This document shows positions 1 to 64,000 of a stretch of DNA of 64,000 nucleotides, in pieces. The DNA is taken from assembly GCF_000027125.1 (NCBI RefSeq), contig NC_017626.1. The stretch is one strand, 5' to 3'. Origin of the DNA: Escherichia coli 042 (lineage in GTDB: Bacteria; Pseudomonadota; Gammaproteobacteria; Enterobacterales; Enterobacteriaceae). The notes beneath the pieces are model-generated. The model was not told where the DNA came from. It ran no database searches and saw only the letters and a program-made list of their open reading frames with translations. Positions within the stretch are counted from its first letter, which is position 1. Every line of letters starts with the position of its first letter. The translations under genes were made by a program, and so were the position numbers.

Positions 1-159
1 ACCAGACTTAGCGCCTTTCCCAGTGGGCGTAATTGTTACAGACAGTCTGGACATGGACAGCGCGGAGAAACCGGAGCGTACATGTCGTACGTGAGGATTT
101 CGAGCACTGCCCAGGGCCAAACTGGCAAATAAAATAGCCTGATGGGATAGGCTGTTAGC
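1..159 (-). CDS. Partial ORF downstream of glrK running off the window edge; expected gene here is yfhG/qseG but frame and start are unresolved
   Basis: Hand translation of the minus strand: one frame is open across 1-159 and upstream into glrK; another frame has an ATG overlapping the glrK stop (TAATG) but gives only a 47-aa ORF. Not in ORF track. Confidence 0.3.
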
Positions 160-160
160 A

Positions 161-1588
161 TTATTTCGTGTTTTTCGACGACGGCAATTCAATGCGGAAG
201 CAAACGTCTTGCCCGCTCTCGTCGACCAGATACAGTTCCCCTTGCATACGGCGAATACAATCCCTGGCAATGCTTAATCCCAGACCGCTGCCCTTCACCG
301 CCCCTTTTCGCTGGTGGCTTCCCTGAAAAAAGGGTTCAAAGATCATGGCGCGTTCCTCTTGCGGAATGGGTGTGCCTGTATTGATGACATCAATATAAAC
401 CCGCGCGCCATGTAAACTGCTGCGAAGGCAAATGTTACCGGATTCAGTCCCGTAGTGCACAGCATTGGAGTAAAGATTATCCAGTACGCTCATCAGCAGC
501 ATTGGCTCCGCCAGGCAAGCTGTTGCTTGGAGATCGACGTCGGTATGCATCATTTTAGCCCGTGCGGGCAGGCTATGAGCAGAAACTACTGTCTCCACCA
601 GCGGTGCTAATTCAACATTCTCCAGTTCCACCGCACTGTCCGCCTGTTTACGGTTGTAATCAAGCAGTTGTTCGATCAGTTTTTGCAAATTGCGGCTGCT
701 GCTATCGAGGATGCTCACCACCTCTTTTTGCTCTGGCGTAAGCGGCCCGACAACCTGGTCAGCCAGTAATTCAGTGCCCTCGCGCATACTTGCCAGCGGC
801 GTTTTTAATTCATGAGATAAATGTCTTAAGAATTGATGACGTTGGGATTCCAGCCATGACAGGCGCTCACTTAACCAAAGAATACGTTGCCCAACCGAGC
901 GTAACTCGCTCGGTCCACTGAACGAGACACTATTGCCCAGAGAACGCCCTTCCCCCAGCCGGTTGATCATGCGCTCGATATTTTTCACCGGACCGATAAT
1001 CATCCTCGTGAAAAGTAGCACCATCACCAGACTCACCAGAAATAACACCAGCGATTGCCAACCAAAATATTGCCCACGTTCGGCGATTTCACGCTGAAGT
1101 TGCTGCCCACGAGAGAACACCACTGTGCGCGTGGCCTGCACCATTTCGGTATTGGCACTGGCAAAGGCTTCAAGACGCGCGGCGGCGGCGGCATCGGGAC
1201 CACTGTTGTTACACTGAAGTTGGGCCAGATTGTTCAAGTCCTGACGCAATGCCTGGTAAAGTTTATCGTCTGGCAGTACGCCTGCGTGGGCATCGAGCAT
1301 TTCGCTGTAACGCTTGCGCTGGCTTTGATAAACCTTCGCAAGCGTAGGGTCGTCCAGCACGCAATACTGACGGTAGCTACGCTCCATCTCCAGTGCCGCG
1401 TTGGTCATCGCTTCACTACGCCGGGCATCAATAAGCGTAGTGCGGTTAACCAGCGCCGCCTGATCGCTAAGTGCATTCAGGCTTTGCCAGGCTTGCCATG
1501 CCAGCACCAACAGGGGTAGCAGAATCAGCAAAAATGCCAGCATTACCAGTTGTCGTAATGAGCGGGGAAAAACGGGCCAGCGTTTCAA
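161..1588 (-). CDS. glrK: Sensor histidine kinase GlrK (QseE)
   Basis: ORF 161..1651 translation recognised (transmembrane N-terminus, HELKTPLASM H-box, ATPase domain). Start trimmed to TTG at 1588 (..TLKRWPVF..), giving 475 aa. Confidence 0.85.
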   Translation of the reverse strand: MKRWPVFPRSLRQLVMLAFLLILLPLLVLAWQAWQSLNALSDQAALVNRTTLIDARRSEAMTNAALEMERSYRQYCVLDDPTLAKVYQSQRKRYSEMLDAHAGVLPDDKLYQALRQDLNNLAQLQCNNSGPDAAAAARLEAFASANTEMVQATRTVVFSRGQQLQREIAERGQYFGWQSLVLFLVSLVMVLLFTRMIIGPVKNIERMINRLGEGRSLGNSVSFSGPSELRSVGQRILWLSERLSWLESQRHQFLRHLSHELKTPLASMREGTELLADQVVGPLTPEQKEVVSILDSSSRNLQKLIEQLLDYNRKQADSAVELENVELAPLVETVVSAHSLPARAKMMHTDVDLQATACLAEPMLLMSVLDNLYSNAVHYGTESGNICLRSSLHGARVYIDVINTGTPIPQEERAMIFEPFFQGSHQRKGAVKGSGLGLSIARDCIRRMQGELYLVDESGQDVCFRIELPSSKNTK

Positions 1589-2066
1589 GGTGTTACTCTC
1601 GTCAGACGCGAATAGCCTGATGCTAACCGAGGGGAAGTTCAGATACAACAAAGCCGGGAATTACCCGGCTTTGTTATGGAATAAGGCGGTGCCTAACTCG
1701 ACGTTTCGCCCGATGGTTGATATAGCTACGCTGATATCAGAAGTTGGACGGCAGGCACCTTGTTGTGCGTCATTCGAATTTTATGTAGCACGTCCCGAAG
1801 GGGCTGACATAAGTCGGTGAATGAGCCACTGGTTACTATTATGCAGTAACTGTGCCAATAAAGAAAATAGTTTGGTAACGTACTGATTATACGCCGCTTT
1901 GAGGGATTTATGGCTTCTTCGCTATTTGAATGTAAATCAGCCACTGTGTCGCTAAAAAGAGACAACTTAAGATAAACTTATTAGATAATATTAAAATCAA
2001 TAAGTTAAATGTCGCCAGAAAGCGACACGGCACACCACCCATTGTCGTGATTTACAGACACAAAAA

Positions 2067-2088
2067 AGCTCCCGAAGTTGGGAGCTTA
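2067..2088 (-). terminator. Rho-independent terminator downstream of purL
   Basis: GC hairpin aagctccc-gaagtt-gggagctt followed by a T-run on the minus strand. Confidence 0.6.
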
Positions 2089-2109
2089 TAATAGCGGTTG
2101 GTGCTTAAT

Positions 2110-2139
2110 GCCGGATGCGGCGTGAATGCCTCATCCGGG
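2110..2139. repeat. REP / palindromic unit
   Basis: gccggatgcggcgtgaatgcctcatccggg matches the enterobacterial REP consensus; lies just 3' of purL. Confidence 0.7.
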
Positions 2140-2163
2140 CTGCAAAACCAATGGGCTGACGAC

Positions 2164-5100
2164 TTACCCCAACTGCTTACGCGCATTGCGGAAAATGCGC
2201 ATCCATGGGCCATCCTCGCCCCAGTTTTCCGGATGCCAGGAGTTGCTGACAGTACGGAAAACACGTTCCGGGTGCGGCATCATAATGGTGACTCGACCAC
2301 TTTCAGTCGTGACTGCCGTAATACCATTCGGAGAACCGTTCGGGTTAGCCGGGTAGGTTTCAGTGACTTTGCCGAAGTTATCGACATAGCGCAGTGCCAC
2401 CAGCCCTTTGCTTTCCAGTGCCGCCAGATGCGCCGCATCACGCACTTCCACGCGCCCTTCACCATGAGATACAGCAATCGGCATTTGCGAGCCCACCATC
2501 CCCTGCAACAGCAGAGACGGGCTTTGGGTTACTTCAACCAGGCTGAAACGCGCTTCAAAGCGATCGGAGGTATTGCGCACAAAACGTGGCCACAACTCAC
2601 TACCTGGGATCAGTTCGCGCAGATTAGACATCATCTGGCAACCGTTACATACCCCCAGCGCCAGCGTTTGCGGACGGTGGAAGAAGGTTGCAAACTCATC
2701 GCGTACACGGTCATTGAACAGGATAGACTTCGCCCAACCTTCACCGGCACCCAGCACATCACCGTAGGAGAAACCACCGCACGCGACCAGGGCGTGGAAA
2801 TCCTCCAGGCCCGTGCGTCCAGCCAGCAGGTCACTCATATGCACATCGATTGCATCGAAGCCTGCACGGTGGAAAGCAGCCGCCATTTCAACATGCGAGT
2901 TCACGCCCTGCTCACGCAGTACGGCAACTTTCGGACGTGCGCCAGTAGCAATATACGGTGCTGCCACATCTTCGTTGATATCGAACGACAGTTTCACATT
3001 CAGGCCCGGATCGGCGTCGTTGGATTTCGCCTGATGTTCCTGATCGGCACATTCAGGGTTGTCACGCAGGCGCTGCATCTGCCAGGTAGTTTCTGCCCAC
3101 CAGACACGCAACGTGGTGCGGCTTTCGCTGAATACAGTCTGCCCGTTGGCGGTAATCACAAAACGGTCACCGGAAACCGCCTGGCCAACATAATGGACGC
3201 AATCAGCAAGGCCATGCAGTGCCAGTACCGCTTCAACTGCTTTACGGTCAGCGGCTCGAACCTGAATCACCGCACCCAGTTCTTCGTTAAACAACGCCGC
3301 CAGGCGATCGTCACCCAGAGTGGCGATATCCGCGTCAATGCCGCAATGACCAGCAAAGGCCATTTCCGCCAGCGTTACCAGCAGGCCGCCATCAGAGCGG
3401 TCGTGGTACGCGAGCAGCTTACGCTGTGCTACCAGCGCCTGAACCGCGTCATAGAAACCTTTCAGTTGCGCGACGTCGCGTACATCTGCCGGTTTGTCGC
3501 CAAGCTGACGATAAACCTGCGCCAGCGCCGTTGCGCCCAGCGCGTTATTGCCTTTGCCCAGATCAATCAGCAGTAATGCGTTATCTTCGGTAGAAAGCTG
3601 CGGCGTGATGGTGTGACGCACATCTTCCACACGGGCAAATGCAGAAATCACCAGCGACAGCGGCGACGTCATTTCGCGCTCTTCGTTACCTTCCTGCCAG
3701 CGGGTTTTCATCGACATAGAGTCTTTACCCACCGGGATCGTCAGGCCCAGCGCCGGACAAAGTTCTTCGCCCACAGCTTTAACGGCTTCATACAGGCCCG
3801 CATCTTCACCAGGGTGGCCTGCCGCCGCCATCCAGTTGGCGGAAAGTTTAATGCGTTTGATATCGCCAATCTGTGTTGCGGCAATATTGGTTAACGCTTC
3901 ACCGACCGCCAGACGGGCAGAGGCGGCGAAATCCAGCAGCGCAACCGGCGCACGCTCGCCAATCGCCATCGCTTCACCATAGTAGCTGTCAAGGCTGGCG
4001 GTAGTGACCGCGCAGTTAGCGACCGGCACCTGCCACGGACCCACCATCTGATCGCGCGCTACCATGCCGGTTACGCTGCGGTCACCAATGGTCACCAGGA
4101 AAGTTTTCTCCGCCACGGTCGGCAGGTGCAGCACGCGTTTCACCGCGTCAGCAATGGTAATCCCTTCACGAACCAGCGCATCACCCTTCGCTTTCAGCGT
4201 TTGTACTTCGCGGGTCATCTTCGGCGTTTTACCAAGCAGTACGTCCAGCGGCAGATCGATCGGCTGATTATCAAAATGACGATCGTGCAAAGAAAGATGC
4301 AGTTCTTCGGTCGCTTCACCAATCACCGCGTATGGCGCGCGCTCACGCTTACACAGTTCGTCAAACAGCGGTAACTGATCGGCAGCAACCGCCAGCACGT
4401 AGCGTTCCTGGGATTCGTTACACCAGATTTCCAGCGGGCTCATGCCCGGTTCGTCGCTCAGGATATCGCGCAGTTCGAATTTACCGCCGCGCCCGCCGTC
4501 GCTCACCAGTTCCGGCATGGCGTTAGAAAGACCGCCTGCGCCAACGTCGTGGATAAACAGGATTGGGTTGGCATCACCAAGCTGCCAGCAACGGTCGATC
4601 ACTTCCTGGCAGCGACGCTCCATCTCCGGGTTGTCGCGCTGTACGGAAGCGAAGTCGAGGTCGGCATCAGACTGACCAGACGCCATGGAAGACGCCGCGC
4701 CGCCGCCAAGACCGATGTTCATTGCCGGGCCGCCGAGAACGACCAGCTTCGCACCAACGTTGATCTCGCCTTTTTGTACGTGATCGGCACGAATATTGCC
4801 GATCCCGCCCGCCAGCATGATCGGTTTGTGATAACCGCGCAGCTCTTCGCCATTGTGGCTGTTCACTTTTTCTTCATAAGTACGGAAGTAGCCGTTCAGT
4901 GCCGGACGACCAAATTCGTTGTTAAATGCCGCGCCGCCCAGCGGGCCTTCGGTCATGATGTCCAGCGCGGTGACAATGCGCTCAGGCTTACCGAAATCTT
5001 CTTCCCACGGCTGTTCGAAGCCTGGAATTCGCAGGTTGGAAACGGAGAAACCTACCAGACCAGCTTTCGGCTTTGCGCCACGCCCGGTGGCACCTTCATC

Positions 5101-6051
5101 GCGGATTTCACCGCCGGAACCGGTCGCCGCGCCCGGCCACGGAGAAATCGCCGTCGGGTGGTTGTGAGTTTCGACTTTCATCAGAATATGCGCCGGTTCC
5201 TGATGGAAATCGTAGCGGCCCGTTTCGTGGTCAGCAAAGTAGCGGCCCACTTCAGACCCTTCCATGACGGCGGCGTTATCTTTATAAGCAGAGAGAACGT
5301 GATCCGGCGTAGTTTCGAAGGTATTTTTGATCATCTTGAACAGCGATTTCGGCTGCTGTTCACCGTCGATAATCCAGTCGGCGTTAAAAATTTTGTGGCG
5401 GCAGTGCTCAGAGTTCGCCTGAGCGAACATATACAGCTCGATGTCGTTCGGGTTACGACCAAGCTTTGTGAAAGCATCCTGCAGATAGTCGATTTCATCT
5501 TCCGCCAGTGCCAGGCCAAGACGCAGGTTAGCGTCGATTAGCGCCTGACGGCCCTGTCCCAGCAAATCAACGCTGGTGACCGGAGTCGGTTGATGGTGTG
5601 CAAACAGCTGCTCTGCATCATCTAAAGCAAAAAAGACCGTTTCCATCATGCGGTCGTGCAGTACAGCGGTAACTTGCTGCCATTGTTCATTGGTCAGCGT
5701 ACCGGCTTCTATATAGTAAGCCACGCCGCGCTCAAGACGGTTTACCTGTTGCAGCCCGCAGTTATGGGCAATATCGGTCGCTTTCGAAGACCAGGGAGAG
5801 ATGGTGCCAGGACGCGGGGTCACCAGCAGGAGTTTGCCTTGCGGGGCGTGGCTGGCGAGTGCCGGGCCATATTTCAGCAGGCGTTCAAGTTGTGCGTGCT
5901 CATCATCGTTTAACGGCGCATTGAGGTCAGCAAAATGGACATACTCGGCGTAAATAGTGTGAACCGGGAGCCTGGCAGCCTGAAAACGTGCCAGCAGTTT
6001 GTTGATTCGGAATGCCGACAATGCAGGCGAACCACGCAGAATTTCCATCAT
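2164..6051 (-). CDS. purL: Phosphoribosylformylglycinamidine synthase
   Basis: ORF 2164..6159 translation is PurL (FGAM synthetase with C-terminal glutamine amidotransferase). Start trimmed to ATG at 6051 ([14 protein letters not shown]), 1295 aa. Confidence 0.95.
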
Positions 6052-6126
6052 AAGTCTCTCGTCTTCTAAGCTTTCGGTGTACCCAAGGGGGGAAACGGGC
6101 GTCATTATAAAGAATCTGATGCGCTG

Positions 6127-6142
6127 ACGAAACCGTTTGCGT
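6127..6142. promoter_or_regulatory. Candidate PurR operator upstream of purL
   Basis: acgaaaccgtttgcgt is a 16-bp near-palindrome resembling the PurR box, about 80 bp upstream of the purL ATG. Confidence 0.5.
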
Positions 6143-6307
6143 GGAAATAAAATCACCATCGCGAATTAGCAACGCGTGCCGCCAATGGCTGTAATAAGTT
6201 GCCAACTGGCGCAGGTTTACGCAAAATGCCGCTCATTTATGAGTAAACCTTTCACTATTATTACGTTTTTTCAAGCTGGGACGCGCACGACACAGAGAAT
6301 TAACTAA

Positions 6308-8409
<2,102 letters not shown>

Positions 8410-8421
8410 CTATGCTTTACT

Positions 8422-9057
8422 CTATTCCAGTTGCTGGAGTTCACCGCGCGGGGTTACCCGCCAACGATGCTGGCAGAAATAAAGCAGCGGGTTGTCCTGA
8501 TTACTGTCGCTATAGCCACTGTACAGCCGCAGCGGCGTGCCGATTTTGCGCTCCAGTTGCGCGACCTTTTCATGTCCCAGACAACGCATCGTCAACACCC
8601 AACCACCATAGCCACGCTGAATTTGGCTGGCGATAAGATTAACCCGCGGCAGCCAGGGCGTATCGAAATAAACCGCTTCAACCAGCGGCTGCGGAGAGCC
8701 GGTAATCAACCAGATATCAGCATCGGAACTTAACAGGTAGGTGGTTAATCGCTCCTGAACCAGCGGAAAGGCGGTAACATTGTCACGAAACCAGCGTACG
8801 AAATCGGCCTGCAACGTCTGTAAACGTGCTTCATTGTGACCAAAAGTGCACCCCCACAGAAGCAGACTCATCGGCCAGCGTGCCGCACGACCTTTTATCA
8901 ATAACGCAATGGCAATGATCGGCAACAGCGGCAGGACAAGTAACGCATTCAGCGGTTGGCGATGCAGTAAATAACGCAAAAAACTGCCGAACATATCCTG
9001 CTGATGCAATGTTCCATCTAAGTCAAAAAACACCACACGACGCTCGTGAGTTGCCAA
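8422..9057 (-). CDS. pgpC: Phosphatidylglycerophosphatase C (HAD family)
   Basis: 211-aa ORF with HAD motif FFDLDGTL. Confidence 0.88.
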   Translation of the reverse strand: MATHERRVVFFDLDGTLHQQDMFGSFLRYLLHRQPLNALLVLPLLPIIAIALLIKGRAARWPMSLLLWGCTFGHNEARLQTLQADFVRWFRDNVTAFPLVQERLTTYLLSSDADIWLITGSPQPLVEAVYFDTPWLPRVNLIASQIQRGYGGWVLTMRCLGHEKVAQLERKIGTPLRLYSGYSDSNQDNPLLYFCQHRWRVTPRGELQQLE

Positions 9058-9265
9058 ACCATACTCCTCTGGACTGAAACATCCTGATTAATTTTCGCTA
9101 CTACATAGCCTAACAGATAGATCATCACTTTTCCGGCAACAATCGACCACATCATGGCTAACTGGAATTTTTAATTCATGGCAATTAGCGGCAATGGAAT
9201 ATAAAATTCACGCGCGTGTGTCTCATATTGCCTGTTGTCGCCACTATTTCATCGCGAGGAAAGAT

Positions 9266-10114
9266 ATGAACGGCTTACTTCGTATCCGTCAGCGTTACCA
9301 GGGGCTTGCCCAGAGTGATAAAAAACTGGCGGATTATCTGCTGCTACAACCTGATACGGCGCGCCATTTAAGCTCTCAGCAACTGGCCAACGAAGCCGGA
9401 GTCAGTCAGTCCAGCGTCGTGAAGTTTGCGCAAAAACTCGGCTATAAAGGTTTTCCGGCACTTAAGTTGGCGTTGAGTGAAGCGCTGGCAAGCCAGCCGG
9501 AATCTCCCTCCGTGCCCATTCATAACCAAATCCGCGGTGATGATCCGTTACGGCTGGTCGGCGAAAAACTGATTAAAGAAAATACTGCCGCCATGTACGC
9601 AACGCTAAACGTTAATAGTGAAGAGAAGCTGCATGAGTGCGTGGCAATGTTGCGCTCTGCACGGCGGATAATTCTGACCGGTATTGGCGCTTCGGGTCTG
9701 GTGGCGCAAAACTTTGCCTGGAAGCTGATGAAGATTGGCTTCAATGCTGCCGCAGTGCGCGATATGCATGCGCTACTCGCTACAGTACAGGCGTCTTCCC
9801 CTGACGATCTGTTATTAGCCATTTCCTACACCGGTGTACGACGCGAGTTAAACCTGGCGGCAGATGAGATGCTGCGAGTGGGCGGAAAAGTGCTGGCGAT
9901 TACCGGCTTTACTCCCAATGCCCTGCAACAGCGTGCTTCTCATTGCCTATATACCATTGCCGAAGAACAAGCGACAAACAGTGCTTCAATCTCTGCTTGC
10001 CACGCGCAGGGAATGTTAACGGATTTGCTGTTCATTGCGCTGATTCAGCAGGATCTGGAACTGGCACCAGAACGTATTCGTCATAGTGAAGCGCTGGTGA
10101 AAAAACTGGTCTGA
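9266..10114 (+). CDS. yfhH: RpiR/SIS-family putative transcriptional regulator YfhH
   Basis: ORF 9194..10114; start trimmed to ATG 9266 with RBS gagg upstream (MNGLLRIRQRY.., 282 aa). Confidence 0.8.
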   Translation: MNGLLRIRQRYQGLAQSDKKLADYLLLQPDTARHLSSQQLANEAGVSQSSVVKFAQKLGYKGFPALKLALSEALASQPESPSVPIHNQIRGDDPLRLVGEKLIKENTAAMYATLNVNSEEKLHECVAMLRSARRIILTGIGASGLVAQNFAWKLMKIGFNAAAVRDMHALLATVQASSPDDLLLAISYTGVRRELNLAADEMLRVGGKVLAITGFTPNALQQRASHCLYTIAEEQATNSASISACHAQGMLTDLLFIALIQQDLELAPERIRHSEALVKKLV

Positions 10115-10133
10115 GTAAAGAATGCGCGTATAA

Positions 10134-10430
<297 letters not shown>

Positions 10431-10573
10431 TATTCTGCTCCTGGAGTAGACTATTGTTGACTTTATAGTGTGAGCCTTCAGGTTCTTATATTTATTTTAG
10501 TGATGTTATCATAAATATCAATTATTTCATGAATGATAACACTATCTGTATAAGCACTTATTTATAATTATTA

Positions 10574-10608
10574 AAGGCGCGCCTGGCTGGTTAACCTGAC
10601 GCGCCTTA
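10574..10608 (-). terminator. Hairpin 3' of shoB (probable shoB mRNA terminator)
   Basis: aaggcgcg ... cgcgcctt inverted repeat followed by an A/T-rich tract on the minus strand. Confidence 0.45.
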
Positions 10609-10624
10609 AGTACGTTTCCTTATG

Positions 10625-10705
10625 TTATAAGAACAGAAGGATCAGCTGTAAAACAGCAATGATGATTTTGATGACCCGTTTAATCAGGTATCGGCAATCA
10701 GTCAT
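10625..10705 (-). CDS. shoB: Type I toxin ShoB (26-aa hydrophobic peptide)
   Basis: Hand translation of the minus strand gives MTDCRYLIKRVIKIIIAVLQLILLFL*, which I recognise as ShoB. Not in ORF track (too short). Confidence 0.85.
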   Translation of the reverse strand: MTDCRYLIKRVIKIIIAVLQLILLFL

Positions 10706-11029
10706 TCGTTTTTCCTTAAACAAGGAATGCAGCCGTTCAGATTAGCCCTTACATCTCCCCAAAACTGAACGTGCGAGTTATTGAGGGTGCATGCTGCACT
10801 CCACACCAGAGCTTTGACGACACCACTCGTTTCAATGGGGGAATTCTGTGGCATGGTATAAAGCACAGCATAATCGCCAATAACGAAGCCAATTTTAATG
10901 TACTTCCGAATTGGCGGTCACGTTAATCTTTCCATCAATATTGTTTTCTTCGTAAAGGCTCGAGTTTTTATGCTAAAGATTACAAGTTGCTTGTAAAAGA
11001 TAACCGCCCTGATCCATAATCGCTCTTGT

Positions 11030-11108
11030 TGAGGGTGCGTGCTGCACAAAATTAAAGTTAAAAAGTAAAACCCCCGTTCCTTACCAGTTCGGGGGTTTTA
11101 CTTTATAA
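11030..11108 (+). ncRNA. ohsC: Candidate OhsC antitoxin sRNA (approximate ends)
   Basis: Plus-strand segment holding the second copy of a 19-nt direct repeat (11039-11057) shared with the shoB 5' region (10781-10799), ending in a hairpin plus T-run; -10-like cataat at 11025-11030. Confidence 0.45.
11081..11108. terminator. Bidirectional terminator (acpS operon / candidate ohsC)
   Basis: cccccg ... cggggg hairpin flanked by an A-run and a T-run. Confidence 0.6.
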
Positions 11109-11124
11109 AGAGAACGGTATTATT

Positions 11125-11505
11125 TTAACTTTCAATAATTACCGTGGCACAAGCATAGTGGCGTTCATCTGCCAGCGTTACATGCATATTTACAACGCCG
11201 AGCTTTTCCGCCAGTTTTAATGCCTCGCCCCACAGTCGCAGCCGTGGCTTACCAAGCTCATCGTTAAATACTTCAAACTGATTAAACGCCAGACCATTGC
11301 GGATCCCGGTGCCAAACGCTTTTGCTGCGGCTTCTTTTACGGCAAAGCGTTTCGCCAGAAAACGCACCGGCTGGTGGTGCGTTTTCCAGATTGCCCATTC
11401 GTTATCGTTTAATACGCGGCGTGCCAGGCGCTCACCGGATCGGGCGATCACCGCTTCAATGCGAGCGATCTCCACAATATCCGTACCTAAACCTAATATT
11501 GCCAT
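11125..11505 (-). CDS. acpS: Holo-[acyl-carrier-protein] synthase
   Basis: 126-aa ORF recognised as AcpS. Confidence 0.93.
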
Positions 11506-12236
11506 TAGCCACGCGCTTCCAGCATCAAACGCTTCATTTCTGCCACCGCATCTTTCAGTCCGGTCATCACTGCACGACCAATAATGGCATGACCGATATT
11601 CAGTTCATGCATCTCAGGGAGGGCGGCAATGGCTTTCACGTTGTGATAGGTCAGACCGTGTCCGGCGTTAACTTTCAGACCGAGACTTGCGGCAAAGGTC
11701 GCGGCTTTGGCGATACGCGCCAGCTCTTGCGCCTGTTCGGCGTCAGTTTTGGCATCAGCATAGCAACCGGTGTGGATCTCGATAAACGGTGCGCCAACCT
11801 CTGCCGAAGCTTTGATCTGCTCTTCATCGGCGTCGATAAACAGAGAAACCTGGATCCCGGCCTCCGCCAGACGTTTGCAGGCATCGCGCATTTTTTCACG
11901 CTGTCCAGCGACGTCCAGGCCGCCTTCGGTTGTTACTTCCTGACGCTTTTCCGGTACCAGGCAGCAAAAATGTGGCTTCGTCTCAACGGCGATCGCCAGC
12001 ATCTCTTCGGTCACCGCCATCTCCAGATTCATGCGGGTATCCAGCGTCTGACGCAGGATGCGCACATCGCGGTCAGTAATGTGGCGGCGATCTTCACGTA
12101 AATGCACGGTAATGCCGTCTGCTCCCGCCTGCTCGGCAATAAACGCCGCCTGCACTGGATCCGGGTAAGCAGTACCGCGTGCGTTACGCAGCGTTGCAAT
12201 ATGGTCAATGTTGACGCCTAACAGTAATTCAGCCAT
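11505..12236 (-). CDS. pdxJ: Pyridoxine 5'-phosphate synthase
   Basis: ORF 11505..12251; start trimmed to [12 protein letters not shown] (243 aa). Confidence 0.93.
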
Positions 12237-12247
12237 GACAATCCTCA

Positions 12248-12976
12248 TCATTCATAATGTGTTTTCACCGTTCGCTTAGGCATAAACTGCCGGAACAGTT
12301 CCCTGCTCTTTAATGGTTTACCGCCAAGATACGGCTTAAGCGCCATGCGGGTAAAGCGTTTCGCGGCGCGTAGTGTGTCTGCGTCAGGAAATTCCCGCGC
12401 GTTTAACGCTTTTAACTGCCTTCCAGTGAACGTTTTATTGTCGATAACGACGCTTGCGATAAACCCTTTTTCTTCGCGATAACGATACGTCATGGTGTCA
12501 TCTACCGGCTCGCCGCTACCCGCACAATGGGTAAAATTGACGCCATAGCCCAGATGCCCGAGCAGTGCCAGTTCAAAGCGGCGCAGCGCGGGTTCTGGCG
12601 TACCAGTGGCACCTGCAAGAGACTGAATGCAGTGCAAGTAATCGAAAAAGAGTTCAGAGAAGCGCGTCTCGTATTCCAGCACGCGGGAAAGAAGTTCGTT
12701 GATGTACAAACCGCTGTAAAGGGTGATACCGCTTAATGGCAGCGCCAGCGAGACAGCTTCGGCACTGCGCAGTGTTTTGACTTCACCACGCCCACCGAAG
12801 CGAAGCAAGAGAGGGGTGAAAGGTTGTAATGCACCTTTCAGAGTAGAGCGTTTAGAGCGTGCGCCTTTGGCAACCAGACGCACGCGACCCGATTCCTCCG
12901 TGAAGACGTCCAGCATCAGGCTCGTTTCGCTCCACGGGCGACTATGCAGGACAAATGCGCGCTGCCAGCCTTCCAT
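12248..12976 (-). CDS. recO: DNA repair protein RecO
   Basis: 242-aa ORF recognised as RecO. Confidence 0.93.
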
Positions 12977-12987
12977 CGGAGTTACTC

Positions 12988-14600
<1,613 letters not shown>

Positions 14601-14602
14601 TC

Positions 14603-14698
14603 AGCACACGAAACAGACCTGATATACATGGCTCTGCTAACTGCTTCGCTGCAGTTTCAGTTTACCGGTATATGGGGACCAACGCTGTTTCGTGTGCC
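14603..14698 (-). promoter_or_regulatory. rnc leader stem-loop (rncO-like RNase III autoregulatory site)
   Basis: 12-bp inverted repeat cacacgaaacag (14605-14616) / ctgtttcgtgtg (14685-14696) in the 5' leader of rnc. Confidence 0.6.
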
Positions 14699-14842
14699 GT
14701 GGCAACCTGGAGGTGCCAACCTTAAACTTCGGGGGAATATTCTATACACAACGACGGGGGATGTCGTTAGCCACGGGAGATTTATCTCATAAATAATTCA
14801 CGTTGTCGCCATAACGGCGACAACGTGAACGAAGATGGGCTA

Positions 14843-15817
14843 TTAATGGATGCCGCCAATGCGACTTAAGCGCACACCTGTCGGCCATTCGCCTTCTTGC
14901 TTATCGAAGCTCATCCAGATAGCCGTTGCCCGACCGACCAGATTCGCTTCCGGCACAAAGCCCCAGTAACGGCTGTCCGCGCTGTTGTCGCGGTTGTCAC
15001 CCATCATGAAGTATTGTCCCGGAGGAACAATCCAGGTTGCCAGTTGTTGCCCTGGCTGCTGGTAATACATCCCCACCTGATCCTGCGCAATCGGCACTGT
15101 CAGAATGCGGTGCGTCACATCACCCAGTGTCTCTTTACGCTCGGAAAGACGAATTCCATTTTCTTTGGTTTCGTTTTTCGGCACTTCAAAGAATCCGCTG
15201 GTCGCTTCCCCACCATTACGGCGTGAGAAGGTCTGAACGAAATCGCTCGGTTCCACGTTTGAGTAGGTGACCGGCAGCGCGTTTTCACACGCCTGGCCGG
15301 AACTGCATCCCGGTTGAATCGTCAGCTCTTTTGAGACCGGATCGTAAGTGACTTTATCGCCCGGTAAACCCACCGCGCGCTTGATGTAATCAAGCTTTGG
15401 ATCTTCCGGATATTTAAAGACCACGATATCGCCGCGTTTCGGATGACCGGTTTCGATCAGCGTTTTCTGGTAGATAGGATCTTTAATGCCATAAGCAAAC
15501 TTCTCTACCAGAATAAAATCACCGATTAACAGAGTCGGCATCATCGAACCTGACGGGATCTGGAACGGTTCATAAATAAACGAACGCACAATCAATACGA
15601 TAGCCAGTACCGGAAAAACAGAAGCACCGGTTTCCAGCCAGCCAGGCTTCGGCGCAACCTTTTTCAACGTTGCTTTATCCAGTGAGTCACCGGCAGCCGC
15701 CTGCGCCGCTGCCTGACGTTCCCGCCGTTTAGGTGCGAAAAAGAATTTATCCACGCACCATAAAATGCCCGTCACTAGTGTGGCAATCACCAGAATCAGG
15801 GCAAACATATTCGCCAT
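14843..15817 (-). CDS. lepB: Signal peptidase I
   Basis: 324-aa ORF recognised as LepB. Confidence 0.95.
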   Translation of the reverse strand: MANMFALILVIATLVTGILWCVDKFFFAPKRRERQAAAQAAAGDSLDKATLKKVAPKPGWLETGASVFPVLAIVLIVRSFIYEPFQIPSGSMMPTLLIGDFILVEKFAYGIKDPIYQKTLIETGHPKRGDIVVFKYPEDPKLDYIKRAVGLPGDKVTYDPVSKELTIQPGCSSGQACENALPVTYSNVEPSDFVQTFSRRNGGEATSGFFEVPKNETKENGIRLSERKETLGDVTHRILTVPIAQDQVGMYYQQPGQQLATWIVPPGQYFMMGDNRDNSADSRYWGFVPEANLVGRATAIWMSFDKQEGEWPTGVRLSRIGGIH

Positions 15818-15832
15818 GCCAACTCCTAAGGG

Positions 15833-17632
<1,800 letters not shown>

Positions 17633-17829
17633 AAAGTATGATTATTGTGCCTTAATGCCCGGTTAACCAGGCTTTTAGAAGTCGCTGTTCTGAGCTTAAC
17701 GTCTGTATTAATAGAAACGCCGCATTCTACACTACAACATTGAGGCGAGGAAATGTTCATACCGTATGGATTGTGGTATCTGGAAACGTCCTCGCATTTG
17801 TTATGCAAAATGCAACAAAGCCAGTGAAA

Positions 17830-18309
17830 TCACTGGCTCGCGTCTTCCGAAGATGTTTCAAATCGCACAAGGCCAGGCGGCAATGCCACGCTTAAGATGA
17901 TCGGTTGCCATTCAGACCGGGCAGCAAACTTTCGAGAGCCGCCACGTGCAATCAGGAATCCACCAACGCCACCGAGAATCGCACCGCATAATGCTGCAAT
18001 ATCTGAAGCAAAGAGTAGCTGAAATAGTGAAGCGATGAGGAATAGTCCCACCAACGGCGACATATAAACCAGTAATGCGGAGCTAAGCAGGCTGCCTTCG
18101 GCGATCCCCAATTCCACTTTTTGCCCCGGCACTAACGGTTCATCACAGGGTACGACAATGGTATGCGTGGTTTGCGGGCCAAGTTTATTCAACACGCGGC
18201 TACCGCAACCGGCGCGTGAAGCGCAGCTGCTGCATGAGGCTTTAACATCACAACTAACCAGCGCCTGCCCGTTTTCCCAGGAGATGACGGTAGCCCACTC
18301 TTTGATCAT
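17830..18309 (-). CDS. rseC: Sigma-E regulatory protein RseC
   Basis: 159-aa ORF; position in the rpoE-rseABC operon. Confidence 0.9.
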   Translation of the reverse strand: MIKEWATVISWENGQALVSCDVKASCSSCASRAGCGSRVLNKLGPQTTHTIVVPCDEPLVPGQKVELGIAEGSLLSSALLVYMSPLVGLFLIASLFQLLFASDIAALCGAILGGVGGFLIARGGSRKFAARSEWQPIILSVALPPGLVRFETSSEDASQ

Positions 18310-19262
18310 TGCGCTGCCCCGAACTTAATATTCTCGGCAATGCGTTTCGCCGTTTGCGGCGGCAGTTCACCGACAATGGTGATTTCGGCGTTATCACGTA
18401 CGCTTGTACTGACGGTTCTGCGTCCGGTGCGCAACATCTGATCGGTGCTCGATGGCGTAGCGCGGTTAACGTTTACCGAAAAGCTGAATAATCCGTCGGA
18501 ATAGAGACGTGATTCGATAGGCATGTTGTCCATCGTCGGTAGCGGACGTCGACTACTGGAAACTTCGCTAAAACCCTGTGGCAACCAGGTTGGCGTCCAG
18601 CTGAATTTAGCTTTTTCACCTACAGGAACAGAAAGCAACGGCGGCAAATTTGCCTTCGCCAACGTCTGCATACTGCTGCTGATATCCTGATTGACATTAA
18701 AAGCAATCACGCGAAATTGTTCCAGCGTTTCACCATCGCGATCAAGGAGATCAACCCGCATCGGTAATTTCGATTCGGTGTCCATCCACACGATGTAGCT
18801 GTAGCGTGTACCATCTCGGGCAACCACACGAATGACTTCGCAAAGACGATCAGCAATACGCGTGCGCCCGACGGAGATAAAGTCGTAGTAAGGAGAAAGG
18901 CGTTTGAAATCGGTATAGATGAGCGATGGTAGAGAATCAACAATGTAATCGCCATTAAGCGTGAACGGTTCAAGTCCCGGTTCAAAATAGCTGATTTCAT
19001 TGCCGCGCTGTACCACTTCCCGGCGCGGGCCATCCATTTGCAACAATTGTGCAAGAGGACGGTTATCGAGGCGTGCATGTCGATAACGCAGAGACTCAAC
19101 ACCCTGTTTATTGATGCTGATGAATGACAGCTCGTAATTCAGTGACTGACTGGCCAGGTTCATCTGCTGTAATAACGCCCCGGACGCGGGAGTGGCCGAG
19201 GCGTTAGCAGAGAATAACAGGCTACCTGTCACTAATGACATGGCAAACCAAAGTTGCTTCAT
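18306..19262 (-). CDS. rseB: Sigma-E regulatory protein RseB
   Basis: 318-aa ORF with signal peptide. Confidence 0.92.
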   Translation of the reverse strand: MKQLWFAMSLVTGSLLFSANASATPASGALLQQMNLASQSLNYELSFISINKQGVESLRYRHARLDNRPLAQLLQMDGPRREVVQRGNEISYFEPGLEPFTLNGDYIVDSLPSLIYTDFKRLSPYYDFISVGRTRIADRLCEVIRVVARDGTRYSYIVWMDTESKLPMRVDLLDRDGETLEQFRVIAFNVNQDISSSMQTLAKANLPPLLSVPVGEKAKFSWTPTWLPQGFSEVSSSRRPLPTMDNMPIESRLYSDGLFSFSVNVNRATPSSTDQMLRTGRRTVSTSVRDNAEITIVGELPPQTAKRIAENIKFGAAQ

Positions 19263-19912
19263 TACTGCGATTGCGTTCCTAAAGTTTGAATTCCTGGCAC
19301 CTGTACAGCGGCTTGCTGAGTTTGCGCCTGCTCAAACTGAAGCTGTTCAGAGTGGAGTCGGCGTTGCAGTTCGTAATCCTGCAACATTGCATTAATGCGA
19401 CGACGCTGCTCCTGTACCTGCTGCTGTTGACCATTATTTGCGGTCGCTTCAGAAGGTACTCCCAAGCTAACCGGGCTGGCTTTACCCATCATCGGCAGTG
19501 TATTAAATACCGGCGTTTCGGGCTGCTGGGACGTTTCAGATTGTCCATTATAGTGCTGGACCCCAACGATAACTGCAAGCGATACGCATGCTGCTACGCC
19601 CATTTGGGTAAGCTGTGCCGCCCACGGACGTACTTTCTGCCAGAATGGCATTTTCTGCCATTGATGCGGCGCAGGCTGGGCTTCCGGGATCAATGTCGCC
19701 GGTTGACGTACTGGCTCTTCTTCAATGGCGGCCATCACGCGTGAAGAGATATCGAAATGGAGCACCTCGGGAGTATCACCCCGCATTGAGTCACGGATTA
19801 AGTGATAGCTTTCCCAAGTTTTCTGCATTTCTGGGTTATGAGCCAGTTCGTTAAGCAGCTCACTATCCAGCGTTTCGCCATCCATTAAAGCGGAAAGTTG
19901 TTCTTTCTGCAT
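19262..19912 (-). CDS. rseA: Anti-sigma-E factor RseA
   Basis: ORF 19262..19948; start trimmed to MQKEQLSALMDGE (216 aa). Confidence 0.92.
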   Translation of the reverse strand: MQKEQLSALMDGETLDSELLNELAHNPEMQKTWESYHLIRDSMRGDTPEVLHFDISSRVMAAIEEEPVRQPATLIPEAQPAPHQWQKMPFWQKVRPWAAQLTQMGVAACVSLAVIVGVQHYNGQSETSQQPETPVFNTLPMMGKASPVSLGVPSEATANNGQQQQVQEQRRRINAMLQDYELQRRLHSEQLQFEQAQTQQAAVQVPGIQTLGTQSQ

Positions 19913-19944
19913 GCCTAATACCCTTATCCAGTATCCCGCTATCG

Positions 19945-20520
19945 TCAACGCCTGATAAGCGGTTGAACTTTGTTATCAATAGCTTCCCTCGCTCGGAAGA
20001 TACGTGAACGCACCGTACCTACCGGACAATCCATGATAGCGGCTATCTCTTCATAGCTCAGGCCATCCAGCTCCCGCAAGGTTATTGCCATGCGTAAATC
20101 TTCCGGGAGGGACTCAATAGTTCGGAAAACTATCTGTCTCAGTTCTTCTGACAACATTAAGTTCTCAGGGTTCGAAATTTCTTTCAACGCGCCGCCACTT
20201 TCGAAGTTTTCAGCTTCAATGGCATCCACATCACTGGAAGGTGGACGACGCCCCTGAGCAACCAGGTAATTTTTCGCTGTATTTACAGCAATCCGATACA
20301 GCCATGTATAAAAAGCGCTATCTCCCCGGAACGAATCCAGCGCACGATAGGCTTTAATAAAAGCTTCTTGTACCACATCGGGAACATCACCCGACGGCAC
20401 ATAGCGGGAAACCAGACTCGCCACTTTATGCTGATAGCGCACTACCAGTAAGTTAAAGGCTTTCTGATCTCCCTTCTGGACCCGTTCAACCAGGACCTGG
20501 TCCGTTAACTGCTCGCTCAT
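19945..20520 (-). CDS. rpoE: RNA polymerase sigma-E factor
   Basis: ORF 19945..20553; start trimmed to MSEQLTDQVLVERVQKGDQ (191 aa). Confidence 0.95.
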   Translation of the reverse strand: MSEQLTDQVLVERVQKGDQKAFNLLVVRYQHKVASLVSRYVPSGDVPDVVQEAFIKAYRALDSFRGDSAFYTWLYRIAVNTAKNYLVAQGRRPPSSDVDAIEAENFESGGALKEISNPENLMLSEELRQIVFRTIESLPEDLRMAITLRELDGLSYEEIAAIMDCPVGTVRSRIFRAREAIDNKVQPLIRR

Positions 20521-20602
20521 CCGAGGTAAAGTCTCCCCAAACCAAATTTCCACGCGCTATCGAAACGCCACTCCATTAGCTGCAATTTGAGCAAGCAAAG
20601 GG

Positions 20603-20630
20603 TTAGAGTGTCTCGTTTTTGTAAAGTTCC
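20603..20630 (-). promoter_or_regulatory. Sigma-E-dependent rpoE promoter
   Basis: Minus strand reads GGAACTT, 16-nt spacer, TCTAA, matching the sigma-E consensus. Confidence 0.7.
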
Positions 20631-20903
20631 GTAACGCATCTGTTTTTGTTTGTCATGCTGTAGACGGATCATTATCTATCATTATAAGTCTACAGAATCT
20701 GAACATCGCATTATCTGTGTAGAAATGCCCATTTAACTGCCTGAAGAGTAACCCAACGGCCTTTTTATTTCACCACCTAATCCTCCACCAGCCAGTAACT
20801 TCTCTTTTTCTCGCCGCCCTGCGTCAGCGTGTTTAGCCACTGTAACAAATATTAAAATAGTAGGTGTTTAATCGCACAACATGATGCTATGCTGACCAAA
20901 CCG

Positions 20904-23272
<2,369 letters not shown>

Positions 23273-23403
23273 GAAAATAAAACCTTGCAGGAAAAACGGC
23301 GATAGCACCGGGTGAGAACAATACCCGAGAAGCGATATCCATACAAACAGATGAAGATTGCAGCCGTAACGTCTATAATCAGCGCCCCACACAGAGGTAG
23401 AAC

Positions 23404-24738
23404 ATGACTGTAACGACTTTTTCCGAACTTGAACTCGACGAAAGCCTGCTGGAAGCACTCCAGGATAAAGGTTTCACTCGCCCGACCGCCATTCAGGCTG
23501 CCGCCATTCCGCCTGCGCTCGATGGCCGTGATGTACTCGGTTCTGCGCCGACAGGCACCGGTAAAACGGCGGCGTATCTGCTGCCAGCGTTGCAGCACCT
23601 GCTCGATTTCCCACGTAAGAAATCCGGTCCGCCGCGTATTTTGATCCTCACCCCAACTCGCGAGCTGGCGATGCAGGTGGCCGATCATGCCCGCGAACTG
23701 GCGAAACATACGCATCTGGATATCGCCACCATCACCGGCGGCGTAGCCTATATGAACCACGCGGAAGTGTTCAGCGAAAATCAGGACATCGTGGTCGCCA
23801 CGACCGGACGTTTGCTGCAATACATAAAAGAAGAGAACTTCGATTGCCGCGCGGTTGAAACTCTTATCCTCGACGAAGCAGACCGTATGCTGGATATGGG
23901 CTTCGCTCAGGATATCGAACATATTGCTGGCGAAACGCGCTGGCGTAAACAGACCCTGCTCTTTTCCGCAACGCTGGAAGGCGATGCGATTCAGGACTTT
24001 GCCGAGCGTCTGCTGGAAGATCCGGTGGAAGTTTCTGCGAATCCCTCCACCCGTGAGCGCAAAAAGATCCATCAGTGGTATTACCGCGCCGATGATCTTG
24101 AGCATAAAACCGCGTTGCTGGTGCACCTGTTAAAACAGCCTGAAGCGACTCGCTCAATTGTGTTTGTGCGTAAGCGTGAGCGTGTGCATGAGCTGGCAAA
24201 CTGGCTGCGCGAGGCGGGCATCAACAACTGCTATCTCGAAGGTGAGATGGTACAAGGCAAGCGTAACGAAGCGATCAAGCGTTTGACCGAAGGCCGCGTA
24301 AACGTACTGGTTGCCACCGATGTTGCTGCACGCGGTATCGACATTCCTGATGTCAGCCACGTCTTTAACTTCGATATGCCGCGTAGTGGTGATACTTATT
24401 TGCACCGTATCGGACGTACCGCGCGCGCCGGTCGTAAAGGCACCGCAATTTCGCTAGTGGAAGCCCATGACCATCTGCTGCTAGGCAAAGTTGGCCGTTA
24501 TATTGAAGAGCCAATTAAAGCTCGCGTAATTGATGAGTTACGCCCGAAAACGCGTGCACCAAGCGAGAAGCAGACCGGCAAGCCATCGAAGAAAGTGCTG
24601 GCTAAACGCGCCGAGAAGAAAAAAGCTAAAGAGAAAGAGAAGCCGCGAGTGAAAAAACGCCATCGCGATACCAAAAATATTGGTAAGCGCCGTAAACCAA
24701 GCGGAACGGGCGTGCCACCGCAAACGACAGAAGAGTAA
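23404..24738 (+). CDS. srmB: ATP-dependent RNA helicase SrmB (DEAD-box)
   Basis: 444-aa ORF with [12 protein letters not shown] and SAT motifs. Confidence 0.95.
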
Positions 24739-24740
24739 TC

Positions 24741-24768
24741 TTAATTCCGGGTTTAAGCCCGGAATTAA
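24741..24768. other. 11-bp-stem hairpin 3' of srmB
   Basis: ttaattccggg-tttaag-cccggaattaa; no clear T-run on either strand. Confidence 0.5.
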
Positions 24769-24790
24769 AAGTGCTGGCAAACGCAAAACT

Positions 24791-24819
24791 GCCTGATGCG
24801 CTACGCTTATCAGGCCTAC
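24791..24819. repeat. REP / palindromic unit
   Basis: gcctgatgcgctacgcttatcaggcctac, REP-like palindrome. Confidence 0.65.
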
Positions 24820-24854
24820 ATGGCTCATGCAATATATTGAATTTGCACGATCTT

Positions 24855-24874
24855 GTAGGCCGGATAAGGCGTTC
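24855..24874. repeat. Left half of a REP/palindromic unit split by the IS (right half at 26317-26335)
   Basis: gtaggccggataaggcGTTC [IS] GTTCacgccgcatccggca; removing the IS and one GTTC restores a canonical REP. Confidence 0.75.
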
Positions 24875-25398
24875 TGAACTGCACCCCAAATGTTGGACAT
24901 AATCTGACATCTGAAGGTGCAGTTTATGAAACATTCATTTGAAGTAAAACTTGCCGCTGTAAATCATTACCTGGCTGGTCATGCAGGCATCATTTCTACG
25001 GCAAAACTCTTTCAACTTTCTCACACCAGCCTCTCACACTGGATTAATCTTTTTCTTCTTCACGGTCCTCGGGCACTGGATTGCAGACACAAGCGTAGCT
25101 ATTCTCCTGAAGATAAACTTTGCGTGGTTCTTTATGCTCTCGGGCATTCTGAGTCTCTACCCCGGGTAGCTGCCCGGTTTAACATTCCCAGCCACAACAC
25201 GGTTAAAAACTGGATAAAAGGCTACCGCAAATCTGGTAATGAGGCCTTTATCAGGCGCAGGAAGGAGAAAAGCATGACCCGTTCTGATGATACCCATGAA
25301 AACGAGGCAAACATGACGCCGGAAGAGATGAAGAATGAGCTGCGTTATCTTCGCGCAGAAAATGCATATCTGAAAGCCATGCAGGAGCATCTCCTGGA

Positions 25399-26306
<908 letters not shown>

Positions 26307-26357
26307 GTTCACGCCGCATCCGGCATGAACAAAACGCACTTCGTCGACAAGTTGGGT

Positions 26358-26388
26358 GCCGGGTTTAAGCCCGGCATTATTTTTATCC
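26358..26388 (+). terminator. Hairpin plus T-tract, plus-strand orientation (possible native srmB terminator displaced by the IS)
   Basis: gccgggtttaagcccggc followed by attatttttat; shares a 16-nt core with the hairpin at 24748-24763. Confidence 0.5.
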
Positions 26389-27264
26389 CGGCAAAAAACA
26401 CTCTTCAACACACTGAATAAAAGTGTGCATCGCCGGGCTAACCGCTTTTCCAGCATGGTGTGCGCACATGGCCGTAATGGTCTGCGACTGTTCGCCAAAA
26501 GGCAATTCAATTAATTCTCCGCTCTCAAGCTCTTTTTCCACCGCAAAGCGGGGCAAGTAACTGACCCCGATATTCGCCGCGACACAACGCTTGATGCTTT
26601 CGATACTTATAAGCTCAATGGTGTTTTCCACCGTGATCCGCCGCTGTCGCAGCGTGCTCTCAAATATCTGCCGGAAGACACATTGCGGTTCGTTGATAAT
26701 AAAGCTACAGGCGTTATGTCTTCCCGGCTCAGTAAAATCGACATCTGCAATTTGTGGTGAAGCCACCAGCACCAGCGATTGTTCACCCAACTCCCGTCGG
26801 TTCAAAGCATCATCATTTCCTACGCGATAAAAGACGCCAACATCGGCCTCATCATTCAGTAGTGCATCACGGATCACGTAACAGTTCAGCGACTGCAACG
26901 ATAAACGCACTTTTGGTGCGCGTTGCCGAAAACGCTGCAACACCTCCGGCATTCGGTAAGAGAGCAACGTTTCGCCCGAAACAACGCGTAGTTCCCCGTC
27001 CGGATCCGACTCTTTTTTGGCAGCCTCACGAAGCGTATCCATCACTCGGGTAAGTTCATAGATGTGCGGCAGCAGCTTTTTTCCTTCGCGAGTGAGGCAC
27101 ATCCGTCGACCAATTTTCTCAAACAACTGTACCGAGAACTCCTGTTCAAGCTGCTGAATATGAAAAGTCACCGTCGATTGTGTACAGCACAATTTTTGCG
27201 AAGCTCGCAAAAAGGAACCCTCTTCCACCACGGTTTTAAGCGTAATAAAACGGCGCAGATCCAT
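26383..27264 (-). CDS. yfiE: LysR-family transcriptional regulator YfiE
   Basis: ORF 26383..27309; start trimmed to MDLRRFITLKTVVEEGSF (293 aa). Confidence 0.88.
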   Translation of the reverse strand: MDLRRFITLKTVVEEGSFLRASQKLCCTQSTVTFHIQQLEQEFSVQLFEKIGRRMCLTREGKKLLPHIYELTRVMDTLREAAKKESDPDGELRVVSGETLLSYRMPEVLQRFRQRAPKVRLSLQSLNCYVIRDALLNDEADVGVFYRVGNDDALNRRELGEQSLVLVASPQIADVDFTEPGRHNACSFIINEPQCVFRQIFESTLRQRRITVENTIELISIESIKRCVAANIGVSYLPRFAVEKELESGELIELPFGEQSQTITAMCAHHAGKAVSPAMHTFIQCVEECFLPG

Positions 27265-27366
27265 AACTCCAAACCTATCAAAAATATCGAATTCAGAATG
27301 TAAAAACATTCATTTTTTTAAATGTTCCGTGTCGGGTACTGTCTACCAAAACAGAGGAGATAACAA

Positions 27367-27954
27367 GTGACACCGACCCTTTTAAGTGCTTTTTGGACTT
27401 ACACCCTGATTACCGCCATGACGCCAGGACCGAACAATATTCTCGCCCTTAGCTCAGCCACATCGCACGGATTTCGTCAGAGTACCCGCGTGCTGGCAGG
27501 GATGAGTCTGGGATTTTTAATCGTCATGTTGCTGTGTGCGGGAATTTCGTTTTCACTGGCTGTTATCGACCCGGCAGCAGTGCATCTGTTGAGTTGGGCA
27601 GGAGCGGCATACATTGTCTGGCTGGCGTGGAAAATCGCTACCAGTCCAACAAAGGAAGACGGACTTCAGGCAAAACCAATCAGCTTTTGGGCCAGCTTTG
27701 CTTTGCAGTTTGTGAACGTCAAAATCATTTTGTATGGCGTTACGGCACTGTCGACGTTTGTCCTGCCGCAAACGCAGGCGCTAAGCTGGGTAGTTGGCGT
27801 CAGCGTTTTGCTGGCGATGATTGGGACGTTTGGCAATGTGTGCTGGGCGCTGGCGGGGCATCTGTTTCAGCGATTGTTTCGCCAGTATGGTCGCCAGTTA
27901 AATATCGTGCTTGCCCTGTTGCTGGTCTATTGCGCGGTACGCATTTTCTATTAA
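27367..27954 (+). CDS. eamB: Cysteine / O-acetylserine exporter EamB (LysE family)
   Basis: 195-aa multi-pass membrane ORF (MTPTLLSAFWTYTLITAMTPGPNN). Confidence 0.9.
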   Translation: MTPTLLSAFWTYTLITAMTPGPNNILALSSATSHGFRQSTRVLAGMSLGFLIVMLLCAGISFSLAVIDPAAVHLLSWAGAAYIVWLAWKIATSPTKEDGLQAKPISFWASFALQFVNVKIILYGVTALSTFVLPQTQALSWVVGVSVLLAMIGTFGNVCWALAGHLFQRLFRQYGRQLNIVLALLLVYCAVRIFY

Positions 27955-27955
27955 C

Positions 27956-27992
27956 GAAAAAAAGCGGAAGAAGTCGCCCTCTTCCGCTTAGT
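27956..27992. terminator. Bidirectional terminator between convergent eamB and grcA
   Basis: agcggaag ... cttccgct hairpin flanked by A- and T-rich runs. Confidence 0.6.
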
Positions 27993-28009
27993 AACTTGCT
28001 ACTTAAGCC

Positions 28010-28393
28010 TTACAGGCTTTCAGTAAAGGTACGAGCGATAACGTCGCGCTGCTGTTCCGGAGTCAGAGAGTTAAAGCGAACTGCATAACCGGATACACGG
28101 ATGGTCAGCTGCGGATATTTTTCCGGATGCTTAACTGCATCTTCCAGAGTTTCACGACGCAGAACGTTAACGTTCAGGTGTTGACCACCTTCAACGCGAA
28201 CTTCTGGTTTCACTTCTACTGGAACTTCACGGTACTCAATGTCACCCAGTTTGCTTACTGCAACCACTTCGTCTTCTGCAAAACCTGCTTTCGCAACGAT
28301 GCAACGCGCTTCGCCTTTTTCGCTGTCCAGCAGCCAGAAAGAGTTCAGCAGATCGTCATTAGCGGCTTTAGTAATCTGGATACCTGTAATCAT
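28010..28393 (-). CDS. grcA: Autonomous glycyl radical cofactor GrcA (YfiD)
   Basis: ORF 28010..28489; start trimmed to [20 protein letters not shown] (127 aa); C-terminal glycyl-radical motif RVSGYAV. Confidence 0.92.
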
Positions 28394-28499
28394 GTGATGC
28401 CTCCCCGGCAAAATTATTGATTTGTTCAGCCTGTCGCGGCCAATTGGTAAAACCATTGTTGCTTGAGTGTATATATACTCCTCAATCACCCTTGATTCT

Positions 28500-28513
28500 T
28501 TGATTTAAATCAA
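28500..28513. promoter_or_regulatory. FNR box (promoter-proximal) of grcA
   Basis: Perfect TTGAT-ttaa-ATCAA palindrome. Confidence 0.75.
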
Positions 28514-28552
28514 TAAAAAACACATATCGAGTGTGGTCACAAATGGGTTTTA

Positions 28553-28566
28553 TTGTTTTACATCAA
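28553..28566. promoter_or_regulatory. Second FNR-like box upstream of grcA
   Basis: TTGTT-ttac-ATCAA, centred 53 bp from the first box. Confidence 0.6.
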
Positions 28567-28696
28567 CTTATGCAGGTGTGAAATTTTACCAATTTACATT
28601 TTTTTGCATGTCTTTTTGTCTATAAAATGAGCATGATTTTGTTCTGTAGAAAGAAGCAGTTAAGCTAGGCGGATTGAAGATTCGCAGGAGAGCGAG

Positions 28697-29386
28697 ATGG
28701 CTAACGAATTAACCTGGCATGATGTGCTGGCAGAAGAGAAGCAGCAACCCTATTTTCTTAATACCCTTCAGACCGTCGCCAGCGAGCGGCAGTCCGGCGT
28801 CACTATCTATCCACCACAAAAAGATGTCTTTAACGCCTTCCGCTTTACAGAGTTGGGTGACGTTAAAGTGGTGATCCTCGGTCAGGATCCTTATCACGGA
28901 CCGGGACAGGCGCATGGTCTGGCATTTTCCGTTCGCCCCGGCATTGCGACACCGCCGTCACTGCTGAATATGTATAAAGAGCTCGAAAATACTATTCCCG
29001 GCTTCACCCGCCCTAATCATGGTTATCTTGAAAGCTGGGCGCGTCAGGGCGTTCTGCTGCTCAATACCGTCTTGACGGTTCGCGCAGGTCAGGCGCATTC
29101 CCACGCCAGCCTCGGCTGGGAGACGTTTACAGATAAAGTCATCAGCCTGATTAACCAGCACCGCGAAGGTGTGGTGTTTTTGTTGTGGGGATCACATGCG
29201 CAAAAGAAAGGGGCGATTATAGATAAGCAACGCCATCATGTACTGAAAGCACCGCATCCGTCGCCGCTTTCTGCGCATCGTGGATTCTTTGGCTGTAACC
29301 ATTTTGTGCAGGCAAATCAGTGGCTGGAACAACGTGGCGAGACGCCGATTGACTGGATGCCAGTATTACCGGCAGAGAGTGAGTAA
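28697..29386 (+). CDS. ung: Uracil-DNA glycosylase
   Basis: 229-aa ORF with UDG motifs GQDPYH and HPSPLS. Confidence 0.95.
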
Positions 29387-29433
29387 ATTTGCGGGAAAAC
29401 GCCGGATGGCAGAGTTACCACCCGGCTGATTTA

Positions 29434-30471
29434 TCAGGCTTTATTCTGACGCCACCATTCACCAAGTAAAACGCCGGTTGCGACAGAGATATTTAGCCCG
29501 GCAACGTTGCCAGTACCATCAATCTTCACGCGCAAATCGTTCGGATCGCGTGCGGCATCCGGTAACCCTTCATATTCCTGACCCAACACCAGCACCATTT
29601 TCGCTGGTAGACTGGTTTTGAACAGCGGTTTACCCTGCTCGCTGGAAGTGGTCACCACGGTGTAACCCGCCTGTCGGAAATCATCCAGCACGTTAACAAT
29701 GTTGTCGCCAGTAATCGGCTGAACGTGCTCTGCGCCGCCTTCTGCGGTACGGATAGCCGCACCCGATTCCAGCAGTGCCGCATCCTGCACCACAACGCCT
29801 TTCACGCCGAAGTGCGCACAGCTGCGCATCATGCCCCCCAGGTTATGCGGGTTAGATTCGTTTTCCAGGGCCAGTACACAATCCTGCGCGCCTGCCTGGC
29901 TTACCCACTGCTGCACGGTTGTACCGTTACGCTTTTTGATCAGGAAGCAAACGCCGCCGTGATGTTCCGTGCCTGACGCTTTTGTCAGTTCCGCTTCATC
30001 CACCACATGGTACGCTTTGCGGTTTGCCGCCATCCAGCGCAAGGCTTCTTTAAAACGCGGCGTTACACTCTGGATAAACCAGGCGCGAACAATCGCTTCC
30101 GGACGGCTCTGGAACAGTGCCTGACATGCATTTTCGCCGTAGACGCGGGTTTCTTCCGCACGCTGACGACGCAAAACTTCCGGATCAATAAAACTTTTAC
30201 CACTTATGCCACCGTGATCGGCCTTTTCCGGCGTCTCATCACCCGGCGCGCGGGAAACTGTACGCCAGGGCGACTCTTCCCACTTGCGGTCACGGGGCTG
30301 ACTTTGTTTGTCATCGCGGGCGGGGCGACGGCCACCGTCAGCACGAGATTTTCCTGGACGCCCGCCCCCTTTCCCGGTACGCGGGTTGTGGGTACGTTTA
30401 TCAGAATCATCATCACTGCGGACATACATCACTTTGACCTTGCCGCTTTTACCTTTCATTTCATCGTTCAT
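29434..30471 (-). CDS. yfiF: SpoU-family RNA methyltransferase YfiF
   Basis: ORF 29434..30546; start trimmed to [14 protein letters not shown] (345 aa); basic Gly/Arg-rich N-terminus, C-terminal SPOUT fold. Confidence 0.85.
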
Positions 30472-30677
30472 GCTTTTCTCCACCAGCGCTGCGCGAAGCG
30501 CGCAGATTACCCGAAGTGCGCGCGGTTCGCCATGATTTCGTACCAAAGCCTGCGACTATCATACCTATTGAATAAAACAGATTGTTGTCTGGAACAATGT
30601 CCCCGATAATATGTAACATATTAGAAACATACCGGCGTCGTTGCCGATAAGTCTCCTTACTCATCCCGAGGTTAGTT

Positions 30678-31097
30678 ATGAATACCGTTTGTACCCATTG
30701 TCAGGCCATCAATCGCATTCCCGACGATCGGATCGAAGATGCGGCAAAATGCGGACGCTGCGGTCACGACTTGTTTGACGGAGAGGTTATTAATGCGACC
30801 GGTGAAACGTTCGACAAATTGCTGAAAGATGATCTACCTGTGGTGATCGACTTCTGGGCACCGTGGTGCGGTCCCTGCCGTAATTTCGCACCAATTTTTG
30901 AAGATGTCGCGCAAGAGCGTAGCGGTAAAGTGCGCTTTGTGAAAGTGAATACCGAAGCTGAACGTGAATTAAGCAGCCGCTTTGGAATTCGTAGCATACC
31001 GACGATCATGATTTTCAAAAACGGTCAGGTTGTCGACATGCTTAATGGCGCAGTACCGAAAGCGCCGTTCGACAGCTGGCTGAACGAATCTCTTTAA
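30678..31097 (+). CDS. trxC: Thioredoxin 2
   Basis: 139-aa ORF with N-terminal zinc-finger cysteines (CTHC..CGRC) and WCGPC active site. Confidence 0.95.
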
Positions 31098-31165
31098 TCT
31101 TACCGGGGCGCATCTTGTGCCCCGTTTTCTCCTCTGCGACAATGGCGTTTTTTCGACACTCTCTT

Positions 31166-31864
31166 ATGACCGAAAACGCTGTTCTCCAGTTACGCGCCGA
31201 GCGTATTGCGCGCGCAACACGTCCTTTTCTTGCCCGCGGAAATCGCGTTCGTCGCTGCCAACGCTGTCTTTTGCCAGAGAAATTATGTCTCTGTTCGACA
31301 ATTACCCCAGCACAAGCAAAAAGTCGCTTTTGTTTGCTGATGTTCGACACCGAGCCAATGAAGCCCAGTAATACCGGGCGTCTGATTGCTGATATTTTGC
31401 CTGATACCGTTGCGTTTCAATGGTCGCGTACCGAACCCTCGCAAGATTTGCTGGATCTGGTGCAAAACCCGGACTATCAACCAATGGTGGTCTTTCCCGC
31501 CTCGTATGCTGACGAGCAACGGGAAGTGATCTTCACACCACCTGCCGGTAAGCCACCGCTGTTTATCATGCTCGATGGCACCTGGCCAGAAGCTCGCAAG
31601 ATGTTTCGTAAAAGTCCGTATCTGGATAATCTTCCCGTCATTTCCGTCGATCTTTCCCGGCTTTCTGCCTATCGCCTGCGTGAAGCCCAGGCTGAAGGCC
31701 AATATTGTACTGCCGAAGTAGCCATCGCACTGTTAGATATGGCCGGCGATACCGGGGCGGCGGCAGGGTTAGGCGAGCATTTTACCCGCTTTAAAACACG
31801 CTATCTGGCAGGAAAAACGCAACATCTGGGTAGCATCACAGCAGAACAGTTAGAAAGCGTTTAA
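31166..31864 (+). CDS. yfiP: DTW-domain protein YfiP (tRNA acp3U transferase TapT)
   Basis: ORF 31115..31864; start trimmed to MTENAVLQLRAER (232 aa); DGTW motif present. Confidence 0.82.
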   Translation: MTENAVLQLRAERIARATRPFLARGNRVRRCQRCLLPEKLCLCSTITPAQAKSRFCLLMFDTEPMKPSNTGRLIADILPDTVAFQWSRTEPSQDLLDLVQNPDYQPMVVFPASYADEQREVIFTPPAGKPPLFIMLDGTWPEARKMFRKSPYLDNLPVISVDLSRLSAYRLREAQAEGQYCTAEVAIALLDMAGDTGAAAGLGEHFTRFKTRYLAGKTQHLGSITAEQLESV

Positions 31865-31895
31865 AATCATTCGGTCACTTCTGCGGGAGACCGGT

Positions 31896-34556
31896 ATGAG
31901 TCAGCGAGGACTGGAAGCACTACTGCGACCAAAATCGATTGCGGTAATTGGCGCATCGATGAAACCCAATCGCGCAGGTTACCTGATGATGCGTAACCTG
32001 CTGGCGGGAGGCTTTAACGGACCGGTACTCCCGGTGACGCCAGCCTGGAAAGCGGTGTTGGGTGTGTTGGCCTGGCCGGATATTGCCAGCTTGCCCTTTA
32101 CACCCGACCTTGCGGTTTTATGTACTAATGCCAACCGTAATCTTGTTCTTCTGGAAGAGCTCGGCGAGAAAGGCTGTAAAACCTGCATTATTCTTTCCGC
32201 CCCGGCATCGCAACATGAAGATCTCCGCGCCTGCGCCCTGCGCCATAACATGCGCCTGCTAGGACCAAACAGTCTGGGCTTACTGGCTCCCTGGCAAGGT
32301 CTGAATGCCAGCTTTTCGCCTGTGCCGATTAAACGCGGCAAGCTGGCGTTTATTTCGCAATCGGCTGCTGTCTCCAACACCATCCTCGACTGGGCGCAAC
32401 AGCGTGAGATGGGCTTTTCCTACTTTATTGCGCTCGGCGACAGCCTGGATATCGACGTTGATGAATTGCTCGACTATCTGGCGCGCGACAGTAAAACCAG
32501 CGCCATCCTGCTCTATCTCGAACAGTTAAGCGACGCACGACGCTTTGTTTCGGCGGCCCGTAGTGCCTCTCGCAATAAACCGATTCTGGTGATTAAAAGC
32601 GGACGTAGCCCGGCGGCTCAACGTCTGTTGAACACCACGGCAGGAATGGATCCGGCGTGGGATGCGGCTATTCAGCGTGCCGGTTTGTTGCGGGTACAGG
32701 ATACTCACGAGCTGTTTTCGGCGGTGGAAACCCTCAGCCATATGCGCCCGCTGCGTGGCGACCGGCTGATGATTATCAGCAACGGTGCTGCGCCTGCCGC
32801 GCTGGCGCTGGATGCCTTATGGTCACGCAATGGCAAGCTGGCAACGCTAAGCGAAGAAACCTGCCAGAAACTGCGCGATGCACTGCCAGAACATGTGGCA
32901 ATCTCTAACCCGCTCGATCTACGCGATGACGCCAGCAGTGAGCACTATATTAAAACGCTGGATATTCTGCTCCACAGCCAGGATTTTGACGCGCTGATGG
33001 TTATTCATTCGCCCAGCGCCGCTGCTCCCGCAACAGAAAGTGCGCAAGCATTAATTGAAGCGGTAAAGCATCATCCCCGCAGCAAGTATGTTTCTCTGCT
33101 GACGAACTGGTGTGGCGAGTACTCCTCGCAAGAGGCACGACGATTATTCAGTGAAGCCGGGCTGCCGACCTATCGCACGCCGGAAGGAACCATCACTGCT
33201 TTTATGCATATGGTGGAGTACCGGCGTAATCAGAAGCAACTACGCGAAACGCCGGCGTTGCCCAGCAATCTGACCTCCAATACCGCAGAAGCGCATCTTC
33301 TGTTGCAACAGGCGATTGCCGAAGGGGCTACGTCGCTTGATACCCATGAGGTTCAGCCCATCCTGCAAGCGTATGGCATGAACACGCTCCCCACCTGGAT
33401 TGCCAGCGATAGCACCGAAGCGGTGCATATTGCCGAACAGATTGGTTATCCGGTGGCGCTGAAATTGCGTTCGCCGGATATTCCACATAAATCGGAAGTT
33501 CAGGGCGTCATGCTCTACCTGCGTACAGCTAATGAAGTCCAGCAAGCGGCAAACGCTATTTTCGATCGCGTAAAAATGGCCTGGCCGCAGGCGCGGATCC
33601 ACGGCCTGTTAGTGCAAAGTATGGCTAACCGTGCTGGCGCTCAGGAGTTGCGGGTTGTGGTTGAGTACGATCCGGTTTTCGGGCCGTTGATCATGCTGGG
33701 CGAAGGCGGTGTGGAGTGGCGTCCTGAAGATCAAGCCGTCGTCGCGTTACCACCGCTGAACATGAACCTGGCCCGCTATCTGGTTATTCAGGGGATCAAA
33801 AGTAAAAAGATTCGTGCGCGCAGTGCGCTACGCCCATTGGATGTTGCAGGCTTGAGCCAGCTTCTGGTGCAGGTTTCCAACTTGATTGTCGATTGCCCGG
33901 AAATTCAACGTCTGGACATTCATCCTTTGCTGGCTTCTGGCAGTGAATTTACCGCGCTGGACGTCACGCTGGATATCGCGCCGTTTGAAGGCGATAACGA
34001 GAGCCGGCTGGCAGTGCGCCCTTATCCACATCAGCTGGAAGAGTGGGTAGAATTGAAAAACGGTGAACGCTGCTTGTTCCGCCCGATTTTGCCAGAAGAT
34101 GAGCCACAACTTCAGCAGTTCATTTCGCGAGTCACCAAAGAAGATCTTTATTACCGCTACTTTAGCGAGATCAACGAATTTACCCATGAAGATTTAGCCA
34201 ACATGACGCAGATCGACTACGATCGGGAAATGGCGTTTGTAGCGGTACGACGTATTGATCAAACGGAAGAGATCCTCGGCGTCACGCGTGCGATCTCCGA
34301 CCCTGATAACATCGATGCCGAATTTGCCGTGCTGGTTCGCTCGGATCTCAAAGGGTTAGGCTTAGGTCGACGCTTAATGGAAAAGTTGATTACCTATACG
34401 CGAGATCACGGACTGCAACGTCTGAATGGTATTACGATGCCAAACAATCGTGGCATGGTGGCGCTGGCCCGCAAGCTCGGGTTTAACGTTGATATCCAGC
34501 TCGAAGAGGGGATCGTTGGGCTTACGCTAAATCTTGCCCAGCGCGAGGAATCATGA
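31896..34556 (+). CDS. patZ: Protein lysine acetyltransferase PatZ / Pka (YfiQ)
   Basis: 886-aa ORF with CoA-binding / acyl-CoA-synthetase-like N-region and C-terminal GNAT domain. Confidence 0.92.
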   Translation: MSQRGLEALLRPKSIAVIGASMKPNRAGYLMMRNLLAGGFNGPVLPVTPAWKAVLGVLAWPDIASLPFTPDLAVLCTNANRNLVLLEELGEKGCKTCIILSAPASQHEDLRACALRHNMRLLGPNSLGLLAPWQGLNASFSPVPIKRGKLAFISQSAAVSNTILDWAQQREMGFSYFIALGDSLDIDVDELLDYLARDSKTSAILLYLEQLSDARRFVSAARSASRNKPILVIKSGRSPAAQRLLNTTAGMDPAWDAAIQRAGLLRVQDTHELFSAVETLSHMRPLRGDRLMIISNGAAPAALALDALWSRNGKLATLSEETCQKLRDALPEHVAISNPLDLRDDASSEHYIKTLDILLHSQDFDALMVIHSPSAAAPATESAQALIEAVKHHPRSKYVSLLTNWCGEYSSQEARRLFSEAGLPTYRTPEGTITAFMHMVEYRRNQKQLRETPALPSNLTSNTAEAHLLLQQAIAEGATSLDTHEVQPILQAYGMNTLPTWIASDSTEAVHIAEQIGYPVALKLRSPDIPHKSEVQGVMLYLRTANEVQQAANAIFDRVKMAWPQARIHGLLVQSMANRAGAQELRVVVEYDPVFGPLIMLGEGGVEWRPEDQAVVALPPLNMNLARYLVIQGIKSKKIRARSALRPLDVAGLSQLLVQVSNLIVDCPEIQRLDIHPLLASGSEFTALDVTLDIAPFEGDNESRLAVRPYPHQLEEWVELKNGERCLFRPILPEDEPQLQQFISRVTKEDLYYRYFSEINEFTHEDLANMTQIDYDREMAFVAVRRIDQTEEILGVTRAISDPDNIDAEFAVLVRSDLKGLGLGRRLMEKLITYTRDHGLQRLNGITMPNNRGMVALARKLGFNVDIQLEEGIVGLTLNLAQREES

Positions 34557-34669
34557 GTAAGGTACTGGAAATGTTGACCACTTAATCGGGACTGGTGTTA
34601 TTATTGCCCGCTTATGTCGTCTGCATTGCACAGAGGACCCTTCAATGAACAGAGAAGAAATGCACTGTG

Positions 34670-36025
34670 ATGTTGTCAAAATTTAAGCGTAATAAACATC
34701 AACAACACCTTGCCCAACTACCCAAGATTTCTCAATCAGTTGATGATGTCGATTTCTTTTACGCTCCCGCCGACTTCCGGGAGACGCTGCTGGAAAAAAT
34801 AGCCAGCGCGAAGCAGCGCATTTGCATTGTCGCCCTGTATCTCGAACAGGATGACGGTGGCAAAGGCATTCTGAACGCGTTGTATGAGGCTAAAAGGCAG
34901 CGTCCGGAACTGGATGTGCGGGTGCTGGTCGACTGGCATCGTGCACAACGTGGACGCATTGGCGCTGCGGCATCTAACACTAACGCTGACTGGTACTGCC
35001 GCATGGCGCAGGAAAATCCGGGCGTAGATGTTCCGGTTTATGGCGTTCCAATCAATACCCGTGAAGCCCTTGGTGTTCTGCACTTTAAAGGCTTTATCAT
35101 CGACGATAGCGTACTTTATAGCGGTGCCAGCCTGAACGATGTTTACCTGCATCAGCACGATAAATATCGCTACGACCGTTATCATCTTATCCGTAACCGT
35201 AAGATGTCAGACATTATGTTTGAATGGGTTACACAGAATATTATGAATGGCCGCGGCGTTAATCGTCTGGATGATGTTAATCGGCCAAAAAGCCCGGAAA
35301 TCAAGAACGATATTCGTCTGTTCCGCCAGGAGCTGCGTGATGCCGCTTATCATTTCCAGGGCGATGCCGACAACGATCAGCTTTCCGTAACGCCGTTGGT
35401 AGGTCTGGGGAAATCGAGTCTGTTGAACGAGACCATTTTCCATCTTATGCCTTGTGCCGAGCAGAAACTAACCATCTGCACACCATACTTCAACCTGCCA
35501 GCAATCCTTGTGCGCAATATCATCCAGTTACTGCGCGAAGGGAAAAAGGTCGAAATTATTGTTGGTGATAAAACCGCGAATGACTTCTACATTCCGGAAG
35601 ATGAACCTTTCAAGATAATTGGCGCATTGCCTTATCTCTATGAGATCAATCTGCGTCGTTTCCTGAGCCGTTTGCAGTATTACGTCAATACTGACCAGTT
35701 AGTGGTTCGGTTATGGAAAGATGACGACAACACCTATCACCTGAAAGGGATGTGGGTTGATGATAAGTGGATGTTGATCACCGGTAATAACCTGAACCCG
35801 CGCGCCTGGCGTCTGGATCTGGAAAACGCCATTTTGATCCACGATCCGCAACTGGAGCTTGCGCCACAGCGAGAGAAAGAACTGGAGCTGATCCGCGAGC
35901 ATACCACCATCGTTAAGCACTATCGCGATCTGCAAAGTATTGCCGATTATCCGGTGAAGGTTCGTAAACTCATCCGTCGTTTGCGCCGTATCCGCATCGA
36001 CCGATTAATTAGCCGCATCCTGTAA
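34670..36025 (+). CDS. pssA: CDP-diacylglycerol--serine O-phosphatidyltransferase
   Basis: ORF 34667..36025 (MMLSKFKR..); 451 aa if started at the second Met. Confidence 0.93.
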   Translation: MLSKFKRNKHQQHLAQLPKISQSVDDVDFFYAPADFRETLLEKIASAKQRICIVALYLEQDDGGKGILNALYEAKRQRPELDVRVLVDWHRAQRGRIGAAASNTNADWYCRMAQENPGVDVPVYGVPINTREALGVLHFKGFIIDDSVLYSGASLNDVYLHQHDKYRYDRYHLIRNRKMSDIMFEWVTQNIMNGRGVNRLDDVNRPKSPEIKNDIRLFRQELRDAAYHFQGDADNDQLSVTPLVGLGKSSLLNETIFHLMPCAEQKLTICTPYFNLPAILVRNIIQLLREGKKVEIIVGDKTANDFYIPEDEPFKIIGALPYLYEINLRRFLSRLQYYVNTDQLVVRLWKDDDNTYHLKGMWVDDKWMLITGNNLNPRAWRLDLENAILIHDPQLELAPQREKELELIREHTTIVKHYRDLQSIADYPVKVRKLIRRLRRIRIDRLISRIL

Positions 36026-36070
36026 TCACAACCCCGTCCTGTACGGGGTTTGTTTTTTGGAGGCCACGTT

Positions 36071-36394
36071 TTGCGTATTCTTTTTGTCTGCTCGCTATTG
36101 TTACTTTCTGGATGCAGCCATATGGCTAACGATAGCTGGAGCGGGCAGGATAAAGCTCAACACTTTATCGCCTCGGCGATGCTTTCCGCCGCCGGAAATG
36201 AATATGCACAGCATCAGGGGATGAGTCGCGATCGCAGTGCCACTTTCGGGCTGATGTTCTCTGTTGGGCTGGGCGCGTCAAAAGAACTTTGGGATAGCCG
36301 CCCCGAGGGGAGCGGCTGGAGCTGGAAAGATTTTACCTGGGATGTCGCCGGTGCAACTACCGGCTATACCATCTGGCAACTGGCGCATCACTAA
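36071..36394 (+). CDS. yfiM: Lipoprotein YfiM
   Basis: ORF 36050..36394; likely TTG start at 36071 after a GGAGG RBS; lipobox LLSGCS. Confidence 0.75.
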
Positions 36395-37689
36395 AGACGC
36401 ATCCCTTTTCCTTTACGGTGCAATGTTAGTGAAACCAGAAACGCCACCACGGCCATCAAGGTCACATACCAGAAGAAGGCTGTTTCCATTCCTATTGATT
36501 TCAGTGACAACGCTACGTACTCTGCTGAGCCACCAAATATCGCATTAGCGACGGCATACGACAGACCAACACCTAATGCGCGAACCTGGGCCGGGAACAT
36601 TTCAGCCTTCAGTATTCCACTGATTGAAGTATAAAAACTCACTATCAGCAGGGCGCACATCACCAGACCAAAAGCGGCATAAGGCGAAGAAACGTTCTGC
36701 AATGCTGAGAGAATAGGAACGGTAAAAATGGTTGCCAGAGAACCGAAACATAACATTGAGGTACGACGACCAATCTTATCCGACAGCGCGCCAATAAGTG
36801 GTTGAATAAGCATGAATACAAACAATGCGGCAGTCATAATGCCACTCGCCACGTTGGCATGCATTCCCGCAGTATTTACCAGATACTTCTGCATATAAGT
36901 GGTGAAGGTATAGAAACAAAGGGAGCCCGCAGCGGTAAAACCGAGAACCATGATGAATGCACGGCGATTGCGCCATAATCCTTTCAGAGATCCAGCTTCT
37001 TTTAAAGCGCGTGTTTCTTGTTGTGAAGTTTCATCTAACTGACGACGTAACCACAACGCCACAACAGCTAACACAGCTCCTAACGCGAAAGGAATACGCC
37101 ATCCCCACTCTCTAAGTGCAGCGTCTTCCATGGTGTGTTGTAAAACCACGACAACCAGTAGAGCTAGCAGTTGCCCGCCGATCAACGTCACATACTGAAA
37201 TGATGCGTAAAAACCTTTGCGCCCTTCAACGGCAACTTCACTCATATAGGTGGCGCTGGTGCCATATTCTCCGCCAACGGATAATCCCTGGAATAAACGA
37301 GCAAGAAGCAATAATGCCGGAGCCCAGGTACCGATTGTTTCGTAGCCTGGCAAACAGGCGATAACCAGTGAGCCGAAACACATCATACACACCGATAACA
37401 GCATCGATTTTTTGCGACCATGTTTATCTGCTATGCGGCCAAATAGCCAACCGCCTATCGGGCGCATCAGAAATCCCGCAGCAAAAACACCTGCTGTTTG
37501 CAGTAGTTGAGTCGTCGTGTTCCCGGAAGGGAAGAAGATGTGGGCGAAGTAGAGTGAACAGAACGAGTAGACATAGAAATCGAACCACTCGACCAGATTA
37601 CCTGAAGAGGCCCCCACAATTGCCCAAATGCGGCGACGAGTATCACTACTTGTCAGTTTGCTGTCTGCCGTTACAGTACTTTCAGCCAT
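36391..37689 (-). CDS. kgtP: Alpha-ketoglutarate permease (MFS)
   Basis: 432-aa ORF recognised as KgtP. Confidence 0.95.
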
Positions 37690-37958
37690 GCCATTATGTC
37701 TCCTGCCGTAATCCGATGCTTTTGTCGGTCGCTGTTGTTTATTTTTTTGGCAAAGAAAATGTTATACATTTGTTGCATATCATTATGCAACCTTAACCAT
37801 GAATTTAGTTAGCAGGAAAATGGTTATTAAGGAGCTTAAGGATAGATTTCTGGTAAGGAGGAAGTATGGAAGTGGGCAATTTGGGGAAGCCGTATTCGCT
37901 GTTGAATCTGGCTTATGTGGGGGGATAATGCGGATATTTACACTCGCCGCAACTCTTC

Positions 37959-37995
37959 GTAGGTCGGGTAAGACGCGCCAGCGTCGCATCCGGCC
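37959..37995. repeat. REP-like palindromic unit
   Basis: gtaggtcgggtaagacgcgccagcgtcgcatccggcc. Confidence 0.55.
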
Positions 37996-38012
37996 TTCTT
38001 CTGCTCCAGCGC

Positions 38013-38040
38013 AAAAAGGCCATCCTGACGGATGGCCTTC
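38013..38040 (-). terminator. rRNA operon terminator
   Basis: ggccatcc-tgac-ggatggcc hairpin with T-run on the minus strand, just 3' of the 5S gene. Confidence 0.7.
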
Positions 38041-38051
38041 TGCTTAATTTG

Positions 38052-38171
38052 ATGCCTGGCAGTTCCCTACTCTCGCATGGGGAGACCCCACACTACCATC
38101 GGCGCTACGGCGTTTCACTTCTGAGTTCGGCATGGGGTCAGGTGGGACCACCGCGCTAAGGCCGCCAGGCA
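38052..38171 (-). rRNA. rrfG: 5S ribosomal RNA
   Basis: 120 nt, near-identical to the E. coli 5S sequence as I remember it (reverse complement). Confidence 0.95.
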
Positions 38172-38262
38172 AATTCTGTTTATCAGACCGCTTCTGCGTT
38201 CTGATTTAATCTGTATCAGGCTGAAAATCTTCTCTCATCCGCCAAAACATCTTCGGCGTTGT

Positions 38263-41166
<2,904 letters not shown>

Positions 41167-41359
41167 TCACAACCCGAAGATGTTTCTTTCGATTCATCAT
41201 CGTGTTGCGAAAATTTGAGAGACTCACGAACAACTTTCGTTGTTCAGTGTTTCAATTTTCAGCTTGATCCAGATTTTTAAAGAGCAAATATCTCAAACAT
41301 CACCCGAAGATGAGTTTTGAGATATTAAGGCAGGTGACTTTCACTCACAAACCAGCAAG

Positions 41360-41435
41360 TGGCGTCCCCTAGGGGATTCGAACCCCTGTTACCGCCGTGA
41401 AAGGGCGGTGTCCTGGGCCTCTAGACGAAGGGGAC
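41360..41435 (-). tRNA. gltW: tRNA-Glu in the 16S-23S spacer
   Basis: 76-nt exact match to E. coli tRNA-Glu (GTCCCCTTCGTCTAGAGGCCCAGGACACCGCCCTTTCACGGCGGTAACAGGGGTTCGAATCCCCTAGGGGACGCCA) on the minus strand. Confidence 0.95.
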
Positions 41436-41520
41436 GTATCAGCCTGCTTCGCAAGACGCCTTGCTTTTCACTTTCTATCAGACAATCTGTGTGAGCACTG
41501 CAAAGCACAGTTCTTTAAGG

Positions 41521-43062
<1,542 letters not shown>

Positions 43063-43243
43063 AAAAGTTTGATGCTCAAAGAATTAAACTTCGTAATGAA
43101 TTACGTGTTCACTCTTGAGACTTGGTATTCATTTTTCGTCTTGCGACGTTAAGAATCCGTATCTTCGAGTGCCCACACAGATTGTCTGATAAATTGTTAA
43201 AGAGCAGTGCCGCTTCGCTTTTTCTCAGCGGCGCGGGGTGTGC

Positions 43244-43271
43244 ATAATACGCTTTCCCGCTACAGAGTCAA
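43244..43271 (-). promoter_or_regulatory. rRNA operon promoter P2
   Basis: Minus strand TTGACT, 16-nt spacer, TATTAT, then GCACACC, as in rrn P2. Confidence 0.7.
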
Positions 43272-43360
43272 GCATTTTTTGCTTTTCTCTGTTGAGATTC
43301 TCAGGAGAACCCCGCTGACCCGGCGGCGTGTTTGCCGTTGTTCCGTGTCAGTGGTGGCGC

Positions 43361-43388
43361 ATTATAGGGAGTTATTCCGGCCTGACAA
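43361..43388 (-). promoter_or_regulatory. rRNA operon promoter P1
   Basis: Minus strand TTGTCAGGCCGGAATAACTCCCTATAATGCGCCACCACTG; A/T-rich UP/FIS region continues to about 43460. Confidence 0.8.
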
Positions 43389-43472
43389 GCGAAAAATATA
43401 AAAACTTTATCGTTCGCTCATTTTTCAGGCAAAACATCTTAAATATAGTCTTTTCCGTCTAATTTATAGACA

Positions 43473-43499
43473 AAAACGAGCCCCGAAGGGCTCGTTTTA
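43473..43499 (-). terminator. clpB rho-independent terminator
   Basis: aaaacgagccc-cgaa-gggctcgtttt hairpin with T-run immediately 3' of the clpB stop. Confidence 0.8.
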
Positions 43500-43502
43500 T
43501 CA

Positions 43503-46076
43503 TTACTGGACGGCGACAATCCGGTCTTCATTAACTTCCAGGCGAATAACTTTACCCGGAACCAATTCACCAGACAGTATTTGCTGTGCCAGCGGGTTTT
43601 CGATCTGCTGCTGGATAGCACGTTTCAGAGGACGTGCACCATAGACCGGATCGTAACCGTTCTCGCTCAGCAGTTTCAGCGCCTCGTCAGAAATGTGGAT
43701 TTCATAACCACGTTCTTCCAGACGTTTGTACAGACGTTTCAACTGAATCTGCGCAATCGACGCAATGTGCTGTTCACCCAGCGGATGGAAGACCACCACT
43801 TCATCGATACGGTTAATGAATTCCGGACGGAAGTTATGGCTTACCACACCGAGCACCAGCTCTTTCATGTGCGCATAATCCAGTTCACCGAAGCGTTCCT
43901 GAATCAAATCGGAACCGAGGTTAGAGGTCATAATGACAACCGTATTACGGAAGTCGACCGTTCTCCCCTGCCCGTCAGTCAGACGCCCATCATCCAGTAC
44001 CTGCAACAGAATGTTGAAGACATCCGGATGCGCTTTTTCCACTTCATCCAGCAGTATGACGGAATACGGACGACGACGCACCGCTTCGGTCAGGTAGCCA
44101 CCTTCTTCATAACCGACATATCCCGGAGGCGCACCAACCAGACGAGACACCGAGTGTTTCTCCATAAACTCGGACATATCGATACGGACCATCGCCTCGT
44201 CGCTATCAAACATAAAGTTCGCCAGCGCCTTACAAAGCTCAGTTTTCCCCACACCCGTTGGGCCGAGGAACAGGAATGAACCAATCGGGCGATTCGGGTC
44301 AGCAAGCCCTGCGCGGCTACGACGAATAGCGTTAGATACCGCATCAACCGCTTCGTTCTGACCAATAACGCGATGGTGCAGCTCTTGCTCCATACGCAGC
44401 AGTTTTTCGCGCTCGCTTTCCATCATGCGAGAAACCGGAATCCCCGTCCAACGCGCCAGCACTTCAGCAATTTCGGCGTCGGTCACTTTATTACGCAACA
44501 GACGCATAGTTTTGCCTTCGAGCTGCGTTGCGGCTTCCAGTTGCTTTTCCAGTTCCGGGATTTTGCCGTATTGCAGTTCAGACATCCGCGCCAGGTCCCC
44601 CACACGGCGAGCCTGTTCAATAGCGATTTTCGCCTGTTCCAGTTCCGCTTTAATGGTCTGCGTACCAGAAAGCGATGCCTTCTCTGCTTTCCACTCTTCT
44701 TCTAACTCAGAGTACTGACGTTCTTTGTCGCTCAGTTCTTCGTTGAGCATATCCAGACGTTTTTTACTGGCTTCATCAGACTCTTTCATTAACGCCTGTT
44801 GTTCCAGTTTGAGCTGGATGATACGGCGATCGAGTCGGTCGAGTTCTTCTGGTTTTGAGTCAATCTGCATACGAATGCTGGATGCTGCTTCATCGATCAG
44901 GTCGATGGCTTTATCCGGCAGCTGACGGTCAGCAATGTAGCGATGTGACAACGTCGCCGCTGCAACAATTGCCGGGTCAGTAATTTGCACATGGTGGTGC
45001 AGCTCGTAACGTTCTTTCAGGCCACGCAGAATCGCAATGGTATCTTCAACAGAAGGCTCGGCAACAAACACTTTCTGGAAACGACGTTCCAGCGCAGCAT
45101 CTTTTTCGATGTACTGGCGATATTCGTCAAGCGTCGTGGCACCTACGCAGTGCAATTCACCACGCGCCAGCGCCGGTTTCAGCATGTTTCCGGCGTCCAT
45201 TGCGCCATCTGCTTTACCCGCGCCGACCATGGTATGTAATTCGTCGATAAACAGGATGACGTTGCCTTCCTGTTTAGCAAGATCGTTAAGTACGCCTTTT
45301 AAACGTTCTTCAAACTCACCGCGATATTTCGCCCCAGCCACCAGCGCGCCCATATCCAGCGCCAGTACGCGGCGGCCTTTCAACCCTTCCGGCACTTCGC
45401 CGTTGATGATACGCTGCGCCAGACCTTCAACGATGGCAGTTTTACCGACGCCTGGTTCACCAATCAGTACCGGGTTATTTTTAGTACGACGTTGCAGCAC
45501 CTGAATGGTACGGCGAATTTCTTCATCACGACCAATCACCGGATCGAGTTTACCCTGTTCGGCTCGTTCGGTAAGGTCGATGGTATATTTTTTCAAAGCC
45601 TGACGTTGGTCTTCAGCACCTTGATCGTTCACGCTTTCACCTCCACGCATTTGTTCAATCGCTTGAGTAATGTTGGCGGTGGTCGCCCCTGCTGCTTTCA
45701 GGATGTCGGCCAGCGTGCCGCGAGACTCAAGTGCCGCCAGAACGAACAGTTCTGACGAGATAAAGTTATCACCACGTTTTTGCGCCAGCTTGTCGCAAAG
45801 ATTAAGAACGCGCACCAGATCCTGTGATGGCTGGACATCACCACCAGTACCTTCAACCTGCGGTAAACGATTTAATGCCTGATTGATATCTGTGCGCAAC
45901 TGGCCAGCATTAATGCCAGCGGATGTTAATAAAGGACTAACCGAACCCCCTTCCTGATTCAGCAGGGCGCTCATTAAATGAAGTGGTTCGATGAATTGGT
46001 TGTCGTGCCCGAGTGCAAGTGATTGGGCATCGGCAAGAGCAAGCTGGAATTTATTAGTAAGACGATCCAGACGCAT
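43503..46076 (-). CDS. clpB: Chaperone / disaggregase ClpB
   Basis: ORF 43503..46088; start trimmed to [18 protein letters not shown] (857 aa); two AAA+ modules ([16 protein letters not shown]). Confidence 0.96.
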
Positions 46077-46114
46077 AACTCCTCCCATAACGGATCAAAG
46101 TTGCTACTGGAGAT

Positions 46115-46144
46115 TAAATGAGGTCATCCCTCAATTATTCAAGG
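46115..46144 (-). promoter_or_regulatory. Sigma-32 heat-shock promoter of clpB
   Basis: Minus strand CCTTGAA, 14-nt spacer, CCTCATTTA. Confidence 0.7.
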
Positions 46145-46205
46145 TTATTGACCAGATTAATGTGAAAAGAAAATCACGCGTACCGGATCGTCTTGATTCT
46201 TTAGG

Positions 46206-46937
46206 TTATATCAGCCAAATGAAACTTGCCATACGACCGGTGGTCTTGTCGCGACGATAAGAGAAGAAAGTCTCATTTTCCGTATATGTACAACGGTCAC
46301 CGCCGAAAATTTGTTCGACACCGACGTTCGCCAGACGCTGCCGGGCAAGGAGATAAATATCCGCCAGATACTTATCACCATGCTGAATGAAAGCTGTACT
46401 CGCTTTGGCGTCTACTGCCATAAACGCCTCGCGAACCTCCGCCCCCACTTCAAACGCGCGTGGACCAATTGCCGGCCCTAACCAGGCGAGAATATTTTCC
46501 GGATTATCAGCAAAACAGGAAACCGTCTCTTCCAGCACGCCTGAGCACAGTCCACGCCAGCCAGCATGAGCGGCGGCGACTTCCGTTCCCGCTCGATTGC
46601 AAAACAGCACGGGGAGGCAGTCGGCAGTCATCACTGCGCAAACCGTGCCCGGCGTGTTGCTATAAGAGGCATCTGCTCGTTTTGAGGCATAAGGTTCGCC
46701 AGTAAGCTTAAGCACATCTTTGCCGTGTACCTGCTCAAGCCAGACCGGTTTTGAAGGCAAACTGCCCGCAGCAAAAAGTCGCTTGCGATTCTCCTCAACG
46801 TGATCCGGGTTATCGCCACAATGAGCACCGAGGTTGAGCGAGTCATACGGGGGCAAGCTCACGCCGCCGATACGAGTGGAGCTACAGGCCGCAACACCTT
46901 TTGGCAGCGGCCACTGCGGGACAATCAGCTTACTCAT
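46206..46937 (-). CDS. pgeF: Purine nucleoside phosphorylase / laccase-domain protein PgeF (YfiH)
   Basis: 243-aa ORF recognised as YfiH. Confidence 0.9.
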   Translation of the reverse strand: MSKLIVPQWPLPKGVAACSSTRIGGVSLPPYDSLNLGAHCGDNPDHVEENRKRLFAAGSLPSKPVWLEQVHGKDVLKLTGEPYASKRADASYSNTPGTVCAVMTADCLPVLFCNRAGTEVAAAHAGWRGLCSGVLEETVSCFADNPENILAWLGPAIGPRAFEVGAEVREAFMAVDAKASTAFIQHGDKYLADIYLLARQRLANVGVEQIFGGDRCTYTENETFFSYRRDKTTGRMASFIWLI

Positions 46938-47914
46938 AACCAGTCCACTTCATCCTTATGCTCTTCGAAATCGGCGCGCATCACCTCAATCAGCTCCACC
47001 ATATCTTGTGGAATAGGCGCATGCCATTCCATTTCGATGCCGGAGATCGGGTGATAAAGACGCAGCATGGTTGCATGTAGCGCCTGGCGGTCAAACTTAC
47101 GCAGCGTGGAGATAAACGCTTCCGAAGCACCTTTTGGCGGACGCGGACGGCCACCATAAACCGGATCGCCCACCAGCGGATGAGTGATATGGGCCATATG
47201 CACGCGGATCTGGTGCGTACGTCCGGTTTCCAGACGCAACCGCAGACGCGTGTGCACACGGAAGTGTTCCATGATGCGATAGTGAGTGACCGCCGGTTTG
47301 CCCATGGGATGTACCGCCATGTGAGTACGTTTGGTCGGGTGGCGGCTGATTGGTTCATCTACTGTACCGCCAGCGGTCATATGACCAATTGCCACCGCTT
47401 CATACTCACGAGTAATTTCACGCCGTTGCAAAGATTCGACTAAACGCGTCTGAGCCGGAACGGTTTTTGCCACAACCATCAGGCCGGTGGTGTCTTTATC
47501 CAGACGATGGACGATGCCCGCACGCGGTACATCGGCAATGGGCGGATAATAATGAAGCAACGCATTCAGTACCGTGCCATCCGGGTTACCCGCGCCAGGA
47601 TGTACCACCAGGTCGCGTGGTTTATTAATGACGATGATATCTTCATCTTCATAGACGATATCCAGCGGGATATCCTGCGGTTCAAAACGCGCTTCTTCTT
47701 CAATCTCAGCGTTGATGGCAACCTGCTCGCCACCCAATACTTTTTCTTTCGGCTTATCACAAACTTTGCCGTTAACCAGCACGCGCTGGTCGAGGATCCA
47801 TTCTTTTATTCGCGAACGTGAATAATCCGGGAACATTTCGGCCAAAGCCTGATCTAAGCGTTGACCGAGTTGGTTTTCGGACACCGTTGCAGTGAGCTGT
47901 ACTCGTTGTGCCAT
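46934..47914 (-). CDS. rluD: 23S rRNA pseudouridine synthase RluD
   Basis: 326-aa ORF with S4 domain and HRLDKDTTGL catalytic motif. Confidence 0.95.
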   Translation of the reverse strand: MAQRVQLTATVSENQLGQRLDQALAEMFPDYSRSRIKEWILDQRVLVNGKVCDKPKEKVLGGEQVAINAEIEEEARFEPQDIPLDIVYEDEDIIVINKPRDLVVHPGAGNPDGTVLNALLHYYPPIADVPRAGIVHRLDKDTTGLMVVAKTVPAQTRLVESLQRREITREYEAVAIGHMTAGGTVDEPISRHPTKRTHMAVHPMGKPAVTHYRIMEHFRVHTRLRLRLETGRTHQIRVHMAHITHPLVGDPVYGGRPRPPKGASEAFISTLRKFDRQALHATMLRLYHPISGIEMEWHAPIPQDMVELIEVMRADFEEHKDEVDWL

Positions 47915-48048
47915 ATATACTGCTTCTTCGTTTATCGTTGGGGTTTTACGGCTTTGCCGTTTAATATAGTGTGCTATTGTAGCTGGTCTTAACCGGGAGC
48001 AGGAACAGAGAATCTCCCGTATTACATTTTGAGGAAAGTCAAAACGTC

Positions 48049-48786
48049 ATGACGCGCATGAAATATCTGGTGGCAGCCGCCACACTAAGCCTGTTTTTGG
48101 CGGGTTGCTCGGGGTCAAAGGAAGAAGTACCTGATAATCCGCCAAATGAAATTTACGCGACTGCACAACAAAAGCTGCAGGACGGTAACTGGAGACAGGC
48201 AATAACGCAACTGGAAGCGTTAGATAATCGCTATCCGTTTGGTCCGTATTCGCAGCAGGTGCAGCTGGATCTCATCTACGCCTACTATAAAAACGCCGAT
48301 TTGCCGTTAGCACAGGCTGCCATCGATCGTTTTATTCGCCTTAACCCGACCCATCCGAATATCGATTATGTCATGTACATGCGTGGCCTGACCAATATGG
48401 CGCTCGATGACAGTGCACTGCAAGGGTTCTTTGGCGTTGACCGTAGCGATCGCGATCCTCAACATGCACGAGCTGCGTTTAGTGACTTTTCCAAACTGGT
48501 GCGCGGCTATCCGAACAGTCAGTACACCACCGATGCCACCAAACGTCTGGTATTCCTGAAAGATCGTCTGGCGAAATATGAATACTCCGTTGCCGAGTAC
48601 TATACAGAACGTGGCGCATGGGTTGCCGTCGTTAACCGCGTAGAAGGCATGTTGCGCGACTACCCGGATACCCAGGCTACGCGTGATGCGCTGCCGCTGA
48701 TGGAAAATGCATACCGTCAGATGCAAATGAATGCGCAAGCTGAAAAAGTAGCGAAAATCATCGCCGCAAACAGCAGCAATACATAA
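48049..48786 (+). CDS. bamD: Outer-membrane assembly lipoprotein BamD (YfiO)
   Basis: 245-aa ORF with lipobox LAGCSG and TPR-like repeats. Confidence 0.95.
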
Positions 48787-48803
48787 CAGAAACCTGAAAC
48801 ACA

Positions 48804-48833
48804 AAACGGCAGCCTTGAGCTGCCGTTTTTTTA
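48804..48833 (+). terminator. bamD terminator
   Basis: aaaacggcagc-cttg-agctgccgtttt hairpin plus T-run. Confidence 0.8.
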
Positions 48834-49001
48834 TTCTGTTTGTTGTGAAACTGAAGCGATTTAGTCACTATCGATCTCATCAAATATGGCTCGCTTTGAG
48901 ATATTCCTCAAGTAAAAAAACACCTCTTCCTGCGATTTCTCACAAAAAAGATTCGTTGACAAAAAGTGACAAAATTATGAGATTTCCATCACACATTTTG
49001 A

Positions 49002-49397
<396 letters not shown>

Positions 49398-49420
49398 TCC
49401 TTTATATTGAGTGTATCGCC

Positions 49421-49446
49421 AACGCGCCTTCGGGCGCGTTTTTTGT
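49421..49446 (+). terminator. raiA terminator
   Basis: aacgcgcc-ttcg-ggcgcgtt hairpin plus T-run; TTGACA -35-like hexamer for pheL follows at 49446-49451. Confidence 0.8.
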
Positions 49447-49500
49447 TGACAGCGTGAAAACAGTACGGGTACTGTACTGAAGTCACTTAAGGAAACAAAC

Positions 49501-49548
49501 ATGAAACACACACCGTTTTTCTTCGCATTCTTTTTTACCTTCCCCTGA
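49501..49548 (+). CDS. pheL: pheA leader peptide (Phe-rich)
   Basis: Hand translation: MKHTPFFFAFFFTFP* (15 aa, 7 Phe). Not in ORF track. Confidence 0.9.
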   Translation: MKHTPFFFAFFFTFP

Positions 49549-49594
49549 ATGGGAGGCGTTTCGTCGTGTGAAACAGAATGCGAAGACGAACAAT

Positions 49595-49625
49595 AAGGCC
49601 TCCCAAACCGGGGGGCCTTTTTTAT
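49595..49625 (+). terminator. pheA attenuator terminator
   Basis: aggcctccc-aaacc-ggggggcct hairpin followed by TTTTTTATT. Confidence 0.8.
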
Positions 49626-49647
49626 TGATAACAAAAAAGGCAACACT

Positions 49648-50808
49648 ATGACATCGGAAAATCCGTTACTGGCGCTGCGCGAGAAGATAAGCGCGCTGGA
49701 TGAAAAATTGCTGGCGTTACTGGCAGAGCGGCGCGAACTGGCCGTCGAGGTGGGCAAAGCCAAACTGCTCTCGCATCGCCCGGTACGTGATATTGATCGC
49801 GAACGCGATTTGCTGGAAAGATTAATTACGCTCGGTAAAGCGCACCATCTGGACGCCCATTACATTACTCGCCTGTTCCAGCTCATCATTGAAGATTCCG
49901 TATTAACTCAGCAGGCTTTGCTCCAGCAACATCTCAATAAAATTAATCCACACTCTGCCCGCATTGCTTTTCTCGGCCCCAAAGGCTCCTATTCACATCT
50001 TGCCGCTCGTCAGTACGCTGCGCGTCACTTTGAGCAATTCATTGAAAGTGGCTGCGCCAAATTTGCCGATATTTTTAATCAGGTGGAAACCGGCCAGGCC
50101 GACTATGCCGTCGTACCGATTGAAAATACCAGCTCCGGTGCCATAAACGACGTTTACGATCTGCTGCAACATACCAGTTTGTCGATTGTTGGCGAGATGA
50201 CGTTAACTATCGATCATTGTTTGTTGGTCTCCGGCACTACTGATTTATCCACCATTAATACGGTCTACAGCCATCCGCAGCCATTCCAGCAATGCAGCAA
50301 ATTCCTTAATCGTTATCCACACTGGAAGATTGAATATACCGAAAGTACGTCTGCGGCAATGGAAAAGGTTGCACAGGCAAAATCACCGCATGTTGCTGCG
50401 TTGGGAAGCGAAGCTGGCGGCACTTTGTACGGTTTGCAGGTACTGGAGCGTATTGAAGCGAATCAGCGACAAAACTTCACCCGATTTGTGGTGTTGGCAC
50501 GTAAAGCCATTAACGTGTCTGACCAGGTTCCAGCGAAAACGACGTTGTTAATGGCGACCGGGCAACAAGCTGGTGCGCTGGTTGAAGCATTGCTGGTACT
50601 GCGCAACCACAATCTGATTATGACCCGTCTGGAGTCACGCCCGATTCACGGTAATCCATGGGAAGAGATGTTTTATCTGGATATTCAGGCCAATCTTGAA
50701 TCAGCGGAAATGCAAAAAGCATTGAAAGAGTTAGGGGACATCACCCGTTCGATGAAGGTATTGGGCTGTTACCCAAGTGAGAACGTAGTGCCTGTTGATC
50801 CAACCTGA
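49648..50808 (+). CDS. pheA: Chorismate mutase / prephenate dehydratase (P-protein)
   Basis: 386-aa ORF recognised as PheA. Confidence 0.96.
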
Positions 50809-50811
50809 TGA

Positions 50812-50846
50812 AAAGGTGCCGGATGATGTGAATCACCCGGCACTGG
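50812..50846. terminator. Bidirectional terminator between convergent pheA and tyrA
   Basis: gtgccgg ... ccggcac hairpin. Confidence 0.55.
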
Positions 50847-50850
50847 ATTA

Positions 50851-51972
50851 TTAGTGGCGGTTGTCATTCGCCTGACGCAATAACACGCGGCTTTCACTCT
50901 GAAAACGCTGTGCGTAATCGCCGAACCAGTGCTCCACCTTGCGGAAACTGTCAATAAACGCCTGCTTATCGCCCTGCTCCAGCAACTCAATCGCCTCGCC
51001 GAAACGCTTATAGTAACGTTTGATTAACGCCAGATTACGCTCTGACGACATAATAATGTCGGCATAAAGCTGCGGATCCTGAGCAAACAGTCGCCCAACC
51101 ATCGCCAGTTCAAGGCGGTAAATCGGCGAAGAGAGCGCCAGAAGTTGCTCAAGCTGAACATTTTCTTCTGCCAGGTGCAGCCCATAAGCAAAAGTAGCAA
51201 AGTGGCGCAGAGCCTGAATAAACGCCATATTCTGATCGTGCTCGACAGCGCTAATACGATGCAGCCGAGCGCCCCAGACCTGAATTTGCTCCAGAAACCA
51301 TTGGTATGCTTCCGGCTTACGTCCATCACACCAGACCACAACTTGCTTTGCCAGGCTACCGCTGTCCGGGCCGAACATCGGGTGTAACCCCAGCACCGGA
51401 CCATCATGCGCCGCCAGCATGGCCTGTAATGGTCCATTTTTCACCGATGCCAGATCGACCAGAATACAATCTTTCGGTAAAGGCGGTAATTTGCCAATAA
51501 CTTGTTCAGTAACGTGGATGGGCACACTAACAATCACCATTCCGGCATCGGCAACAATATCAGCCGCTCGATCCCAGTCATGTTGCTCCAGAATCCGCAC
51601 CTGATAACCCGAGAGTGTCAGCATCTTCTCGAACAGACGTCCCATCTGACCGCCACCACCAACGATAACTACCGGGCGTAACGCAGGACAAAGCGTTTTA
51701 AATCCTTTGTCGTTTTCACTGGAGTAAGATTCACGCATCACCCGACGCAAAACATCCTCAATCAGATCTGGCGGTACACCCAGAGCTTCCGCCTCTGCAC
51801 GACGCGAGGCCAGCATAGATGCCTCGCGCTCCGGAACATAAATAGGCAGTCCAAAGCGGCTTTTCACCTCGCCCACTTCAGCAACCAGTTCCAGACGCTT
51901 CGCTAATAAATTCAGCAGCGCTTTATCGACTTCATCAATTTGATCGCGTAATGCGGTCAATTCAGCAACCAT
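50851..51972 (-). CDS. tyrA: Chorismate mutase / prephenate dehydrogenase (T-protein)
   Basis: 373-aa ORF recognised as TyrA. Confidence 0.96.
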
Positions 51973-51982
51973 AATAAACCTC

Positions 51983-53053
51983 TTAAGCCACGCGAGCCGT
52001 CAGCTGCCCGTTCAGATCCTGATGAATTTCACGCAGCAAGGCATCGGTCATTTCCCAACTAATGCAGGCATCGGTTACGGATACACCGTATTTCATTTCA
52101 CTGCGCGGTTGCTCGGAAGACTGATTGCCCTCGTGGATATTACTTTCGATCATCAGACCAATAATTGAGCGATTGCCATCTTTGATTTGAGCAACCACGG
52201 ATTCTGCCACCGCAGGCTGACGGCGATAATCTTTATTGGAATTACCGTGGCTGCAATCTACCATCAGAGACGGGCGCAGTCCCGCCTGTTCCATCTCTTT
52301 TTCACATTGCGCAACATCCGCAGGGCTATAGTTCGGCGCTTTACCACCGCGCAGGATCACATGCCCGTCCGGATTCCCCTGAGTTTGTAGCAACGCAACC
52401 TGCCCTGCCTGGTTAATGCCAACAAAACGGTGCGGCTGGGCGGCGGCACGCATAGCGTTAATTGCCGTTGCAAGGCTGCCGTCGGTGCCGTTTTTAAAAC
52501 CAACCGGCATGGAAAGCCCGGAGGCCATTTCACGGTGAGTTTGCGATTCCGTTGTACGAGCACCAATTGCTGACCAGCTAAACAGATCGCCCAGGTATTG
52601 CGGGCTATTTGGATCTAACGCTTCCGTCGCCAGTGGCAGTCCCATATTCACCAGCTCAAGCAGCAATTTACGCGCGATCTGCAGCCCGGCTTCTACATCA
52701 AAAGAGCCATCCATATGGGGATCGTTAATCAACCCTTTCCAACCGACAGTGGTACGGGGTTTTTCAAAATAGACGCGCATTACCAGATAGAGGCTATCGC
52801 TGACCTCTGCGGCAAGGGCTTTAAATCGACGAGCATATTCCAGAGCAGTTTCCGGCTCATGAATGGAACAAGGACCACATACTACCAGCAGACGAGGATC
52901 GCGCCCGGCGATAATATCTGAAATGGTTTTACGCGAGTCAGCAATCTGGGCTTCTTGTTGCAGGCTTAATGGAAAAGCGGCCTTCAGTTGTTCCGGAGTC
53001 ATTAAAACTTGTTCGTCGGTAATATGTACGTTATTCAGCGCGTCTTTTTGCAT
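51983..53053 (-). CDS. aroF: DAHP synthase, Tyr-sensitive
   Basis: ORF 51983..53122; start trimmed to [15 protein letters not shown] (356 aa). Confidence 0.95.
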
Positions 53054-53148
53054 GATGGCGATCCTGTTTATGCTCGTTTGCGATAGTTGATCCTCAGCGA
53101 GGATGACGTAACGATAACACATAAAGTAAAGTTTTCAATCCATATTTC

Positions 53149-53217
53149 GTACACTTTTCTTTACATAAGCAATTTAATCGCGCTTTTAACCCTTGTAACT
53201 GTATAAATAAATTTACA
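53149..53217. promoter_or_regulatory. TyrR-box-like palindromes in the aroF promoter region
   Basis: TGTATA-aataaa-TTTACA (53200-53217) and cGTAcA-cttttc-TTTACA (53149-53166) resemble TGTAAA-N6-TTTACA. Confidence 0.55.
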
Positions 53218-53262
53218 CCACCTTTGAAAACAATCCGCTATGCTTTGAAAAAGGAGAAAGAA

Positions 53263-53628
53263 ATGATGAAAAAGTTTATCGCCCCCTTGTTGGCTTTACT
53301 GGTTAGCGGATGTCAGATTGATCCTTATACTCACGCGCCAACCTTGACCAGCACCGACTGGTATGATGTTGGTATGGAAGATGCGATATCGGGCAGCGCC
53401 ATAAAAGATGACGATGCATTTAGCGATTCACAGGCGGATCGCGGTCTATACCTTAAAGGATATGCCGAAGGACAAAAGAAAACTTGCCAGACCGATTTTA
53501 CTTATGCCCGAGGACTTTCCGGTAAAAGCTTTCCTGCCAGCTGCAACAATGTTGAAAATGCCAGCCAACTGCATGAAGTATGGCAAAAAGGGGCTGATGA
53601 AAATGCCAGCACAATACGATTAAATTAA
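53263..53628 (+). CDS. yfiL: Lipoprotein YfiL
   Basis: ORF 53224..53628; start trimmed to MMKKFIAPLLALLVSGCQ (lipobox), 121 aa. Confidence 0.8.
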   Translation: MMKKFIAPLLALLVSGCQIDPYTHAPTLTSTDWYDVGMEDAISGSAIKDDDAFSDSQADRGLYLKGYAEGQKKTCQTDFTYARGLSGKSFPASCNNVENASQLHEVWQKGADENASTIRLN

Positions 53629-53777
53629 TTAAACCCCCGCAAATAAATTAAGCATGAGATTTTACTCATTGTGTTTTATTTCTCACATTGATGACGACCG
53701 CATGAAAGAATGATATTTTAATGAGCATTCTGAAAAAATATCGATGCATTTCGAGCGAAGATGGTGAGGATCCCTGA

Positions 53778-54296
53778 ATGCGTTTTTCTCACCGACTGTT
53801 CTTACTGCTGATTCTCCTGCTGACGGGAGCACCAATACTCGCTCAGGAACCTTCTGACGTTGCGAAAAACGTGCGTATGATGGTTTCCGGTATTGTCAGT
53901 TACACCCGCTGGCCTGCGCTATCAGGGCCACCAAAGTTATGTATCTTTTCATCTTCACGTTTTAGTACCGCCCTACAAGAGAATGCCGCGACATCTTTGC
54001 CTTATCTGCCTGTCATCATTCACACTCAACAAGAGGCGATGATTTCAGGCTGCAATGGTTTTTATTTTGGCAACGAGTCACCGACATTCCAGATGGAATT
54101 AACCGAACAATATCCGTCAAAGGCGTTATTATTAATTGCCGAACAAAATACCGAGTGCATTATTGGTAGCGCCTTTTGTCTGATCATCCACAATAATGAC
54201 GTCAGATTTGCCGTAAACCTGGATGCCTTATCGCGTAGCGGTGTAAAGGTCAACCCGGACGTCTTAATGCTCGCACGGAAGAAAAATGATGGATAA
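53778..54296 (+). CDS. yfiR: Periplasmic repressor of DgcN, YfiR
   Basis: 172-aa ORF with signal peptide. Confidence 0.88.
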
Positions 54297-55512
54297 CGAT
54301 AATTCTCTTAATAAGCGCCCCACGTTTAAAAGAGCATTACGCAACATCAGTATGACCAGCATATTTATCACTATGATGCTGATCTGGTTGCTGCTTTCCG
54401 TGACCTCGGTGCTGACCCTGAAACAGTACGCGCAAAAAAACCTGGCACTGACAGCAGCAACAATGACTTACAGTCTGGAAGCAGCGGTCGTTTTTGCCGA
54501 TGGCCCTGCAGCAACTGAAACACTGGCGGCGCTGGGGCAGCAAGGGCAATTTTCAACTGCAGAAGTGCGTGATAAGCAGCAAAATATTCTGGCATCCTGG
54601 CATTACACCCGTAAGGATCCAGGCGATACTTTCAGTAATTTCATAAGCCACTGGCTCTTCCCTGCCCCCATCATTCAGCCGATTCGTCACAATGGTGAAA
54701 CCATTGGCGAAGTACGCTTAACCGCTCGCGACAGTTCAATCAGCCATTTTATCTGGTTTTCGCTCGCCGTACTAACCGGTTGTATTCTGCTGGCATCAGG
54801 CATCGCAATTACCCTCACCCGCCATTTGCACAATGGTCTGGTGGAAGCATTGAAAAATATCACCGATGTCGTGCATGACGTACGTTCCAACCGCAATTTT
54901 TCCCGACGAGTTTCGGAAGAACGTATCGCTGAGTTTCACCGCTTCGCACTCGACTTCAACAGTCTGCTGGATGAAATGGAAGAGTGGCAGCTTCGTTTAC
55001 AGGCCAAAAATGCGCAGCTTCTACGTACCGCGCTACATGACCCATTAATCGGGCTGGCTAACCGCGCAGCGTTTCGTAGCGGCATCAACACGTTGATGAA
55101 CAATTCCGATGCCCGAAAAACGTCGGCGTTACTATTTCTTGATGGCGATAATTTCAAATATATCAATGATACCTGGGGTCATGCGACGGGCGATCGTGTC
55201 CTGATTGAGGTGGCAAAACGGTTAGCTGAATTTGGCGGGCTGCAACATAAAGCATACCGCATAGGCGGCGATGAATTTGCGATGGTCCTCTTTGGTGTAC
55301 AGTCGGAATCCGAAGTACAGCGGATTTGCTCAGCACTGACACAAATCTTTAATCGCCCGTTTGATCTTCATAATGGTCATCAGACCACCATGACATTAAG
55401 CATTGGTTACGCGATGACCATTGAGCATGCCTCTGCGGAAAAATTACAAGAGCTGGCCGATCACAATATGTATCAGGCCAAACACCAGCGTGCCGAAAAG
55501 CTGGTGAGATAA
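54286..55512 (+). CDS. dgcN: Diguanylate cyclase DgcN (YfiN)
   Basis: 408-aa ORF with transmembrane segments, HAMP-like region and GGDEF domain (RIGGDEF). Confidence 0.92.
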
Positions 55513-55527
55513 CAAGGATATATCGAT

Positions 55528-56010
55528 ATGATAAAGCACCTGGTAGCACCCCTGATTTTCACCTCGCTAGTACTGACTGGCTGCCAGTCCCCTCAGGGAA
55601 AGTTTACTCCTGAGCAAGTTGCCGCTATGCAATCTTATGGATTTACTGAATCCGCCGGCGACTGGTCGCTGGGATTATCAGATGCCATTCTGTTCGCAAA
55701 AAATGACTACAAATTGCTCCCGGAAAGCCAGCAACAGATCCAAACCATGGCAGCCAAATTGGCCTCGACAGGGCTAACGCATGCCCGTATGGATGGACAC
55801 ACCGACAACTATGGTGAAGACAGTTACAACGAAGCCTTATCATTGAAACGGGCGAATGTCGTGGCCGATGCCTGGGCTATGGGTGGACAAATTCCGCGCA
55901 GCAATCTCACCACACAGGGTTTAGGAAAAAAATATCCCATAGCCAGTAACAAGACCGCCCAGGGCCGCGCCGAGAACCGCCGCGTCGCAGTGGTGATTAC
56001 TACCCCTTAA
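55528..56010 (+). CDS. yfiB: OmpA-family outer-membrane lipoprotein YfiB
   Basis: 160-aa ORF with lipobox LTGCQS and OmpA-like C-domain (NRRVAV). Confidence 0.9.
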   Translation: MIKHLVAPLIFTSLVLTGCQSPQGKFTPEQVAAMQSYGFTESAGDWSLGLSDAILFAKNDYKLLPESQQQIQTMAAKLASTGLTHARMDGHTDNYGEDSYNEALSLKRANVVADAWAMGGQIPRSNLTTQGLGKKYPIASNKTAQGRAENRRVAVVITTP

Positions 56011-56086
56011 AACACGAACAAACAGATAAAAAAAGGGCCAGCCAATTGGCCAGCCCTTCTTAACAGGATGTCGCTTAAGCGAAACC

Positions 56087-56437
<351 letters not shown>

Positions 56438-56475
56438 TTAATCTCTTATCCTGGGTAAACTGATATCTCGGGGGC

Positions 56476-57243
56476 TTACGCCATCCCATCATGTTTATGT
56501 TGCTGTTGTGCGTGTTCCGTTTTGAACTCCGCCAGCAACCTTGCTTGCTCTTCAGTCAGAGCCAGGTTTTCCAGAAGTTCAGGTCTTCTAAGCCAGGTAC
56601 GGCCCAGCGACTGTTTCAAACGCCAGCGACGTATCTCGGCATGGTTGCCCGACAGTAACACTGACGGAACTTCCATCCCTTCTAACACCTCAGGCCGCGT
56701 ATAGTGCGGGCAATCCAGCAATCCTTCAGCAAAGGAATCTTCCGTTGCCGAAGCTTCATGTCCCAGTACTCCCGGAATAAACCGGGAAACGGAGTCAATC
56801 AGCGTCATTGCTGGTAACTCACCACCACTGAGAACGTAATCGCCGATTGACCATTCTTCGTCAATTTCGGTTTGGATCACGCGCTCATCTATACCTTCGT
56901 AGCGACCGCACACCAGAATCAATTTTTGATTCGTTGCCAGTTCACTGACGCCCGCTTGATCAAGCTTGCGTCCCTGTGGTGAAAGATAAATCACCTTTGC
57001 GCCTTCACCCGCCGCGGCTTTTGCTGCATGAATGGCGTCCCGCAAGGGTTGCACCATCATTAACATCCCCGGTCCGCCGCCGTAAGGACGATCGTCCACA
57101 GTACGGTGCCGGTCATGCGTGAAGTCGCGAGGACTCCAGCTCTGGATGCTCAGCAGGCCATTTTTAACTGCCCGGCCAGTTACCCCGTAATCGGTAATTG
57201 CGCGGAACATTTCAGGAAACAGGCTAATTATGCCAATCCACAT
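56476..57243 (-). CDS. trmD: tRNA (guanine37-N1)-methyltransferase
   Basis: 255-aa ORF recognised as TrmD. Confidence 0.96.
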
Positions 57244-57273
57244 AGCGCCGTCTTTTACCGTTTATCCGGTGGT

Positions 57274-57822
57274 TTAAAAACCAGGATCCCAATCTACTTC
57301 GATTGAACGAGTAGTGAGATCGACTTTCTTGATAACCTGCCCATCGAGGAACGGTACGAGACGTTCCTTGATACCAAACGCATCTTTCAGGTTTGCCTTA
57401 ATGACGAGAACGTCATTAGATCCGGTTTCCATCATATCGACGACTTTACCGAGATCGTAGCCTTCAGTGGTTACTACCTGGCAGCCCATCAGGTCTTTCC
57501 AGTAGTAGTCACCCTCTTCAAGCTGAGGCAGCTGCGATGAATCCACGACAATTTCACAATTCGTCAGCAGGTTCGCCGCATCACGATCGTCAACGCCTTT
57601 CAGCTTGATGATCATGTCCTGATTGTGGTGCTTCCAGCTTTCCAGCTGGACTTGCTGCCACTGACCCGCCTTCTGGATAAACCAGGGCTGATAGTCAAAA
57701 ATGCTTTCGGCGTCTTCGGTGGAAGAAAACACTCTGAGCCACCCACGAATACCGTAAGACGAACCCATTTTTCCCAAAACGATGGGATCAACAGGTGCTT
57801 GCGCGGTGAGTTGTTTGCTCAT
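57274..57822 (-). CDS. rimM: Ribosome maturation factor RimM
   Basis: ORF 57274..57831; start trimmed to [13 protein letters not shown] (182 aa). Confidence 0.93.
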
Positions 57823-57840
57823 CATGACCACCGTGACAGA

Positions 57841-58167
<327 letters not shown>

Positions 58168-58225
58168 TTACTGATTTCTGGAGAAAATGCAATCAGCAGT
58201 TAATAACTCTGTCGCATAAGGTCAT

Positions 58226-59587
58226 TTAGCGACCAGGAAATCCCGGCGGCATCATACCCTTCATGCTTCTCATCATCTTCGCCATTCCGCCCTTCTTCAT
58301 TTTCTTCATCATGCGCTGCATGTCGTCGAACTGCTTCAGAAGGCGGTTAACGTCCTGTACCTGCATCCCGCAACCGGCGGCGATACGACGCTTACGCGAA
58401 CCTTTGATGATTTCTGGCTTAGCGCGCTCTTTCATCGTCATCGAGTTGATGATGGCTTCCATACGCACCAGCACTTTATCGTCCATCTGCGACTTGACGT
58501 TATCCGGGATCTGCCCCATGCCCGGCAGCTTGCCCATCAGGCTAGCCATGCCGCCCATATTTTTCATCTGGCGCAGCTGCTCAAGAAAGTCGTTGAGATC
58601 GAAGCCGTCGCCTTTTTTCAGCTTGCTGGCTAATTTCTCTGCCTGCGCGCGGTCAACTTTGCTTTCGATATCTTCGATCAGTGACAGTACGTCGCCCATG
58701 CCGAGAATACGCGACGCGATGCGGTCCGGATGGAACGGCTCCAGCGCCTCAGTTTTCTCGCCAACACCGAGGAACTTGATCGGTTTGCCAGTGATGTGAC
58801 GAATAGAGAGCGCCGCACCACCGCGGGCATCGCCGTCCACTTTGGTCAAGACTACACCGGTAAGCGGTAACGCTTCATTGAATGCTTTTGCCGTATTGGC
58901 CGCATCCTGACCGGTCATGGCGTCAACCACAAACAGGGTTTCAACCGGATTAATCGACGCATGGACTTGTTTGATCTCATCCATCATCGCTTCGTCAACG
59001 TGCAGACGACCAGCGGTATCCACCAGCAGCACGTCGTAGAATTTCAGTTTGGCTTCTTTCAGCGCCGCGTTAACGATATCTACCGGCTTCTGACCAACAT
59101 CAGAAGGGAAGAAATCAACGCCCACCTGCTCTGCCAGCGTCTCAAGCTGTTTGATTGCCGCCGGGCGATAAACGTCGGCGGAAACCACCAGCACTTTCTT
59201 CTTGTGCTTCTCGCGCAGGAACTTACCGAGTTTACCAACGCTGGTTGTTTTACCGGCACCTTGCAGGCCCGCCATCAGCACGACCGCAGGCGGTTGCGCA
59301 GCCAGGTTCAGGGTCTGGTTCTCTTCGCCCATCGCCGCAACCAGTTCGTTACGGACGATTTTGACGAACTCCTGCCCCGGCGTCAGGCTCTTATTAACTT
59401 CATGACCAACCGCTTTCTCTTTTACGCGATTGATAAACTCACGCACTACCGGCAGAGCGACGTCCGCCTCCAGCAGCGCCATGCGCACTTCGCGCAGCGT
59501 ATCTTTTACGTTGTCTTCAGTGAGGCGTCCACGGCCACTGATATTGCGCAGCGTGCGCGACAAACGATCGGTTAAATTATCAAACAT
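58226..59587 (-). CDS. ffh: Signal recognition particle protein Ffh
   Basis: 453-aa ORF with NG-domain GTPase motifs and Met-rich M-domain. Confidence 0.96.
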   Translation of the reverse strand: MFDNLTDRLSRTLRNISGRGRLTEDNVKDTLREVRMALLEADVALPVVREFINRVKEKAVGHEVNKSLTPGQEFVKIVRNELVAAMGEENQTLNLAAQPPAVVLMAGLQGAGKTTSVGKLGKFLREKHKKKVLVVSADVYRPAAIKQLETLAEQVGVDFFPSDVGQKPVDIVNAALKEAKLKFYDVLLVDTAGRLHVDEAMMDEIKQVHASINPVETLFVVDAMTGQDAANTAKAFNEALPLTGVVLTKVDGDARGGAALSIRHITGKPIKFLGVGEKTEALEPFHPDRIASRILGMGDVLSLIEDIESKVDRAQAEKLASKLKKGDGFDLNDFLEQLRQMKNMGGMASLMGKLPGMGQIPDNVKSQMDDKVLVRMEAIINSMTMKERAKPEIIKGSRKRRIAAGCGMQVQDVNRLLKQFDDMQRMMKKMKKGGMAKMMRSMKGMMPPGFPGR

Positions 59588-59753
59588 TGTCTCTCGCCTG
59601 GGGTGGAAACGGTTGGCCGCAATCGCGACACATCATCAGTATTTTGCCGCAGTATAACATGAAGGCGTCTTTGTTGTTATGCAACGGTTGGAGCTGCGTT
59701 CACCTAACGCTATACTGCTTCTCTTTCTTATTGCTCAAACTGTCGACCTTACT

Positions 59754-60545
59754 ATGCCCGTTTTTGCTCTGCTCGCGCTTGTCGCCTACTCCGTCAGTCT
59801 TGCGCTGATTGTTCCCGGTCTGCTGCAAAAAAACGGCGGCTGGCGGCGCATGGCTATTATTTCTGCGGTCATCGCGCTGGTCTGCCACGCAATCGCTCTG
59901 GAAGCCCGCATCCTGCCCGACGGTGATAGCGGACAAAACCTCAGCCTGCTGAATGTTGGTTCATTGGTCAGTTTGATGATCTGTACGGTAATGACCATTG
60001 TAGCTTCTCGCAATCGTGGCTGGTTGCTGCTACCCATTGTCTATGCCTTTGCGCTTATCAACCTGGCGCTGGCGACCTTCATGCCCAATGAATACATCAC
60101 CCATCTGGAAGCTACGCCTGGGATGCTGGTGCACATTGGCTTATCGCTCTTTTCCTATGCCACGCTGATTATCGCCGCCCTGTACGCGCTGCAACTGGCG
60201 TGGATTGATTACCAACTGAAGAACAAGAAGCTGGCGTTTAACCAGGAAATGCCGCCATTGATGAGTATCGAGCGTAAAATGTTCCACATCACACAGATTG
60301 GCGTGGTGCTGCTAACGCTCACTCTTTGCACTGGCCTGTTCTACATGCACAACTTATTTAGCATGGAAAATATCGACAAGGCCGTGCTCTCTATCGTGGC
60401 GTGGTTTGTCTATATTGTGCTGCTGTGGGGACATTATCATGAAGGATGGCGTGGACGCCGCGTCGTCTGGTTTAACGTTGCGGGTGCAGTCATTCTGACA
60501 CTGGCCTACTTCGGCAGCCGAATTGTCCAGCAGTTAATCAGCTAA
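59754..60545 (+). CDS. ypjD: Inner-membrane protein YpjD (cytochrome c assembly family)
   Basis: ORF 59679..60545; start trimmed to MPVFALLALVAYS (263 aa); multi-pass membrane protein. Confidence 0.8.
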   Translation: MPVFALLALVAYSVSLALIVPGLLQKNGGWRRMAIISAVIALVCHAIALEARILPDGDSGQNLSLLNVGSLVSLMICTVMTIVASRNRGWLLLPIVYAFALINLALATFMPNEYITHLEATPGMLVHIGLSLFSYATLIIAALYALQLAWIDYQLKNKKLAFNQEMPPLMSIERKMFHITQIGVVLLTLTLCTGLFYMHNLFSMENIDKAVLSIVAWFVYIVLLWGHYHEGWRGRRVVWFNVAGAVILTLAYFGSRIVQQLIS

Positions 60546-60589
60546 ACCCAGAAAAGGAGTTTCCCCTGGAACACATTTCTACTACTACG

Positions 60590-61852
60590 TTGATCATTAT
60601 TCTGATCATCATGGTGGTCATTTCAGCCTATTTTTCCGGGTCCGAAACCGGAATGATGACTCTCAACCGCTATCGTCTGCGACATATGGCGAAACAGGGT
60701 AATCGCTCGGCCAAACGCGTCGAAAAATTGCTGCGTAAGCCAGACCGCCTGATTAGCCTGGTGTTAATCGGCAATAACCTGGTCAATATTCTTGCCTCCG
60801 CGCTCGGCACTATTGTTGGGATGCGTTTGTACGGCGATGCGGGCGTGGCAATTGCGACTGGTGTGCTGACTTTTGTCGTACTGGTTTTTGCTGAGGTATT
60901 GCCGAAAACCATTGCCGCGCTGTACCCGGAAAAAGTCGCTTATCCGAGTAGTTTTCTGCTGGCTCCGCTGCAAATTTTGATGATGCCGCTGGTCTGGTTG
61001 CTGAACGCTATTACCCGCATGTTAATGCGCATGATGGGCATCAAAACCGATATCGTGGTCAGCGGCTCTTTGAGCAAAGAAGAGTTGCGCACTATCGTGC
61101 ATGAATCGCGCTCACAAATTTCCCGTCGCAATCAGGATATGCTGCTGTCGGTGCTCGATCTGGAAAAAATGACCGTTGATGACATCATGGTGCCGCGCAG
61201 TGAAATTATCGGTATTGATATCAACGATGACTGGAAATCGATTCTGCGCCAACTCTCCCACTCACCTCACGGGCGCATCGTGCTCTACCGTGATTCGCTG
61301 GACGACGCCATCAGTATGCTGCGAGTACGTGAAGCCTGGCGGTTGATGTCGGAGAAAAAAGAGTTCACCAAAGAAACCATGCTGCGCGCCGCGGACGAGA
61401 TCTATTTTGTGCCTGAAGGTACGCCGCTCAGCACGCAGTTGGTAAAGTTTCAGCGCAACAAAAAGAAAGTCGGCCTGGTCGTCAACGAATACGGAGACAT
61501 TCAGGGGCTGGTGACGGTTGAAGATATTCTGGAAGAGATTGTCGGCGATTTCACTACCTCGATGTCGCCAACACTTGCCGAAGAGGTCACGCCGCAAAAC
61601 GACGGTTCAGTGATTATTGATGGCACCGCCAACGTGCGGGAAATCAACAAAGCCTTTAACTGGCATCTACCGGAAGATGATGCCCGCACTGTTAATGGCG
61701 TCATTCTTGAGGCACTGGAAGAGATCCCGGTCGCGGGCACCCGTGTACGTATTGGCGAGTACGACATCGACATTCTCGACGTACAGGACAATATGATTAA
61801 GCAGGTAAAAGTTTTTCCTGTGAAACCGCTGCGCGAGAGTGTGGCGGAGTAA
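60590..61852 (+). CDS. yfjD: CNNM/CorC-family membrane protein YfjD (DUF21-CBS-CorC_HlyC)
   Basis: 420-aa ORF as in the track (TTG start); an upstream in-frame CTG at 60566 with an AAGGAG RBS would add 8 aa. Confidence 0.82.
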   Translation: MIIILIIMVVISAYFSGSETGMMTLNRYRLRHMAKQGNRSAKRVEKLLRKPDRLISLVLIGNNLVNILASALGTIVGMRLYGDAGVAIATGVLTFVVLVFAEVLPKTIAALYPEKVAYPSSFLLAPLQILMMPLVWLLNAITRMLMRMMGIKTDIVVSGSLSKEELRTIVHESRSQISRRNQDMLLSVLDLEKMTVDDIMVPRSEIIGIDINDDWKSILRQLSHSPHGRIVLYRDSLDDAISMLRVREAWRLMSEKKEFTKETMLRAADEIYFVPEGTPLSTQLVKFQRNKKKVGLVVNEYGDIQGLVTVEDILEEIVGDFTTSMSPTLAEEVTPQNDGSVIIDGTANVREINKAFNWHLPEDDARTVNGVILEALEEIPVAGTRVRIGEYDIDILDVQDNMIKQVKVFPVKPLRESVAE

Positions 61853-61859
61853 CGAAAAC

Positions 61860-61883
61860 GGCCCTGCATTCGCATGCAGGGCC
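61860..61883. terminator. Bidirectional terminator between convergent yfjD and grpE
   Basis: Perfect cggccctgcat-tcg-catgcagggccg hairpin. Confidence 0.75.
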
Positions 61884-61906
61884 GTGAATTATTACGAAAA
61901 CAGAAA

Positions 61907-62524
<618 letters not shown>

Positions 62525-62544
62525 TCATCTCGCTAACTTCGCTT

Positions 62545-62573
62545 ATTATGGGGATCAGTTTCAGGGTTTCAAG
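62545..62573 (-). promoter_or_regulatory. Sigma-32 heat-shock promoter of grpE
   Basis: Minus strand CTTGAAA, 13-nt spacer, CCCCATAAT. Confidence 0.8.
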
Positions 62574-62621
62574 GGAAGCACTCACATTGTCATCAATCTT
62601 CGCAACAAGGACCTCGGAAAA

Positions 62622-63500
62622 ATGAATAATCATTTCAAGTGTATTGGCATTGTGGGACACCCACGTCACCCCACTGCACTGACAACACATGAAATGCTCT
62701 ACCGCTGGCTGTGCACAAAAGGTTACGAGGTCATCGTTGAGCAACAAATCGCTCACGAACTGCAACTGAAGAATGTGAAAACCGGCACACTCGCGGAGAT
62801 TGGGCAACTGGCTGATCTCGCAGTAGTCGTTGGTGGCGACGGTAATATGTTGGGCGCGGCGCGCACGCTCGCGCGCTACGATATTAAAGTCATCGGCATC
62901 AACCGTGGCAACCTGGGTTTCCTGACTGACCTTGACCCCGATAACGCCCAGCAACAATTAGCCGATGTGCTGGAAGGTCACTACATCAGCGAGAAACGTT
63001 TTTTGCTGGAAGCGCAAGTCTGTCAGCAAGATTGCCAGAAACGCATCAGCACGGCGATTAACGAAGTGGTACTTCATCCTGGCAAAGTGGCGCATATGAT
63101 TGAGTTCGAAGTGTATATCGACGAGATCTTTGCGTTTTCTCAGCGTTCCGATGGACTGATTATTTCGACGCCAACTGGCTCCACCGCTTATTCCCTCTCT
63201 GCGGGCGGTCCTATTCTGACACCCTCTCTGGATGCGATTACCCTGGTGCCCATGTTCCCGCATACGTTGTCAGCACGACCACTGGTCATAAACAGCAGCA
63301 GCACGATCCGTCTGCGTTTTTCGCATCGCCGTAACGACCTGGAAATCAGTTGCGACAGCCAGATAGCACTGCCGATTCAGGAAGGTGAAGATGTCCTGAT
63401 TCGTCGCTGTGATTACCATCTGAATCTGATTCATCCGAAAGATTACAGTTATTTCAATACATTAAGCACCAAGCTCGGCTGGTCAAAAAAATTATTCTAA
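62622..63500 (+). CDS. nadK: NAD kinase
   Basis: ORF 62445..63500; start trimmed to [14 protein letters not shown] (292 aa); GGDGN motif. Confidence 0.95.
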
Positions 63501-63517
63501 TTTTACGCCAGCCTCTT

Positions 63518-63559
63518 TACTGTATATAAAACCAGTTTATACTGTACACAATAACAGTA
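63518..63559. promoter_or_regulatory. Tandem LexA (SOS) boxes upstream of recN
   Basis: TACTGTATATAAAACCAGTT (63518-63537) and TACTGTACACAATAACAGTA (63540-63559), both CTG-N10-CAG. Confidence 0.8.
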
Positions 63560-63585
63560 TTGGTTTTTCATACAGGAAAACAACT

Positions 63586-64000
63586 ATGTTGGCACAACTG
63601 ACCATCAGCAACTTTGCTATCGTTCGTGAGCTTGAGATTGATTTTCATAGCGGCATGACCGTAATAACTGGCGAGACCGGCGCGGGTAAATCTATTGCAA
63701 TAGATGCCCTCGGCCTTTGTCTCGGTGGTCGCGCTGAAGCCGACATGGTGCGTAATGGCGCTACTCGCGCTGACCTGTGCGCCCGTTTTTCACTGAAAGA
63801 TACGCCAGCGGCTCTGCGCTGGCTGGAAGAAAACCAGCTTGAAGACGGTCATGAATGTTTGCTTCGTCGCGTAATCAGTAGCGATGGTCGCTCACGAGGT
63901 TTTATCAACGGTACAGCGGTTCCTCTGTCACAACTGCGCGAACTGGGTCAGTTGCTGATTCAGATCCATGGTCAGCACGCTCATCAGTTACTCACCAAAC
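63586..64000 (+). CDS. recN: DNA repair protein RecN (5' portion; continues beyond the window)
   Basis: Hand translation from ATG 63586: [37 protein letters not shown].. (Walker A). Not in ORF track because no stop falls in the window. Confidence 0.9.

What the first reader, a model, noticed from the sequence alone, without database searches (positions are those of the whole stretch)
1..163. Ambiguous reading frame immediately downstream of glrK at the window edge
An ATG overlaps the glrK stop (TAATG, classic translational coupling) but that frame terminates after 47 codons at 36-38. A different frame is open from inside glrK through position 1 (…AILFASLALGSARNPHVRHVRSGFSALSMSRLSVTITPTGKGAKSG). 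The expected downstream gene is yfhG/qseG, so this could reflect a frameshift relative to the reference, a sequencing error, or simply a start I cannot place.
Basis: seen in the sequence. Interest (0 to 1): 0.35.

Follow-up and report, generated by a model that had tools for sequence, protein, structure and literature searches.

The report
Repeat-filled glrK–qseG spacer, no frameshift
The confusing reading frames at the start of the window are not a broken gene: E. coli normally has a 164-base non-coding spacer here, made of a small palindromic mobile repeat inserted between glrK and qseG, and the real qseG start lies five bases outside the window.

Summary
On the minus strand, glrK (qseE) stops at 163-161. 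An ATG overlaps that stop. Its frame closes at 36-38 after 41 codons, not 47. Another frame stays open to position 1. None of these frames is qseG.

In E. coli K-12 and in strain 118UI, which is identical to the window here, qseG is annotated 164 nt downstream of glrK. Its ATG lies 5 bases beyond window position 1. The window aligns to K-12 without any indel, and the spacer is present in 5425 of 5426 complete E. coli genomes. Frameshift and sequencing error are therefore excluded.

The spacer is a 144-bp miniature transposon-like repeat at window 11-154:
- It has about 18-bp terminal inverted repeats and a 3-bp TAA target duplication (8-10 and 155-157).
- It folds into a long hairpin of about -60 kcal/mol.
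- It is dispersed across Enterobacterales, with about 5 places per E. coli genome.
- Close relatives carry the exact empty site, ...AATAATGC TAA GTCTGGTGAATATG.

In those relatives the TAATG start codon sits 6 codons upstream of, and in frame with, the qseG start.

The element is most likely the known RSA repeat family. I could not check that name against a published consensus. Interest is low.

The parts
161..163 (-). Stop codon (TAA) of glrK/qseE
   Evidence: ORF list and translation. RefSeq annotates qseE at L001 3161-4588, which is window 161-1588.
159..161 (-). ATG overlapping the glrK stop (TAATG). It is a relic of the ancestral glrK-qseG junction and is in frame with qseG.
   Evidence: In the empty-site relative L131 this ATG lies 6 codons upstream of the MRH start, and a gene caller uses it as the QseG start (243 aa). 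In E. whittamii the frame runs open into qseG.
36..161 (-). 41-codon ORF opened by the TAATG ATG; not a conserved gene
   Evidence: The stop sits at a different place in K-12 (48 codons). The peptide is different in Escherichia sp. E4930 because of a 1-nt length change. There is no stop at all in E. whittamii. No Pfam match.
155..157 (-). Target-site duplication, copy 1 (TAA)
   Evidence: Boundaries. Empty sites in L131 and L130 carry a single TAA. Many other copies are flanked by TTA...TTA or TAA...TAA.
11..154 (.). 144-bp palindromic miniature transposon-like repeat (probably an RSA element) that fills the spacer
   Evidence: Alignment with other E. coli copies. 120 or more loci across Enterobacterales. 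Consensus. Filled versus empty sites. Hairpin fold at z = -4.67 and -3.50. Covariation.
8..10 (-). Target-site duplication, copy 2 (TAA)
1..7 (-). Native qseG leader (GTCTGGT...). The GGTGA ribosome-binding site and the qseG ATG continue off the window.
   Evidence: Alignment with K-12 and 118UI...TAAGTCTGGTGAATATGCGACAC. qseG starts at L001 2996 and window position 1 is L001 3001.
137..154 (-). Left terminal inverted repeat (CAGCCTATCCCATCAGGC)
   Evidence: It pairs with positions 11-28 in the fold.
11..28 (-). Right terminal inverted repeat (GCCCACTGGGAAAGGCGC)
126..153 (-). Weak terminator-like motif inside the left end: AGCCTATCCCATCAGGCT followed by ATTTTATTTG
   Evidence: Consensus scan: 5-pair stem. 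The number of such sites in the region is not above the shuffled expectation (3 found against 2.6).
77..91 (-). Apical hairpin of the element (CGUAC-loop-GUACG)
   Evidence: Fold. Pairs at alignment columns 85/99 and 86/98. This is also the 5' part of the sub-threshold Rfam sX9 match at 92-26.

Best explanation
Window 1-160 is the normal non-coding glrK-qseG spacer of Escherichia, not the start of qseG.

In the ancestor the two genes were almost contiguous: ...AAA TAA TGC TAA GTCTGGTGAATATG.... The TAATG ATG lay 6 codons upstream of the qseG start and in frame with it.

A 144-bp non-autonomous palindromic repeat inserted at the TAA trinucleotide and duplicated it. It has about 18-bp terminal inverted repeats and no coding capacity, and it is most likely a member of the RSA (BEE95) family. 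The insertion pushed the qseG ribosome-binding site and ATG 147 nt further downstream. That places them just beyond the window edge, with the A of the ATG 5 bases before position 1.

The 41-codon ORF and the frame that runs off the window are by-products of the repeat's sequence.

Shown here: the coordinates, the absence of any indel, the repeat's anatomy, the filled and empty sites, and the family's distribution and hairpin covariation.

Inferred:
- The element was moved by a DDE transposase supplied in trans; none was identified.
- It is co-transcribed within the glrK-qseG-glrR cluster as a long RNA hairpin.
- At this locus it is mostly a neutral passenger. Its main consequence is that qseG translation must start on its own rather than being coupled to glrK.
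For: Gene positions:
- RefSeq places qseG at L001 2283-2996 and qseE at 3161-4588, with window position 1 at L001 3001.
- K-12 shows the same 164-nt gap.

No indel or error:
- The window-to-K-12 alignment has 10 substitutions and no gap in positions 1-160.
- 5425 of 5426 E. coli genomes hold at least 80% of positions 1-160, and nothing is annotated there.
- Many genomes are 100% identical over window 1-400.

Repeat family:
- Median 5 and up to 8 places per E. coli genome.
- Other copies lie in the ucpA-cysP and hemE-nfi spacers.
- At least 120 loci occur in Escherichia, Citrobacter, Klebsiella, Kosakonia, Erwinia, Pantoea, Yersinia, Photorhabdus, Serratia and others.
- 162 plasmids carry it.

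Anatomy:
- Consensus with inverted termini and TTA/TAA duplications.
- Boundaries in the window.
- All copies but one are intergenic.

Hairpin:
- -60.6 kcal/mol (z = -4.67) on the minus strand and -61.8 kcal/mol (z = -3.50) on the plus strand.
- 95.7% of cells are paired, against 29-45% when partners are slid.
- 13 pairs and 122 cells show changes on both sides, against 4-7 pairs and 6-25 cells in the controls.

Empty sites:
- L131 reads ...AATAATGCTAAGTCTGGTGAATATGCGACAT, and L130, C. koseri, S. enterica and K. oxytoca are likewise empty.
- The site is filled in Escherichia sp. E4930 and E. whittamii.

Neutrality within E. coli:
- The spacer is 93.9% identical between the two E. coli lineages, against 93-95% at third codon positions of the flanking genes.
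Against: - The name RSA rests on my memory of the literature (about 152 bp, six copies in K-12) and on a reference title. No published RSA consensus could be read.
- No autonomous parent element or transposase with these termini was found.
- There are no transcript or translation data.
- Between Escherichia species the spacer is more conserved (90-91%) than third codon positions (76-85%).
- At another locus, gmhA-yafJ, the core is 87-95% identical across genera while third positions are 57-71% identical.
- Pure neutrality is therefore not established. Some constraint, gene conversion or ascertainment bias from the exact-match scan is involved.
Confidence: 0.93

Rival explanations
1. qseG is frameshifted or mis-sequenced at its 5' end in this genome, so its start is split between two frames within window 1-160.
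Against: - No indel against K-12.
- Identical sequence in many independent complete genomes.
- The intact qseG ATG lies just off the window, and the gene is annotated at full length (237 aa) in the strain that is identical here.
- No part of QseG (MRHIFQRLLPRRLW...) is encoded in any frame of positions 1-160.
Confidence: 0.01
2. The TAATG ATG starts a real product, either a small 41-aa protein coupled to glrK or an N-terminally extended QseG.
For: - The ATG is in frame with qseG.
- In E. whittamii the frame is open all the way into qseG.
- Gene callers use this ATG in empty-site relatives.
- Delihas reported that enterobacterial repeats often carry ORFs (PMC2759123).
Against: - In this window the frame stops at 36-38. 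K-12 stops elsewhere, and E4930 reads a different peptide after a 1-nt length change.
- No Pfam match.
- No annotation in the 40 sampled records.
- QseG is a lipoprotein whose signal peptide and lipobox (..LLGC) must be N-terminal, which is established knowledge. A 55-aa extension would bury it.
Confidence: 0.03
3. The inserted repeat has been co-opted as a cis-acting RNA element of the glrK-qseG-glrR transcript. Candidate roles are an attenuator or partial terminator, an RNase processing site, or a stabilising hairpin. Any of these would set the GlrK:QseG:GlrR ratio differently in Escherichia than in Salmonella.
For: - Very stable hairpin maintained by compensatory changes.
- A terminator-like hairpin with a U-run lies directly after the glrK stop in the transcribed orientation.
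- The element is fixed in E. coli.
- Between species the spacer is more conserved than third codon positions.
- The core is conserved at orthologous sites in other genera.
- Related palindromic repeats, ERIC and YPAL, are reported to affect the mRNA level or stability of neighbouring genes (PMC2229807, PMC2267715).
Against: - Within E. coli the spacer diverges as fast as synonymous sites.
- The family shows no orientation bias relative to flanking genes, 32 against 29.
- Both strands fold equally well.
- The terminator-like motif is weak, and such sites are not more frequent in the region than in shuffles.
- Compensatory changes in inverted repeats can also arise by template-switch correction of quasi-palindromes, without selection (established knowledge).
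Confidence: 0.2
4. The region encodes a small RNA of the Rfam family sX9.
For: A cmscan match at 92-26 on the minus strand: 31.2 bits, E = 0.0033. Other copies of the repeat give similar matches of 31-36 bits.
Against: - Every match is below the family's gathering score of 44 bits.
- The matched part is only the apical hairpin and 3' arm of a larger palindrome.
- No promoter was detected inside the element.
- sX9 was defined in Xanthomonas.
Confidence: 0.03

Closest known systems
RSA repeats of E. coli (also published as BEE95; Bachellier & Hofnung 1996, title seen; counted in the 1997 K-12 genome paper, from memory)
   Same: A dispersed, intergenic enterobacterial repeat of about 150 bp with few copies per genome. 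K-12 derivatives give 6 places.
   Different: I could not compare it with the published consensus. The features worked out here (3-bp TTA/TAA duplication, exact empty sites, a long form with a 62-bp insert, spread to Yersinia, Photorhabdus and Erwinia) may or may not already be described for RSA.
ERIC / IRU (127-bp enterobacterial palindromic repeat)
   Same: A small imperfect palindrome that is intergenic, co-transcribed with neighbours, MITE-like, and folds into a long hairpin with compensatory changes.
   Different: No sequence similarity: ERIC primer sequences find only 7-8-nt chance words. Termini and length also differ.
YPAL / RU-2 (168-bp Yersinia palindromic element; PMC2759123, PMC2229807)
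   Same: An enterobacterial miniature insertion sequence that forms a hairpin, sits between genes, and shows filled and empty sites between relatives.
   Different: The published RU-2 sequence shows no similarity. YPAL has internal inverted repeats and variable 3-26-bp duplications. This element has terminal inverted repeats and a fixed 3-bp TTA/TAA duplication.
Rfam RF02228 sX9 (Xanthomonas sRNA)
   Same: The apical hairpin plus the CUCCGGUU.CUCCGCGC stretch resemble the model.
   Different: Scores of 31-36 bits are below the 44-bit threshold. Only part of the element is covered, and there is no evidence of a separate transcript.
Tight glrK-qseG junction of other Enterobacteriaceae
   Same: The same flanking sequence, TAATG motif and GGTGA ribosome-binding site.
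   Different: Spacers are 1-23 nt in those species, against 164 nt here because of the insertion.

Membership tests
qseG coding sequence (Pfam PF13942 Lipoprotein_20) | Window 1-160 encodes the N-terminus of QseG (MRHIFQRLLPRRLWLAGLPCLALLGC...) | tested here: not met
   None of the three minus-strand frames reads it. The annotated start is 5 bases outside the window.
Frameshifted gene or sequencing error | An insertion or deletion relative to intact reference genomes | tested here: not met
   The alignment with K-12 and 118UI is gap-free. The sequence is identical in many complete genomes.
Miniature inverted-repeat transposable element (MITE) | Terminal inverted repeats | tested here: met
   About 18-bp termini: GAGCCTATCCCATTAGGC ... 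GCCTACTGGGATAGGCTC.
Miniature inverted-repeat transposable element (MITE) | Target-site duplication | tested here: met
   TTA...TTA or TAA...TAA flank many copies. In the window this is TAA at 155-157 and 8-10.
Miniature inverted-repeat transposable element (MITE) | Filled and empty sites between relatives | tested here: met
   L131 and L130 carry the flanks with a single TAA. C. koseri, Salmonella and K. oxytoca are also empty.
Miniature inverted-repeat transposable element (MITE) | Small, multi-copy, without a transposase gene | tested here: met
   144 bp, median 5 places per E. coli genome, at least 120 loci in other species. The ORFs are not conserved and have no Pfam match.
Miniature inverted-repeat transposable element (MITE) | A related autonomous element with the same termini | tested here: inconclusive
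   None was found. The only IS seen next to copies is an unrelated DDE_Tnp_1 element inserted into them.
RSA (BEE95) repeat family | Length of about 152 bp | tested here: met
   144 bp, or 150 bp with both duplicated triplets. The published figure is from memory.
RSA (BEE95) repeat family | About six copies in E. coli K-12, intergenic, enterobacterial | tested here: met
   The K-12 derivative DH10B and other laboratory strains give 6 places. Copies are intergenic. The published figure is from memory.
RSA (BEE95) repeat family | Sequence match to the published RSA consensus | not testable with these tools
   The defining papers are not held.
Rfam RF02228 sX9 | Score at or above the gathering threshold (44 bits) | tested here: not met
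   31.2 bits in the window. 31-36 bits in other copies.
Intrinsic (Rho-independent) terminator | A G+C-rich stem-loop followed by a U-run, with termination in vivo | tested here: inconclusive
   A 5-pair stem plus ATTTTATTTG at 153-126. The count of such sites is no higher than in shuffles. No transcript data.

The most novel reading that the evidence does not exclude
The repeat may be more than a passenger. Its roughly 114-nt core could be a domesticated structured element, an RNA hairpin or a protein-binding site, that is kept by selection after the copy has lost mobility. In Escherichia its insertion between glrK and qseG would then have replaced translational coupling with hairpin-dependent control of QseG and GlrR dosage.

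Hints:
- At the orthologous gmhA-yafJ site in four genera the termini have decayed, yet the core is 87-95% identical while neighbouring third codon positions are 57-71% identical.
- The orthologous ucpA-cysP copy shows six double compensatory changes in its 18-bp outer stem between E. coli and Citrobacter.
Probability: 0.15. Interest if true: 0.4.

Novelty: already known. Interest (0 to 1): 0.12.

Why it matters
Mainly as a caution. Palindromic repeats in operon spacers produce open frames and orphan 'coupling' ATGs that look like damaged genes, especially at a window or contig edge.

They also mislead gene callers:
- A 243-aa or 254-aa QseG is called from upstream ATGs in relatives.
- A 65-aa antisense ORF is called over the repeat in Escherichia sp. 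E4930.

For people who study QseE/QseG/QseF, one point may be useful. Escherichia differs from Salmonella, Citrobacter and Klebsiella in having a hairpin of about -60 kcal/mol between the kinase gene and its partner lipoprotein gene. This could affect their relative expression, but that has not been tested.

Tried and rejected
- **Second copy in the window.** blastn with word size 7 found none.
- **YPAL/RU-2, RU-3 and ERIC.** No similarity.
- **sX9 membership.** Always below threshold.
- **Orientation bias relative to flanking genes,** which would point to a strand-specific RNA role. None: 32 against 29.
- **Strand asymmetry of folding.** None.
- **Small-protein reading.** The ORFs are not conserved and have no Pfam match.
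- **A parent transposon.** The sequence that interrupts three long-form copies in one metagenome-assembled genome is an unrelated DDE_Tnp_1 insertion sequence.
- **A copy in the K-12 gmhA-yafJ spacer.** Absent; REP-type palindromes sit there instead.
- **Literature on RSA/BEE95.** Five searches and one look-up by DOI found only a reference title.
- **Literature on the glrK-qseG spacer.** The papers found describe the gene cluster but not the spacer.

Full report
**What is in the sequence**

glrK (qseE) runs on the minus strand and ends with TAA at 163-161. An ATG at 161-159 overlaps this stop (TAATG). The third frame is glrK itself.

**Where qseG really starts**

A megablast of window 1-400 finds the stretch in 5424 of 5426 complete E. 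coli genomes. More than 25 listed genomes are 100% identical, and only qseE is annotated under the match. In one identical strain (118UI), RefSeq places qseG at locus 2283-2996 and qseE at 3161-4588. Window position 1 corresponds to locus position 3001. K-12 MG1655 has the same layout: qseG at 2688793-2689506 and glrK at 2689671-2691098, a 164-nt gap.

The three-way alignment has no gap. Ten substitutions separate the window from K-12 in positions 1-160. The alignment continues past the window edge as ...TAAGTCTGGTGAATATGCGACAC, which is the MRHIFQ start of QseG. The A of the qseG ATG therefore lies 5 bases beyond the window. Nothing in positions 1-160 is qseG.

**What fills the spacer**

A more sensitive blastn with positions 1-160 gives a median of 5 and up to 8 places per E. 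coli genome, with no annotation under any listed match. Other copies lie in the ucpA-cysP and hemE-nfi spacers, and a truncated copy lies on a plasmid.

The hits come from Escherichia, Citrobacter, Klebsiella, Kosakonia, Raoultella, Erwinia, Pantoea, Yersinia, Photorhabdus, Serratia symbiotica, Leminorella, Buttiauxella and others, often with many copies per genome. The element is also on 162 plasmids.

The copies share these features:
- The common form is a 144-bp unit, (TTA)GAGCCTATCCCATTAGGC...GCCTACTGGGATAGGCTC(TTA). It has about 18-bp inverted termini and is flanked by a direct TTA or TAA triplet.
- A longer form carries an internal insert of about 62 bp.
- In the window the element is at 11-154 and the duplicated TAA is at 155-157 and 8-10.
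- All sampled copies but one are intergenic, and many abut the stop codon of the upstream gene.

**Proof of insertion**

In a close relative whose QseG is 89% identical to K-12, the junction reads ...AAGAAATAATGC TAA GTCTGGTGAATATGCGACAT. These are the E. coli flanks with a single TAA and no element. A second relative (78% identical), C. koseri, S. enterica and K. oxytoca also have spacers of only 1-23 nt. Escherichia sp. E4930 and E. whittamii carry the element, with spacers of 163 and 164 nt.

In the empty-site genomes the TAATG ATG lies six codons upstream of the MRH start and in frame with it, and a gene caller uses it as the QseG start. It is a relic of the ancestral junction, separated from its gene by the insertion.

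**The open frames are not genes**

- The TAATG frame stops at 36-38 in the window.
- It stops at a different codon in K-12.
- It reads a different peptide in E4930 after a 1-nt length change.
- It has no stop at all in E. whittamii.

Stop-free frames are a property of one strand of the repeat family: 37, 29 and 10 of 77 copies for its three frames, against none on the other strand. Neither window peptide matches Pfam.

**Structure**

Both strands of the spacer fold into one long imperfect hairpin: -60.6 kcal/mol (z = -4.67) and -61.8 kcal/mol (z = -3.50).

On an alignment of 77 distinct copies:
- The consensus hairpin is paired in 95.7% of cells, against 29-45% when partners are slid.
- 13 pairs and 122 cells changed on both sides, against 4-7 pairs and 6-25 cells in the controls.
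- No shuffle reached the observed values.

Two cautions apply. The alignment comes from copies selected by an exact 23-base pattern. Compensatory changes in inverted repeats can also arise through selection for transposition, or through template-switch correction of quasi-palindromes (established knowledge), not only through an RNA function.

**Does it do anything here?**

Arguments for a passive passenger:
- There is no orientation bias relative to co-directional neighbours, 32 against 29.
- Both strands fold equally well.
- Within E. coli the spacer is as diverged (93.9% identity) as third codon positions of glrK and qseG (93-95%).

Arguments for some constraint:
- Between Escherichia species the spacer is 90-91% identical, against 76-85% at third positions.
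- At the orthologous gmhA-yafJ site of Kosakonia, C. braakii and two unnamed Enterobacteriaceae, the termini have decayed. The core is still 87-95% identical while third positions are 57-71% identical.
- The orthologous ucpA-cysP copy differs between E. coli and Citrobacter by six double changes that preserve its outer stem.
- A weak terminator-like hairpin with a U-run lies right after the glrK stop in the transcribed orientation. Such motifs are no more frequent in the region than in shuffles.

I therefore rate co-option as possible but unproven, at about 0.2. The one safe functional inference is that qseG translation in Escherichia cannot be coupled to glrK termination as it can be in relatives.

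**Comparison with what is known**

The size (144-150 bp), the copy number (6 places in K-12 derivatives) and the intergenic enterobacterial distribution fit the RSA repeats, also published as BEE95. I know these from the 1990s literature, and their name appears in a reference title. I could not read a consensus to confirm the match.

The element is not ERIC, YPAL/RU-2 or RU-3. Its central part gives only sub-threshold matches to Rfam sX9, at 31-36 bits against a threshold of 44. The papers on the glmY-glrK-yfhG-glrR cluster describe the gene order but do not discuss the spacer.

**Verdict**

This is an ordinary, already annotated arrangement seen at a window edge. The frameshift and error options are wrong.

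Noticed in passing
window 1683-1830 (-): The glmY small RNA gene lies upstream of glrK as expected (Rfam GlmY_tke1, 147 bits, E = 2.9e-34).
   Followed up: yes
window 2066-2150: REP-type palindromes (aatgccggatgcggcg...) lie between purL and glmY, with a sub-threshold naRNA4 match at 2083-2140. A terminator-like hairpin sits at 2087-2066 (-) after purL.
   Followed up: no
window 161-1651 (-): The mechanical ORF for glrK starts at a TTG (496 aa). RefSeq annotates 475 aa (window 161-1588). The purL ORF is likewise over-extended, to 1331 aa.
   Followed up: partly
L078 988-1400 (E. whittamii); L131 325-1056; L126 2001-2765: In E. whittamii the TAATG frame is open through the whole repeat into qseG, which invites an N-terminally extended QseG call. 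In relatives without the repeat, gene callers start QseG at upstream ATGs, giving 243 and 254 aa instead of 237.
   Followed up: partly
L128 1903-2100 (-): In Escherichia sp. E4930 a 65-aa gene with no Pfam hit is called on the opposite strand, across the repeat and the qseG start. It is probably a spurious call caused by the repeat.
   Followed up: no
L004 1410-1569 vs L096 7609-7768; L005, L069, L071: Orthologous copies keep the same insertion site but have diverged outer arms that still pair. The ucpA-cysP copy shows six double changes between E. coli and Citrobacter. The hemE-nfi group has its own compensated arm variant.
   Followed up: partly
L020, L122, L103, L082, L125, L067 (gmhA-yafJ spacer); L132 1623-1827: A copy with decayed termini but a conserved core sits between gmhA and yafJ in Kosakonia, C. 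braakii and two unnamed Enterobacteriaceae (core 87-95% identical, third codon positions 57-71%). K-12 has REP-type palindromes at that site instead.
   Followed up: partly
L033 11375-11533 (downstream of glnA): Another E. coli copy lies next to glnA and appears polymorphic. Only 993 of 5425 genomes cover at least 80% of a 321-nt query around it.
   Followed up: no
L012, L014, L021 (MAG CTSoil_132), contig ends; L133 2501-3158: Three long-form copies are interrupted at the same internal point (CCTTTAGG|CTGAGGGATCCCC...). The interrupting sequence is an insertion sequence whose transposase matches DDE_Tnp_1 (E = 2.2e-8). It is common on Salmonella, Shigella and E. coli plasmids. This may be a target hot spot inside the repeat; it is not the repeat's parent.
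   Followed up: partly
L009, L010-L019, L037, L089, L098-L100, L110, L114-L116, L119, L120, L123: A long form of the repeat, about 62 bp larger, has a conserved internal insert (CACACAAAATG...GAACGCCGCTTGCGGCGGCCCTTTAGGGCGAGCGAAGCGAG). It gives sub-threshold matches to Rfam AaHKsRNA22.
   Followed up: no
P0002: A 411-aa predicted protein contains a full QseG (98% identity over 100% of the query) plus 174 extra residues. Its origin is not examined; it could be a fusion or a mis-called ORF.
   Followed up: no
L087 (Serratia symbiotica): A truncated copy of the repeat directly abuts an ERIC-like sequence (...GACTGGGGTGAGCGAAGC...). Two repeat families are nested in one spacer.
   Followed up: no

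What the first reader, a model, noticed from the sequence alone, without database searches (positions are those of the whole stretch)
1589..2066. Long (~575 bp) AT-rich spacer between purL and glrK with palindromes and short SD-preceded ORFs
The region holds a hairpin at 1651-1680 (aaagccggg-aatta-cccggcttt), an inverted repeat gtgtcgct / agcgacac (about 1940-2030), a 21-codon ORF with a gaggg RBS (ATG 1910 to 1975; MASSLFECKSATVSLKRDNLR) and a 79-aa minus-strand ORF (1726..1965). It is more than a promoter needs, so a small RNA or small protein is plausible. I have an unverified recollection that an sRNA candidate was reported in the K-12 glrK(yfhK)-purL spacer.
Basis: inference. Interest (0 to 1): 0.3.

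Follow-up and report, generated by a model that had tools for sequence, protein, structure and literature searches.

The report
Known sRNA gene glmY and promoter
The long spacer between purL and glrK in this E. coli window is not empty or mysterious: it holds the well-studied small RNA gene glmY, which helps control cell-envelope sugar synthesis, together with its elaborate promoter, and the small ORFs seen there are chance reading frames.

Summary
It is already explained. Rfam places GlmY (RF00128) at 1830..1683 on the minus strand (147 bits, gathering score 33). The K-12 annotation of glmY (b4441) maps to 1830..1647 with 183/184 identity.

- **Inverted repeat:** the two halves of "gtgtcgct/agcgacac" are half-sites of two separate GlrR/QseF operators. 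They do not form one long palindrome.
- **Upstream control region:** it holds three TGTCN10GACA operators (the only three in 64 kb), two perfect IHF consensus sites, a sigma-54 -24/-12 element and the overlapping CATAAT -10. Together they match the published glmY control region.
- **Flanks:** the purL terminator and a REP element lie upstream. The weak qseEGF promoter lies downstream.
- **Conservation:** across 55 aligned enterobacterial loci exactly these blocks are conserved.
- **Small ORFs:** the 21-codon and 79-aa ORFs are not conserved in frame, even within Escherichia.

This is already known and of low interest.

The parts
1647..1830 (-). glmY, the full-length 184-nt primary transcript. 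The 5' end is at 1830 (AGUGGCUCAUUC...) and the 3' end at 1647.
   Evidence: K-12 b4441 (2691157-2691340) maps here through the alignment with 183/184 identity. The fold is -64.2 kcal/mol with z = -5.5.
1683..1830 (-). The 148-nt part of GlmY covered by the Rfam model. It is the same length as the processed, active form reported in the literature.
   Evidence: RF00128 GlmY_tke1 scores 147.1 bits (gathering score 33, E 8.8e-34) over model positions 1-163 of 163. A consensus fold of 28 orthologues has 6 pairs with compensatory changes. The 184-nt to 148-nt processing is taken from PMC4152352.
1647..1675 (-). The glmY intrinsic terminator hairpin: a 12-bp perfect stem and a 5-nt loop, followed by GUAUCU.
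   Evidence: (I4) gives the arms. In one search it folds as the 3'-terminal stem-loop of the 184-nt RNA. The K-12 3' end coincides with the last base of the stem.
1842..1857 (-). Sigma-54 promoter element TGGCAC-N5-CTGCA, the -24/-12 class. It ends 12 nt upstream of the glmY 5' end.
   Evidence: one mismatch to TGGCACN5TTGCW. TGGCAc......TGCAT is conserved in 55 loci. The sigma-54 promoter is described in PMC3045617.
1838..1843 (-). CATAAT, the -10 hexamer of the overlapping weak sigma-70 promoter.
   Evidence: The sequence is read. PMC3045617 names CATAAT as the -10 that overlaps the -12 element.
1876..1888 (-). Promoter-proximal IHF consensus site (AATCAGTACGTTA). I infer it to be 'IHF site 2'.
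   Evidence: Perfect match to WATCARNNNNTTR. It corresponds to the conserved block TCA.t...tTAa in 55 loci. The paper reports two IHF-like regions flanking ABS3.
1947..1964 (.). GlrR/QseF operator TGTCGCTAAAAAGAGACA. It is the promoter-proximal one, which I infer to be ABS3.
   Evidence: Conserved block. The consensus TGTCN10GACA comes from PMC3045617.
1995..2007 (+). Distal IHF consensus site (AATCAATAAGTTA). I infer it to be 'IHF site 1', reported as essential for the sigma-54 promoter.
   Evidence: Perfect consensus match. Conserved block TTAA.t..tTGATtT. The mutational data are in PMC3045617.
2010..2027 (.). GlrR/QseF operator TGTCGCCAGAAAGCGACA, which I infer to be ABS2.
   Evidence: It is the best-conserved operator block.
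2043..2060 (.). GlrR/QseF operator TGTCGTGATTTACAGACA. It is the most distal one, which I infer to be ABS1.
   Evidence: Conserved block TGTCgg.a.....cGACA.
2066..2087 (-). purL intrinsic terminator: an 8-bp G+C-rich stem followed by UUUUGUGUCU.
   Evidence: I14.
2098..2151 (.). REP-type imperfect palindrome just downstream of the purL stop codon. Eighteen bp of it (2114-2131) are missing in K-12.
   Evidence: (I1) and the alignment gap. Calling it a REP element rests on my own knowledge of the GCCGGATGCGGCGTGAA...CATCCGGC consensus.
1613..1648 (-). Weak sigma-70 promoter of qseEGF (glrK). I infer a -35 TTGTAT at 1648-1643, a -10 TAGCAT at 1625-1620 and a start site near 1613.
   Evidence: [quoted passage not shown] The hexamers are my reading, and the consensus scan did not call them.
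1889..1946 (.). Unconserved filler DNA between IHF2 and ABS3. It contains the Shine-Dalgarno-like motif, the ATG and the first 12 codons of the 21-codon ORF.
   Evidence: No consensus and variable length across 55 loci. Identity is 66-79% among Escherichia species, against 97-99% for glmY.

Best explanation
The spacer is the glmY locus of E. coli, and its layout on the minus strand runs as follows.

- **After purL:** purL ends with a REP element and an intrinsic terminator.
- **Upstream activating region (about 230 bp):** three GlrR/QseF operators (TGTCN10GACA) and two IHF sites feed a sigma-54 promoter. A weak sigma-70 promoter sits on top of it.
- **Transcript:** transcription starts at 1830 and ends at the hairpin at 1675-1647, giving the 184-nt GlmY.
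- **Downstream:** a weak sigma-70 promoter follows, then glrK/qseE.

The mechanism is established in the literature and was not tested here.

- Phosphorylated GlrR binds the operators. IHF bends the DNA so that GlrR contacts sigma-54 RNA polymerase and opens the promoter.
- GlmY is trimmed at its 3' end to 148 nt.
- When glucosamine-6-phosphate is scarce, GlmY accumulates and sequesters the adaptor protein RapZ. This protects its homologue GlmZ from RNase E.

The small ORFs are chance reading frames.
For: **Shown here**
- **Rfam:** the GlmY hit scores 147 bits against a gathering score of 33. It beat the other member of its clan, and again in the whole-window scan.
- **K-12 annotation:** glmY b4441 lies at the homologous position with 183/184 identity.
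- **Structure:** stable three-part fold with z = -5.5. The consensus structure over 28 orthologues has 6 compensatory pairs, for example UA/AU in 10 sequences and AU/CG in 11.
- **Operators:** there are exactly three TGTCN10GACA sites in 64 kb, and all lie at -117 to -230 relative to the start site.
- **Sigma-54 element:** present at 1857-1842.
- **IHF sites:** two of the five perfect IHF consensus matches in the window flank the proximal operator.
- **Synteny:** almost all of the 93 loci recovered with a GlmY pattern carry purL upstream and/or glrK downstream, as far as each sequence extends. They span Escherichia to Dickeya and Yersinia.
- **Promoter conservation:** in an alignment of 55 loci the conserved blocks are exactly the operators, the IHF sites, the -24/-12 element and +1.

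**From the literature**
- Promoter architecture and its genetics: PMC3045617.
- The 184-nt to 148-nt processing and the RapZ decoy mechanism: PMC4152352 and the abstract of PMC7073468.
- The qseEGF promoter and the near absence of read-through: PMC6075780.
Against: - **Not tested in this strain:** transcription, processing and RapZ binding were not and could not be tested.
- **One base difference from K-12:** window 1777, RNA position 54, U instead of A. It lies in a predicted internal loop.
- **Site numbering is inferred:** I numbered ABS1-3 and IHF1/2 from the paper's wording ('two regions flanking ABS3'), not from its figures.
- **Partial ascertainment bias:** the orthologues were retrieved with a pattern that fixes part of the 3' half of GlmY, so invariance there is partly built in.
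Confidence: 0.97

Rival explanations
1. The 21-codon plus-strand ORF (1910-1975), preceded by GAGGG, encodes a real small protein. It would be transcribed divergently from inside the glmY upstream activating region.
For: - ATG start with a Shine-Dalgarno-like GAGGG 4 nt upstream.
- An ATG at the aligned position with a downstream stop is kept in K-12.
- The same holds in three of the five other Escherichia loci.
Against: - **Outside Escherichia:** the aligned segment mostly lacks a start codon, and where one occurs the frame encodes an unrelated sequence or holds in-frame stops.
- **Within Escherichia:** E. whittamii has a stop at codon 4, and Escherichia sp. MOD1-EC7003 has no ATG and a frameshift. 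In the other three loci the frame stops two or three codons earlier, and nearly every residue in codons 2-10 differs.
- **Apparent conservation is DNA-level:** the only 'conserved' residues (VSLKRD) overlie the GlrR operator ABS3, so DNA-level constraint explains them.
- **No coding signature:** variable sites are spread 4/8/7 over codon positions 1/2/3, with no third-position excess. Against K-12 there are three nonsynonymous changes and one synonymous change.
- **No promoter or family:** no plus-strand sigma-70-like promoter was found and there is no NCBIfam match.
Confidence: 0.02
2. The 79-aa minus-strand ORF (1965..1726) is a protein-coding gene overlapping the glmY promoter and the 5' part of glmY.
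For: It is an open frame of 79 codons with a TTG start. The part inside glmY translates similarly in many genera.
Against: - **Not in the transcript:** 45 of its codons lie upstream of the glmY start site, so they are absent from the glmY transcript.
- **Collapses in close relatives:** in four of the five other Escherichia loci an in-frame stop 99 nt upstream of +1 cuts the ORF to 15-21 aa, and in the fifth it is 51 aa. Across genera its length runs from 0 to 142 aa.
- **Apparent conservation is RNA-level:** the conserved translation only mirrors the nucleotide conservation of the sRNA.
- **No family match**.
Confidence: 0.01
3. GTGTCGCT (1946-1953) and AGCGACAC (2021-2028) pair with each other as a long-range stem in DNA (a cruciform) or in an RNA, forming a distinct structural element.
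For: The two arms are 8 nt long and perfectly complementary (I12).
Against: - **Each arm has its own partner:** each is half of its own 18-bp palindrome (TGTC-N10-GACA). Any two such operators are therefore partly complementary to each other. ABS3 and ABS1 pair in the same way (I2).
- **No transcript covers both arms:** the region lies upstream of the glmY start site and downstream of the purL terminator, so no known transcript spans both.
- **Operator halves vary independently:** in orthologues they change without matching changes across operators.
Confidence: 0.01

Closest known systems
GlmY (Rfam RF00128 GlmY_tke1; E. coli K-12 glmY b4441; formerly tke1/SroF)
   Same: - Same genomic position between purL and glrK.
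- 183/184 nt identical to K-12.
- Full-length match to the covariance model.
- Same terminator, sigma-54/sigma-70 promoter, three GlrR operators and two IHF sites.
   Different: - One substitution, at window 1777 (RNA position 54).
- A polymorphic patch in the unconserved stretch 1894-1924.
- An 18-bp longer REP element near purL.

None of these differences touches a defined functional element.
GlmZ (Rfam RF00083, same clan CL00011)
   Same: It is a homologous sRNA with a similar fold. In many Enterobacterales (not E. coli) it is driven by the same sigma-54/GlrR/IHF promoter design (PMC3045617).
   Different: - GlmZ lies downstream of hemCDXY, not next to glrK.
[quoted passage not shown]
- In the Rfam clan competition the window sequence scored best as GlmY.
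Enhancer-dependent sigma-54 promoters with IHF-assisted looping (for example glnAp2 and nifH-type promoters, and the QseF-dependent rpoE P2 promoter)
   Same: - A -24/-12 element.
- Activator sites more than 100 bp upstream.
- IHF sites in between.
- A response-regulator enhancer-binding protein as activator (for rpoE; the rest is established knowledge).
   Different: Here the product is an sRNA, and a sigma-70 promoter overlaps the sigma-54 promoter and uses the same start site (PMC3045617).

Membership tests
GlmY sRNA (RF00128) | Scores above the Rfam gathering threshold over the full model, and better than the sister family GlmZ. | tested here: met
   147.1 bits against 33, model positions 1-163 of 163. 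The lower-scoring overlapping match from the same clan was discarded and the hit was reproduced.
GlmY sRNA (RF00128) | Position immediately upstream of glrK(qseE)-qseG-glrR(qseF) and downstream of purL, on the same strand. | tested here: met
   Window order on the minus strand is purL (stop codon at 2164-2166), glmY (1830-1647), glrK (start at 1588). Almost all of 93 loci from other genera show the same order as far as the sequence extends. The literature says the same.
GlmY sRNA (RF00128) | Conserved secondary structure: a 5' stem-loop, a central branched stem-loop and a terminator, supported by covariation. | tested here: met
   The minimum-free-energy fold has z = -5.5. The consensus fold has 35 pairs, 6 with compensatory changes and few broken cells. 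The 3' half was partly fixed by the retrieval pattern.
GlmY sRNA (RF00128) | Sigma-54 -24/-12 promoter with three TGTCN10GACA GlrR sites more than 100 bp upstream and IHF sites flanking the proximal one. | tested here: met
   compared with the description in PMC3045617.
GlmY sRNA (RF00128) | Expressed as a 184-nt RNA, processed to 148 nt, that binds RapZ and stabilises GlmZ. | not testable with these tools
   Known for K-12 (PMC4152352). It is inferred here from near-identity of the sequence.
Small protein gene (sORF) | Start codon, frame and stop conserved in related genomes, with substitutions biased to synonymous sites. | tested here: not met
   loss of the start codon, premature stops, frameshifts, and variable sites spread 4/8/7 over codon positions.

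The most novel reading that the evidence does not exclude
The Escherichia-restricted 21-codon ORF (1910-1975) lies antisense to glmY, inside the DNA loop between IHF2 and ABS3. It might be translated from a weak divergent transcript as a young, lineage-specific micropeptide. Alternatively, its transcription might modulate GlrR/IHF occupancy of the glmY enhancer.
Probability: 0.02. Interest if true: 0.3.

Novelty: already known. Interest (0 to 1): 0.04.

Why it matters
This adds nothing new biologically. GlmY and its dual sigma-54/sigma-70 promoter have been characterised since 2008-2011.

The result has practical value for the scan. A 575-bp gap with no annotated feature next to glrK in PGAP-annotated E. 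coli genomes is an annotation gap, not unexplored sequence. The RefSeq record identical to this window lists no glmY, whereas K-12 does.

It also gives a useful control. Conserved 'peptide' stretches in small ORFs can be produced entirely by overlapping DNA operators or RNA genes.

Tried and rejected
- **Sigma-70 and terminator consensus scan of 1400-2300:** it found only the purL terminator and no sigma-70 promoter. It is too strict for the weak glmY and qseE sigma-70 promoters and for the glmY terminator, whose tail is U-poor.
- **Rfam E-value search of 1-7000:** the only other match is a sub-threshold Xanthomonas sX9 hit at 26-92 (31 bits, below the 44-bit gathering score). I treat it as chance.
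- **First sigma-54 regular expression on the orthologues:** it was too strict and missed most loci, so I replaced it with an alignment.
- **NCBIfam scan of four small ORFs in the spacer:** no family matched.
- **Literature search for ribosome-profiling or small-protein reports tied to glmY:** three papers came up and none was about a protein in this spacer, judged from titles and abstracts. I did not read them.
- **Long-range pairing of the 8-bp inverted repeat:** rejected, because each arm belongs to its own operator palindrome.
- **glmY-glrK operon reading:** the K-12 literature reports virtually no read-through and a separate qseEGF promoter. Other organisms such as Proteus are reported to have an operon (abstract). 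I did not pursue this.

Full report
**Observation**

The window is E. coli chromosome. A 901-bp query spanning the spacer matches 5,425 of 5,426 complete E. coli genomes, several at 100%.

On the minus strand, purL ends with its stop codon at 2164-2166 and glrK/qseE begins at TTG 1588.

- The hairpin has perfect 12-bp arms at 1647-1658 and 1664-1675 (I4).
- The 8-bp inverted repeat is at 1946-1953 and 2021-2028 (I12).
- The 21-codon ORF runs from 1910 to 1975, and the 79-aa ORF from 1965 to 1726 on the minus strand.

**What it is**

An Rfam scan places GlmY (RF00128) at 1830..1683 on the minus strand. It scores 147.1 bits against a gathering score of 33, over the whole model, and beats the sister family in its clan (repeated).

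K-12 MG1655 annotates glmY (b4441) at 2691157-2691340. Through the pairwise alignment this maps to window 1830..1647. Identity is 183/184.

The 184-nt RNA folds into a 5' stem-loop, a central branched stem-loop and a 3' terminator hairpin, at -64.2 kcal/mol with z = -5.5 against shuffles.

The RefSeq genome identical to the window annotates nothing between qseE and purL. This is why the spacer looks empty.

**The control region**

All positions below are relative to +1 = 1830.
- **Sigma-54 element:** TGGCAC-N5-CTGCA at 1857-1842.
- **Overlapping sigma-70 -10:** CATAAT at 1843-1838.
- **GlrR/QseF operators:** three perfect TGTCN10GACA palindromes at 1947-1964, 2010-2027 and 2043-2060, that is -117 to -230. 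They are the only three in the 64-kb window, where shuffles give 0.83 on average.
- **IHF sites:** two of the five perfect matches to the IHF consensus WATCARNNNNTTR in the window lie at 1876-1888 and 1995-2007, flanking the proximal operator.

This is the architecture published for E. coli glmY:
- Three TGTCN10GACA GlrR sites more than 100 bp upstream.
- Two IHF-like regions flanking ABS3.
- A sigma-54 promoter overlapped by a sigma-70 promoter whose -10 is CATAAT.
- ABS2, ABS3 and the distal IHF site are essential.

The source is PMC3045617, which cites Reichenbach et al. 2009. My assignment of the names ABS1-3 and IHF1/2 to coordinates is inferred from that wording.

Any two operators of this kind are partly complementary, and ABS3 and ABS1 pair in the same way (I2). 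It is not a separate structure.

**The rest of the spacer**

- **Upstream of ABS1:** the purL intrinsic terminator at 2087-2066, then a REP-type palindrome at 2098-2151. Eighteen bp of the REP are missing in K-12.
[quoted passage not shown] This puts the start site near 1613. I read the hexamers as TTGTAT (1648-1643) and TAGCAT (1625-1620). That reading is an inference, and the consensus scan did not call them.
- **Only stretch without an assigned role:** 1889-1946, between IHF2 and ABS3.

**Comparative evidence**

A single scan of one genome per species with a GlmY 3'-half pattern returned 93 loci, ranging from Escherichia, Citrobacter, Klebsiella and Kosakonia to Serratia, Yersinia, Pectobacterium, Brenneria and Dickeya. 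Almost all of them have purL upstream and/or glrK downstream, as far as the sequence extends.

An alignment of the 250 bp upstream of glmY in 55 of these loci shows conservation in exactly these blocks and essentially nowhere else: ABS1, ABS2, IHF1, ABS3, IHF2, TGGCAc-N6-TGCAT.AT and the +1 region. The stretch homologous to 1889-1946 has no consensus and varies in length.

Among Escherichia species the pattern is the same:
- glmY is 97-99% identical.
- The core promoter is 28-30 of 30 identical.
- ABS1 is 17-18 of 18 identical.
- The filler stretches 1889-1946 and 1965-1994 are only 50-79% identical.

A consensus fold of 28 diverse GlmY sequences keeps the structure, with 6 pairs showing compensatory double changes. 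The retrieval pattern fixed part of the 3' half, so invariance there is partly built in.

**The small ORFs**

*The 21-codon ORF.*
- An ATG at the aligned position is found in K-12, in four of the five other Escherichia loci and in a handful of other genera. In those other genera the frame encodes an unrelated sequence or holds in-frame stops.
- E. whittamii has a stop at codon 4. Another Escherichia species lacks the ATG and is frameshifted. In the remaining three the frame ends two or three codons early, and residues 2-10 differ almost completely.
- The only stretch that looks conserved (VSLKRD) lies over ABS3.
- Variable sites fall 4/8/7 on codon positions 1/2/3.
- Against K-12 there are three nonsynonymous changes and one synonymous change.

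*The 79-aa ORF.*
- It starts inside ABS3, and 45 of its codons lie upstream of the glmY transcription start.
- In four of the five other Escherichia loci it is cut to 15-21 aa by an upstream in-frame stop, and in the fifth it is 51 aa. Across genera its length ranges from 0 to 142 aa.

Neither ORF, nor two other ORFs in the spacer, matches an NCBIfam family. I conclude that they are chance frames.

**Mechanism (from the literature, not tested here)**

- GlrK/QseE, together with the lipoprotein QseG, phosphorylates GlrR/QseF.
- GlrR/QseF binds the three operators and, with IHF bending the DNA, activates sigma-54 RNA polymerase at the glmY promoter. The overlapping sigma-70 promoter gives basal expression.
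- GlmY (184 nt) is trimmed to 148 nt.
[quoted passage not shown] RapZ is the adaptor that otherwise hands GlmZ to RNase E.

**Verdict**

The locus is a textbook member of a known family, so novelty is 'already known' and interest is very low.

The only reading with any novelty left is that the Escherichia-specific 21-codon frame is a young micropeptide gene. I give that about 2%.

Noticed in passing
window 2098-2151 (indel at 2114-2131): A REP-type imperfect palindrome sits just after the purL stop codon. This strain carries 18 bp (GATGCGGCGTGAATGCCT) that K-12 lacks, so the K-12 copy is a truncated REP.
   Followed up: partly
window 1894-1924: This patch differs from K-12 at 8 of 31 positions, while the rest of the spacer is about 99% identical. 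It lies in the unconserved filler between IHF2 and ABS3 and covers the start of the 21-codon ORF. It may be a small recombination or mutation hotspot.
   Followed up: partly
window 1777: This is the only difference from K-12 inside glmY: RNA position 54 is U here and A in K-12. It lies in a predicted internal loop of the 5' stem-loop.
   Followed up: no
L002 (NZ_CP032515.1), against L001 (K-12): The PGAP-annotated RefSeq genome identical to the window lists no glmY feature between qseE and purL, whereas the K-12 record does. The 15 top records listed likewise show only qseE and purL under the match.
   Followed up: partly
L028 (E. coli E69), L011, L034, L054, L064: Other Escherichia lineages keep GlmY, the core promoter, ABS1 and the IHF sites almost unchanged. 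The spacers between sites are only 50-79% identical, and 14-15 of the 18 ABS2 positions are identical. In L028 this holds even though the N-terminal 200 aa of GlrK are 100% identical. The enhancer appears to evolve quickly between fixed motifs.
   Followed up: partly
L045 (CACSKA010000009.1): A contig labelled Chryseobacterium sp. 18061 carries an enterobacterial glmY-glrK locus, with the GlrK N-terminus 87.5% identical to E. coli. This is probably contamination or mislabelling of that assembly.
   Followed up: no
window 11028-49625 (several sites): Other Rfam gathering-level hits in the window, all known E. coli features:
- ohsC antitoxin RNA, 11028-11104 (+)
- rncO, 14516-14730 (-)
- AsrC antisense of rseC, 17514-18345 (+)
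- ES036, 24812-24854 (-)
- an rrn operon, 38054-43062 (-), with a spacer tRNA at 41363-41435 and StyR-44 at 41174-41282
- RyfD, 46057-46195 (-)
- Phe leader, 49500-49625 (+)
   Followed up: no
window 26-92 (-): A sub-threshold match to Xanthomonas sRNA sX9 (31.2 bits against a gathering score of 44, E 0.01) lies downstream of the glrK stop codon, where qseG is expected to begin. It is most likely chance.
   Followed up: no
window 1931-1939 and 2048-2056: A perfect 9-nt inverted repeat, TGTAAATCA / TGATTTACA, links the core of ABS1 with the sequence just before ABS3 (I9). The first arm lies in unconserved DNA, so it is probably chance.
   Followed up: no

What the first reader, a model, noticed from the sequence alone, without database searches (positions are those of the whole stretch)
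10574..11108. shoB/ohsC type I toxin-antitoxin locus with a 19-nt direct repeat that explains sRNA-mRNA pairing
The AT-rich yfhL-acpS spacer encodes the 26-aa peptide MTDCRYLIKRVIKIIIAVLQLILLFL on the minus strand (10625-10705). ttgagggtgcatgctgcac (10781-10799) recurs as ttgagggtgcgtgctgcac (11039-11057, one A/G difference) just before a terminator on the plus strand. Because the two transcripts are divergent, a direct DNA repeat gives complementary RNAs (the difference allows a G-U pair), which is the geometry expected for OhsC pairing with the shoB 5' UTR. Exact transcript ends are not determinable from sequence alone.
Basis: partly seen in the sequence, partly recalled or inferred. Interest (0 to 1): 0.5.

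Follow-up and report, generated by a model that had tools for sequence, protein, structure and literature searches.

The report
Known shoB/ohsC toxin-antitoxin locus
This stretch is the well-studied E. coli shoB/ohsC toxin-antitoxin pair, and the 19-base repeat is the already published site where the small RNA OhsC pairs with the toxin mRNA, so the finding is correct but ordinary.

Summary
The 26-aa ORF at 10625-10705 (-) is 100% identical to K-12 ShoB. The 19-mer at 10781-10799 recurs with one A/G difference, but at 11029-11047, not 11039-11057 as written (a 10-nt slip). Rfam ohsC_RNA matches 11028-11104 (+) at 106.6 bits (gathering 50), and the K-12 ohsC annotation maps to 11028-11106. Both published promoters are present. 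The 19-nt complementarity between the OhsC 5' end and the shoB 5' UTR is published (Fozo 2008, as cited in PMC3919570), so the finding is already known.

New supporting detail comes from 5,426 E. coli genomes. The two sites co-vary as two specificity types. The K-12 type is in 3,028 genomes with a perfect duplex and in 505 with the window's G.U variant. The O157/ST131 type is in 1,688. At most 9 genomes could mix types. Six of 20 pairs change on both sides. Position 11 runs A-U (K-12), G.U (window), G-C (E. albertii). Both types also occur in E. albertii. The repeat is also a deletion hotspot: 53 genomes carry a precise 248-bp repeat-to-repeat deletion that removes both promoters. The step after pairing (standby-site block and/or RNase III cleavage) remains inferred.

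The parts
10569..10612 (.). Hairpin between the convergent yfhL (+) and shoB (-) genes; probable bidirectional terminator and 3' end of the shoB mRNA
   Evidence: Inverted repeat I2. It is folded as a hairpin at the 3' end of the predicted shoB mRNA. The stem differs from K-12 at several positions.
10625..10705 (-). shoB ORF, 26 codons plus stop: toxic hydrophobic peptide ShoB
   Evidence: Translation identical to K-12 b4687. Annotated as 'type I toxin-antitoxin system toxin ShoB' in RefSeq genomes.
10712..10727 (-). Shine-Dalgarno AAGGAA (10717..10712) paired with the anti-SD UUCCUU (10727..10722) in a local hairpin
   Evidence: RBS AAGGAA is given as 100% conserved in PMC11264685. Predicted SD unpaired probability is 0.06-0.09 in the full-length, +41/+42/+43 and OhsC-blocked folds. 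This is prediction only.
10780..10799 (-). OhsC target site in the shoB 5' UTR (mRNA nt ~87-106). It lies 75 nt upstream of the AUG and is repeat copy 1 (19-mer 10781-10799)
   Evidence: It co-varies with the OhsC seed across alleles.
10844..10885 (-). 5' leader of the full-length shoB mRNA. TSS inferred at about 10885; the part removed to give the processed, translatable +40/+41 form ends at about 10845
   Evidence: TSS inferred from the -10 position, giving a 317-nt mRNA against the ~320 nt reported, with a ~280-nt processed form (PMC5397157; PMC5066626; PMC7708055). In the fold, nt 14-23 and 6-9 pair with the target site.
10892..10921 (-). shoB promoter: -35 GTGACC (10921..10916), 18-nt spacer, -10 TAAAAT (10897..10892)
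   Evidence: Consensus scan. Same hexamers as published for MG1655 (PMC11264685). Checked.
10991..11020 (+). ohsC promoter: -35 TTGTAA (10991-10996), 18-nt spacer, -10 CATAAT (11015-11020)
   Evidence: Consensus scan. Same hexamers as published. Checked.
11028..11106 (+). OhsC antitoxin sRNA
   Evidence: Rfam RF02495 at 11028-11104, 106.6 bits, E = 1.1e-17. The K-12 ncRNA ohsC (b4608) maps to 11028-11106 through the alignment.
11028..11047 (+). OhsC 5' seed, repeat copy 2 (19-mer 11029-11047). G at 11039 where K-12 has A
   Evidence: Duplex -41.0 kcal/mol against -41.4 for K-12.
11062..11104 (+). OhsC terminator: 15-bp stem AAAGUAAAACCCCCG / CGGGGGUUUUACUUU. It is near-palindromic with A- and T-runs, so it probably also terminates the convergent pdxJ-acpS transcript
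   Evidence: Inverted repeat I1. Rfam consensus structure, plus a weaker minus-strand ohsC match of 35 bits caused by the palindrome. The same palindrome is noted in PMC11264685.

Best explanation
This is the chromosomal shoB/ohsC type I toxin-antitoxin locus of E. coli, in the yfhL-acpS spacer. shoB is transcribed leftwards from about 10885 as a roughly 317-nt mRNA with a 180-nt 5' UTR, and it encodes the 26-aa membrane toxin ShoB. ohsC is transcribed rightwards from 11028 as a 77-79-nt sRNA. The two genes diverge, and both contain the same 19-20-nt DNA segment in direct orientation. As a result, the first 20 nt of OhsC are complementary to shoB mRNA nt ~87-106, which lie 75 nt upstream of the start codon. 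Pairing represses ShoB synthesis. The most likely route is that OhsC occupies a single-stranded ribosome standby region that the processed (+40/+41) mRNA needs, because its Shine-Dalgarno sequence is locked in a local hairpin. The duplex is also a substrate for RNase III. Shown here: the identity of both genes, the promoters, the complementarity, its co-variation across lineages, and discrimination between cognate and non-cognate pairs by about 12-20 kcal/mol. Taken from the literature on K-12: toxicity, repression by OhsC, 5' processing and RNase III cleavage. Inferred: the standby-site mechanism, and expression in this particular strain. The window carries a minority allele (OhsC G at 11039; this combination is in 505 of 5,426 genomes) that replaces one A-U with a G.U at a cost of about 0.4 kcal/mol.
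For: Identity: ShoB is 100% identical to b4687. RF02495 scores 106.6 bits against a gathering score of 50. Synteny yfhH-yfhL-shoB-ohsC-acpS-pdxJ-recO is the same as in K-12. A match is present in 5,425 of 5,426 E. coli genomes. Promoters. Pairing: the repeat is non-random. Seed-only duplex energies are -41.0 (window), -41.4 (K-12) and -34.2 (type 2), against -19 to -24 for cross-type pairs between the common sites. Co-variation: two specificity types differ at 7 of 19 positions, 6 of which changed identically at both sites. In the census, the cognate combinations are in 3,028 + 505 + 1,688 genomes, and at most 9 genomes could be cross-type. 97.5% of cells pair and 6 of 20 pairs change on both sides, against 0-1 when the partner is slid. 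Position 11 is A-U, G.U or G-C in K-12, the window and E. albertii. All 5 transition differences between the copies are in the wobble-compatible direction (p = 0.031). Divergence between the types is 14/38 in the sites against 7/355 in the other transcribed sequence (p = 4e-11). Literature: 19-nt complementarity through the OhsC 5' end (PMC3919570); RNase III cleavage in the shoB/OhsC duplex region in vivo (PMC6212723); forms of ~320 and ~280 nt, of which only the processed one is translated (PMC5397157, PMC5066626); standby model proposed (PMC7708055). Folding: the SD stays closed in all forms, and target accessibility rises from 0.24 to 0.44 after the first 41 nt are removed.
Against: No expression data exist for this strain. 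RefSeq PGAP does not annotate ohsC outside K-12. The primary paper (Fozo 2008) could not be read here, so the mapped ends are taken second-hand. The standby mechanism has never been shown for shoB, and my folds are thermodynamic predictions without pseudoknots. The type 2 alleles tolerate an internal U.U mismatch, and the pairing length needed for repression is unknown (PMC11264685). The block of co-varying positions between the types may be a single evolutionary event, so the number of independent compensatory events is small.
Confidence: 0.95

Rival explanations
1. Same locus and same pairing, but repression works through a dinQ-like structural switch. Removing the 5' leader would free the target segment to pair with the anti-SD and open the SD hairpin, and OhsC binding would let the SD hairpin close again.
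For: Proposed for shoB by analogy in PMC5066626. In my fold of the full-length mRNA, the 5' leader (nt 6-23) does pair with the OhsC target (nt 87-105). This resembles the dinQ sequence 1:2 duplex.
Against: In partition-function folds, the SD unpaired probability stays at 0.06-0.09 in the full-length, +41/+42/+43 and OhsC-blocked forms. No opening of the SD is predicted. This is prediction only, without pseudoknots or co-transcriptional folding.
Confidence: 0.2
2. Same locus, but the pairing acts mainly by triggering RNase III cleavage and decay of the shoB mRNA rather than by blocking translation.
For: RNase III cleavage sites were detected in the putative shoB/OhsC duplex region in MG1655 (PMC6212723). 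A 20-bp duplex is close to the length RNase III can use.
Against: Reviews list the mode of action as 'inhibit protein synthesis' (PMC4147584). In the related tisB/IstR-1 and bsrG/SR4 systems, repression does not need RNase III. Type 2 duplexes are split into 10 + 9 bp by a mismatch.
Confidence: 0.15
3. The two copies are kept alike by DNA-level processes, such as gene conversion between direct repeats or a shared protein-binding site, and not by selection on RNA-RNA pairing.
For: Recombination between the copies does happen: 53 genomes carry a precise 248-bp repeat-to-repeat deletion. The type 1/type 2 block difference could be a single conversion-like event. CpxR is reported to bind in this spacer.
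Against: Where the copies differ by a transition, all 5 differences are in the direction that gives a G.U or U.G wobble in RNA rather than an A.C mismatch. DNA homogenisation would not favour either direction. The reported CpxR sites are described as promoter-associated, with CB2 overlapping the ohsC -35. The repeat starts exactly at the OhsC 5' end. RNase III cleavage in the duplex region has been seen in vivo.
Confidence: 0.03
4. The repeat is a chance match in an AT-rich spacer and the small ORF is not a gene.
For: None beyond the small size of the ORF. The NCBIfam HMM library gave no hit for the 26-aa peptide.
Against: 0 of 100 shuffles reproduce the repeat. The ORF is identical to K-12 ShoB and shows 0 differences in 81 nt between haplotypes that differ by 20% in the adjacent promoter region. 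The Rfam match is far above the gathering score.
Confidence: 0.01

Closest known systems
shoB/ohsC type I toxin-antitoxin locus of E. coli K-12 (b4687 / b4608; formerly ryfB/ryfC; Rfam RF02495)
   Same: Same genomic position, an identical ShoB peptide, identical promoter hexamers, an identical OhsC body and terminator, and the same 5'-seed/5'-UTR geometry.
   Different: One base in the OhsC seed (G at 11039 where K-12 has A) turns one A-U pair into G.U. There are 8 differences in the inter-TSS region, including the variable CpxR CB2 area, and a different allele of the yfhL/shoB terminator stem.
tisB/istR-1 (E. coli), the paradigm of divergent, limited-complementarity type I systems with standby-ribosome control
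   Same: Divergent genes; about 20 nt of pairing through the sRNA 5' end far upstream of a sequestered RBS; an inactive primary transcript and an active form processed at about +40; RNase III cleavage of the duplex.
   Different: No sequence homology. No LexA control; CpxR has been proposed instead. A standby site has not been demonstrated for shoB.
zor/orz (E. coli O157:H7)
   Same: Same architecture. The pairing region is hypervariable between alleles while pairing potential is kept (PMC11264685), which parallels the two shoB/ohsC specificity types found here.
   Different: zor/orz is multicopy, so variation there can be explained as avoiding cross-talk. shoB/ohsC is single-copy (median 1 place per genome), so that explanation does not carry over directly.
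dinQ/agrB (E. coli)
   Same: Divergent sRNA, long structured 5' UTR, and 5' processing needed for translation. A four-element switch was suggested to apply to shoB as well.
   Different: agrB pairs over 34 nt. My folds of shoB do not predict that the SD opens after processing.

Membership tests
shoB/ohsC type I toxin-antitoxin system | 26-aa hydrophobic ShoB peptide | tested here: met
   100% identity to K-12 b4687. RefSeq product name 'type I toxin-antitoxin system toxin ShoB'. No NCBIfam HMM scores a peptide this short.
shoB/ohsC type I toxin-antitoxin system | OhsC sRNA matching the curated covariance model (sequence plus structure) | tested here: met
   RF02495 at 11028-11104 (+), 106.6 bits against a gathering score of 50, model positions 1-77 of 77.
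shoB/ohsC type I toxin-antitoxin system | Location between yfhL and acpS, with the genes divergent and not overlapping | tested here: met
   Gene order as in K-12. The inferred TSSs are 143 nt apart.
shoB/ohsC type I toxin-antitoxin system | About 19 nt of complementarity between the OhsC 5' end and the shoB 5' UTR | tested here: met
   19-mer with one G.U wobble, 20 bp counting OhsC nt 1, -41.0 kcal/mol. Co-variation across alleles.
shoB/ohsC type I toxin-antitoxin system | Both RNAs are expressed, ShoB is toxic, and OhsC represses it | not testable with these tools
   Known for K-12 only from the literature. Promoter hexamers are intact in the window.
Divergent type I systems with standby-site control (tisB/istR-1 type) | The sRNA pairs far upstream of the RBS and does not overlap the SD or the start codon | tested here: met
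   The target ends 75 nt upstream of the AUG.
Divergent type I systems with standby-site control (tisB/istR-1 type) | The RBS is sequestered in the translatable mRNA form, and the sRNA target is single-stranded there | tested here: inconclusive
   Predicted SD unpaired probability is 0.06-0.09 in all forms. Target accessibility is 0.24 in the full-length form and 0.44 in the +42 form. This is thermodynamic prediction only.
Divergent type I systems with standby-site control (tisB/istR-1 type) | Ribosome standby binding that the sRNA competes out | not testable with these tools
   Only hypothesised for shoB (PMC5397157; PMC7708055).
Classical cis-antisense type I systems (hok/sok, ibs/sib, ldr/rdl) | [quoted passage not shown] | tested here: not met
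   The genes do not overlap, and complementarity is limited to about 20 nt supplied by a direct repeat 248 bp away. PMC3919570 classes shoB/ohsC as 'unconventional'.

The most novel reading that the evidence does not exclude
The shoB/ohsC recognition duplex exists as two ancient, mutually poorly compatible specificity types. Type 1 is the K-12/window type and type 2 is the O157:H7/ST131 type. They differ at 7 of 19 positions, co-changed at both sites, and both segregate in E. coli and in E. albertii. Divergence is concentrated about 19-fold in the two 19-nt sites relative to the rest of the transcripts. This would be a trans-species dimorphism of a single-copy toxin-antitoxin 'lock and key', kept by selection rather than drift (for example incompatibility on recombination, or a further RNA partner of OhsC). 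It would also answer the caveat in PMC11264685 that pairing potential had not been validated for shoB-ohsC.
Probability: 0.3. Interest if true: 0.4.

Novelty: already known. Interest (0 to 1): 0.15.

Why it matters
The finding as submitted re-identifies a textbook type I toxin-antitoxin locus and re-derives its published pairing logic, so it adds nothing new by itself. The follow-up gives modest value. First, it provides natural compensatory-change evidence, over 5,426 E. coli genomes plus E. albertii, that the OhsC seed/shoB UTR duplex is under selection. A 2024 survey said this could not yet be stated. Second, it shows that the window's G.U allele is the intermediate of an A-U to G.U to G-C path. 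Third, it shows that the repeat which creates the regulation is also a liability, because it mediates a recurrent precise deletion of both promoters in about 1% of genomes. These points could guide swap experiments between type 1 and type 2 to define the minimal pairing needed for repression.

Tried and rejected
(1) The NCBIfam HMM scan of the 26-aa peptide gave no family. The peptide is too short and the RefSeq name evidently does not come from an HMM, so I used direct identity to K-12 instead.

(2) RNAduplex with full-length OhsC gave inflated energies (-58 kcal/mol) because it pairs the OhsC terminator with the UTR. I rejected this in favour of seed-only duplexes.

(3) The 64-nt deletion-junction query over-counted, because two-piece matches in intact loci were joined (1,383 at 80% coverage or more). 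I replaced it with a 35-nt junction query that cannot seed in intact loci, which gave 53 genomes.

(4) The dinQ-like switch was tested by folding and is not supported by the predictions. I keep it as a rival explanation.

(6) Literature searches for ohsC plus compensatory or covariation returned neuroscience 'OHSC' noise, or papers that use 'compensatory' for other systems. The supplement search of PMC11264685 for deletion, interrupted and base pair found nothing in the one file held.

(7) The E. albertii and E. whittamii representative contigs end inside the locus. I recovered complete E. albertii loci through exact YfhL look-ups.

(8) The terminator scan missed the OhsC terminator because its loop is longer than 8 nt. 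The hairpin is supported.

Full report
OBSERVATION. The window between yfhL (10170-10430, +) and acpS (11125-11505, -) is a 39% GC spacer in a 51% GC window. The minus-strand ORF at 10625-10705 translates to MTDCRYLIKRVIKIIIAVLQLILLFL. The 19-mer TTGAGGGTGCATGCTGCAC is at 10781-10799. Its second copy, TTGAGGGTGCGTGCTGCAC, is at 11029-11047. At up to 3 mismatches these are the only two matches in the 64-kb window on either strand, and none of 100 dinucleotide shuffles gave two matches. The repeat extends to 22 nt at 91% identity, with a spacing of 248 bp.

IDENTITY. The peptide is identical to K-12 ShoB, b4687. Rfam RF02495 (ohsC_RNA) matches 11028-11104 on the plus strand over its full length, at 106.6 bits against a gathering score of 50. 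The K-12 ncRNA annotation (NC_000913.3 2700520-2700598) maps through the alignment to 11028-11106. Gene order is as in K-12: yfhH, yfhL, shoB, ohsC, acpS, pdxJ, recO. The region matches 5,425 of 5,426 complete E. coli genomes, always on the chromosome. The promoter hexamers published for MG1655 are all present in the window: shoB -35 GTGACC and -10 TAAAAT, and ohsC -35 TTGTAA and -10 CATAAT (PMC11264685). They lie at 10921..10892 (-) and 10991..11020 (+), and a blind consensus scan picks them up. A TSS inferred 7 nt downstream of the shoB -10 (about 10885) gives a 317-nt mRNA with a 180-nt 5' UTR. This matches the ~320-nt full-length shoB transcript in the literature (PMC5397157).

PAIRING. 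The genes diverge, so the direct DNA repeat makes the OhsC 5' end (11028-11047) complementary to shoB mRNA nt ~87-106 (10799..10780), 75 nt upstream of the AUG. The seed-only duplex is 20 bp and -41.0 kcal/mol in the window, against -41.4 in K-12. The same base lies in OhsC's own small 5' hairpin (GUGCR-UGC-UGCAC), and it costs about 0.4 kcal/mol there too (OhsC MFE -28.1 against -28.5 kcal/mol).

EXTRA TEST: DOES PAIRING SURVIVE NATURAL VARIATION? PMC11264685 states that the pairing regions of shoB-ohsC vary a lot, and that sufficient pairing potential 'cannot yet be said' for this pair. I fetched representative alleles and found two specificity types. Type 1 (K-12, the window) has TTGAGGGTGCATGCTGCAC on the shoB side, and the same sequence with A or G at position 11 on the OhsC side. 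Type 2 (O157:H7, ST131 and others) has TTGGAATCGAGTGCTGCAC on the shoB side and TTGGAATCGTGTGCTGCAC on the OhsC side. Seven of the 19 positions differ between the types. Six changed identically at both sites, and position 10 leaves a U.U mismatch in type 2.

I then linked the two sites genome by genome with synthetic two-piece queries, built so that non-cognate alleles share no 28-nt seed. This gave 3,028 genomes with type 1 and OhsC-A, and 505 with type 1 and OhsC-G, which is the window's combination. For type 2, 1,688 of the 1,697 genomes with either piece have both. At most 9 genomes could carry a cross-type combination, and one of these was seen to be a 2-nt insertion variant (L015). Cognate duplexes are -34 to -41 kcal/mol, and cross-type duplexes between the common sites are -19 to -24.

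BEYOND E. COLI. One scan of species-representative genomes with a degenerate ShoB-codon pattern found the locus only in Escherichia. This fits the reported E. coli/Shigella restriction (PMC2887945). Complete loci in E. albertii backgrounds are over 99% identical to the type strain in murR-yfhL and about 89% identical to the window there. They carry both types. E. albertii type 1 has shoB-side A7 and G11 against OhsC G7 and G11, which gives a G.U and a G-C. E. albertii type 2 has shoB-side C15 against OhsC U15, which gives a U.G. Position 11 thus shows A-U (K-12), G.U (window) and G-C (E. albertii).

On eight distinct haplotypes, 97.5% of cells form standard pairs, and 6 of 20 pairs change on both sides, against 0-1 when the partner is slid by 1-3 columns. 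All five transition differences between the two copies are in the wobble-compatible direction (binomial p = 0.031). Selection on RNA would favour that direction, but DNA homogenisation would not. Between K-12 (type 1) and O157:H7 (type 2), the sites differ at 14 of 38 positions and the remaining transcribed sequence at 7 of 355 (Fisher p = 4e-11). The inter-TSS promoter region differs by about 20% and the ORF by 0 of 81. One caveat applies: the type 1/type 2 block may be a single event, so independent compensatory events are few.

MECHANISM AFTER PAIRING. The following come from the literature on K-12. ShoB overproduction depolarises the membrane (PMC5397157). Only the 5'-processed form (+40/+41, about 280 nt) is translated. 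RNase III cleavage sites were detected in the putative duplex region in vivo (PMC6212723). Reviews list the mode of action as inhibition of protein synthesis and suggest a tisB-like standby site, while PMC5066626 suggests a dinQ-like switch.

My folds of the window's mRNA show the SD (AAGGAA, 10717..10712) paired with UUCCUU (10727..10722) in every form, with an unpaired probability of 0.06-0.09. The OhsC target is partly buried by the 5' leader in the full-length RNA (unpaired probability 0.24) and more open after 41 nt are removed (0.44). This favours a standby-type block over SD opening, but it is prediction only. I commit to standby occlusion plus RNase III cleavage as the most likely route, at about 0.5-0.6 given that the locus identity is right.

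SIDE FINDINGS. The repeat is a deletion hotspot. L014 and L016 carry a precise 248-bp deletion that leaves one hybrid copy and removes both promoters. A junction-specific query finds this in 53 of 5,426 genomes, in at least two haplotype backgrounds. One genome (EC96) has an IS1B element replacing shoB and the OhsC 5' part. PGAP does not annotate ohsC outside K-12.

VERDICT. The locus and the pairing logic are already known. Interest is low for the finding itself. The co-varying two-type structure, its presence in both E. coli and E. albertii, and the repeat-mediated deletion are modest additions. I did not find them reported in the papers available here, but the two key primary and review papers could not be read.

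Noticed in passing
window 10781-10799 and 11029-11047; loci L003-L009, L023-L030: The two repeat copies co-vary as two specificity types. Type 1 is TTGAGGGTGCRTGCTGCAC. Type 2 is TTGGAATCG[A/T]GTGCTGCAC, found in 1,688 E. coli genomes including O157:H7 and ST131. Both types also occur in E. albertii backgrounds, which suggests an old or exchanged dimorphism of the toxin-antitoxin recognition duplex.
   Followed up: yes
L014 (NZ_CP022912.1) and L016 (NZ_CP167126.1); corresponds to window 10800-11047: There is a precise 248-bp deletion between the two direct-repeat copies. It leaves one hybrid copy and removes both the shoB and ohsC promoters. The junction is present in 53 of 5,426 complete E. 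coli genomes, in at least two haplotype backgrounds.
   Followed up: yes
L013 (NZ_CP060748.1, strain EC96): An IS1B element sits between yfhL and acpS. shoB and the 5' part of the locus are gone, and only the OhsC 3' part remains.
   Followed up: partly
window 10569-10612: The hairpin between the convergent yfhL and shoB genes exists in at least two stem alleles (window GGCGCGCCTGG.../...CCTGACGCGCC against K-12 GGTGCGTCCGA.../...CCGGACGCACC). The stem changes look compensatory. The window-type stem also occurs in E. albertii and in one type 2 E. coli strain, so this part of the locus seems to have a mosaic history.
   Followed up: partly
window 11062-11146 (-): A weak minus-strand Rfam ohsC hit (35 bits, below gathering) is caused by the near-palindromic OhsC terminator with flanking A- and T-runs. 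The hairpin probably also terminates the convergent pdxJ-acpS transcript.
   Followed up: partly
window 10431-10568: The yfhL-shoB spacer is 27.5% GC and is the most variable part of the region between the window and K-12, more so than the shoB/ohsC transcripts. It contains a good sigma-70-like match on the minus strand (TTGATA-16-TAAAAT, 10521..10494) that points toward yfhL. Its function is unknown.
   Followed up: no
window 10998-11010 (upstream of the ohsC -10): The window differs from K-12 in a cluster (AACCGCCC against AAGTACAC) just downstream of the ohsC -35. This lies in the area that PMC11264685 describes as the highly variable CpxR CB2 site, so CpxR control of ohsC may differ between lineages.
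   Followed up: no
RefSeq annotations of L001, L003-L012: PGAP annotates shoB but not ohsC in all non-K-12 genomes inspected. The antitoxin half of the locus is therefore systematically missing from RefSeq annotation.
   Followed up: partly
L015 (NZ_CM172811.1, strain FCI1): This type 2 allele has a 2-nt insertion (GC) inside the shoB-side pairing site, TTGGAATCGAGGCTGCTGCAC. It would put a bulge in the duplex (-29.6 against -34.2 kcal/mol).
   Followed up: partly

What the first reader, a model, noticed from the sequence alone, without database searches (positions are those of the whole stretch)
14603..14698. Extended stem-loop in the rnc leader (RNase III autoregulation site)
A 12-bp perfect inverted repeat (cacacgaaacag / ctgtttcgtgtg) separated by ~70 nt lies between the rnc ATG and the lepB stop on the rnc coding strand. 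It matches the known arrangement in which RNase III cleaves its own leader to destabilise the rnc-era-recO transcript.
Basis: partly seen in the sequence, partly recalled or inferred. Interest (0 to 1): 0.25.

Follow-up and report, generated by a model that had tools for sequence, protein, structure and literature searches.

The report
Known RNase III self-regulation hairpin (rncO)
This is the already described hairpin in the leader of the E. coli RNase III gene, which the enzyme cuts to destabilise its own mRNA; it is real but ordinary.

Summary
A perfect 13-nt inverted repeat (14604-14616 / 14685-14697, 68 nt apart) extends to a 15-bp helix that closes a 98-nt irregular hairpin on the minus strand. 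It lies between the lepB stop and the rnc ATG. It is far above chance: shuffles give 0.03 such repeats per window, and the 102-nt fold has z = -5.8.

The segment is stem-loop II of rncO (Rfam RF00552). The window matches the full 214-position model at 258 bits against a gathering score of 43. The window is E. coli, 100% identical over this stretch to many genomes, and the element is present in 5425 of 5426. The gene order is lepA-lepB-rnc-era-recO.

According to the literature, RNase III cleaves this hairpin. The cut leaves an unstructured 5'-monophosphate end that RNase E attacks, giving negative feedback on rnc-era.

One finding of mine goes beyond the claim. Across 36 Enterobacteriaceae the 15-bp base and a 2x2 internal loop are nearly invariant. 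The apical ~50-60 nt is hypervariable, polymorphic within E. coli, and absent in 15 species, and the pattern across genera suggests repeated loss or gain. I could not verify the exact cleavage positions because the primary papers were not available.

Verdict: already known, low interest.

The parts
14516..14730 (-). rncO, the complete post-transcriptional operator of the rnc operon (5' UTR plus the first 18 codons of rnc)
   Evidence: Rfam RF00552 full-length match, 258.4 bits against a gathering score of 43. The 5' end at 14730 agrees with a 160-nt 5' UTR as used in PMC10037077, counted back from the ATG at 14570.
14602..14699 (-). Stem-loop II, the feature reported: a 98-nt irregular hairpin and the RNase III target
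   Evidence: MFE fold of a single hairpin with 37 bp, -41.2 to -42.3 kcal/mol, z = -5.78. This is the Rfam consensus helix. Nucleotide 129 of the UTR, the 3' limit of the cleavable fragment used in PMC10037077, falls at 14602.
14685..14699 (-). 5' arm of the conserved 15-bp basal helix (CGGCACACGAAACAG)
   Evidence: The helix is 98.9% paired across 36 species, with 10 of 15 pairs invariant, one A-U to C-G compensatory swap in 13 of 36 and one G.U to A-U change in 9 of 36.
14602..14616 (-). 3' arm of the conserved 15-bp basal helix (CUGUUUCGUGUGCUG)
14617..14684 (-). Upper part of stem-loop II: a 2x2 internal loop (CG at 14684-14683, GU at 14618-14617), a conserved 4-5 bp helix (UUGGU/AUCAG), then a hypervariable apical extension
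   Evidence: Folds. The internal loop and the next helix are conserved in all 36 species. The apex is variable or absent and polymorphic within E. coli.
14700..14718 (-). Stem-loop I, a small 5'-proximal hairpin (GGCACCUCCAGGUUGCC)
   Evidence: Fold and Rfam consensus. It is 91.7% paired across species, and one pair takes five pair types (AU 9, GC 9, GU 4, UA 4, UG 3).
14571..14601 (-). Unpaired spacer between stem II and the rnc ATG, including the translation initiation region. This becomes the exposed 5' segment after cleavage.
   Evidence: Unpaired in the MFE and centroid folds and in the Rfam consensus. Its role as the RNase E entry segment is inferred from PMC3867540.
14531..14550 (-). 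Stem-loop III, an 8-bp hairpin inside the first codons of rnc
   Evidence: Rfam consensus. It is 99.7% paired but essentially invariant, so there is no covariation for or against it, and coding constraint cannot be separated out.
14739..14767 (-). Promoter-like site of the rnc operon (ACGACA, 17 nt, TAGAAT)
   Evidence: Consensus scan, 9 of 12 matches. The block AACGACA...GTATAGAATATT is conserved wherever the alignment reaches it. No transcription start was mapped here.
14796..14830 (-). lepB terminator-like hairpin (16 pairs, then a T-rich tail); this is context, not part of rncO
13890..14570 (-). rnc (RNase III), both the regulated gene and the regulator
   Evidence: TIGR02191 equivalog, 247.8 bits against a cut-off of 166. 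Annotated as rnc in RefSeq.
12988..13893 (-). era, overlapping the rnc stop codon and co-regulated according to the literature
   Evidence: TIGR00436 equivalog. PMC8708148 states that cleavage destabilises both the rnc and era mRNAs.

Best explanation
The inverted repeat is the base of stem-loop II of rncO, the cis-acting 5'-leader 'operator' of the E. coli rnc-era(-recO) operon. Transcription starts about 160 nt upstream of the rnc ATG, near 14730. The leader folds into a small hairpin I, a 98-nt irregular hairpin II and a hairpin III within the first codons. While hairpin II is intact it acts as a 5' structure that keeps the message stable. RNase III, the product of the first gene, binds the double-stranded stem and cuts it. 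This removes the protective structure and leaves a monophosphorylated, unstructured 5' end. RNase E attacks that end, so the whole message decays quickly. Abundant substrates such as rRNA precursors compete for the scarce enzyme, so the loop sets RNase III synthesis according to free enzyme. Shown here: the sequence, the fold, family membership, gene context, identity with E. coli and cross-species conservation. Taken from the literature and not tested here: cleavage, the RNase E step and the feedback. Inferred by me: the near-invariant 15-bp base with the 2x2 internal loop and the next 4-5 bp is the functional core. That core amounts to roughly two helical turns. The apical extension is dispensable or only modulatory.
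For: Full-length Rfam RF00552 match at 258.4 bits against a gathering score of 43. The flanking genes are lepB upstream and rnc, era and recO downstream on the same strand. The stretch is 100% identical to E. coli chromosomes and present in 5425 of 5426 complete genomes. The hairpin is stable and significant (z = -5.78), and the spacer to the ATG is unpaired. All 36 orthologous leaders from about nine genera fold as a single hairpin. The basal helix is 98.9% paired with one compensatory swap, against 37-42% paired when the partners are slid by 1-3 columns. Short-hairpin orthologs still score 156-194 bits. Literature on the mechanism: PMC3867540, PMC5371410 and PMC8708148. PMC10037077 uses UTR nt 1-129, which ends at 14602 at the foot of the stem, as an in vivo RNase III-cleavable module assayed by primer extension.
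Against: Nothing in the data contradicts it. There are limits. No experiment can be run here. The primary papers (Bardwell 1989, PMC401487; Matsunaga 1996, PMC1369450) and the supplementary cleavage table of PMC6212723 were not available, so I could not place the exact cut positions on the sequence. The basal helix is mostly invariant (10 of 15 pairs never vary), so covariation support is thin and rests on two variable pairs. The orthologs were retrieved with a 34-nt pattern from the spacer and ATG region, which limits them to close relatives and makes the invariance of 14566-14599 an artefact of ascertainment.
Confidence: 0.97

Rival explanations
1. The hairpin is an intrinsic terminator or attenuator that ends lepA-lepB transcription or attenuates read-through into rnc.
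For: It is a strong hairpin in the lepB-rnc intergenic region.
Against: No U-run follows the stem; the next bases are GAAUUGUUGACGCAUUU. The terminator scan did not call it. It called a different hairpin just after the lepB stop at 14830-14796, with a T-rich tail. That hairpin lies upstream of the promoter-like site at 14767-14739, so the feature reported here lies inside the rnc transcript. A 98-nt irregular hairpin is also unlike the compact GC-rich stems of terminators.
Confidence: 0.01
2. The hairpin controls translation of rnc by masking or exposing the ribosome-binding site, rather than controlling mRNA stability.
For: It lies only 31 nt upstream of the ATG, and stem III overlaps the first codons.
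Against: The 31 nt before the ATG are unpaired in both the MFE and centroid structures, and the stem does not include them. [quoted passage not shown] Reviews describe a stability mechanism.
Confidence: 0.015
3. The palindrome works at the DNA level, or on the opposite strand, as a protein operator or an antisense RNA or ORF.
For: Inverted repeats can be protein-binding sites. A 92-aa ORF (14514-14792, + strand) and a weak plus-strand Rfam hit (22.9 bits) overlap the region.
Against: Arms 68 nt apart are not the geometry of a dimeric operator. The plus-strand Rfam hit is below the gathering score (22.9 against 43) and is the expected mirror image of a hairpin. The G.U pairs that extend and populate the helix exist only on the minus-strand RNA. 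The plus-strand ORF crosses a region full of indels between species, which would destroy any reading frame.
Confidence: 0.005

Closest known systems
rncO (Rfam RF00552), the post-transcriptional operator of the E. coli rnc operon (Bardwell et al. 1989; Matsunaga, Simons and Simons 1996)
   Same: Everything tested is the same: sequence (100% identical to E. coli genomes), position in the rnc 5' UTR, three stem-loops and a full-length match to the covariance model. This is the element itself.
   Different: Nothing differs.
The RNase III site in the rpsO-pnp leader (PNPase autoregulation)
   Same: RNase III cleaves a long 5'-leader hairpin, and this triggers rapid decay of the downstream message (PMC5371410; PMC8708148).
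   Different: In pnp the regulated product (PNPase) is not the enzyme that makes the first cut, and both enzymes are needed (general knowledge plus reference titles). In rncO the nuclease regulates itself directly. No sequence similarity was sought or seen.
RNase E autoregulation through the rne 5' UTR
   Same: An endoribonuclease limits its own synthesis by acting on a structured element in its own long 5' UTR (general knowledge, not tested here).
   Different: The enzyme, the recognition rules (single-stranded AU-rich sites plus a hairpin sensor) and the gene are all different.
Processing-type RNase III substrates (rRNA precursor stems, phage T7 R1.1)
   Same: These are irregular double-stranded stems of about two helical turns or more with internal loops, cut by the same enzyme (PMC3867540).
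   Different: Those cuts mature or stabilise the products. In rncO the cut starts decay.

Membership tests
rncO (Rfam RF00552) | Scores at or above the curated gathering score of the family's covariance model, over the full model | tested here: met
   258.4 bits against 43, model positions 1-214 of 214, E = 8e-62, not truncated. Reproduced in the whole-window scan.
rncO (Rfam RF00552) | Located in the 5' leader of rnc, on the rnc strand, reaching into the first codons | tested here: met
   Match at 14730-14516 on the minus strand. The rnc ATG is at 14570, rnc matches TIGR02191 at 247.8 bits, and lepB lies upstream.
rncO (Rfam RF00552) | Three stem-loops (I, II, III), with a long irregular central hairpin II | tested here: met
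   An independent MFE fold gives stem I and the 98-nt hairpin II. The Rfam consensus adds stem III. Overall 91.3% of cells are paired across 36 species, against 37-42% with slid partners.
rncO (Rfam RF00552) | Structure maintained in orthologs despite sequence change | tested here: met
   All 36 orthologs fold as a single hairpin. There are compensatory changes in the basal helix (A-U to C-G in 13 of 36) and in stem I. All 20 long apical inserts have negative z-scores at a median identity of about 63%. Caveat: most basal pairs never vary.
rncO (Rfam RF00552) | RNase III-dependent cleavage within stem-loop II | not testable with these tools
   Published for E. coli (PMC3867540; in vivo primer extension on UTR nt 1-129 in PMC10037077). 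The window is identical in sequence to E. coli. The exact cut positions could not be retrieved.
rncO (Rfam RF00552) | Cleavage shortens the half-life of the rnc-era message, giving negative feedback | not testable with these tools
   Literature only: PMC3867540, PMC5371410, PMC8708148.
Intrinsic (Rho-independent) terminator | Compact GC-rich stem followed directly by a U-run | tested here: not met
   The scan does not call the feature and no T-run follows 14602. The lepB terminator-like site is a separate hairpin at 14830-14796.

The most novel reading that the evidence does not exclude
The apical ~50-60 nt of stem-loop II may be an evolutionarily labile tuning module rather than part of the operator core. 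It is absent in 15 of 36 Enterobacteriaceae species, which have 47-50-nt hairpins. Both length classes occur within Citrobacter and among genomes labelled Kosakonia, and the module is the only polymorphic part within E. coli, including a 6-nt deletion allele. Even so, it stays more base-paired than shuffled sequence in all 20 species that have it. If its length or shape sets how efficiently RNase III cuts its own leader, lineages would differ in the set-point of cellular RNase III. The short form would define a natural minimal operator of about two helical turns.
Probability: 0.3. Interest if true: 0.3.

Novelty: already known. Interest (0 to 1): 0.07.

Why it matters
The element matters biologically because it sets the cellular level of a global RNA-processing enzyme and of the essential GTPase Era. 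But it was described in 1989-1996, it is a curated Rfam family, and it is already used as an engineered RNase III reporter. Finding it in an E. coli window adds nothing new. The comparative observation has modest value: a conserved minimal core with a dispensable, fast-evolving apex points to a natural minimal operator. It also points to possible lineage-specific tuning of RNase III autoregulation, which could be tested with simple reporter swaps. A practical point is that RefSeq/PGAP records carry no feature for it, so annotation-based scans will keep flagging it as unexplained.

Tried and rejected
1. I tried to read the primary papers (PMC1369450, PMC401487) and the Court et al. review (PMC6311387). 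None is held. The supplement of PMC6212723, which lists the known rnc cleavage sites, is also not held. Further searches for cleavage detail found nothing usable. The exact cut positions are therefore not given.

2. Column-based covariation for the upper stem is unreliable, because the apex is full of indels and cannot be aligned (helices 3-5 are 65-90% paired, with many gaps). I replaced it with per-species folds and shuffle z-scores of the insert.

3. RNAalifold on eight stem II segments recovered only the base, the internal loop and the next helix. Some of my hand-picked coordinates were a few bases off register, so I use this only as a qualitative check.

4. I tested whether the apical segment is a dispersed palindromic or mobile repeat. 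This is rejected: there is exactly one place per genome in 5425 genomes and none on plasmids.

5. The terminator, translational-masking, DNA-operator and antisense readings were considered and rejected; see the rival explanations.

6. The plus-strand Rfam rncO hit (22.9 bits) and the mir-2001 hit on the lepB terminator hairpin (20.1 bits against a gathering score of 74) are sub-threshold hairpin look-alikes.

Full report
OBSERVATION. The minus-strand sequence between the lepB stop and the rnc ATG contains a perfect 13-nt inverted repeat. Its arms are at 14604-14616 and 14685-14697, 68 nt apart.

As RNA on the rnc strand the helix extends to 15 bp (14699-14685 with 14616-14602) by adding a G.U and a C-G pair. 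It closes a single 98-nt irregular hairpin. The repeat is not a chance feature:
- The whole 64-kb window holds only three perfect inverted repeats of 13 nt or more within 100 nt. The other two are a hairpin inside the ohsC match and the lepB terminator. Shuffles give a mean of 0.03.
- The 13-mer has no other near-match in the window.
- The 102-nt segment folds at -42.3 kcal/mol against -24.8 +/- 3.0 for dinucleotide shuffles (z = -5.78, 0 of 200).

WHAT IT IS. A scan of 14300-15000 against Rfam gives a full-length match to RF00552, rncO. The match covers 14730-14516 on the minus strand, at 258.4 bits against a gathering score of 43 and E = 8e-62. The whole-window scan reproduces it. The inverted repeat is the base of the family's long central helix, stem-loop II.

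The neighbouring ORFs are lepA (15833-17632), lepB (14843-15817), rnc (13890-14570), era (12988-13893) and recO (12248-12976). All lie on the minus strand and all match NCBIfam equivalog models. The stretch 14500-14860 is 100% identical to many E. coli chromosomes and is present in 5425 of 5426 complete E. coli genomes, flanked by annotated lepB and rnc. So the window is E. coli and the feature is the rncO element itself, not a relative of it.

ANATOMY (minus strand).
- A terminator-like hairpin with a T-rich tail follows lepB at 14830-14796.
- A promoter-like site (ACGACA, 17 nt, TAGAAT) lies at 14767-14739 and is conserved in the orthologs where the alignment reaches it.
- PMC10037077 uses 'rnc 5'-UTR nucleotides 1-160'. 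Counting back from the ATG at 14570 puts +1 at 14730, which is where the Rfam model begins.
- Stem-loop I is at 14718-14700.
- Stem-loop II is at 14699-14602. It consists of a 15-bp base, a 2x2 internal loop (CG/GU), a 5-bp helix (UUGGU/AUCAG) and an irregular apical extension.
- The next 31 nt (14601-14571), up to the ATG, are unpaired.
- Stem-loop III (14550-14531) lies within the first codons of rnc.
- The same paper uses UTR nt 1-129 as a module that RNase III cuts in vivo, assayed by primer extension. Nucleotide 129 is 14602, the last base of the stem.

MECHANISM. This part rests on the literature, not on tests here. Reviews and experimental papers say that E. coli RNase III cleaves an irregular hairpin in its own 5' UTR. 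The cut creates an unstructured 5'-monophosphate end that RNase E recognises, so the message decays rapidly. The enzyme is scarce and is titrated by abundant substrates such as pre-rRNA, so this gives growth-rate-responsive negative feedback (PMC3867540; PMC5371410). The cleavage destabilises both the rnc and era mRNAs (PMC8708148). The folded structure fits this account: a long double-stranded stem near the 5' end is followed by a single-stranded segment that a cut in the 3' arm would expose. I could not retrieve the exact cleavage positions, so I do not state them.

COMPARATIVE TEST. A pattern from the spacer and ATG region retrieved 39 species-level loci from Citrobacter, Salmonella, Escherichia, Kosakonia, Superficieibacter, Enterobacter, Phytobacter, Intestinirhabdus and several MAGs. 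I aligned 36 distinct full-length leaders.

With the Rfam structure mapped onto the alignment, 91.3% of cells are paired, against 37-42% when partners are slid by 1-3 columns. The basal helix is 98.9% paired. Ten of its 15 pairs never vary. One pair switches A-U to C-G in 13 of 36 sequences, and one switches G.U to A-U in 9 of 36. Stem I has one pair that takes five pair types. Stem III is invariant and lies in coding sequence, so it is uninformative.

Two caveats apply. The invariance of 14566-14599 is built in by the search pattern, and the sample is limited to close relatives of E. coli.

WHAT I FOUND BEYOND THE CLAIM. The upper part of stem II cannot be aligned.
- Folding each ortholog on its own gives a single hairpin in all 36, but in two size classes. 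Twenty species (E. coli, E. albertii, Salmonella and many Citrobacter among them) have 88-104 nt and 30-39 bp. Fifteen species have 47-50 nt and 18-19 bp. One is intermediate at 64 nt.
- The short forms keep exactly the 15-bp base, the 2x2 internal loop and a 3-4 bp helix under a small loop. They still score 156-194 bits on RF00552.
- Both classes occur within Citrobacter and among genomes labelled Kosakonia, which suggests repeated loss or gain.
- In the 20 long forms the variable insert folds better than its dinucleotide shuffles in every case (z from -0.66 to -4.38), at a median pairwise identity of about 63%.
- Within E. coli the 68 nt between the arms is the polymorphic part: 1525 genomes are at least 99% identical, 3711 are 95-99%, and 189 are 80-90%. 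It is single-copy in every genome.
- Three sampled alleles differ only in the apex, one by a 6-nt deletion. All keep a single hairpin at about -40 to -41 kcal/mol.

My inference is that the base, the internal loop and the next helix, roughly two helical turns, form the functional core. The apex would then be dispensable or modulatory.

RIVALS.
- A terminator is excluded. There is no U-run, the scan does not call it, and the real terminator-like hairpin sits upstream of the promoter-like site.
- Translational masking is unlikely. The initiation region is unpaired, and a cited title reports autoregulation independent of translation.
- A DNA-level or plus-strand function is unlikely. The arms are 68 nt apart, G.U pairs exist only on the minus-strand RNA, the plus-strand Rfam hit is sub-threshold, and the plus-strand ORF crosses an indel-rich region.

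VERDICT. Both the observation and the interpretation are confirmed. This is the already described rncO stem-loop II in E. coli itself, so novelty is 'already known' and interest is low (0.07). The only mildly new point is the modular evolution of the hairpin apex. It deserves a simple reporter-swap experiment, but it does not change what the element is.

Noticed in passing
window 14617-14684 (-); loci L001-L039: Stem-loop II of rncO comes in two length classes across Enterobacteriaceae: 47-50 nt in 15 of 36 species and 88-104 nt in 20, with one 64-nt intermediate. The 15-bp base and the 2x2 internal loop are shared by all. Both classes occur within Citrobacter, which suggests repeated loss or gain of the apical ~50-60 nt.
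   Followed up: yes
window 14630-14670 (-); L041, L042, L043: Within E. coli the apex of the hairpin is the polymorphic part (189 genomes are only 80-90% identical over 68 nt). One allele has a 6-nt deletion plus two substitutions. The base and flanks are invariant and the fold energy is unchanged.
   Followed up: partly
window 14796-14830 (-): A perfect 14-nt inverted repeat with a 5-nt loop (16 pairs counted) and a T-rich tail lies 13 nt after the lepB stop. It is the likely lepA-lepB terminator, upstream of the rnc promoter-like site.
   Followed up: partly
window 14516-14842: RefSeq/PGAP E. coli records annotate no feature in the lepB-rnc intergenic region, even though it matches a curated Rfam cis-regulatory family.
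   Followed up: partly
window 17514-18345 (+): Rfam AsrC (RF02746, antisense RNA of rseC mRNA) matches at 506.5 bits, opposite the rseC region and the start of lepA. The same family also matches in nine of the twelve related loci scanned (L021 and L003 had none).
   Followed up: no
window 11028-11104 (+): Rfam ohsC antitoxin sRNA (RF02495, 106.6 bits). A perfect 13-nt inverted repeat at 11062/11092 lies inside it, and it is one of only three such repeats in the window.
   Followed up: no
window 38054-43062 (-): A complete rRNA operon: 16S at 41521-43062, a tRNA at 41363-41435, 23S at 38263-41166 and 5S at 38054-38169. A StyR-44 match lies in the spacer at 41174-41282. These are the abundant RNase III substrates said to titrate the enzyme away from rncO.
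   Followed up: no
window 1683-1830 (-), 24812-24854 (-), 46057-46195 (-), 49500-49625 (+): Other Rfam matches above gathering score: GlmY, ES036, RyfD (Ysr155) and the Phe leader.
   Followed up: no
window 14514-14792 (+): A 92-aa ATG ORF runs antisense across the whole rnc leader. It crosses the indel-rich apex, so it is almost certainly not a gene.
   Followed up: partly
window 14700-14718 (-): Stem-loop I shows clearer covariation than stem II. One pair takes AU, GC, UA, GU and UG in different species. Superficieibacter and Enterobacter variants replace the whole helix with a different paired sequence.
   Followed up: partly

What the first reader, a model, noticed from the sequence alone, without database searches (positions are those of the whole stretch)
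20517..20630. Sigma-E promoter and a short upstream ORF translationally coupled to rpoE
On the minus strand the spacer reads GGAACTT-N16-TCTAA (sigma-E autoregulated promoter). Downstream of it a 19-codon ORF (ATG at 20576; MEWRFDSAWKFGLGRLYLG) ends with its TGA overlapping the rpoE ATG (ATGA), the signature of a leader peptide; K-12 literature describes such an rpoE leader ORF (rseD), though I cannot confirm its exact start.
Basis: partly seen in the sequence, partly recalled or inferred. Interest (0 to 1): 0.35.

Follow-up and report, generated by a model that had tools for sequence, protein, structure and literature searches.

The report
Known rpoE sigma-E promoter inside rseD
This is the well-known self-activating promoter of the E. 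coli envelope-stress sigma factor gene rpoE, and the short upstream reading frame is the tail of the already annotated 51-codon leader gene rseD, so the finding is real but ordinary.

Summary
The window is E. coli. The 196 nt around the finding are 100% identical to K-12 MG1655 and at least 99% identical in 5,425 complete genomes. The motif GGAACTT-N16-TCTAA is exactly where stated, unique in the window, and conserved at a fixed distance from rpoE in 27 of 32 Enterobacterales. It is the known sigma-E autoregulated rpoE promoter. The 19-codon ORF also exists, but its frame stays open up to ATG 20672. That 51-codon ORF is rseD (b4725, NCBIfam NF033697), the published rpoE leader ORF. The promoter lies inside rseD, with the predicted start at 20596/20597 in codon 26, so sigma-E transcripts cannot encode full RseD. 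ATGA is not diagnostic: 41 of 46 non-enterobacterial rpoE genes have it without a long uORF. The peptide shows no coding-type selection (variable sites 11/12/13 by codon position, against 6/1/51 in rpoE). The frame ending at the rpoE start is nevertheless kept open across the order, so translation rather than the peptide seems to matter. Neither candidate start has a Shine-Dalgarno. The rpoE ribosome site is predicted to be structured. Verdict: already known, start misplaced, low interest.

The parts
20624..20630 (-). -35 element GGAACTT of the sigma-E-dependent rpoE promoter. It is read as rseD codons 15-17 (Gly-Thr-Leu).
   Evidence: Invariant GAACT core in 32 Enterobacterales. Consensus.
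20603..20607 (-). -10 element TCTAA, 16 nt downstream of the -35. It lies within rseD codons 22-24.
   Evidence: TCNAA is conserved at this position.
20596..20597 (-). Predicted sigma-E transcription start, 5-6 nt after the -10. This gives a 76-77 nt leader and falls in rseD codon 26.
   Evidence: Inferred from the 5/6-nt discriminator rule of Rhodius et al.. Not measured here.
20517..20672 (-). rseD: 51 codons plus a TGA stop that overlaps the rpoE ATG (ATGA at 20520-20517).
   Evidence: ORF. (annotated as rseD/b4725). (NF033697, 104 bits against a cut-off of 35). (translation reported).
20517..20576 (-). It is the only in-frame AUG-initiated version available on sigma-E transcripts.
   Evidence: No SD (duplex dG +1.6). 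The ATG is conserved only in Escherichia and Citrobacter.
20589..20596 (-). GCTTGCTC box at the 5' end of the sigma-E transcript, nearly invariant. It is predicted to pair (as 20597-20589) with 20518-20510, the G of the rpoE AUG plus codons 2-4.
   Evidence: Compatible with pairing, but no compensatory changes were seen.
20533..20538 (-). rpoE Shine-Dalgarno GGGGAG, 12 nt from the AUG.
   Evidence: duplex dG -8.5 kcal/mol. (literature: SD distant from the AUG).
20519..20542 (-). Hairpin pairing 20542-20535 with 20526-20519. It covers the SD G-run and the AU of the rpoE AUG, and corresponds to the U-rich bulged stem of the polyamine literature.
   Evidence: 93% of cells paired..
20520..20574 (-). 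Four GGA motifs (20574-20572, 20551-20549, 20536-20534, 20522-20520) that are candidate CsrA sites. The last two overlap the SD and the start codon.
   Evidence: Sequence. The literature reports three CsrA sites, two over the SD and AUG.
19945..20520 (-). rpoE coding sequence (191 aa plus stop).
20655..20698 (-). Imperfect palindrome enclosing a conserved TATAAT box (20686-20681) and the rseD ATG (20672).

Best explanation
The interval holds the sigma-E-dependent, positively autoregulated promoter of rpoE. This is the one called P2 in the older literature and P6 by Klein and Raina. It is embedded in the coding sequence of rseD, the known 51-codon leader ORF (20672-20517), whose UGA overlaps the rpoE AUG.

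Shown here or in cited sources:
- The motif, its conservation and the rseD annotation.
- The reports that rseD is translated.
- The reports that CsrA binds over the rpoE SD and AUG.
- The report that the SD is unusually far from the AUG, within a bulged stem.

Inferred:
- Ribosomes that start at the rseD AUG on transcripts from upstream promoters read through the promoter sequence and the leader. They melt the hairpin over the rpoE SD and AUG and terminate on AUGA. This hands the rpoE start to a ribosome by re-initiation or simply by unfolding the site, and so raises rpoE translation.
- What selection preserves is the act of translation into the rpoE start, not the peptide.
- Transcripts made from the sigma-E promoter itself begin at about 20596/20597, inside rseD codon 26, and lack the rseD start. 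On these, rpoE must be translated by direct initiation at its own strong but badly spaced and structured SD.
For: Identity: the region is 100% identical to K-12 MG1655 and at least 99% identical in 5,425 genomes. rseD is annotated at exactly these coordinates. The NF033697 hit scores 104 bits against a cut-off of 35.

Promoter: the match is unique and fits the consensus with the preferred 16-nt spacer. The motif is present at -103 to -113 in 27/32 Enterobacterales and 0/49 others.

Literature:
- The operon is rseD-rpoE-rseABC, with all promoters upstream of or within rseD.
- There are six promoters, and P6 is the autoregulated one.
- rseD was validated by a lacZ translational fusion and detected by PIRT-Seq.
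- EcoCyc lists rseD as a leader peptide.
- CsrA sites overlap the SD and AUG.
- The SD is distant from the AUG and joined to it by a bulged stem.

Translation rather than peptide:
- Variable sites by uORF codon position are 11/12/13, against 6/1/51 in rpoE.
- Conserved residues coincide with the -35, the -10 and the GCTTGCTC box.
- The frame ending at the rpoE start is open for at least 17 codons in 24/27 lineages, against 29/54 for the other frames (Fisher p=0.0025, Wilcoxon p=5e-4). This holds in 14/15 distant genera.

Structured RBS: both helices appear in the MFE and centroid folds. The predicted cost to open the rpoE RBS is 12-18 kcal/mol.
Against: - The primary papers (Yakhnin 2017, Klein 2016, Terui 2009) are not in the library. 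The more-than-50% loss of rpoE translation on uncoupling, and the mapped start sites, rest on my memory and on secondary citations.
- Neither the rseD ATG nor ATG 20576 has a Shine-Dalgarno, so how rseD is initiated is unexplained.
- The RNA helices have no compensatory substitutions, and the whole-leader fold is not more stable than shuffles (z about -1).
- Rare E. coli and Shigella alleles truncate or frameshift rseD (P0006, P0003), so coupling is dispensable at least in some strains.
- The frame-openness statistics are only crudely corrected for phylogeny.
Confidence: 0.85

Rival explanations
1. One reading: on sigma-E transcripts a 19-codon ORF starting at AUG 20576 is translated, and this short ORF is what couples to rpoE.
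For: - It is the only in-frame AUG downstream of the predicted sigma-E start.
- The frame is kept open across the order.
- 30S binding there would have to melt the 5' arm of the predicted helix that covers the rpoE start.
- By my count from the in-frame starts listed, about 23 of 32 Enterobacterales have an in-frame ATG or GTG between the predicted start and rpoE.
Against: - There is no Shine-Dalgarno (dG +1.6).
- The ATG is absent at the homologous position in Enterobacter, Pluralibacter, Pseudescherichia and others.
- A GGA motif, a possible CsrA site, overlaps it.
- No record or family model uses this start.
- No initiation-profiling data could be retrieved.
Confidence: 0.3
2. RseD is a functional small protein of the envelope stress response, and its sequence matters.
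For: It is translated. It is nearly invariant within E. coli and is named as an equivalog family.
Against: - Substitutions show no codon-position bias (11/12/13).
- Conserved residues map onto promoter and RNA elements.
- Named homologues occur only in Escherichia, Shigella and Citrobacter.
- Indels that are not multiples of three scramble the peptide in other genera while the frame stays open.
- The invariance within E. coli extends equally to the non-coding elements.
Confidence: 0.07
3. The ORF is incidental. The open frame is a by-product of nucleotide constraints (promoter, SD, CsrA sites, hairpins), and coupling contributes little.
For: There is no coding signature. ATGA is forced by rpoE codon 2. 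Natural truncated and frameshifted alleles exist. rpoE has its own strong SD.
Against: The overlapping frame is significantly more open than the two control frames, including in genera where the sequence has diverged. Translation of rseD is reported by two independent methods.
Confidence: 0.1

Closest known systems
Sigma-E-dependent rpoE promoter of E. coli K-12 (old rpoE P2; rpoEP6 of Klein and Raina)
   Same: The sequence is identical to K-12. It has GGAACTT, a 16-nt spacer and a TCNAA -10, as in the published consensus. It is described as the autoregulated promoter.
   Different: Nothing differs. This is that promoter.
rseD (b4725), the rpoE leader peptide of Yakhnin et al. 2017; NCBIfam NF033697
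   Same: Same 51-codon ORF, same position, and same ATGA overlap with rpoE.
   Different: The full ORF starts 42 nt upstream of the -35 element.
Translationally coupled overlapping gene pairs (AUGA-type stop/start overlap, termination-reinitiation)
   Same: The stop and start overlap, the downstream RBS is predicted to be structured, and the upstream ORF is translated.
   Different: The upstream ORF has no conserved protein product and contains a promoter for the downstream gene, so only some transcript isoforms can be coupled.
Attenuation leader peptides (trpL, hisL, pheL type)
   Same: It is a short ORF in the leader of a regulated operon, and EcoCyc lists it among the 'leader peptides'.
   Different: There is no terminator-like hairpin with a T-run between the ORF and rpoE, and no run of regulatory codons in the peptide. 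It does not work as an attenuator.
Polyamine-modulon initiation regions (oppA, rmf, cpxR, rpoE)
   Same: The SD is 12 nt from the AUG and a U-rich bulged stem joins them.
   Different: This is the same rpoE element already described. The coupling and CsrA layers act on the same 30 nucleotides.

Membership tests
Sigma-E (RpoE) dependent promoter | -35 GGAACTT | tested here: met
   Exact match at 20630-20624. Consensus.
Sigma-E (RpoE) dependent promoter | Spacer of 15-19 nt, with 16 preferred, then a TCAAA-like -10 | tested here: met
   16 nt, then TCTAA (4 of 5 consensus positions) at 20607-20603. TCNAA is conserved in 27/32 relatives.
Sigma-E (RpoE) dependent promoter | Transcription start 5-6 nt after the -10, dependent on sigma-E in vivo or in vitro | not testable with these tools
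   The start is only predicted (20596/20597). Sigma-E dependence is taken from the literature. The primary mapping papers are not held.
RseD leader peptide (NCBIfam NF033697, b4725) | Score above the curated cut-off of the family model | tested here: met
   104.2 bits against a cut-off of 35, for the 51-aa ORF, residues 7-51. The 19-aa version is too short to scan.
RseD leader peptide (NCBIfam NF033697, b4725) | Lies immediately upstream of rpoE with its stop overlapping the rpoE start | tested here: met
   TGA 20519-20517 over ATG 20520-18. Same layout as MG1655.
RseD leader peptide (NCBIfam NF033697, b4725) | Start codon as annotated, 152 nt before the rpoE ATG | tested here: met
ATG 20672 corresponds to MG1655 2710164.
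Translational coupling | Downstream translation falls when upstream translation is blocked | not testable with these tools
   Reported by Yakhnin et al. 2017 (more than 50% loss; from my memory of the abstract, paper not held). Only the lacZ validation of rseD is cited in a held paper.
Translational coupling | The upstream ORF is kept open up to the downstream start in relatives | tested here: met
   24/27 lineages have at least 17 codons open, against 29/54 in control frames, p=0.0025. Phylogeny is only crudely controlled.
Attenuation-type leader peptide | Intrinsic terminator and alternative hairpins between the leader ORF and the structural gene | tested here: not met
   No terminator-like site in 20400-21000. 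The ORF overlaps rpoE directly.
CsrA-repressed leader | GGA motifs over the SD and the start codon | tested here: met
   GGA at 20536-20534 and 20522-20520, plus two more upstream. Binding itself is taken from the literature.
Conserved RNA structure (any Rfam family) | Match to a curated covariance model | tested here: not met
   No Rfam hit at E<=1 in 20300-21000.

The most novel reading that the evidence does not exclude
Promoter choice decides how rpoE is translated.
- Transcripts from upstream promoters carry the rseD start and are coupled.
- The sigma-E autoregulatory transcript starts inside rseD. Its first nucleotides (UGCUUGCUC, nearly invariant across Enterobacterales) pair with the G of the rpoE AUG plus codons 2-4.
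- This isoform would therefore be translationally self-occluded. The predicted unpaired probability of the AUG is 0.09, against 0.76-0.93 in longer transcripts. The predicted cost of opening the RBS is 18 against 12 kcal/mol.
- That would damp the positive feedback loop, unless initiation at the SD-less AUG 20576, loss of CsrA, or polyamines or heat open the structure.

The evidence does not exclude this. It rests on conservation and thermodynamic prediction only.
Probability: 0.25. Interest if true: 0.5.

Novelty: already known. Interest (0 to 1): 0.15.

Why it matters
Sigma-E is essential in E. coli and toxic in excess, so its synthesis is controlled at many levels. This finding re-identifies two published control elements, the autoregulated promoter and the rseD leader ORF, so it adds nothing new in itself.

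The useful corrections are these:
- The promoter lies inside rseD.
- ATGA is forced by the rpoE sequence.
- The peptide is not under protein-level selection.
- The stress-induced transcript cannot make full-length RseD.

If the predicted pairing between the 5' end and the start codon is real, it would explain how a positive feedback loop on a dangerous sigma factor is restrained at the translational level.

Tried and rejected
- **Primary papers not in the library:** Yakhnin 2017, Klein 2016, Terui 2009, Thomason 2015, Meydan 2019, Weaver 2019 (mBio) and Hemm 2020. I therefore obtained no mapped start sites and no initiation-profiling data.
- **Supplements:** those of PIRT-Seq and of Stringer 2021 do not mention rseD or rpoE, and the Weaver preprint has no supplements held.
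- **Sigma-70 promoter and terminator scan of 20400-21000:** no sites. The conserved TATAAT has no recognisable -35.
- **Rfam:** no family match.
- **Covariation test of the two leader helices:** 94.5% of cells are paired, against 42-52% when slid, but there are no compensatory changes. The structure is compatible, not proven.
- **5'-arm/start-region duplex outside Enterobacterales:** not above shuffled controls.
- **RNAalifold on the palindrome around the rseD start:** no consensus. A per-sequence duplex test was used instead.
- **Attenuation-type leader peptide:** rejected, because there is no terminator and no regulatory codon run.
- **Functional RseD protein:** considered and judged unlikely.

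Full report
**Source and context.** The window is an Escherichia coli chromosome. A 551-nt query around the finding matches 5,425 of 5,426 complete E. coli genomes. The 196 nt at 20505-20700 are at least 99% identical in all 5,425 matching genomes and 100% identical to K-12 MG1655, so the K-12 literature applies directly. On the minus strand the order is rpoE (ATG 20520), rseA, rseB, rseC. nadB is divergent on the plus strand, with its ATG at 20928.

**Checking the observation.** GGAACTT (20630-20624), a 16-nt spacer and TCTAA (20607-20603) are present exactly as described. This is the only match in the window, against 0.03 expected. ATG 20576 opens MEWRFDSAWKFGLGRLYLG, and its TGA (20519-20517) overlaps the rpoE ATG. 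The same frame, however, stays open for 52 codons, and the first ATG is at 20672. That gives MIRLQHDKQKQMRYGTLQKRDTLTLCLLKLQLMEWRFDSAWKFGLGRLYLG.

**What it is.**
- RefSeq annotates exactly this 156-nt CDS as "rseD: rpoE leader peptide RseD".
- MG1655 carries it as b4725 at 2710009-2710164, which maps onto window 20517-20672.
- It scores 104 bits against a cut-off of 35 on the NCBIfam equivalog NF033697.
- rseD was annotated in all 60 genomes sampled across the ranking.
- Held papers describe the operon as rseD-rpoE-rseA-rseB-rseC, with all promoters "upstream of, or within" rseD.
- They describe six promoters, of which P6 (formerly P2) is the autoregulated sigma-E promoter.
- rseD is reported as validated by a chromosomal lacZ translational fusion (Yakhnin et al. 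2017) and recovered by PIRT-Seq.
- EcoCyc lists it as a leader peptide.
- From my memory of the Yakhnin abstract (paper not held), the stop of "ORF51" overlaps the rpoE start, and loss of coupling lowers rpoE translation by more than half.

**Geometry.** Rhodius et al. give the consensus GGAACTT, a 16-nt spacer and TCAAA, with a 5-6 nt discriminator. That puts the sigma-E start at 20597 or 20596, a 76-77 nt leader. The start falls in rseD codon 26. The -35 is read as codons 15-17 and the -10 lies within codons 22-24. The rseD ATG is 42 nt upstream of the -35. The promoter therefore lies inside rseD, and a sigma-E-initiated transcript cannot encode full-length RseD. One held paper says this promoter drives "the entire rseD-rpoE-rseABC transcript", which the sequence does not allow.

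**Comparative evidence.** I fetched rpoE loci from 80 species.
- The sigma-E motif is present at -103 to -113 from rpoE in 27 of 32 Enterobacterales and in 0 of 49 other gammaproteobacteria under the same strict pattern.
- ATGA at the rpoE start occurs in 41 of 46 non-enterobacterial loci. There the overlapping frame is open for a median of only 9 codons. ATGA follows from rpoE codon 2 being AGC and is not a leader-peptide signature.
- The 51-codon ORF is confined to Escherichia, with Citrobacter using a nearby ATG. Named homologues come only from Escherichia, Shigella and Citrobacter. In Enterobacter a 2-nt length difference changes the frame, and the overlapping ORF is 38-44 codons with ATG or GTG at -62.
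- Variable sites in the uORF frame fall 11/12/13 on codon positions 1/2/3, against 6/1/51 in the first 60 rpoE codons. The conserved residues are the -35 (GTL), the -10 (TLT), a GCTTGCTC box (CLL) and the SD region (LGR.YLG). There is no sign of selection on the peptide.
- The frame that ends on the rpoE start is nevertheless open for at least 17 codons in 24 of 27 collapsed lineages, against 29 of 54 for the two control frames (Fisher p=0.0025; Wilcoxon p=5e-4). This holds in 14 of 15 distant genera whose peptide is unrelated. That pattern fits selection for translation into the rpoE start. The correction for phylogeny is crude.

**Initiation signals and RNA structure.**
- Neither the rseD ATG (duplex dG +0.5 kcal/mol) nor ATG 20576 (+1.6) has a Shine-Dalgarno. 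rpoE has a strong one (GGGGAG, -8.5), but it lies 12 nt from the AUG.
- The literature places rpoE in the polyamine modulon for that reason and describes a U-rich bulged stem joining the SD and AUG. This corresponds to the hairpin 20542-20535 with 20526-20519 that I obtain in every fold.
- Four GGA motifs lie in the leader. Two are over the SD and the AUG, as reported for CsrA, and one is over ATG 20576.
- The sigma-E leader folds so that its 5' end (UGCUUGCUC, 20597-20589) pairs with the G of the rpoE AUG plus codons 2-4 (20518-20510). This appears in the MFE, the centroid and the RNAalifold consensus.
- That duplex is -12 to -22 kcal/mol and beats shuffles (p of 0.02 or less) in 28 of 32 Enterobacterales, but is absent elsewhere. 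Siccibacter has a different arm that pairs in a shifted register.
- On the alignment, 94.5% of cells pair, against 42-52% for slid controls, but there are no compensatory changes. The structure is compatible, not demonstrated.
- The predicted unpaired probability of the rpoE AUG is 0.09 on the sigma-E transcript and 0.76-0.93 on longer ones. Opening the RBS costs 18 against 12 kcal/mol. These numbers are thermodynamic predictions.
- No Rfam family matches the region, and no terminator-like hairpin is present, so this is not an attenuator.

**How it most likely works.**
- Shown: the promoter motif and its conservation, the rseD ORF and its annotation, and the stop/start overlap.
- From the literature: sigma-E dependence, translation of rseD, CsrA binding, the polyamine-responsive stem, and coupling (the last from memory).
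- Inferred: ribosomes that translate rseD on transcripts from upstream promoters unwind the structured rpoE initiation region and terminate on AUGA, which promotes rpoE initiation. Sigma-E transcripts lack the rseD start and depend on direct initiation, with a possible contribution from AUG 20576. I put the chance that AUG 20576 is used at a meaningful level at about 0.3.

**Verdict.** Both elements are already known. The start of the uORF and its relation to the promoter were misjudged, and ATGA was over-read. Interest is low. The one lead worth testing is the conserved 5' box that may occlude the rpoE start specifically on the autoregulatory transcript.

Noticed in passing
window 20655-20698 (minus strand), and the same position in L002-L018 and L040: An imperfect 21-nt-arm palindrome encloses a conserved TATAAT box (20686-20681) and the rseD ATG (20672). 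Its outer arms differ between genera (CUGUAGAC, ACAGAC, AGCGGAA, CGCGAAA) but still pair in 16 of 17 Enterobacteriaceae (p of 0.06 or less against shuffles). In four genera the rpoE-sense strand pairs better than the antisense strand, which suggests G-U pairs and therefore an RNA hairpin. RNAalifold found no consensus. Function unknown.
   Followed up: partly
window 20681-20686 and 20672: The TATAAT box ends 8 nt before the rseD ATG, so a transcript starting 6-8 nt downstream of it would carry a 5' UTR of only 1-3 nt. Full-length rseD, which has no Shine-Dalgarno, might then be translated from a leaderless or nearly leaderless mRNA. No recognisable -35 was found, and no start-site data could be retrieved.
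   Followed up: partly
P0006, P0003 and P0004, homologous to window 20517-20672: Rare natural alleles break the stop/start overlap. One is a 40-aa E. coli RseD that ends after ...RFDSA (seen on 20 contigs). Another is a frameshifted 64-aa Shigella flexneri form that runs into rpoE out of frame. There is also a 48-aa in-frame deletion allele. Coupling is therefore dispensable in some strains.
   Followed up: no
window 20147-20174 (minus strand, inside rpoE): By eye, CGAACCC, a 16-nt spacer and TCAGA lie where the second sigma-E promoter (rseA P3, 228-nt 5' UTR) should be, with its start predicted at 20140. This is a known element that I did not test.
   Followed up: no
window 20865-20872 and 20914-20921: A perfect 8-nt inverted repeat, TGTTTAAT / ATTAAACA, with 41 nt between the arms lies just upstream of the nadB start. 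It resembles a NadR-type operator. That resemblance is from memory and was not tested.
   Followed up: no
window 20505-20700 compared with 20400-20950: The 196 nt covering rseD, the sigma-E promoter and the leader are at least 99% identical in all 5,425 matching E. coli genomes. The wider 551-nt stretch is only 95-99% identical in 3,695 of them. The leader is much more constrained than the rest of the intergenic region.
   Followed up: no

Follow-up and report, generated by a model that had tools for sequence, protein, structure and literature searches.

The grcA (yfiD) promoter in the DNA analysed here, a 64-kb stretch of Escherichia coli 042 (the window), is very probably a class II promoter that depends on FNR and carries, five helical turns further upstream, a second FNR site. 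The feature is already known in detail: the two boxes are the textbook FNR pair at grcA and not a discovery, and here they serve mainly as a positive control, a characterised regulatory architecture having been recognised correctly from raw sequence, with all checks in agreement. The earlier note on this DNA had matched them to the tandem arrangement of a class II site and an upstream FNR site reported for yfiD/grcA, and later papers describe the same sites, geometry and function. This promoter is a classic example of a band-pass (micro-aerobic) response obtained from one oxygen sensor and two sites of unequal strength, and it has also become a part used in metabolic engineering (2023 study). 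Our additions are modest, namely the breadth over which the spacing and the weak upstream box are conserved, and a different two-box geometry in Pasteurellales. Feature coordinates are collected in Table 1.

Table 1. Features at and around the grcA/ung intergenic region, in window coordinates; positions with a sign are relative to the grcA transcription start.
Feature	Position	Strand	Details
Terminator-like hairpin and T-run	27962-27989	minus	just past the grcA stop codon; consensus scan only
grcA (yfiD) CDS	28010-28393	minus	127 aa; ATG at 28393; open reading frame list and RefSeq annotation
PdhR operator, AATTGGTaaaACCAtTg	28442-28458	plus	+8 to +24; exact published 17-mer
Predicted three-repeat ArcA site, TGGTAAAACCATTGTTGCTTGAGTGTATATAT	28445-28476	plus	about -10 to +22; sequence identical to the K-12 site
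grcA transcription start	28465 (dRNA-seq) / 28466 (implied by published -40.5)	minus	K-12 data mapped to the window
-10 hexamer, TATATA	28472-28477	minus	-12 to -7 from the dRNA-seq start
FNR box I, TTGATttaaATCAA (TTGATTTAAATCAA)	28500-28513	minus	perfect palindromic consensus; centre 28506.5; direct reading and pattern search
Spacer between the boxes	28514-28552	minus	39 bp
FNR box II, TTGTTttacATCAA (TTGTTTTACATCAA on the plus strand)	28553-28566	minus	one mismatch; centre 28559.5
ung (uracil-DNA glycosylase) open reading frame	ATG at 28697	plus	open reading frame list

Both boxes lie within the 303-bp gap between the divergent genes grcA and ung, upstream of a minus-strand open reading frame that does encode GrcA/YfiD, as had been claimed. 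Its product is 100% identical to GrcA from E. coli and E. albertii loci, and RefSeq annotates the stretch as grcA and ung in 5425 of the 5426 complete E. coli genomes in which the 801 bp around the boxes were matched. The genes follow one another as in K-12 (yfiE, eamB, grcA, ung, yfiF), and grcA-ung synteny is kept in 78 of the 80 loci of our species-level comparison; the regulated gene is grcA/yfiD, divergent from ung. GrcA is an autonomous glycyl-radical cofactor that acts as a spare part for oxygen-cleaved pyruvate formate-lyase.

Direct reading and a pattern search of the whole window (TTGAT-N4-ATCAA, at most one mismatch) both recover the perfect TTGAT-ttaa-ATCAA (box I) and the second TTGTT-ttac-ATCAA (box II) from which the proposal started. 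Box II reads TTGATGTAAAACAA in grcA orientation, and its mismatch, at 28556, falls in the promoter-proximal half-site. The centres of the boxes are separated by exactly 53 bp, or 5.05 turns at 10.5 bp per turn, so the 53 bp and five helical turns originally given are correct. The search returned five sites in the 64 kb (the two grcA boxes and three unrelated ones) against 2.65 expected, and the site count alone is therefore unremarkable. The close pairing of the boxes is rare by chance: resampling the window 1000 times with a first-order Markov (composition-preserving) model gave two sites within 100 bp of each other only 5 times, and 20 000 resamples of the AT-rich intergenic region (37% G+C) contained at least two sites in 26 cases.

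The distance of the boxes from the transcription start was taken from K-12 data. The E. coli dRNA-seq survey of Romero et al. 2014 (PMC4681348, Table S2) lists the start RVS_(I)-2714544 (U00096.2), which overlaps a RegulonDB start; this reverse-strand position, 2,714,544, corresponds to 28465, with the genome-version offset confirmed via the box coordinates, and gives grcA a 5' UTR of 72 nt in the window. Counted from it, box I is centred at -41.5 and box II at -94.5, as compared to -40.5 and -93.5 when numbered by the primer extension of Green et al. 1998, in the form in which Myers et al. 2013 (PMC3688515) use it. A spacing of 53 bp yields either -40.5/-93.5 or -41.5/-94.5, never -41.5/-93.5; each of the two positions proposed in the earlier note (-41.5 and -93.5) is thus right in one numbering, and the pair mixes two numberings, a trivial fault. 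With either start, an FNR consensus box is found in the class II position, at about -41.5, and another FNR box about 53 bp further upstream on the same face of the helix. Start mapping, the comparison through which the proposal was to stand or fall, therefore fails to refute it. The two start positions, 1 nt apart, are themselves pyrimidines on the transcribed strand (C and T), with A residues at 28464 and 28468; a processed 5' end of the yfiD transcript is attributed to Green 1998. The Cappable-seq supplement has no entry for the grcA locus.

The TATATA hexamer provides a -10 element, and the promoter is without a -35 hexamer because box I sits in its place, the usual arrangement at class II promoters. 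A simple sigma-70 consensus scan of 27900-28800 found no promoter, which is explained by a hexamer that ends in A and by the missing -35 element, and is not evidence against the promoter. On the other side of the intergenic region, the same Table S2 of Romero et al. 2014 (PMC4681348) lists a forward-strand start at 2,714,752 that maps to 28673, 24 nt ahead of the ung ATG; upstream of this ung start lie a weak -10 element, TAAGCT (28661-28666, plus strand), and a TTG-containing -35 element (28638-28643).

Alignment shows that both boxes are identical to those of K-12, for which FNR occupancy (ChIP-seq and ChIP-chip) and FNR-dependent expression of yfiD have been published by Myers et al. 2013 (PMC3688515). 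That study counts yfiD among the operons activated directly by FNR, gives it a site at -40.5, places an FNR ChIP peak at 2,714,605, and marks it "Activated" in the fnr transcriptome comparison in K-12 (Table S8); its value in the aerobic versus anaerobic comparison of Table S12 is 0.11, which we read as an aerobic/anaerobic ratio. Among the 187 matrix-predicted FNR sites listed genome-wide in Table S6 are exactly the two grcA 14-mers, 53 bp apart: TTGATTTAAATCAA at 2714579 (U00096.2, score 17.25) and TTGTTTTACATCAA at 2714632 (U00096.2, score 13.87). Each coincides with a ChIP-seq peak, so that the two checks suggested in the earlier note, a matrix scan and a comparison with FNR ChIP data, both come out in favour of its reading, and box II stands above the published matrix threshold by itself. 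The summit of FNR enrichment (2714605/7) maps to about 28528, between the boxes, at a resolution that cannot separate the occupancy of one from that of the other. Table S6 also flags IHF ChIP-chip enrichment over both boxes. Inspection by eye found no convincing match to the IHF consensus across the two boxes; bending of the spacer could be relevant to contact between the two FNR dimers.

The published work suggests how such a promoter would operate. As oxygen falls, [4Fe-4S]-FNR dimers would first occupy the perfect box I, at about -41, and recruit RNA polymerase, leading to transcription of the gene for the spare-part protein, which repairs pyruvate formate-lyase damaged by oxygen. Under full anaerobiosis, with more active FNR, the weaker box II, which lies at about -93.5 and faces the same side of the DNA, would also be occupied, and the upstream dimer would then damp activation by the downstream dimer, so that output would peak under micro-aerobic conditions. 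From the consensus match and the published matrix scores we infer a higher affinity for box I than for box II, and hence that the strong site fills first and the weak site only when active FNR is abundant; this order fits the matrix scores, the conserved asymmetry of the boxes, and the result of Marshall et al. 2001 as cited. According to later papers that quote them, Green et al. 1998 found activation from the proximal FNR site and down-regulation from the one at -93.5, and Marshall et al. 2001 described the architecture and the micro-aerobic peak of yfiD expression. An independent 2023 study measured much stronger anaerobic output from promoters with box II mutated or deleted than from the wild type. 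The damping is said to involve the AR1-bearing face of FNR and not the RNA polymerase alpha subunit's C-terminal domain.

Two further regulators would add metabolic and redox inputs over the transcription start, PdhR, which is released by pyruvate, and ArcA. Repression of yfiD by PdhR and its relief by pyruvate have been described, and Anzai et al. 2020 (Table 1) report a strong PdhR gSELEX peak in grcA/ung at position 2714529, where AATTGGTaaaACCAtTg has 12 of 14 matches; the block conserved among enterobacteria from +6 to +25 is this operator. For ArcA, Park et al. 2013 list two ChIP peaks in their supplementary tables (2714537 and 2714570) together with a predicted site that spans 2714524-2714555. 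This predicted site and the PdhR box overlap each other as well as the -10 hexamer and the start (28442-28476). Accounts of what ArcA does here disagree: Park et al. 2013 assign a negative sign at the predicted -10/+22 site, whereas Wyborn 2002, as cited elsewhere, has ArcA activating yfiD through anti-repression, by disrupting FNR at the upstream site. Co-regulation of yfiD by ArcA and FNR is summarised in the later literature.

To place the pair in a wider context, we scanned for the GrcA protein with one genome per species and obtained 80 loci from Enterobacterales and Pasteurellales, of which the enterobacterial-type set (n=66) comprises 65 fetched loci and the window itself. The box pair is found at 52 or 53 bp in 62 of these 66 (53 bp in 56 loci, 52 bp in six), as compared to 0.05 loci expected from matched resamples. 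An ungapped profile of 56 enterobacterial loci, anchored on box I, gives 1.66 bits per column for box II, 0.57 for the spacer, 1.70 for box I, 1.59 for the -10 region (-13 to -6), and 1.06 for the block from +6 to +25, with the -10 region at a constant distance from box I across loci. Against K-12 the spacer of the window differs at 6 of its 39 positions, with no indel. Judged from these alignments, the length of the spacer is constrained and its sequence free to vary, as would be expected if the boxes had to keep to a fixed face of the helix.

The asymmetry of the boxes is conserved along with their spacing. Box I is perfect in 36 of the 62 loci and box II in none; 55 of the 62 share the same T-to-A deviation at position 11 of box II, which is weaker than box I in 43 loci, equal to it in 18, and stronger in one. 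The conserved 52/53-bp spacing and the weak upstream box support the affinity-hierarchy model without changing it. It is possible, and we offer it tentatively, that the suboptimal box II is an affinity-tuned "dimmer" kept under purifying selection, and that other lineages rebuilt the logic with a different geometry; behind this idea stand the deviation shared by 55 of the 62 loci, a box II that is never perfect, and a spacing locked at 52/53 bp. Within the part of the literature that we covered, no description of such an evolutionary pattern was found. Several loci depart from the common arrangement. A third FNR-like box (e.g. TTGATAATTTACAA) lies ∼43-44 bp upstream of box II in five of them (L033, L035, L041, L067, and L072), three Pantoea loci (L049, L064, and L070) have a single box only, and in Plesiomonas (L076) the pair is 44 bp apart.

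The persistent imperfection of box II invites another explanation, that this box is mainly or also a site for a different regulator such as ArcA, and that the imperfection serves that protein. It would fit the statement, cited from Wyborn 2002, that ArcA activates yfiD by disrupting FNR binding, the retention of the non-consensus base in 55 of the 62 loci, and conservation that extends beyond the FNR core, in and beside box II (TAA..TTGAT.TAAAACAA.A.AAT). The inner and flanking bases of box I are similarly conserved, however, so box II is no exception in this respect; in the only genome-wide ArcA data both the peaks and the predicted repeats fall at -10/+22 and not at -93.5; and box II by itself scores above the FNR matrix threshold. 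We consider this explanation unlikely, and prefer to read box II as an FNR site.

An FNR site in a shared intergenic region might instead serve the divergent gene. Box II is centred at about -113.5 from the ung start (window 28673), which is no standard position for activation by FNR at class I or class II promoters; moreover, yfiD appears in the tables of FNR-dependent and oxygen-dependent expression but ung does not, and box II lies between 112 and 300 bp from the ung start codon, depending on the species, while keeping a fixed distance from box I. On these grounds we reject a role for box II in ung expression, which we regard as highly improbable, and assign box II to the grcA promoter.

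Least probable of all, to a degree that we would call negligible, are two readings that take one or both boxes for something other than FNR sites. One holds that only box I is functional and that box II resembles an FNR site by chance, in AT-rich intergenic DNA; a 37% G+C region in a window where 2.65 one-mismatch sites are expected leaves some room for this, but close pairs are rare in both sets of resamples, box II keeps its distance of 52/53 bp in 62 of the 66 genera-level loci although the spacer diverges, and its published mutation or deletion raises expression, so that conservation and mutagenesis together effectively refute it. The other takes the boxes for CRP sites, CRP and FNR recognising related inverted repeats that are told apart by T versus G at the discriminating position of the core; both boxes have the FNR-type TTGA...TCAA and not the CRP-type GTGA...TCAC, neither matches the CRP core TGTGA-N6-TCACA with its discriminating G, and FNR ChIP and FNR-dependent expression are documented for both sequences, so we reject it. 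Just one TGTG..CACA-like string is present, at about 28531-28541 in the spacer, and not even K-12 conserves it.

The closest known system is the orthologous K-12 yfiD/grcA promoter (Green, Baldwin & Richardson 1998; Marshall et al. 2001), in which both boxes, their 53-bp spacing, the -10 hexamer, the start region, the PdhR box, and the predicted ArcA site are all the same as in the window. The two differ, beside the six spacer substitutions, by a cluster of substitutions near 28595-28612 and by one base missing from the grcA 5' UTR of the window near 28417-28418; these differences are neutral-looking, and none touches a mapped site. The synthetic tandem-FNR melR promoters of Barnard, Green & Busby 2003 also combine a site at -41.5 with an upstream FNR site, and a 2024 paper describes sharp repression of tandem-FNR promoters of this kind with the upstream site positioned from -85 to -95, a range that includes the grcA geometry. 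The synthetic promoters, however, carry two consensus sites in an artificial context, whereas the upstream site of grcA is naturally sub-optimal, and conservatively so. In tandem CRP promoters (Lee & Busby 2012, mBio), an upstream related regulator lowers class II output in a position-dependent manner, as at yfiD; upstream CRP represses through contacts with the alpha C-terminal domain, whereas this domain is stated not to be involved at yfiD.

Pasteurellales show a different geometry. In 7 of the 15 Pasteurellales loci (L045, L048, L052, L053, L055, L060, and L066) the 53-bp pair is absent, and two FNR-like boxes 42-44 bp apart lie instead 80-140 nt upstream of grcA (at 1501). After these boxes come a TTGA-N5-TCAA inverted repeat, which is conserved, and an extended -10 element, "TGATAAAAT". 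If "TGATAAAAT" is the -10 element, the downstream box would lie near -48 and not at -41.5. The spacing of 42-44 bp, in Pasteurellales as in Plesiomonas, would by analogy match the second repressive position of the synthetic promoters, near -85.

A hairpin of 12 pairs followed by a T-run lies between the convergent genes eamB (which ends at 27954, plus strand) and grcA (which ends at 28010, minus strand). It likely marks the end of a monocistronic grcA transcript and is plausible as the grcA terminator, perhaps working in both directions. An Rfam scan of 26000-31000 at a permissive threshold retrieved nothing relevant, its one sub-threshold match being snoRNA-like and located within yfiE. The sequence of the window from 28000 to 28800 is matched at an identity of at least 99% in only 46 of 5431 E. 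coli records, most of the records falling at 95-99%; at the grcA/ung locus the window belongs to a minority lineage.

Follow-up and report, generated by a model that had tools for sequence, protein, structure and literature searches.

Genomic context and identity of clpB

The region considered here lies within a 64-kb window (the whole stretch of DNA that was analysed) and almost certainly represents the control sequences at the 5′ side of clpB, the gene for the E. coli heat-shock disaggregase. Three nested elements are found in them, each of them described before: a sigma-32 promoter, a second translation start inside the coding sequence, and the small RNA gene ryfD. The gene and its terminator are placed as follows:

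43503..46076, minus strand: clpB coding sequence (ClpB95), 857 aa; matches NF008118, and the protein is that of K-12 ClpB
43471..43498, minus strand: clpB intrinsic terminator, AAAACGAGCCC TTCG GGGCTCGTTTT TG, read from the sequence

The NCBIfam equivalog model for ClpB (NF008118 / TIGR03346) aligns to residues 1-857 of 857 with 1926.7 bits against a cutoff of 1417, and the Pfam domains follow the order of two Clp_N stretches and then the AAA domains (Clp_N, AAA, AAA_lid_9, AAA_2, ClpB_D2-small). The encoded protein is 100% identical to that of K-12. At the nucleotide level, four substitutions were found relative to K-12 in 801 bp (46299, 45993, 45912, and 45552); none of these changes the ClpB protein, all fall outside the regulatory elements, and both the yfiH–clpB intergenic region and the internal start site show zero differences. 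We are dealing with the same locus as K-12 clpB (b2592; products ClpB and ClpB80; sigma-32 promoter), with the promoter, the Shine-Dalgarno (SD) sequence, and the GTG at codon 149 unchanged, and with the same flanks, rluD-yfiH upstream and rrnG downstream. The K-12 annotation carries clpB, ClpB80, and ryfD at matching coordinates. The promoter, the ClpB80 start, and RyfD are thus already known, and their recovery here is correct but ordinary.

A sigma-32 promoter upstream of clpB

46115..46144, minus strand: clpB sigma-32 promoter; -35 CCTTGAA (46144-46138), 14-nt spacer TAATTGAGGGATGA, -10 CCTCATTTA (46123-46115)
46106..46109, minus strand: putative sigma-32 transcription start, approximately 7 nt past the -10 element (near 46108), placed by the usual geometry of sigma-32 promoters

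The original prediction had read CCTTGAA-N14-CCTCATTTA upstream of clpB as a heat-shock promoter, and the motif is present exactly as described, at 46144-46115 on the minus strand. The -35 element matches the CTTGAA of the sigma-32 -35 consensus CTTGAA(A) at 6 of 6 positions, the -10 element CCTCATTT agrees with 6 of the 7 specified bases of CCCCATNT, and the spacer of 14 falls within the class range of 13-15. Scanning both strands of the 64-kb window for CTTGAA-N13-17-CCCCATNT, with a requirement of at least 12 of the 13 specified bases, yielded two matches, namely the clpB site and a site directly upstream of the classical heat-shock gene grpE (62573-62546, minus strand); the same scan applied to Markov-shuffled sequence gave a mean of 0.5 sites. 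The grpE promoter, CTTGAA-N14-CCCCATAA, shares its motif class and spacing with that of clpB, but its -10 is nearer to consensus (CCCCAT, versus CCTCAT at clpB), and, unlike at clpB, no overlapping sRNA family was detected at the grpE site. Across the 81 orthologous Enterobacterales loci, the core of the clpB promoter (TTGAA together with CC..A..T) is invariant, 81 of 81. The clpB ATG follows 38 nt past the end of the -10 element. A motif match of this rarity in this position supports the assignment as a predicted sigma-32 (RpoH) heat-shock promoter. From it, clpB mRNA would start near 46108 with a short, unstructured leader: the geometry suggests a length of approximately 32 nt, and an RNA beginning at 46108 is predicted to have no more structure than its shuffled counterparts (z +0.57).

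Two translation starts within one clpB mRNA

46079..46086, minus strand: SD of full-length clpB, GGGAGGAG, preceding the ATG at 46076-46074
45637..45644, minus strand: internal SD, GGAGGTGA, coded by Gly145-Gly146-Glu147
43503..45632, minus strand: ClpB80 coding sequence, 709 aa, starting at GTG codon 149 (45632-45630), without the N-terminal Clp_N domain

The Clp_N domain, which is missing from ClpB80, is the substrate-binding domain, and ClpB80 co-assembles with ClpB95. At the full-length start, G46085, G46084, and G46082 of the SD are invariant among the 81 Enterobacterales sequences. An in-frame ATG at 46088, which would open an 861-aa reading frame, was rejected as the clpB start: it falls within the SD, no other SD precedes it, and Serratia, Yersinia, and Photorhabdus lack it.

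Codon 149 is indeed a GTG with a strong internal ribosome-binding site, as had been predicted: GGAGGT (45644-45639) is followed by a 6-nt gap, GAAAGC. Among the 49 in-frame internal ATG, GTG, and TTG codons, GTG149 has the strongest predicted pairing with the 3′ end of 16S rRNA (-10.6 kcal/mol, with -8.4 for the next-best internal codon and -10.2 for the annotated clpB start), and the 50 nt around it rank in the least structured 11% of clpB windows. The proposed correspondence with the known truncated isoform is borne out by the K-12 RefSeq annotation, where ClpB80 is a separate coding sequence (YP_010051194.1) starting at the same GTG, and by published experiments. The initiation peak that the original prediction looked for is seen in Ribo-RET data, which show a specific peak at the known internal site of clpB in E. 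coli (10.1101/520783), and in Salmonella a chromosomal GTG445-to-CTT change abolishes the short ClpB isoform, whereas mutation of Met143 does not (PMC11005335).

Conservation of the GTG and its SD in other enterobacteria, on which the original prediction had staked the internal start, also held. Of the 81 Enterobacterales sequences, 70 have GTG or ATG at codon 149, compared with 32% GTG at other Val codons; GTG alone accounts for 69/81 (binomial p ~2e-23 against local Val codon usage, with phylogenetic relatedness ignored). Gly145 is encoded by the rare codon GGA in 47/81, versus a background of 12% (p ~2e-22, relatedness again being ignored). The strength of the internal SD tracks the presence of the start codon, at -9.6 kcal/mol where the codon is present and -6.2 kcal/mol where it is absent. 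The internal start is not universal: in the remaining 11 of the 81 sequences (3 Yersinia, 6 Photorhabdus, Moellerella, and Dickeya undicola), codon 149 is GTT, ATT, or GTC and the SD is weaker. By this pattern of codon choice, the internal start and its SD are conserved beyond what the protein sequence requires.

One might instead suppose that the 80-kDa ClpB is a product of proteolysis, or that it is initiated at the Met143 ATG (45650-45648) rather than at GTG149. Met143 is in frame, only 6 codons upstream of GTG149, and it was the codon picked by the Ribo-RET start-site caller in Salmonella (PMC11005335). However, in the Salmonella experiments the Met143 mutant keeps both isoforms and the GTG149 mutant loses the short one; GGAGGT lies downstream of the Met143 codon and so cannot serve it as an SD; and 23/81 species have Leu, Ile, or Val in place of Met143. 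Met143 is ruled out as the internal start by the published mutagenesis (PMC11005335), and we regard the whole alternative as having next to no chance of being correct. On the clpB mRNA, ribosomes start at AUG 46076, guided by GGGAGGAG, to make the 857-aa ClpB95, and independently at GUG 45632, guided by GGAGGU with a 6-nt spacer in a weakly structured context, to make ClpB80.

The arrangement resembles those of infB (IF2 alpha/beta) and mrcB, in which one mRNA likewise gives two proteins with different N termini by way of an internal SD and start, and whose internal starts are each visible as a Ribo-RET peak (10.1101/520783). The proteins themselves differ, and the short form of ClpB loses an entire domain, Clp_N, and shares a hexamer with the long form.

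RyfD is a separate transcription unit that contains the sigma-32 promoter

46056..46198, minus strand: RyfD sRNA, 143 nt, which extends over the intergenic region with the sigma-32 promoter DNA in it and reaches 21 nt into clpB
46205..46232, minus strand: putative RyfD sigma-70 promoter; -35 ATGGCA (46232-46227), 16-nt spacer, extended -10 TGATATAAC (46213-46205)

It had also been suspected that a short clpB leader, taken as 46077-46205, overlaps ryfD of K-12. The overlap with RyfD is real, but the span named is the whole yfiH–clpB intergenic region and not the sigma-32 5′ UTR. Rfam family RF02768 (Ysr155_RyfD) matches 46057-46195 on the minus strand with 125.3 bits (gathering score 42) over model positions 1-140 of 140. 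The comparison with the K-12 annotation that the original prediction proposed gives zero differences: K-12 ryfD (b4609, 2734153-2734295) maps to 46056-46198 with 100% identity, and its position relative to yfiH and clpB is likewise unchanged. The family occurs at the same position in 72 of 80 other species, between yfiH and clpB, in the sense orientation to clpB and overlapping its start. Published work describes RyfD as an abundant ProQ-associated sRNA, recovered by ProQ co-immunoprecipitation.

The putative RyfD promoter overlaps the last codons of yfiH and its stop TAA (46208-46206). Its geometry would place +1 at 46198, the annotated 5′ end of ryfD, and its hexamers recur among the 81 orthologous loci (TGATATAAC in 50, ATGGCA in 60). 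A generic sigma-70 scan did not list this promoter, since the scan requires a T at the sixth (last) position of the -10; it was located by hand, and its conservation was then checked. A transcription start site at the RyfD 5′ end has been mapped by three methods, two of which select 5′-triphosphate ends (PMC3415461 Table S2).

These observations bear on whether RyfD could be a mere stable fragment of the sigma-32 clpB leader, a reading that the original prediction implied. RyfD does overlap the clpB 5′ end in the sense orientation, and a survey in Yersinia classed it with sRNAs overlapping the 5′ ends of genes. However, 54 nt separate its 5′ end at 46198 from the sigma-32 -35 element further downstream; the heat-shock promoter thus sits inside the RyfD gene, and a sigma-32 transcript cannot contain the RyfD 5′ end. 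The start mapped by 5′-triphosphate-selecting methods and the conserved extended -10 promoter at the correct distance from it likewise speak against a fragment, as does a Yersinia northern blot in which RyfD is a discrete RNA, expressed constitutively irrespective of temperature. As far as sequence and published start-site data allow, the fragment reading is already refuted, and we consider it very improbable. RyfD as a transcript of its own would arise from a separate, conserved sigma-70 promoter at the yfiH stop, firing at 46198; the 143-nt ProQ-associated RNA would be transcribed from there across the sigma-32 promoter DNA, with its 3′ end 21 nt into clpB.

Complementarity of RyfD to lpp

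46102..46118, minus strand: near-invariant RyfD block UUUAAUCUCCAGUAGCA, complementary to the first 16 nt of lpp mRNA

This block is at least 90% conserved in the 81 Enterobacterales sequences, and in the DNA it coincides with the 3′ portion of the sigma-32 -10 element, with the discriminator, and with the start region. A TRIC-seq preprint reports an interaction of RyfD with the lpp 5′ UTR. The predicted RyfD–lpp duplex has an energy of -21.6 kcal/mol, and two unrelated sites in the window score -21.5 and -21.3; the complementarity is consistent with the TRIC-seq result and is not unique. One stretch of DNA might in this way serve both in the heat-shock promoter, as its -10 and start region, and in RyfD, as the seed that pairs with lpp.

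A conserved RyfD helix encloses the first clpB codons

46171..46194, minus strand: 5′ arm of the RyfD terminal helix, AAGACGAUCCGG.ACGCGUGAUUU, in both MFE and centroid structures
46059..46082, minus strand: 3′ arm of the terminal helix, running from the last SD bases of clpB through the spacer and AUG to codons 2-6 (CGU CUG GAU CGU CUU)

RyfD has a predicted MFE of -52 kcal/mol (z -5.61), and in this fold the clpB AUG and codons 2-6 are sequestered in a terminal helix of 23 bp. The 5′ arm includes the stretch AAGACGAUCC. The secondary structure is conserved, with weak support for the inner helices: over 78 distinct sequences the terminal helix (helix 1) is 85% paired, compared with 37-46% for slid controls, whereas helices 2-3 are poorly conserved at 55-66% paired. 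The terminal helix is also supported by two compensatory changes, A:U to G:C in Erwinia and A:U to U:A in Tatumella. On the coding side, codons 2-6 show the strongest synonymous suppression among the first 200 codons of clpB, and they are identical in 66/73 RyfD-positive sequences versus 0/8 RyfD-negative ones.

RyfD ends 3 nt beyond the helix, and no U-tract terminator is present. An RNase III origin of the ends seems unlikely on the modeled fold, because they lie outside the helix (as 4-nt 5′ and 3-nt 3′ overhangs) and are not staggered within it. An RNA thermometer at the clpB start was set aside, given that the 23-bp helix of RyfD (-52 kcal/mol) is too stable to melt at heat-shock temperatures and that the sigma-32 transcript does not carry the occluding arm.

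A possible cis-acting role for the RyfD helix

A tentative reading of these features, which we think less likely than its opposite, is that the terminal helix, besides forming part of a trans-acting sRNA, acts in cis as an insulator. Any RNA begun further upstream, whether at the RyfD promoter or through read-through from rluD-yfiH, would carry the 5′ arm, and the arm would tie up the clpB start region (SD end, AUG, and codons 2-6) in the 23-bp helix and prevent translation; the untranslated RNA would be terminated or trimmed back to the helix, leaving RyfD. Because the sigma-32 promoter lies inside the structure, RNA started there would be without the 5′ arm and, with its ribosome-binding site open, would be translated. 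Whether a transcript can be translated would then be decided by the promoter it comes from, and ClpB synthesis would be shielded from constitutive transcription entering from upstream, a proposal that we likewise hold as doubtful.

In favor of such a role, the clpB start region is fully paired in the RyfD fold and unstructured in RNA from the sigma-32 start, and the RyfD 3′ end falls just beyond the helix in the absence of a U-tract. The scan found no terminator-like site between the yfiH stop and the sigma-32 promoter, and the only intergenic candidate, a weak hairpin of 5 bp, falls within the sigma-32 promoter itself (46133-46119). The synonymous constraint on codons 2-6 is gone in the 8 species without RyfD, and the helix has its two compensatory changes. 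Against it, conservation of the helix could serve only the stability of a trans-acting sRNA or a ProQ binding site, and the first codons of a gene may be under synonymous constraint for other reasons. Substitute terminators after yfiH are also inconsistent in the RyfD-less species, with hairpins in Proteus and Edwardsiella and none in Klebsiella sp. BIGb0407 and Moellerella.

Implications

Working from the letters alone, the original prediction arrived at a heat-shock promoter of the textbook kind, an internal start that has been verified, and an sRNA that is already annotated, and the case serves mainly as a positive control; the co-synthesis of ClpB80 and ClpB95, and its relevance to thermotolerance, have been documented before. 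Beyond this, the comparative analysis adds that Yersinia, Photorhabdus, Moellerella, and one Dickeya species have lost both the internal start and its SD, and that RyfD appears to have a conserved promoter of its own at the yfiH stop, with the sigma-32 promoter nested in the RyfD gene. It further suggests that the first clpB codons are constrained as the arm of an RNA helix, which provides a testable idea for a role of RyfD in cis. If the insulator reading is true, ClpB synthesis would depend on which promoter is used.

Layout of the clpB locus

The minus strand between 45500 and 46500 places the end of a 243-aa ORF 129 nt upstream of clpB, and the main features there are as follows.

Features of the clpB locus
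46937-46206, minus strand: upstream 243-aa ORF, YfiH/PgeF (ORF list and profile match)
46057-46195, minus strand: RyfD match RF02768 (Ysr155_RyfD; Rfam, full length, 125.3 bits against a gathering score of 42)
46076 (ATG) to 43503, minus strand: clpB ORF, 857 codons (sequence read)

The clpB ORF is a ClpB equivalog (NF008118, 1926.7 bits against a cutoff of 1417); the two ORFs upstream of it are YfiH/PgeF and RluD, and on its 3' side lie a 16S rRNA gene and then the remainder of the rrn operon. Mechanical ORF listing gives 861 aa by using an in-frame ATG at 46088 (46086-46088, minus strand) that precedes the clpB start by 12 nt; we rejected this codon, which lies inside the Shine–Dalgarno (SD) sequence and is absent in Serratia, Yersinia, and Photorhabdus.

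A 1-kb query was found in 5425 of 5426 complete E. coli genomes. The ClpB protein is identical to that of K-12 MG1655, and the range 46300-45500 differs from MG1655 by four bases; all four leave the protein unchanged and lie outside the intergenic region, the two SD sequences, and the GTG at codon 149. The K-12 RefSeq record annotates clpB (2731600-2734173), a second CDS named "ClpB80" (2731600-2733729) whose start 444 nt downstream is codon 149, and the ncRNA ryfD (b4609, 2734153-2734295), which corresponds to window positions 46056-46198 when the offset is set by the clpB ATG. The sigma-32 promoter, the ClpB80 start, and RyfD are all already known and annotated in K-12. In K-12, ryfD is separated by only about 3 kb from raiA/RaiZ, which is reported to interact with RyfD.

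Several other elements were noted in passing. The intrinsic terminator of clpB (43471-43498, minus strand; GAGCCC-TTCG-GGGCTC followed by a T run) is absent from the terminator-scan output, likely because an A/T extension of the stem uses up the T run. Between it and the 16S rRNA gene, 43184-43433 (minus strand) matches Rfam Ysr197 at 85.6 bits, short of the gathering score of 167; the region holds two near-consensus sigma-70 promoters (TTGTCA-16-TATAAT, 43388-43361; TTGACT-16-TATTAT, 43271-43244), presumably rrn P1 and P2, and the "sRNA" match is therefore probably the rRNA leader. The remaining Rfam matches are all expected in a K-12-like region.

Other Rfam matches at gathering score
1683-1830, minus strand: GlmY
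11028-11104, plus strand: OhsC
14516-14730, minus strand: rncO
17514-18345, plus strand: AsrC (antisense to rseC)
24812-24854, minus strand: ES036
49500-49625, plus strand: Phe leader

The sigma-32 promoter of clpB

A regular expression recovered the predicted heat-shock promoter, CCTTGAA-N14-CCTCATTTA, at 46144-46115 (minus strand), and every coordinate of the original prediction proved correct. A search of the whole 64-kb window, on both strands, for CTTGAA and CCCCATNT separated by 13-17 nt, with at least 12 of the 13 specified bases matched, returned exactly two sites, against a mean of 0.5 in first-order Markov shuffles: the clpB promoter and 62573-62546 (minus strand; CTTGAAACCCTGAAACTGATCCCCATAA). 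The latter lies directly upstream of a 205-aa ORF (61907-62524, minus strand) that we take to be GrpE, recognised from MSSKEQKT onward, with an upstream in-frame ATG preceding; given these identities, both strong matches precede the window's two classical heat-shock genes. The grpE site also serves as an internal positive control for the scan.

In the intergenic alignment, all 81 sequences, among them the eight from species lacking RyfD, carry the same TTGAA in the -35 element and the same C, C, A, and T in the -10 element. Sigma-32 transcripts usually begin about 7 nt past the -10 element, from which we infer a clpB start near 46108. The spacer (46119-46133, minus strand) is unusually conserved and can fold into a small hairpin, UGAGG-GAUGA-CCUCA, with UUUAAU directly after it; both sides are changed (UAAGG / CCUUA) in Xenorhabdus-type sequences (orthologous loci L055, L058, and L069), and an alternative hairpin, CCUUGA / UUGAGG, contests the same bases.

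RyfD has its own upstream start and a probable promoter

The suspected overlap with ryfD is borne out by the K-12 annotation and, independently, by the Rfam match, but 46077-46205 is not the "short leader" it was taken for: RyfD begins at 46198, 54 nt before the sigma-32 -35 element is reached. In a compilation of E. coli sRNA start sites, a transcription start site at the annotated ryfD end is supported by three methods, two of them selective for 5'-triphosphate ends (PMC3415461, Table S2). An extended -10 sequence, TGATATAAC, occupies 46213-46205 (minus strand), its last base 7 nt before 46198, with ATGGCA 16 nt upstream of the -10 hexamer; from their sequence and spacing, these putative promoter hexamers would account for the start at 46198. 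They overlap the final yfiH codons and TAA, and are conserved (TGATATAAC in 50/81 sequences; ATGGCA in 60/81, the third base of the Ala codon being among the conserved positions). The locus therefore comprises two nested transcription units, in which a sigma-70 unit yields RyfD and the sigma-32 promoter sits inside the RyfD gene. At the other end, RyfD stops 3 nt beyond its terminal helix without a U-tract, which points away from an intrinsic terminator and towards either processing or Rho termination with subsequent trimming.

RyfD has been described as constitutive and Hfq-independent in Yersinia and as among the most abundant ProQ-bound sRNAs in Salmonella, and a review names it "the abundant ProQ-associated sRNA"; it elutes in high-molecular-weight fractions with no evidence of translation, and its overexpression reduces swarming. 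Pairing with the lpp 5' UTR was reported in a 2025 preprint. We find that RyfD 46118-46102 (minus strand; UUUAAUCUCCAGUAGCA) can pair with the 5'-terminal 16 nt of lpp mRNA (predicted -21.6 kcal/mol), although two unrelated window sites (16576-16600, plus strand; 18736-18760, minus strand) pair equally well by chance, so the complementarity agrees with the preprint and is alone no proof. At the DNA level, this nearly invariant block also carries the end of the sigma-32 -10 element together with the discriminator and start region; 46102-46118 may thus have two functions, in lpp pairing and in sigma-32 initiation.

A conserved internal start produces ClpB80

As predicted, codon 149 of clpB is GTG (45632-45630; context ATG CGT GGA GGT GAA AGC GTG), with a strong ribosome-binding sequence, GGAGGT, at 45644-45639, 6 nt upstream. 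When the 15 nt upstream of each of the 49 in-frame internal ATG, GTG, and TTG codons were paired with the 16S 3' end, codon 149 scored best (-10.6 kcal/mol, against -10.2 for the annotated start and -8.4 for the next internal candidate), and the surrounding 50 nt fall within the 11% least structured windows of clpB. Initiation profiling and isoform blots, the checks proposed for ClpB80, both exist in published form. Ribo-RET profiling in E. coli gives a specific peak of initiation at the known site within clpB (10.1101/520783). Chromosomally tagged Salmonella ClpB gives two bands, both of which remain when Met143 is mutated; with GTG445-447 (Val149) changed to CTT, the short form disappears and the long one stays (PMC11005335). 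This mutant and the K-12 CDS at codon 149 support the ClpB80 interpretation. Both Clp_N stretches that Pfam finds precede residue 149, and its first AAA domain begins near residue 180, so ClpB80 is made without the N-terminal domain.

The GTG and its SD also persist in other enterobacteria. Among 81 sequences (80 loci from one Enterobacterales genome scan, one per species, plus the window), codon 149 is GTG in 69, ATG in 1, GTT in 8, ATT in 2, and GTC in 1, against a GTG share of 32% among the other Val codons of this 200-codon stretch; at Gly145, GGA is used in 47/81, against a 12% background. The nominal binomial p-values of about 1e-22 for both are overstated, the species being related, but the counts argue that the site is kept well beyond protein-sequence need.

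Loci without a start at codon 149 (orthologous loci of the genome scan; codon 149 at 1945-1947)
L051, L052, L056: Yersinia
L054, L060, L062, L066, L068, L070: Photorhabdus
L064: Moellerella
L072: Dickeya undicola

In these 11 of 81 sequences, GTT, ATT, or GTC at codon 149 is accompanied by GGT or GGC at Gly145, with GGA in none, and predicted SD pairing averages -6.2 kcal/mol; the 70 sequences that have a start codon there average -9.6. The internal start thus appears to have been lost as one unit in a few lineages, where, judging from these codons, ClpB80 may be absent or begun elsewhere.

The RyfD terminal helix and clpB codons 2-6

The predicted fold of the 143-nt RyfD reaches -52 kcal/mol, where shuffles give -31.1 ± 3.7 (z -5.61). 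RNA begun at 46108 shows no excess of structure over its shuffles (z +0.57). A terminal helix of 12 + 11 bp (46194-46171 with 46082-46059) dominates the RyfD fold; its 3' side runs from the final bases of the clpB SD through the spacer and AUG and takes in codons 2-6. Over 78 distinct sequences this helix is 85% paired, against 37-46% in controls with partners slid by 1-3 columns; inner helices are weakly supported (55-66%). The commonest variation is a 5'-arm A-to-G change that retains a G:U pair, with an A:U-to-G:C double change in Erwinia mallotivora and E. psidii and an A:U-to-U:A change of the outermost pair in Tatumella.

RF02768 reaches its gathering score in 72/80 loci, the match always ending at clpB +20, and codons 2-6 are where synonymous variation is most strongly suppressed within the first 200 codons. 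These codons are the same as in E. coli in 66/73 RyfD-positive sequences and in 0/8 RyfD-negative ones (Moellerella, Providencia, two Edwardsiella, two Budvicia, a Pantoea symbiont, and Proteus), which are also the most divergent taxa; yet Photorhabdus and Dickeya, of similar divergence, retain them unchanged. A substitute terminator is not consistently present in the species lacking RyfD, which leaves support for a cis-acting helix incomplete.

Overall, the original prediction is confirmed in its observations, supported in its interpretation, and corrected in its "leader". Heat-shock transcription of clpB would start at the sigma-32 promoter, one clpB mRNA is initiated at both AUG1 and GUG149 to give ClpB95 and ClpB80, and RyfD is a separate primary transcript over the same DNA; each of these elements is shown here or published. 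We further propose, tentatively and as a rather doubtful extension, that the RyfD helix acts in cis: in transcripts arriving from upstream, the clpB ribosome-binding site would be locked and the RNA would become RyfD, and RNA started at the sigma-32 promoter would lack the 5' arm and hence be translatable.
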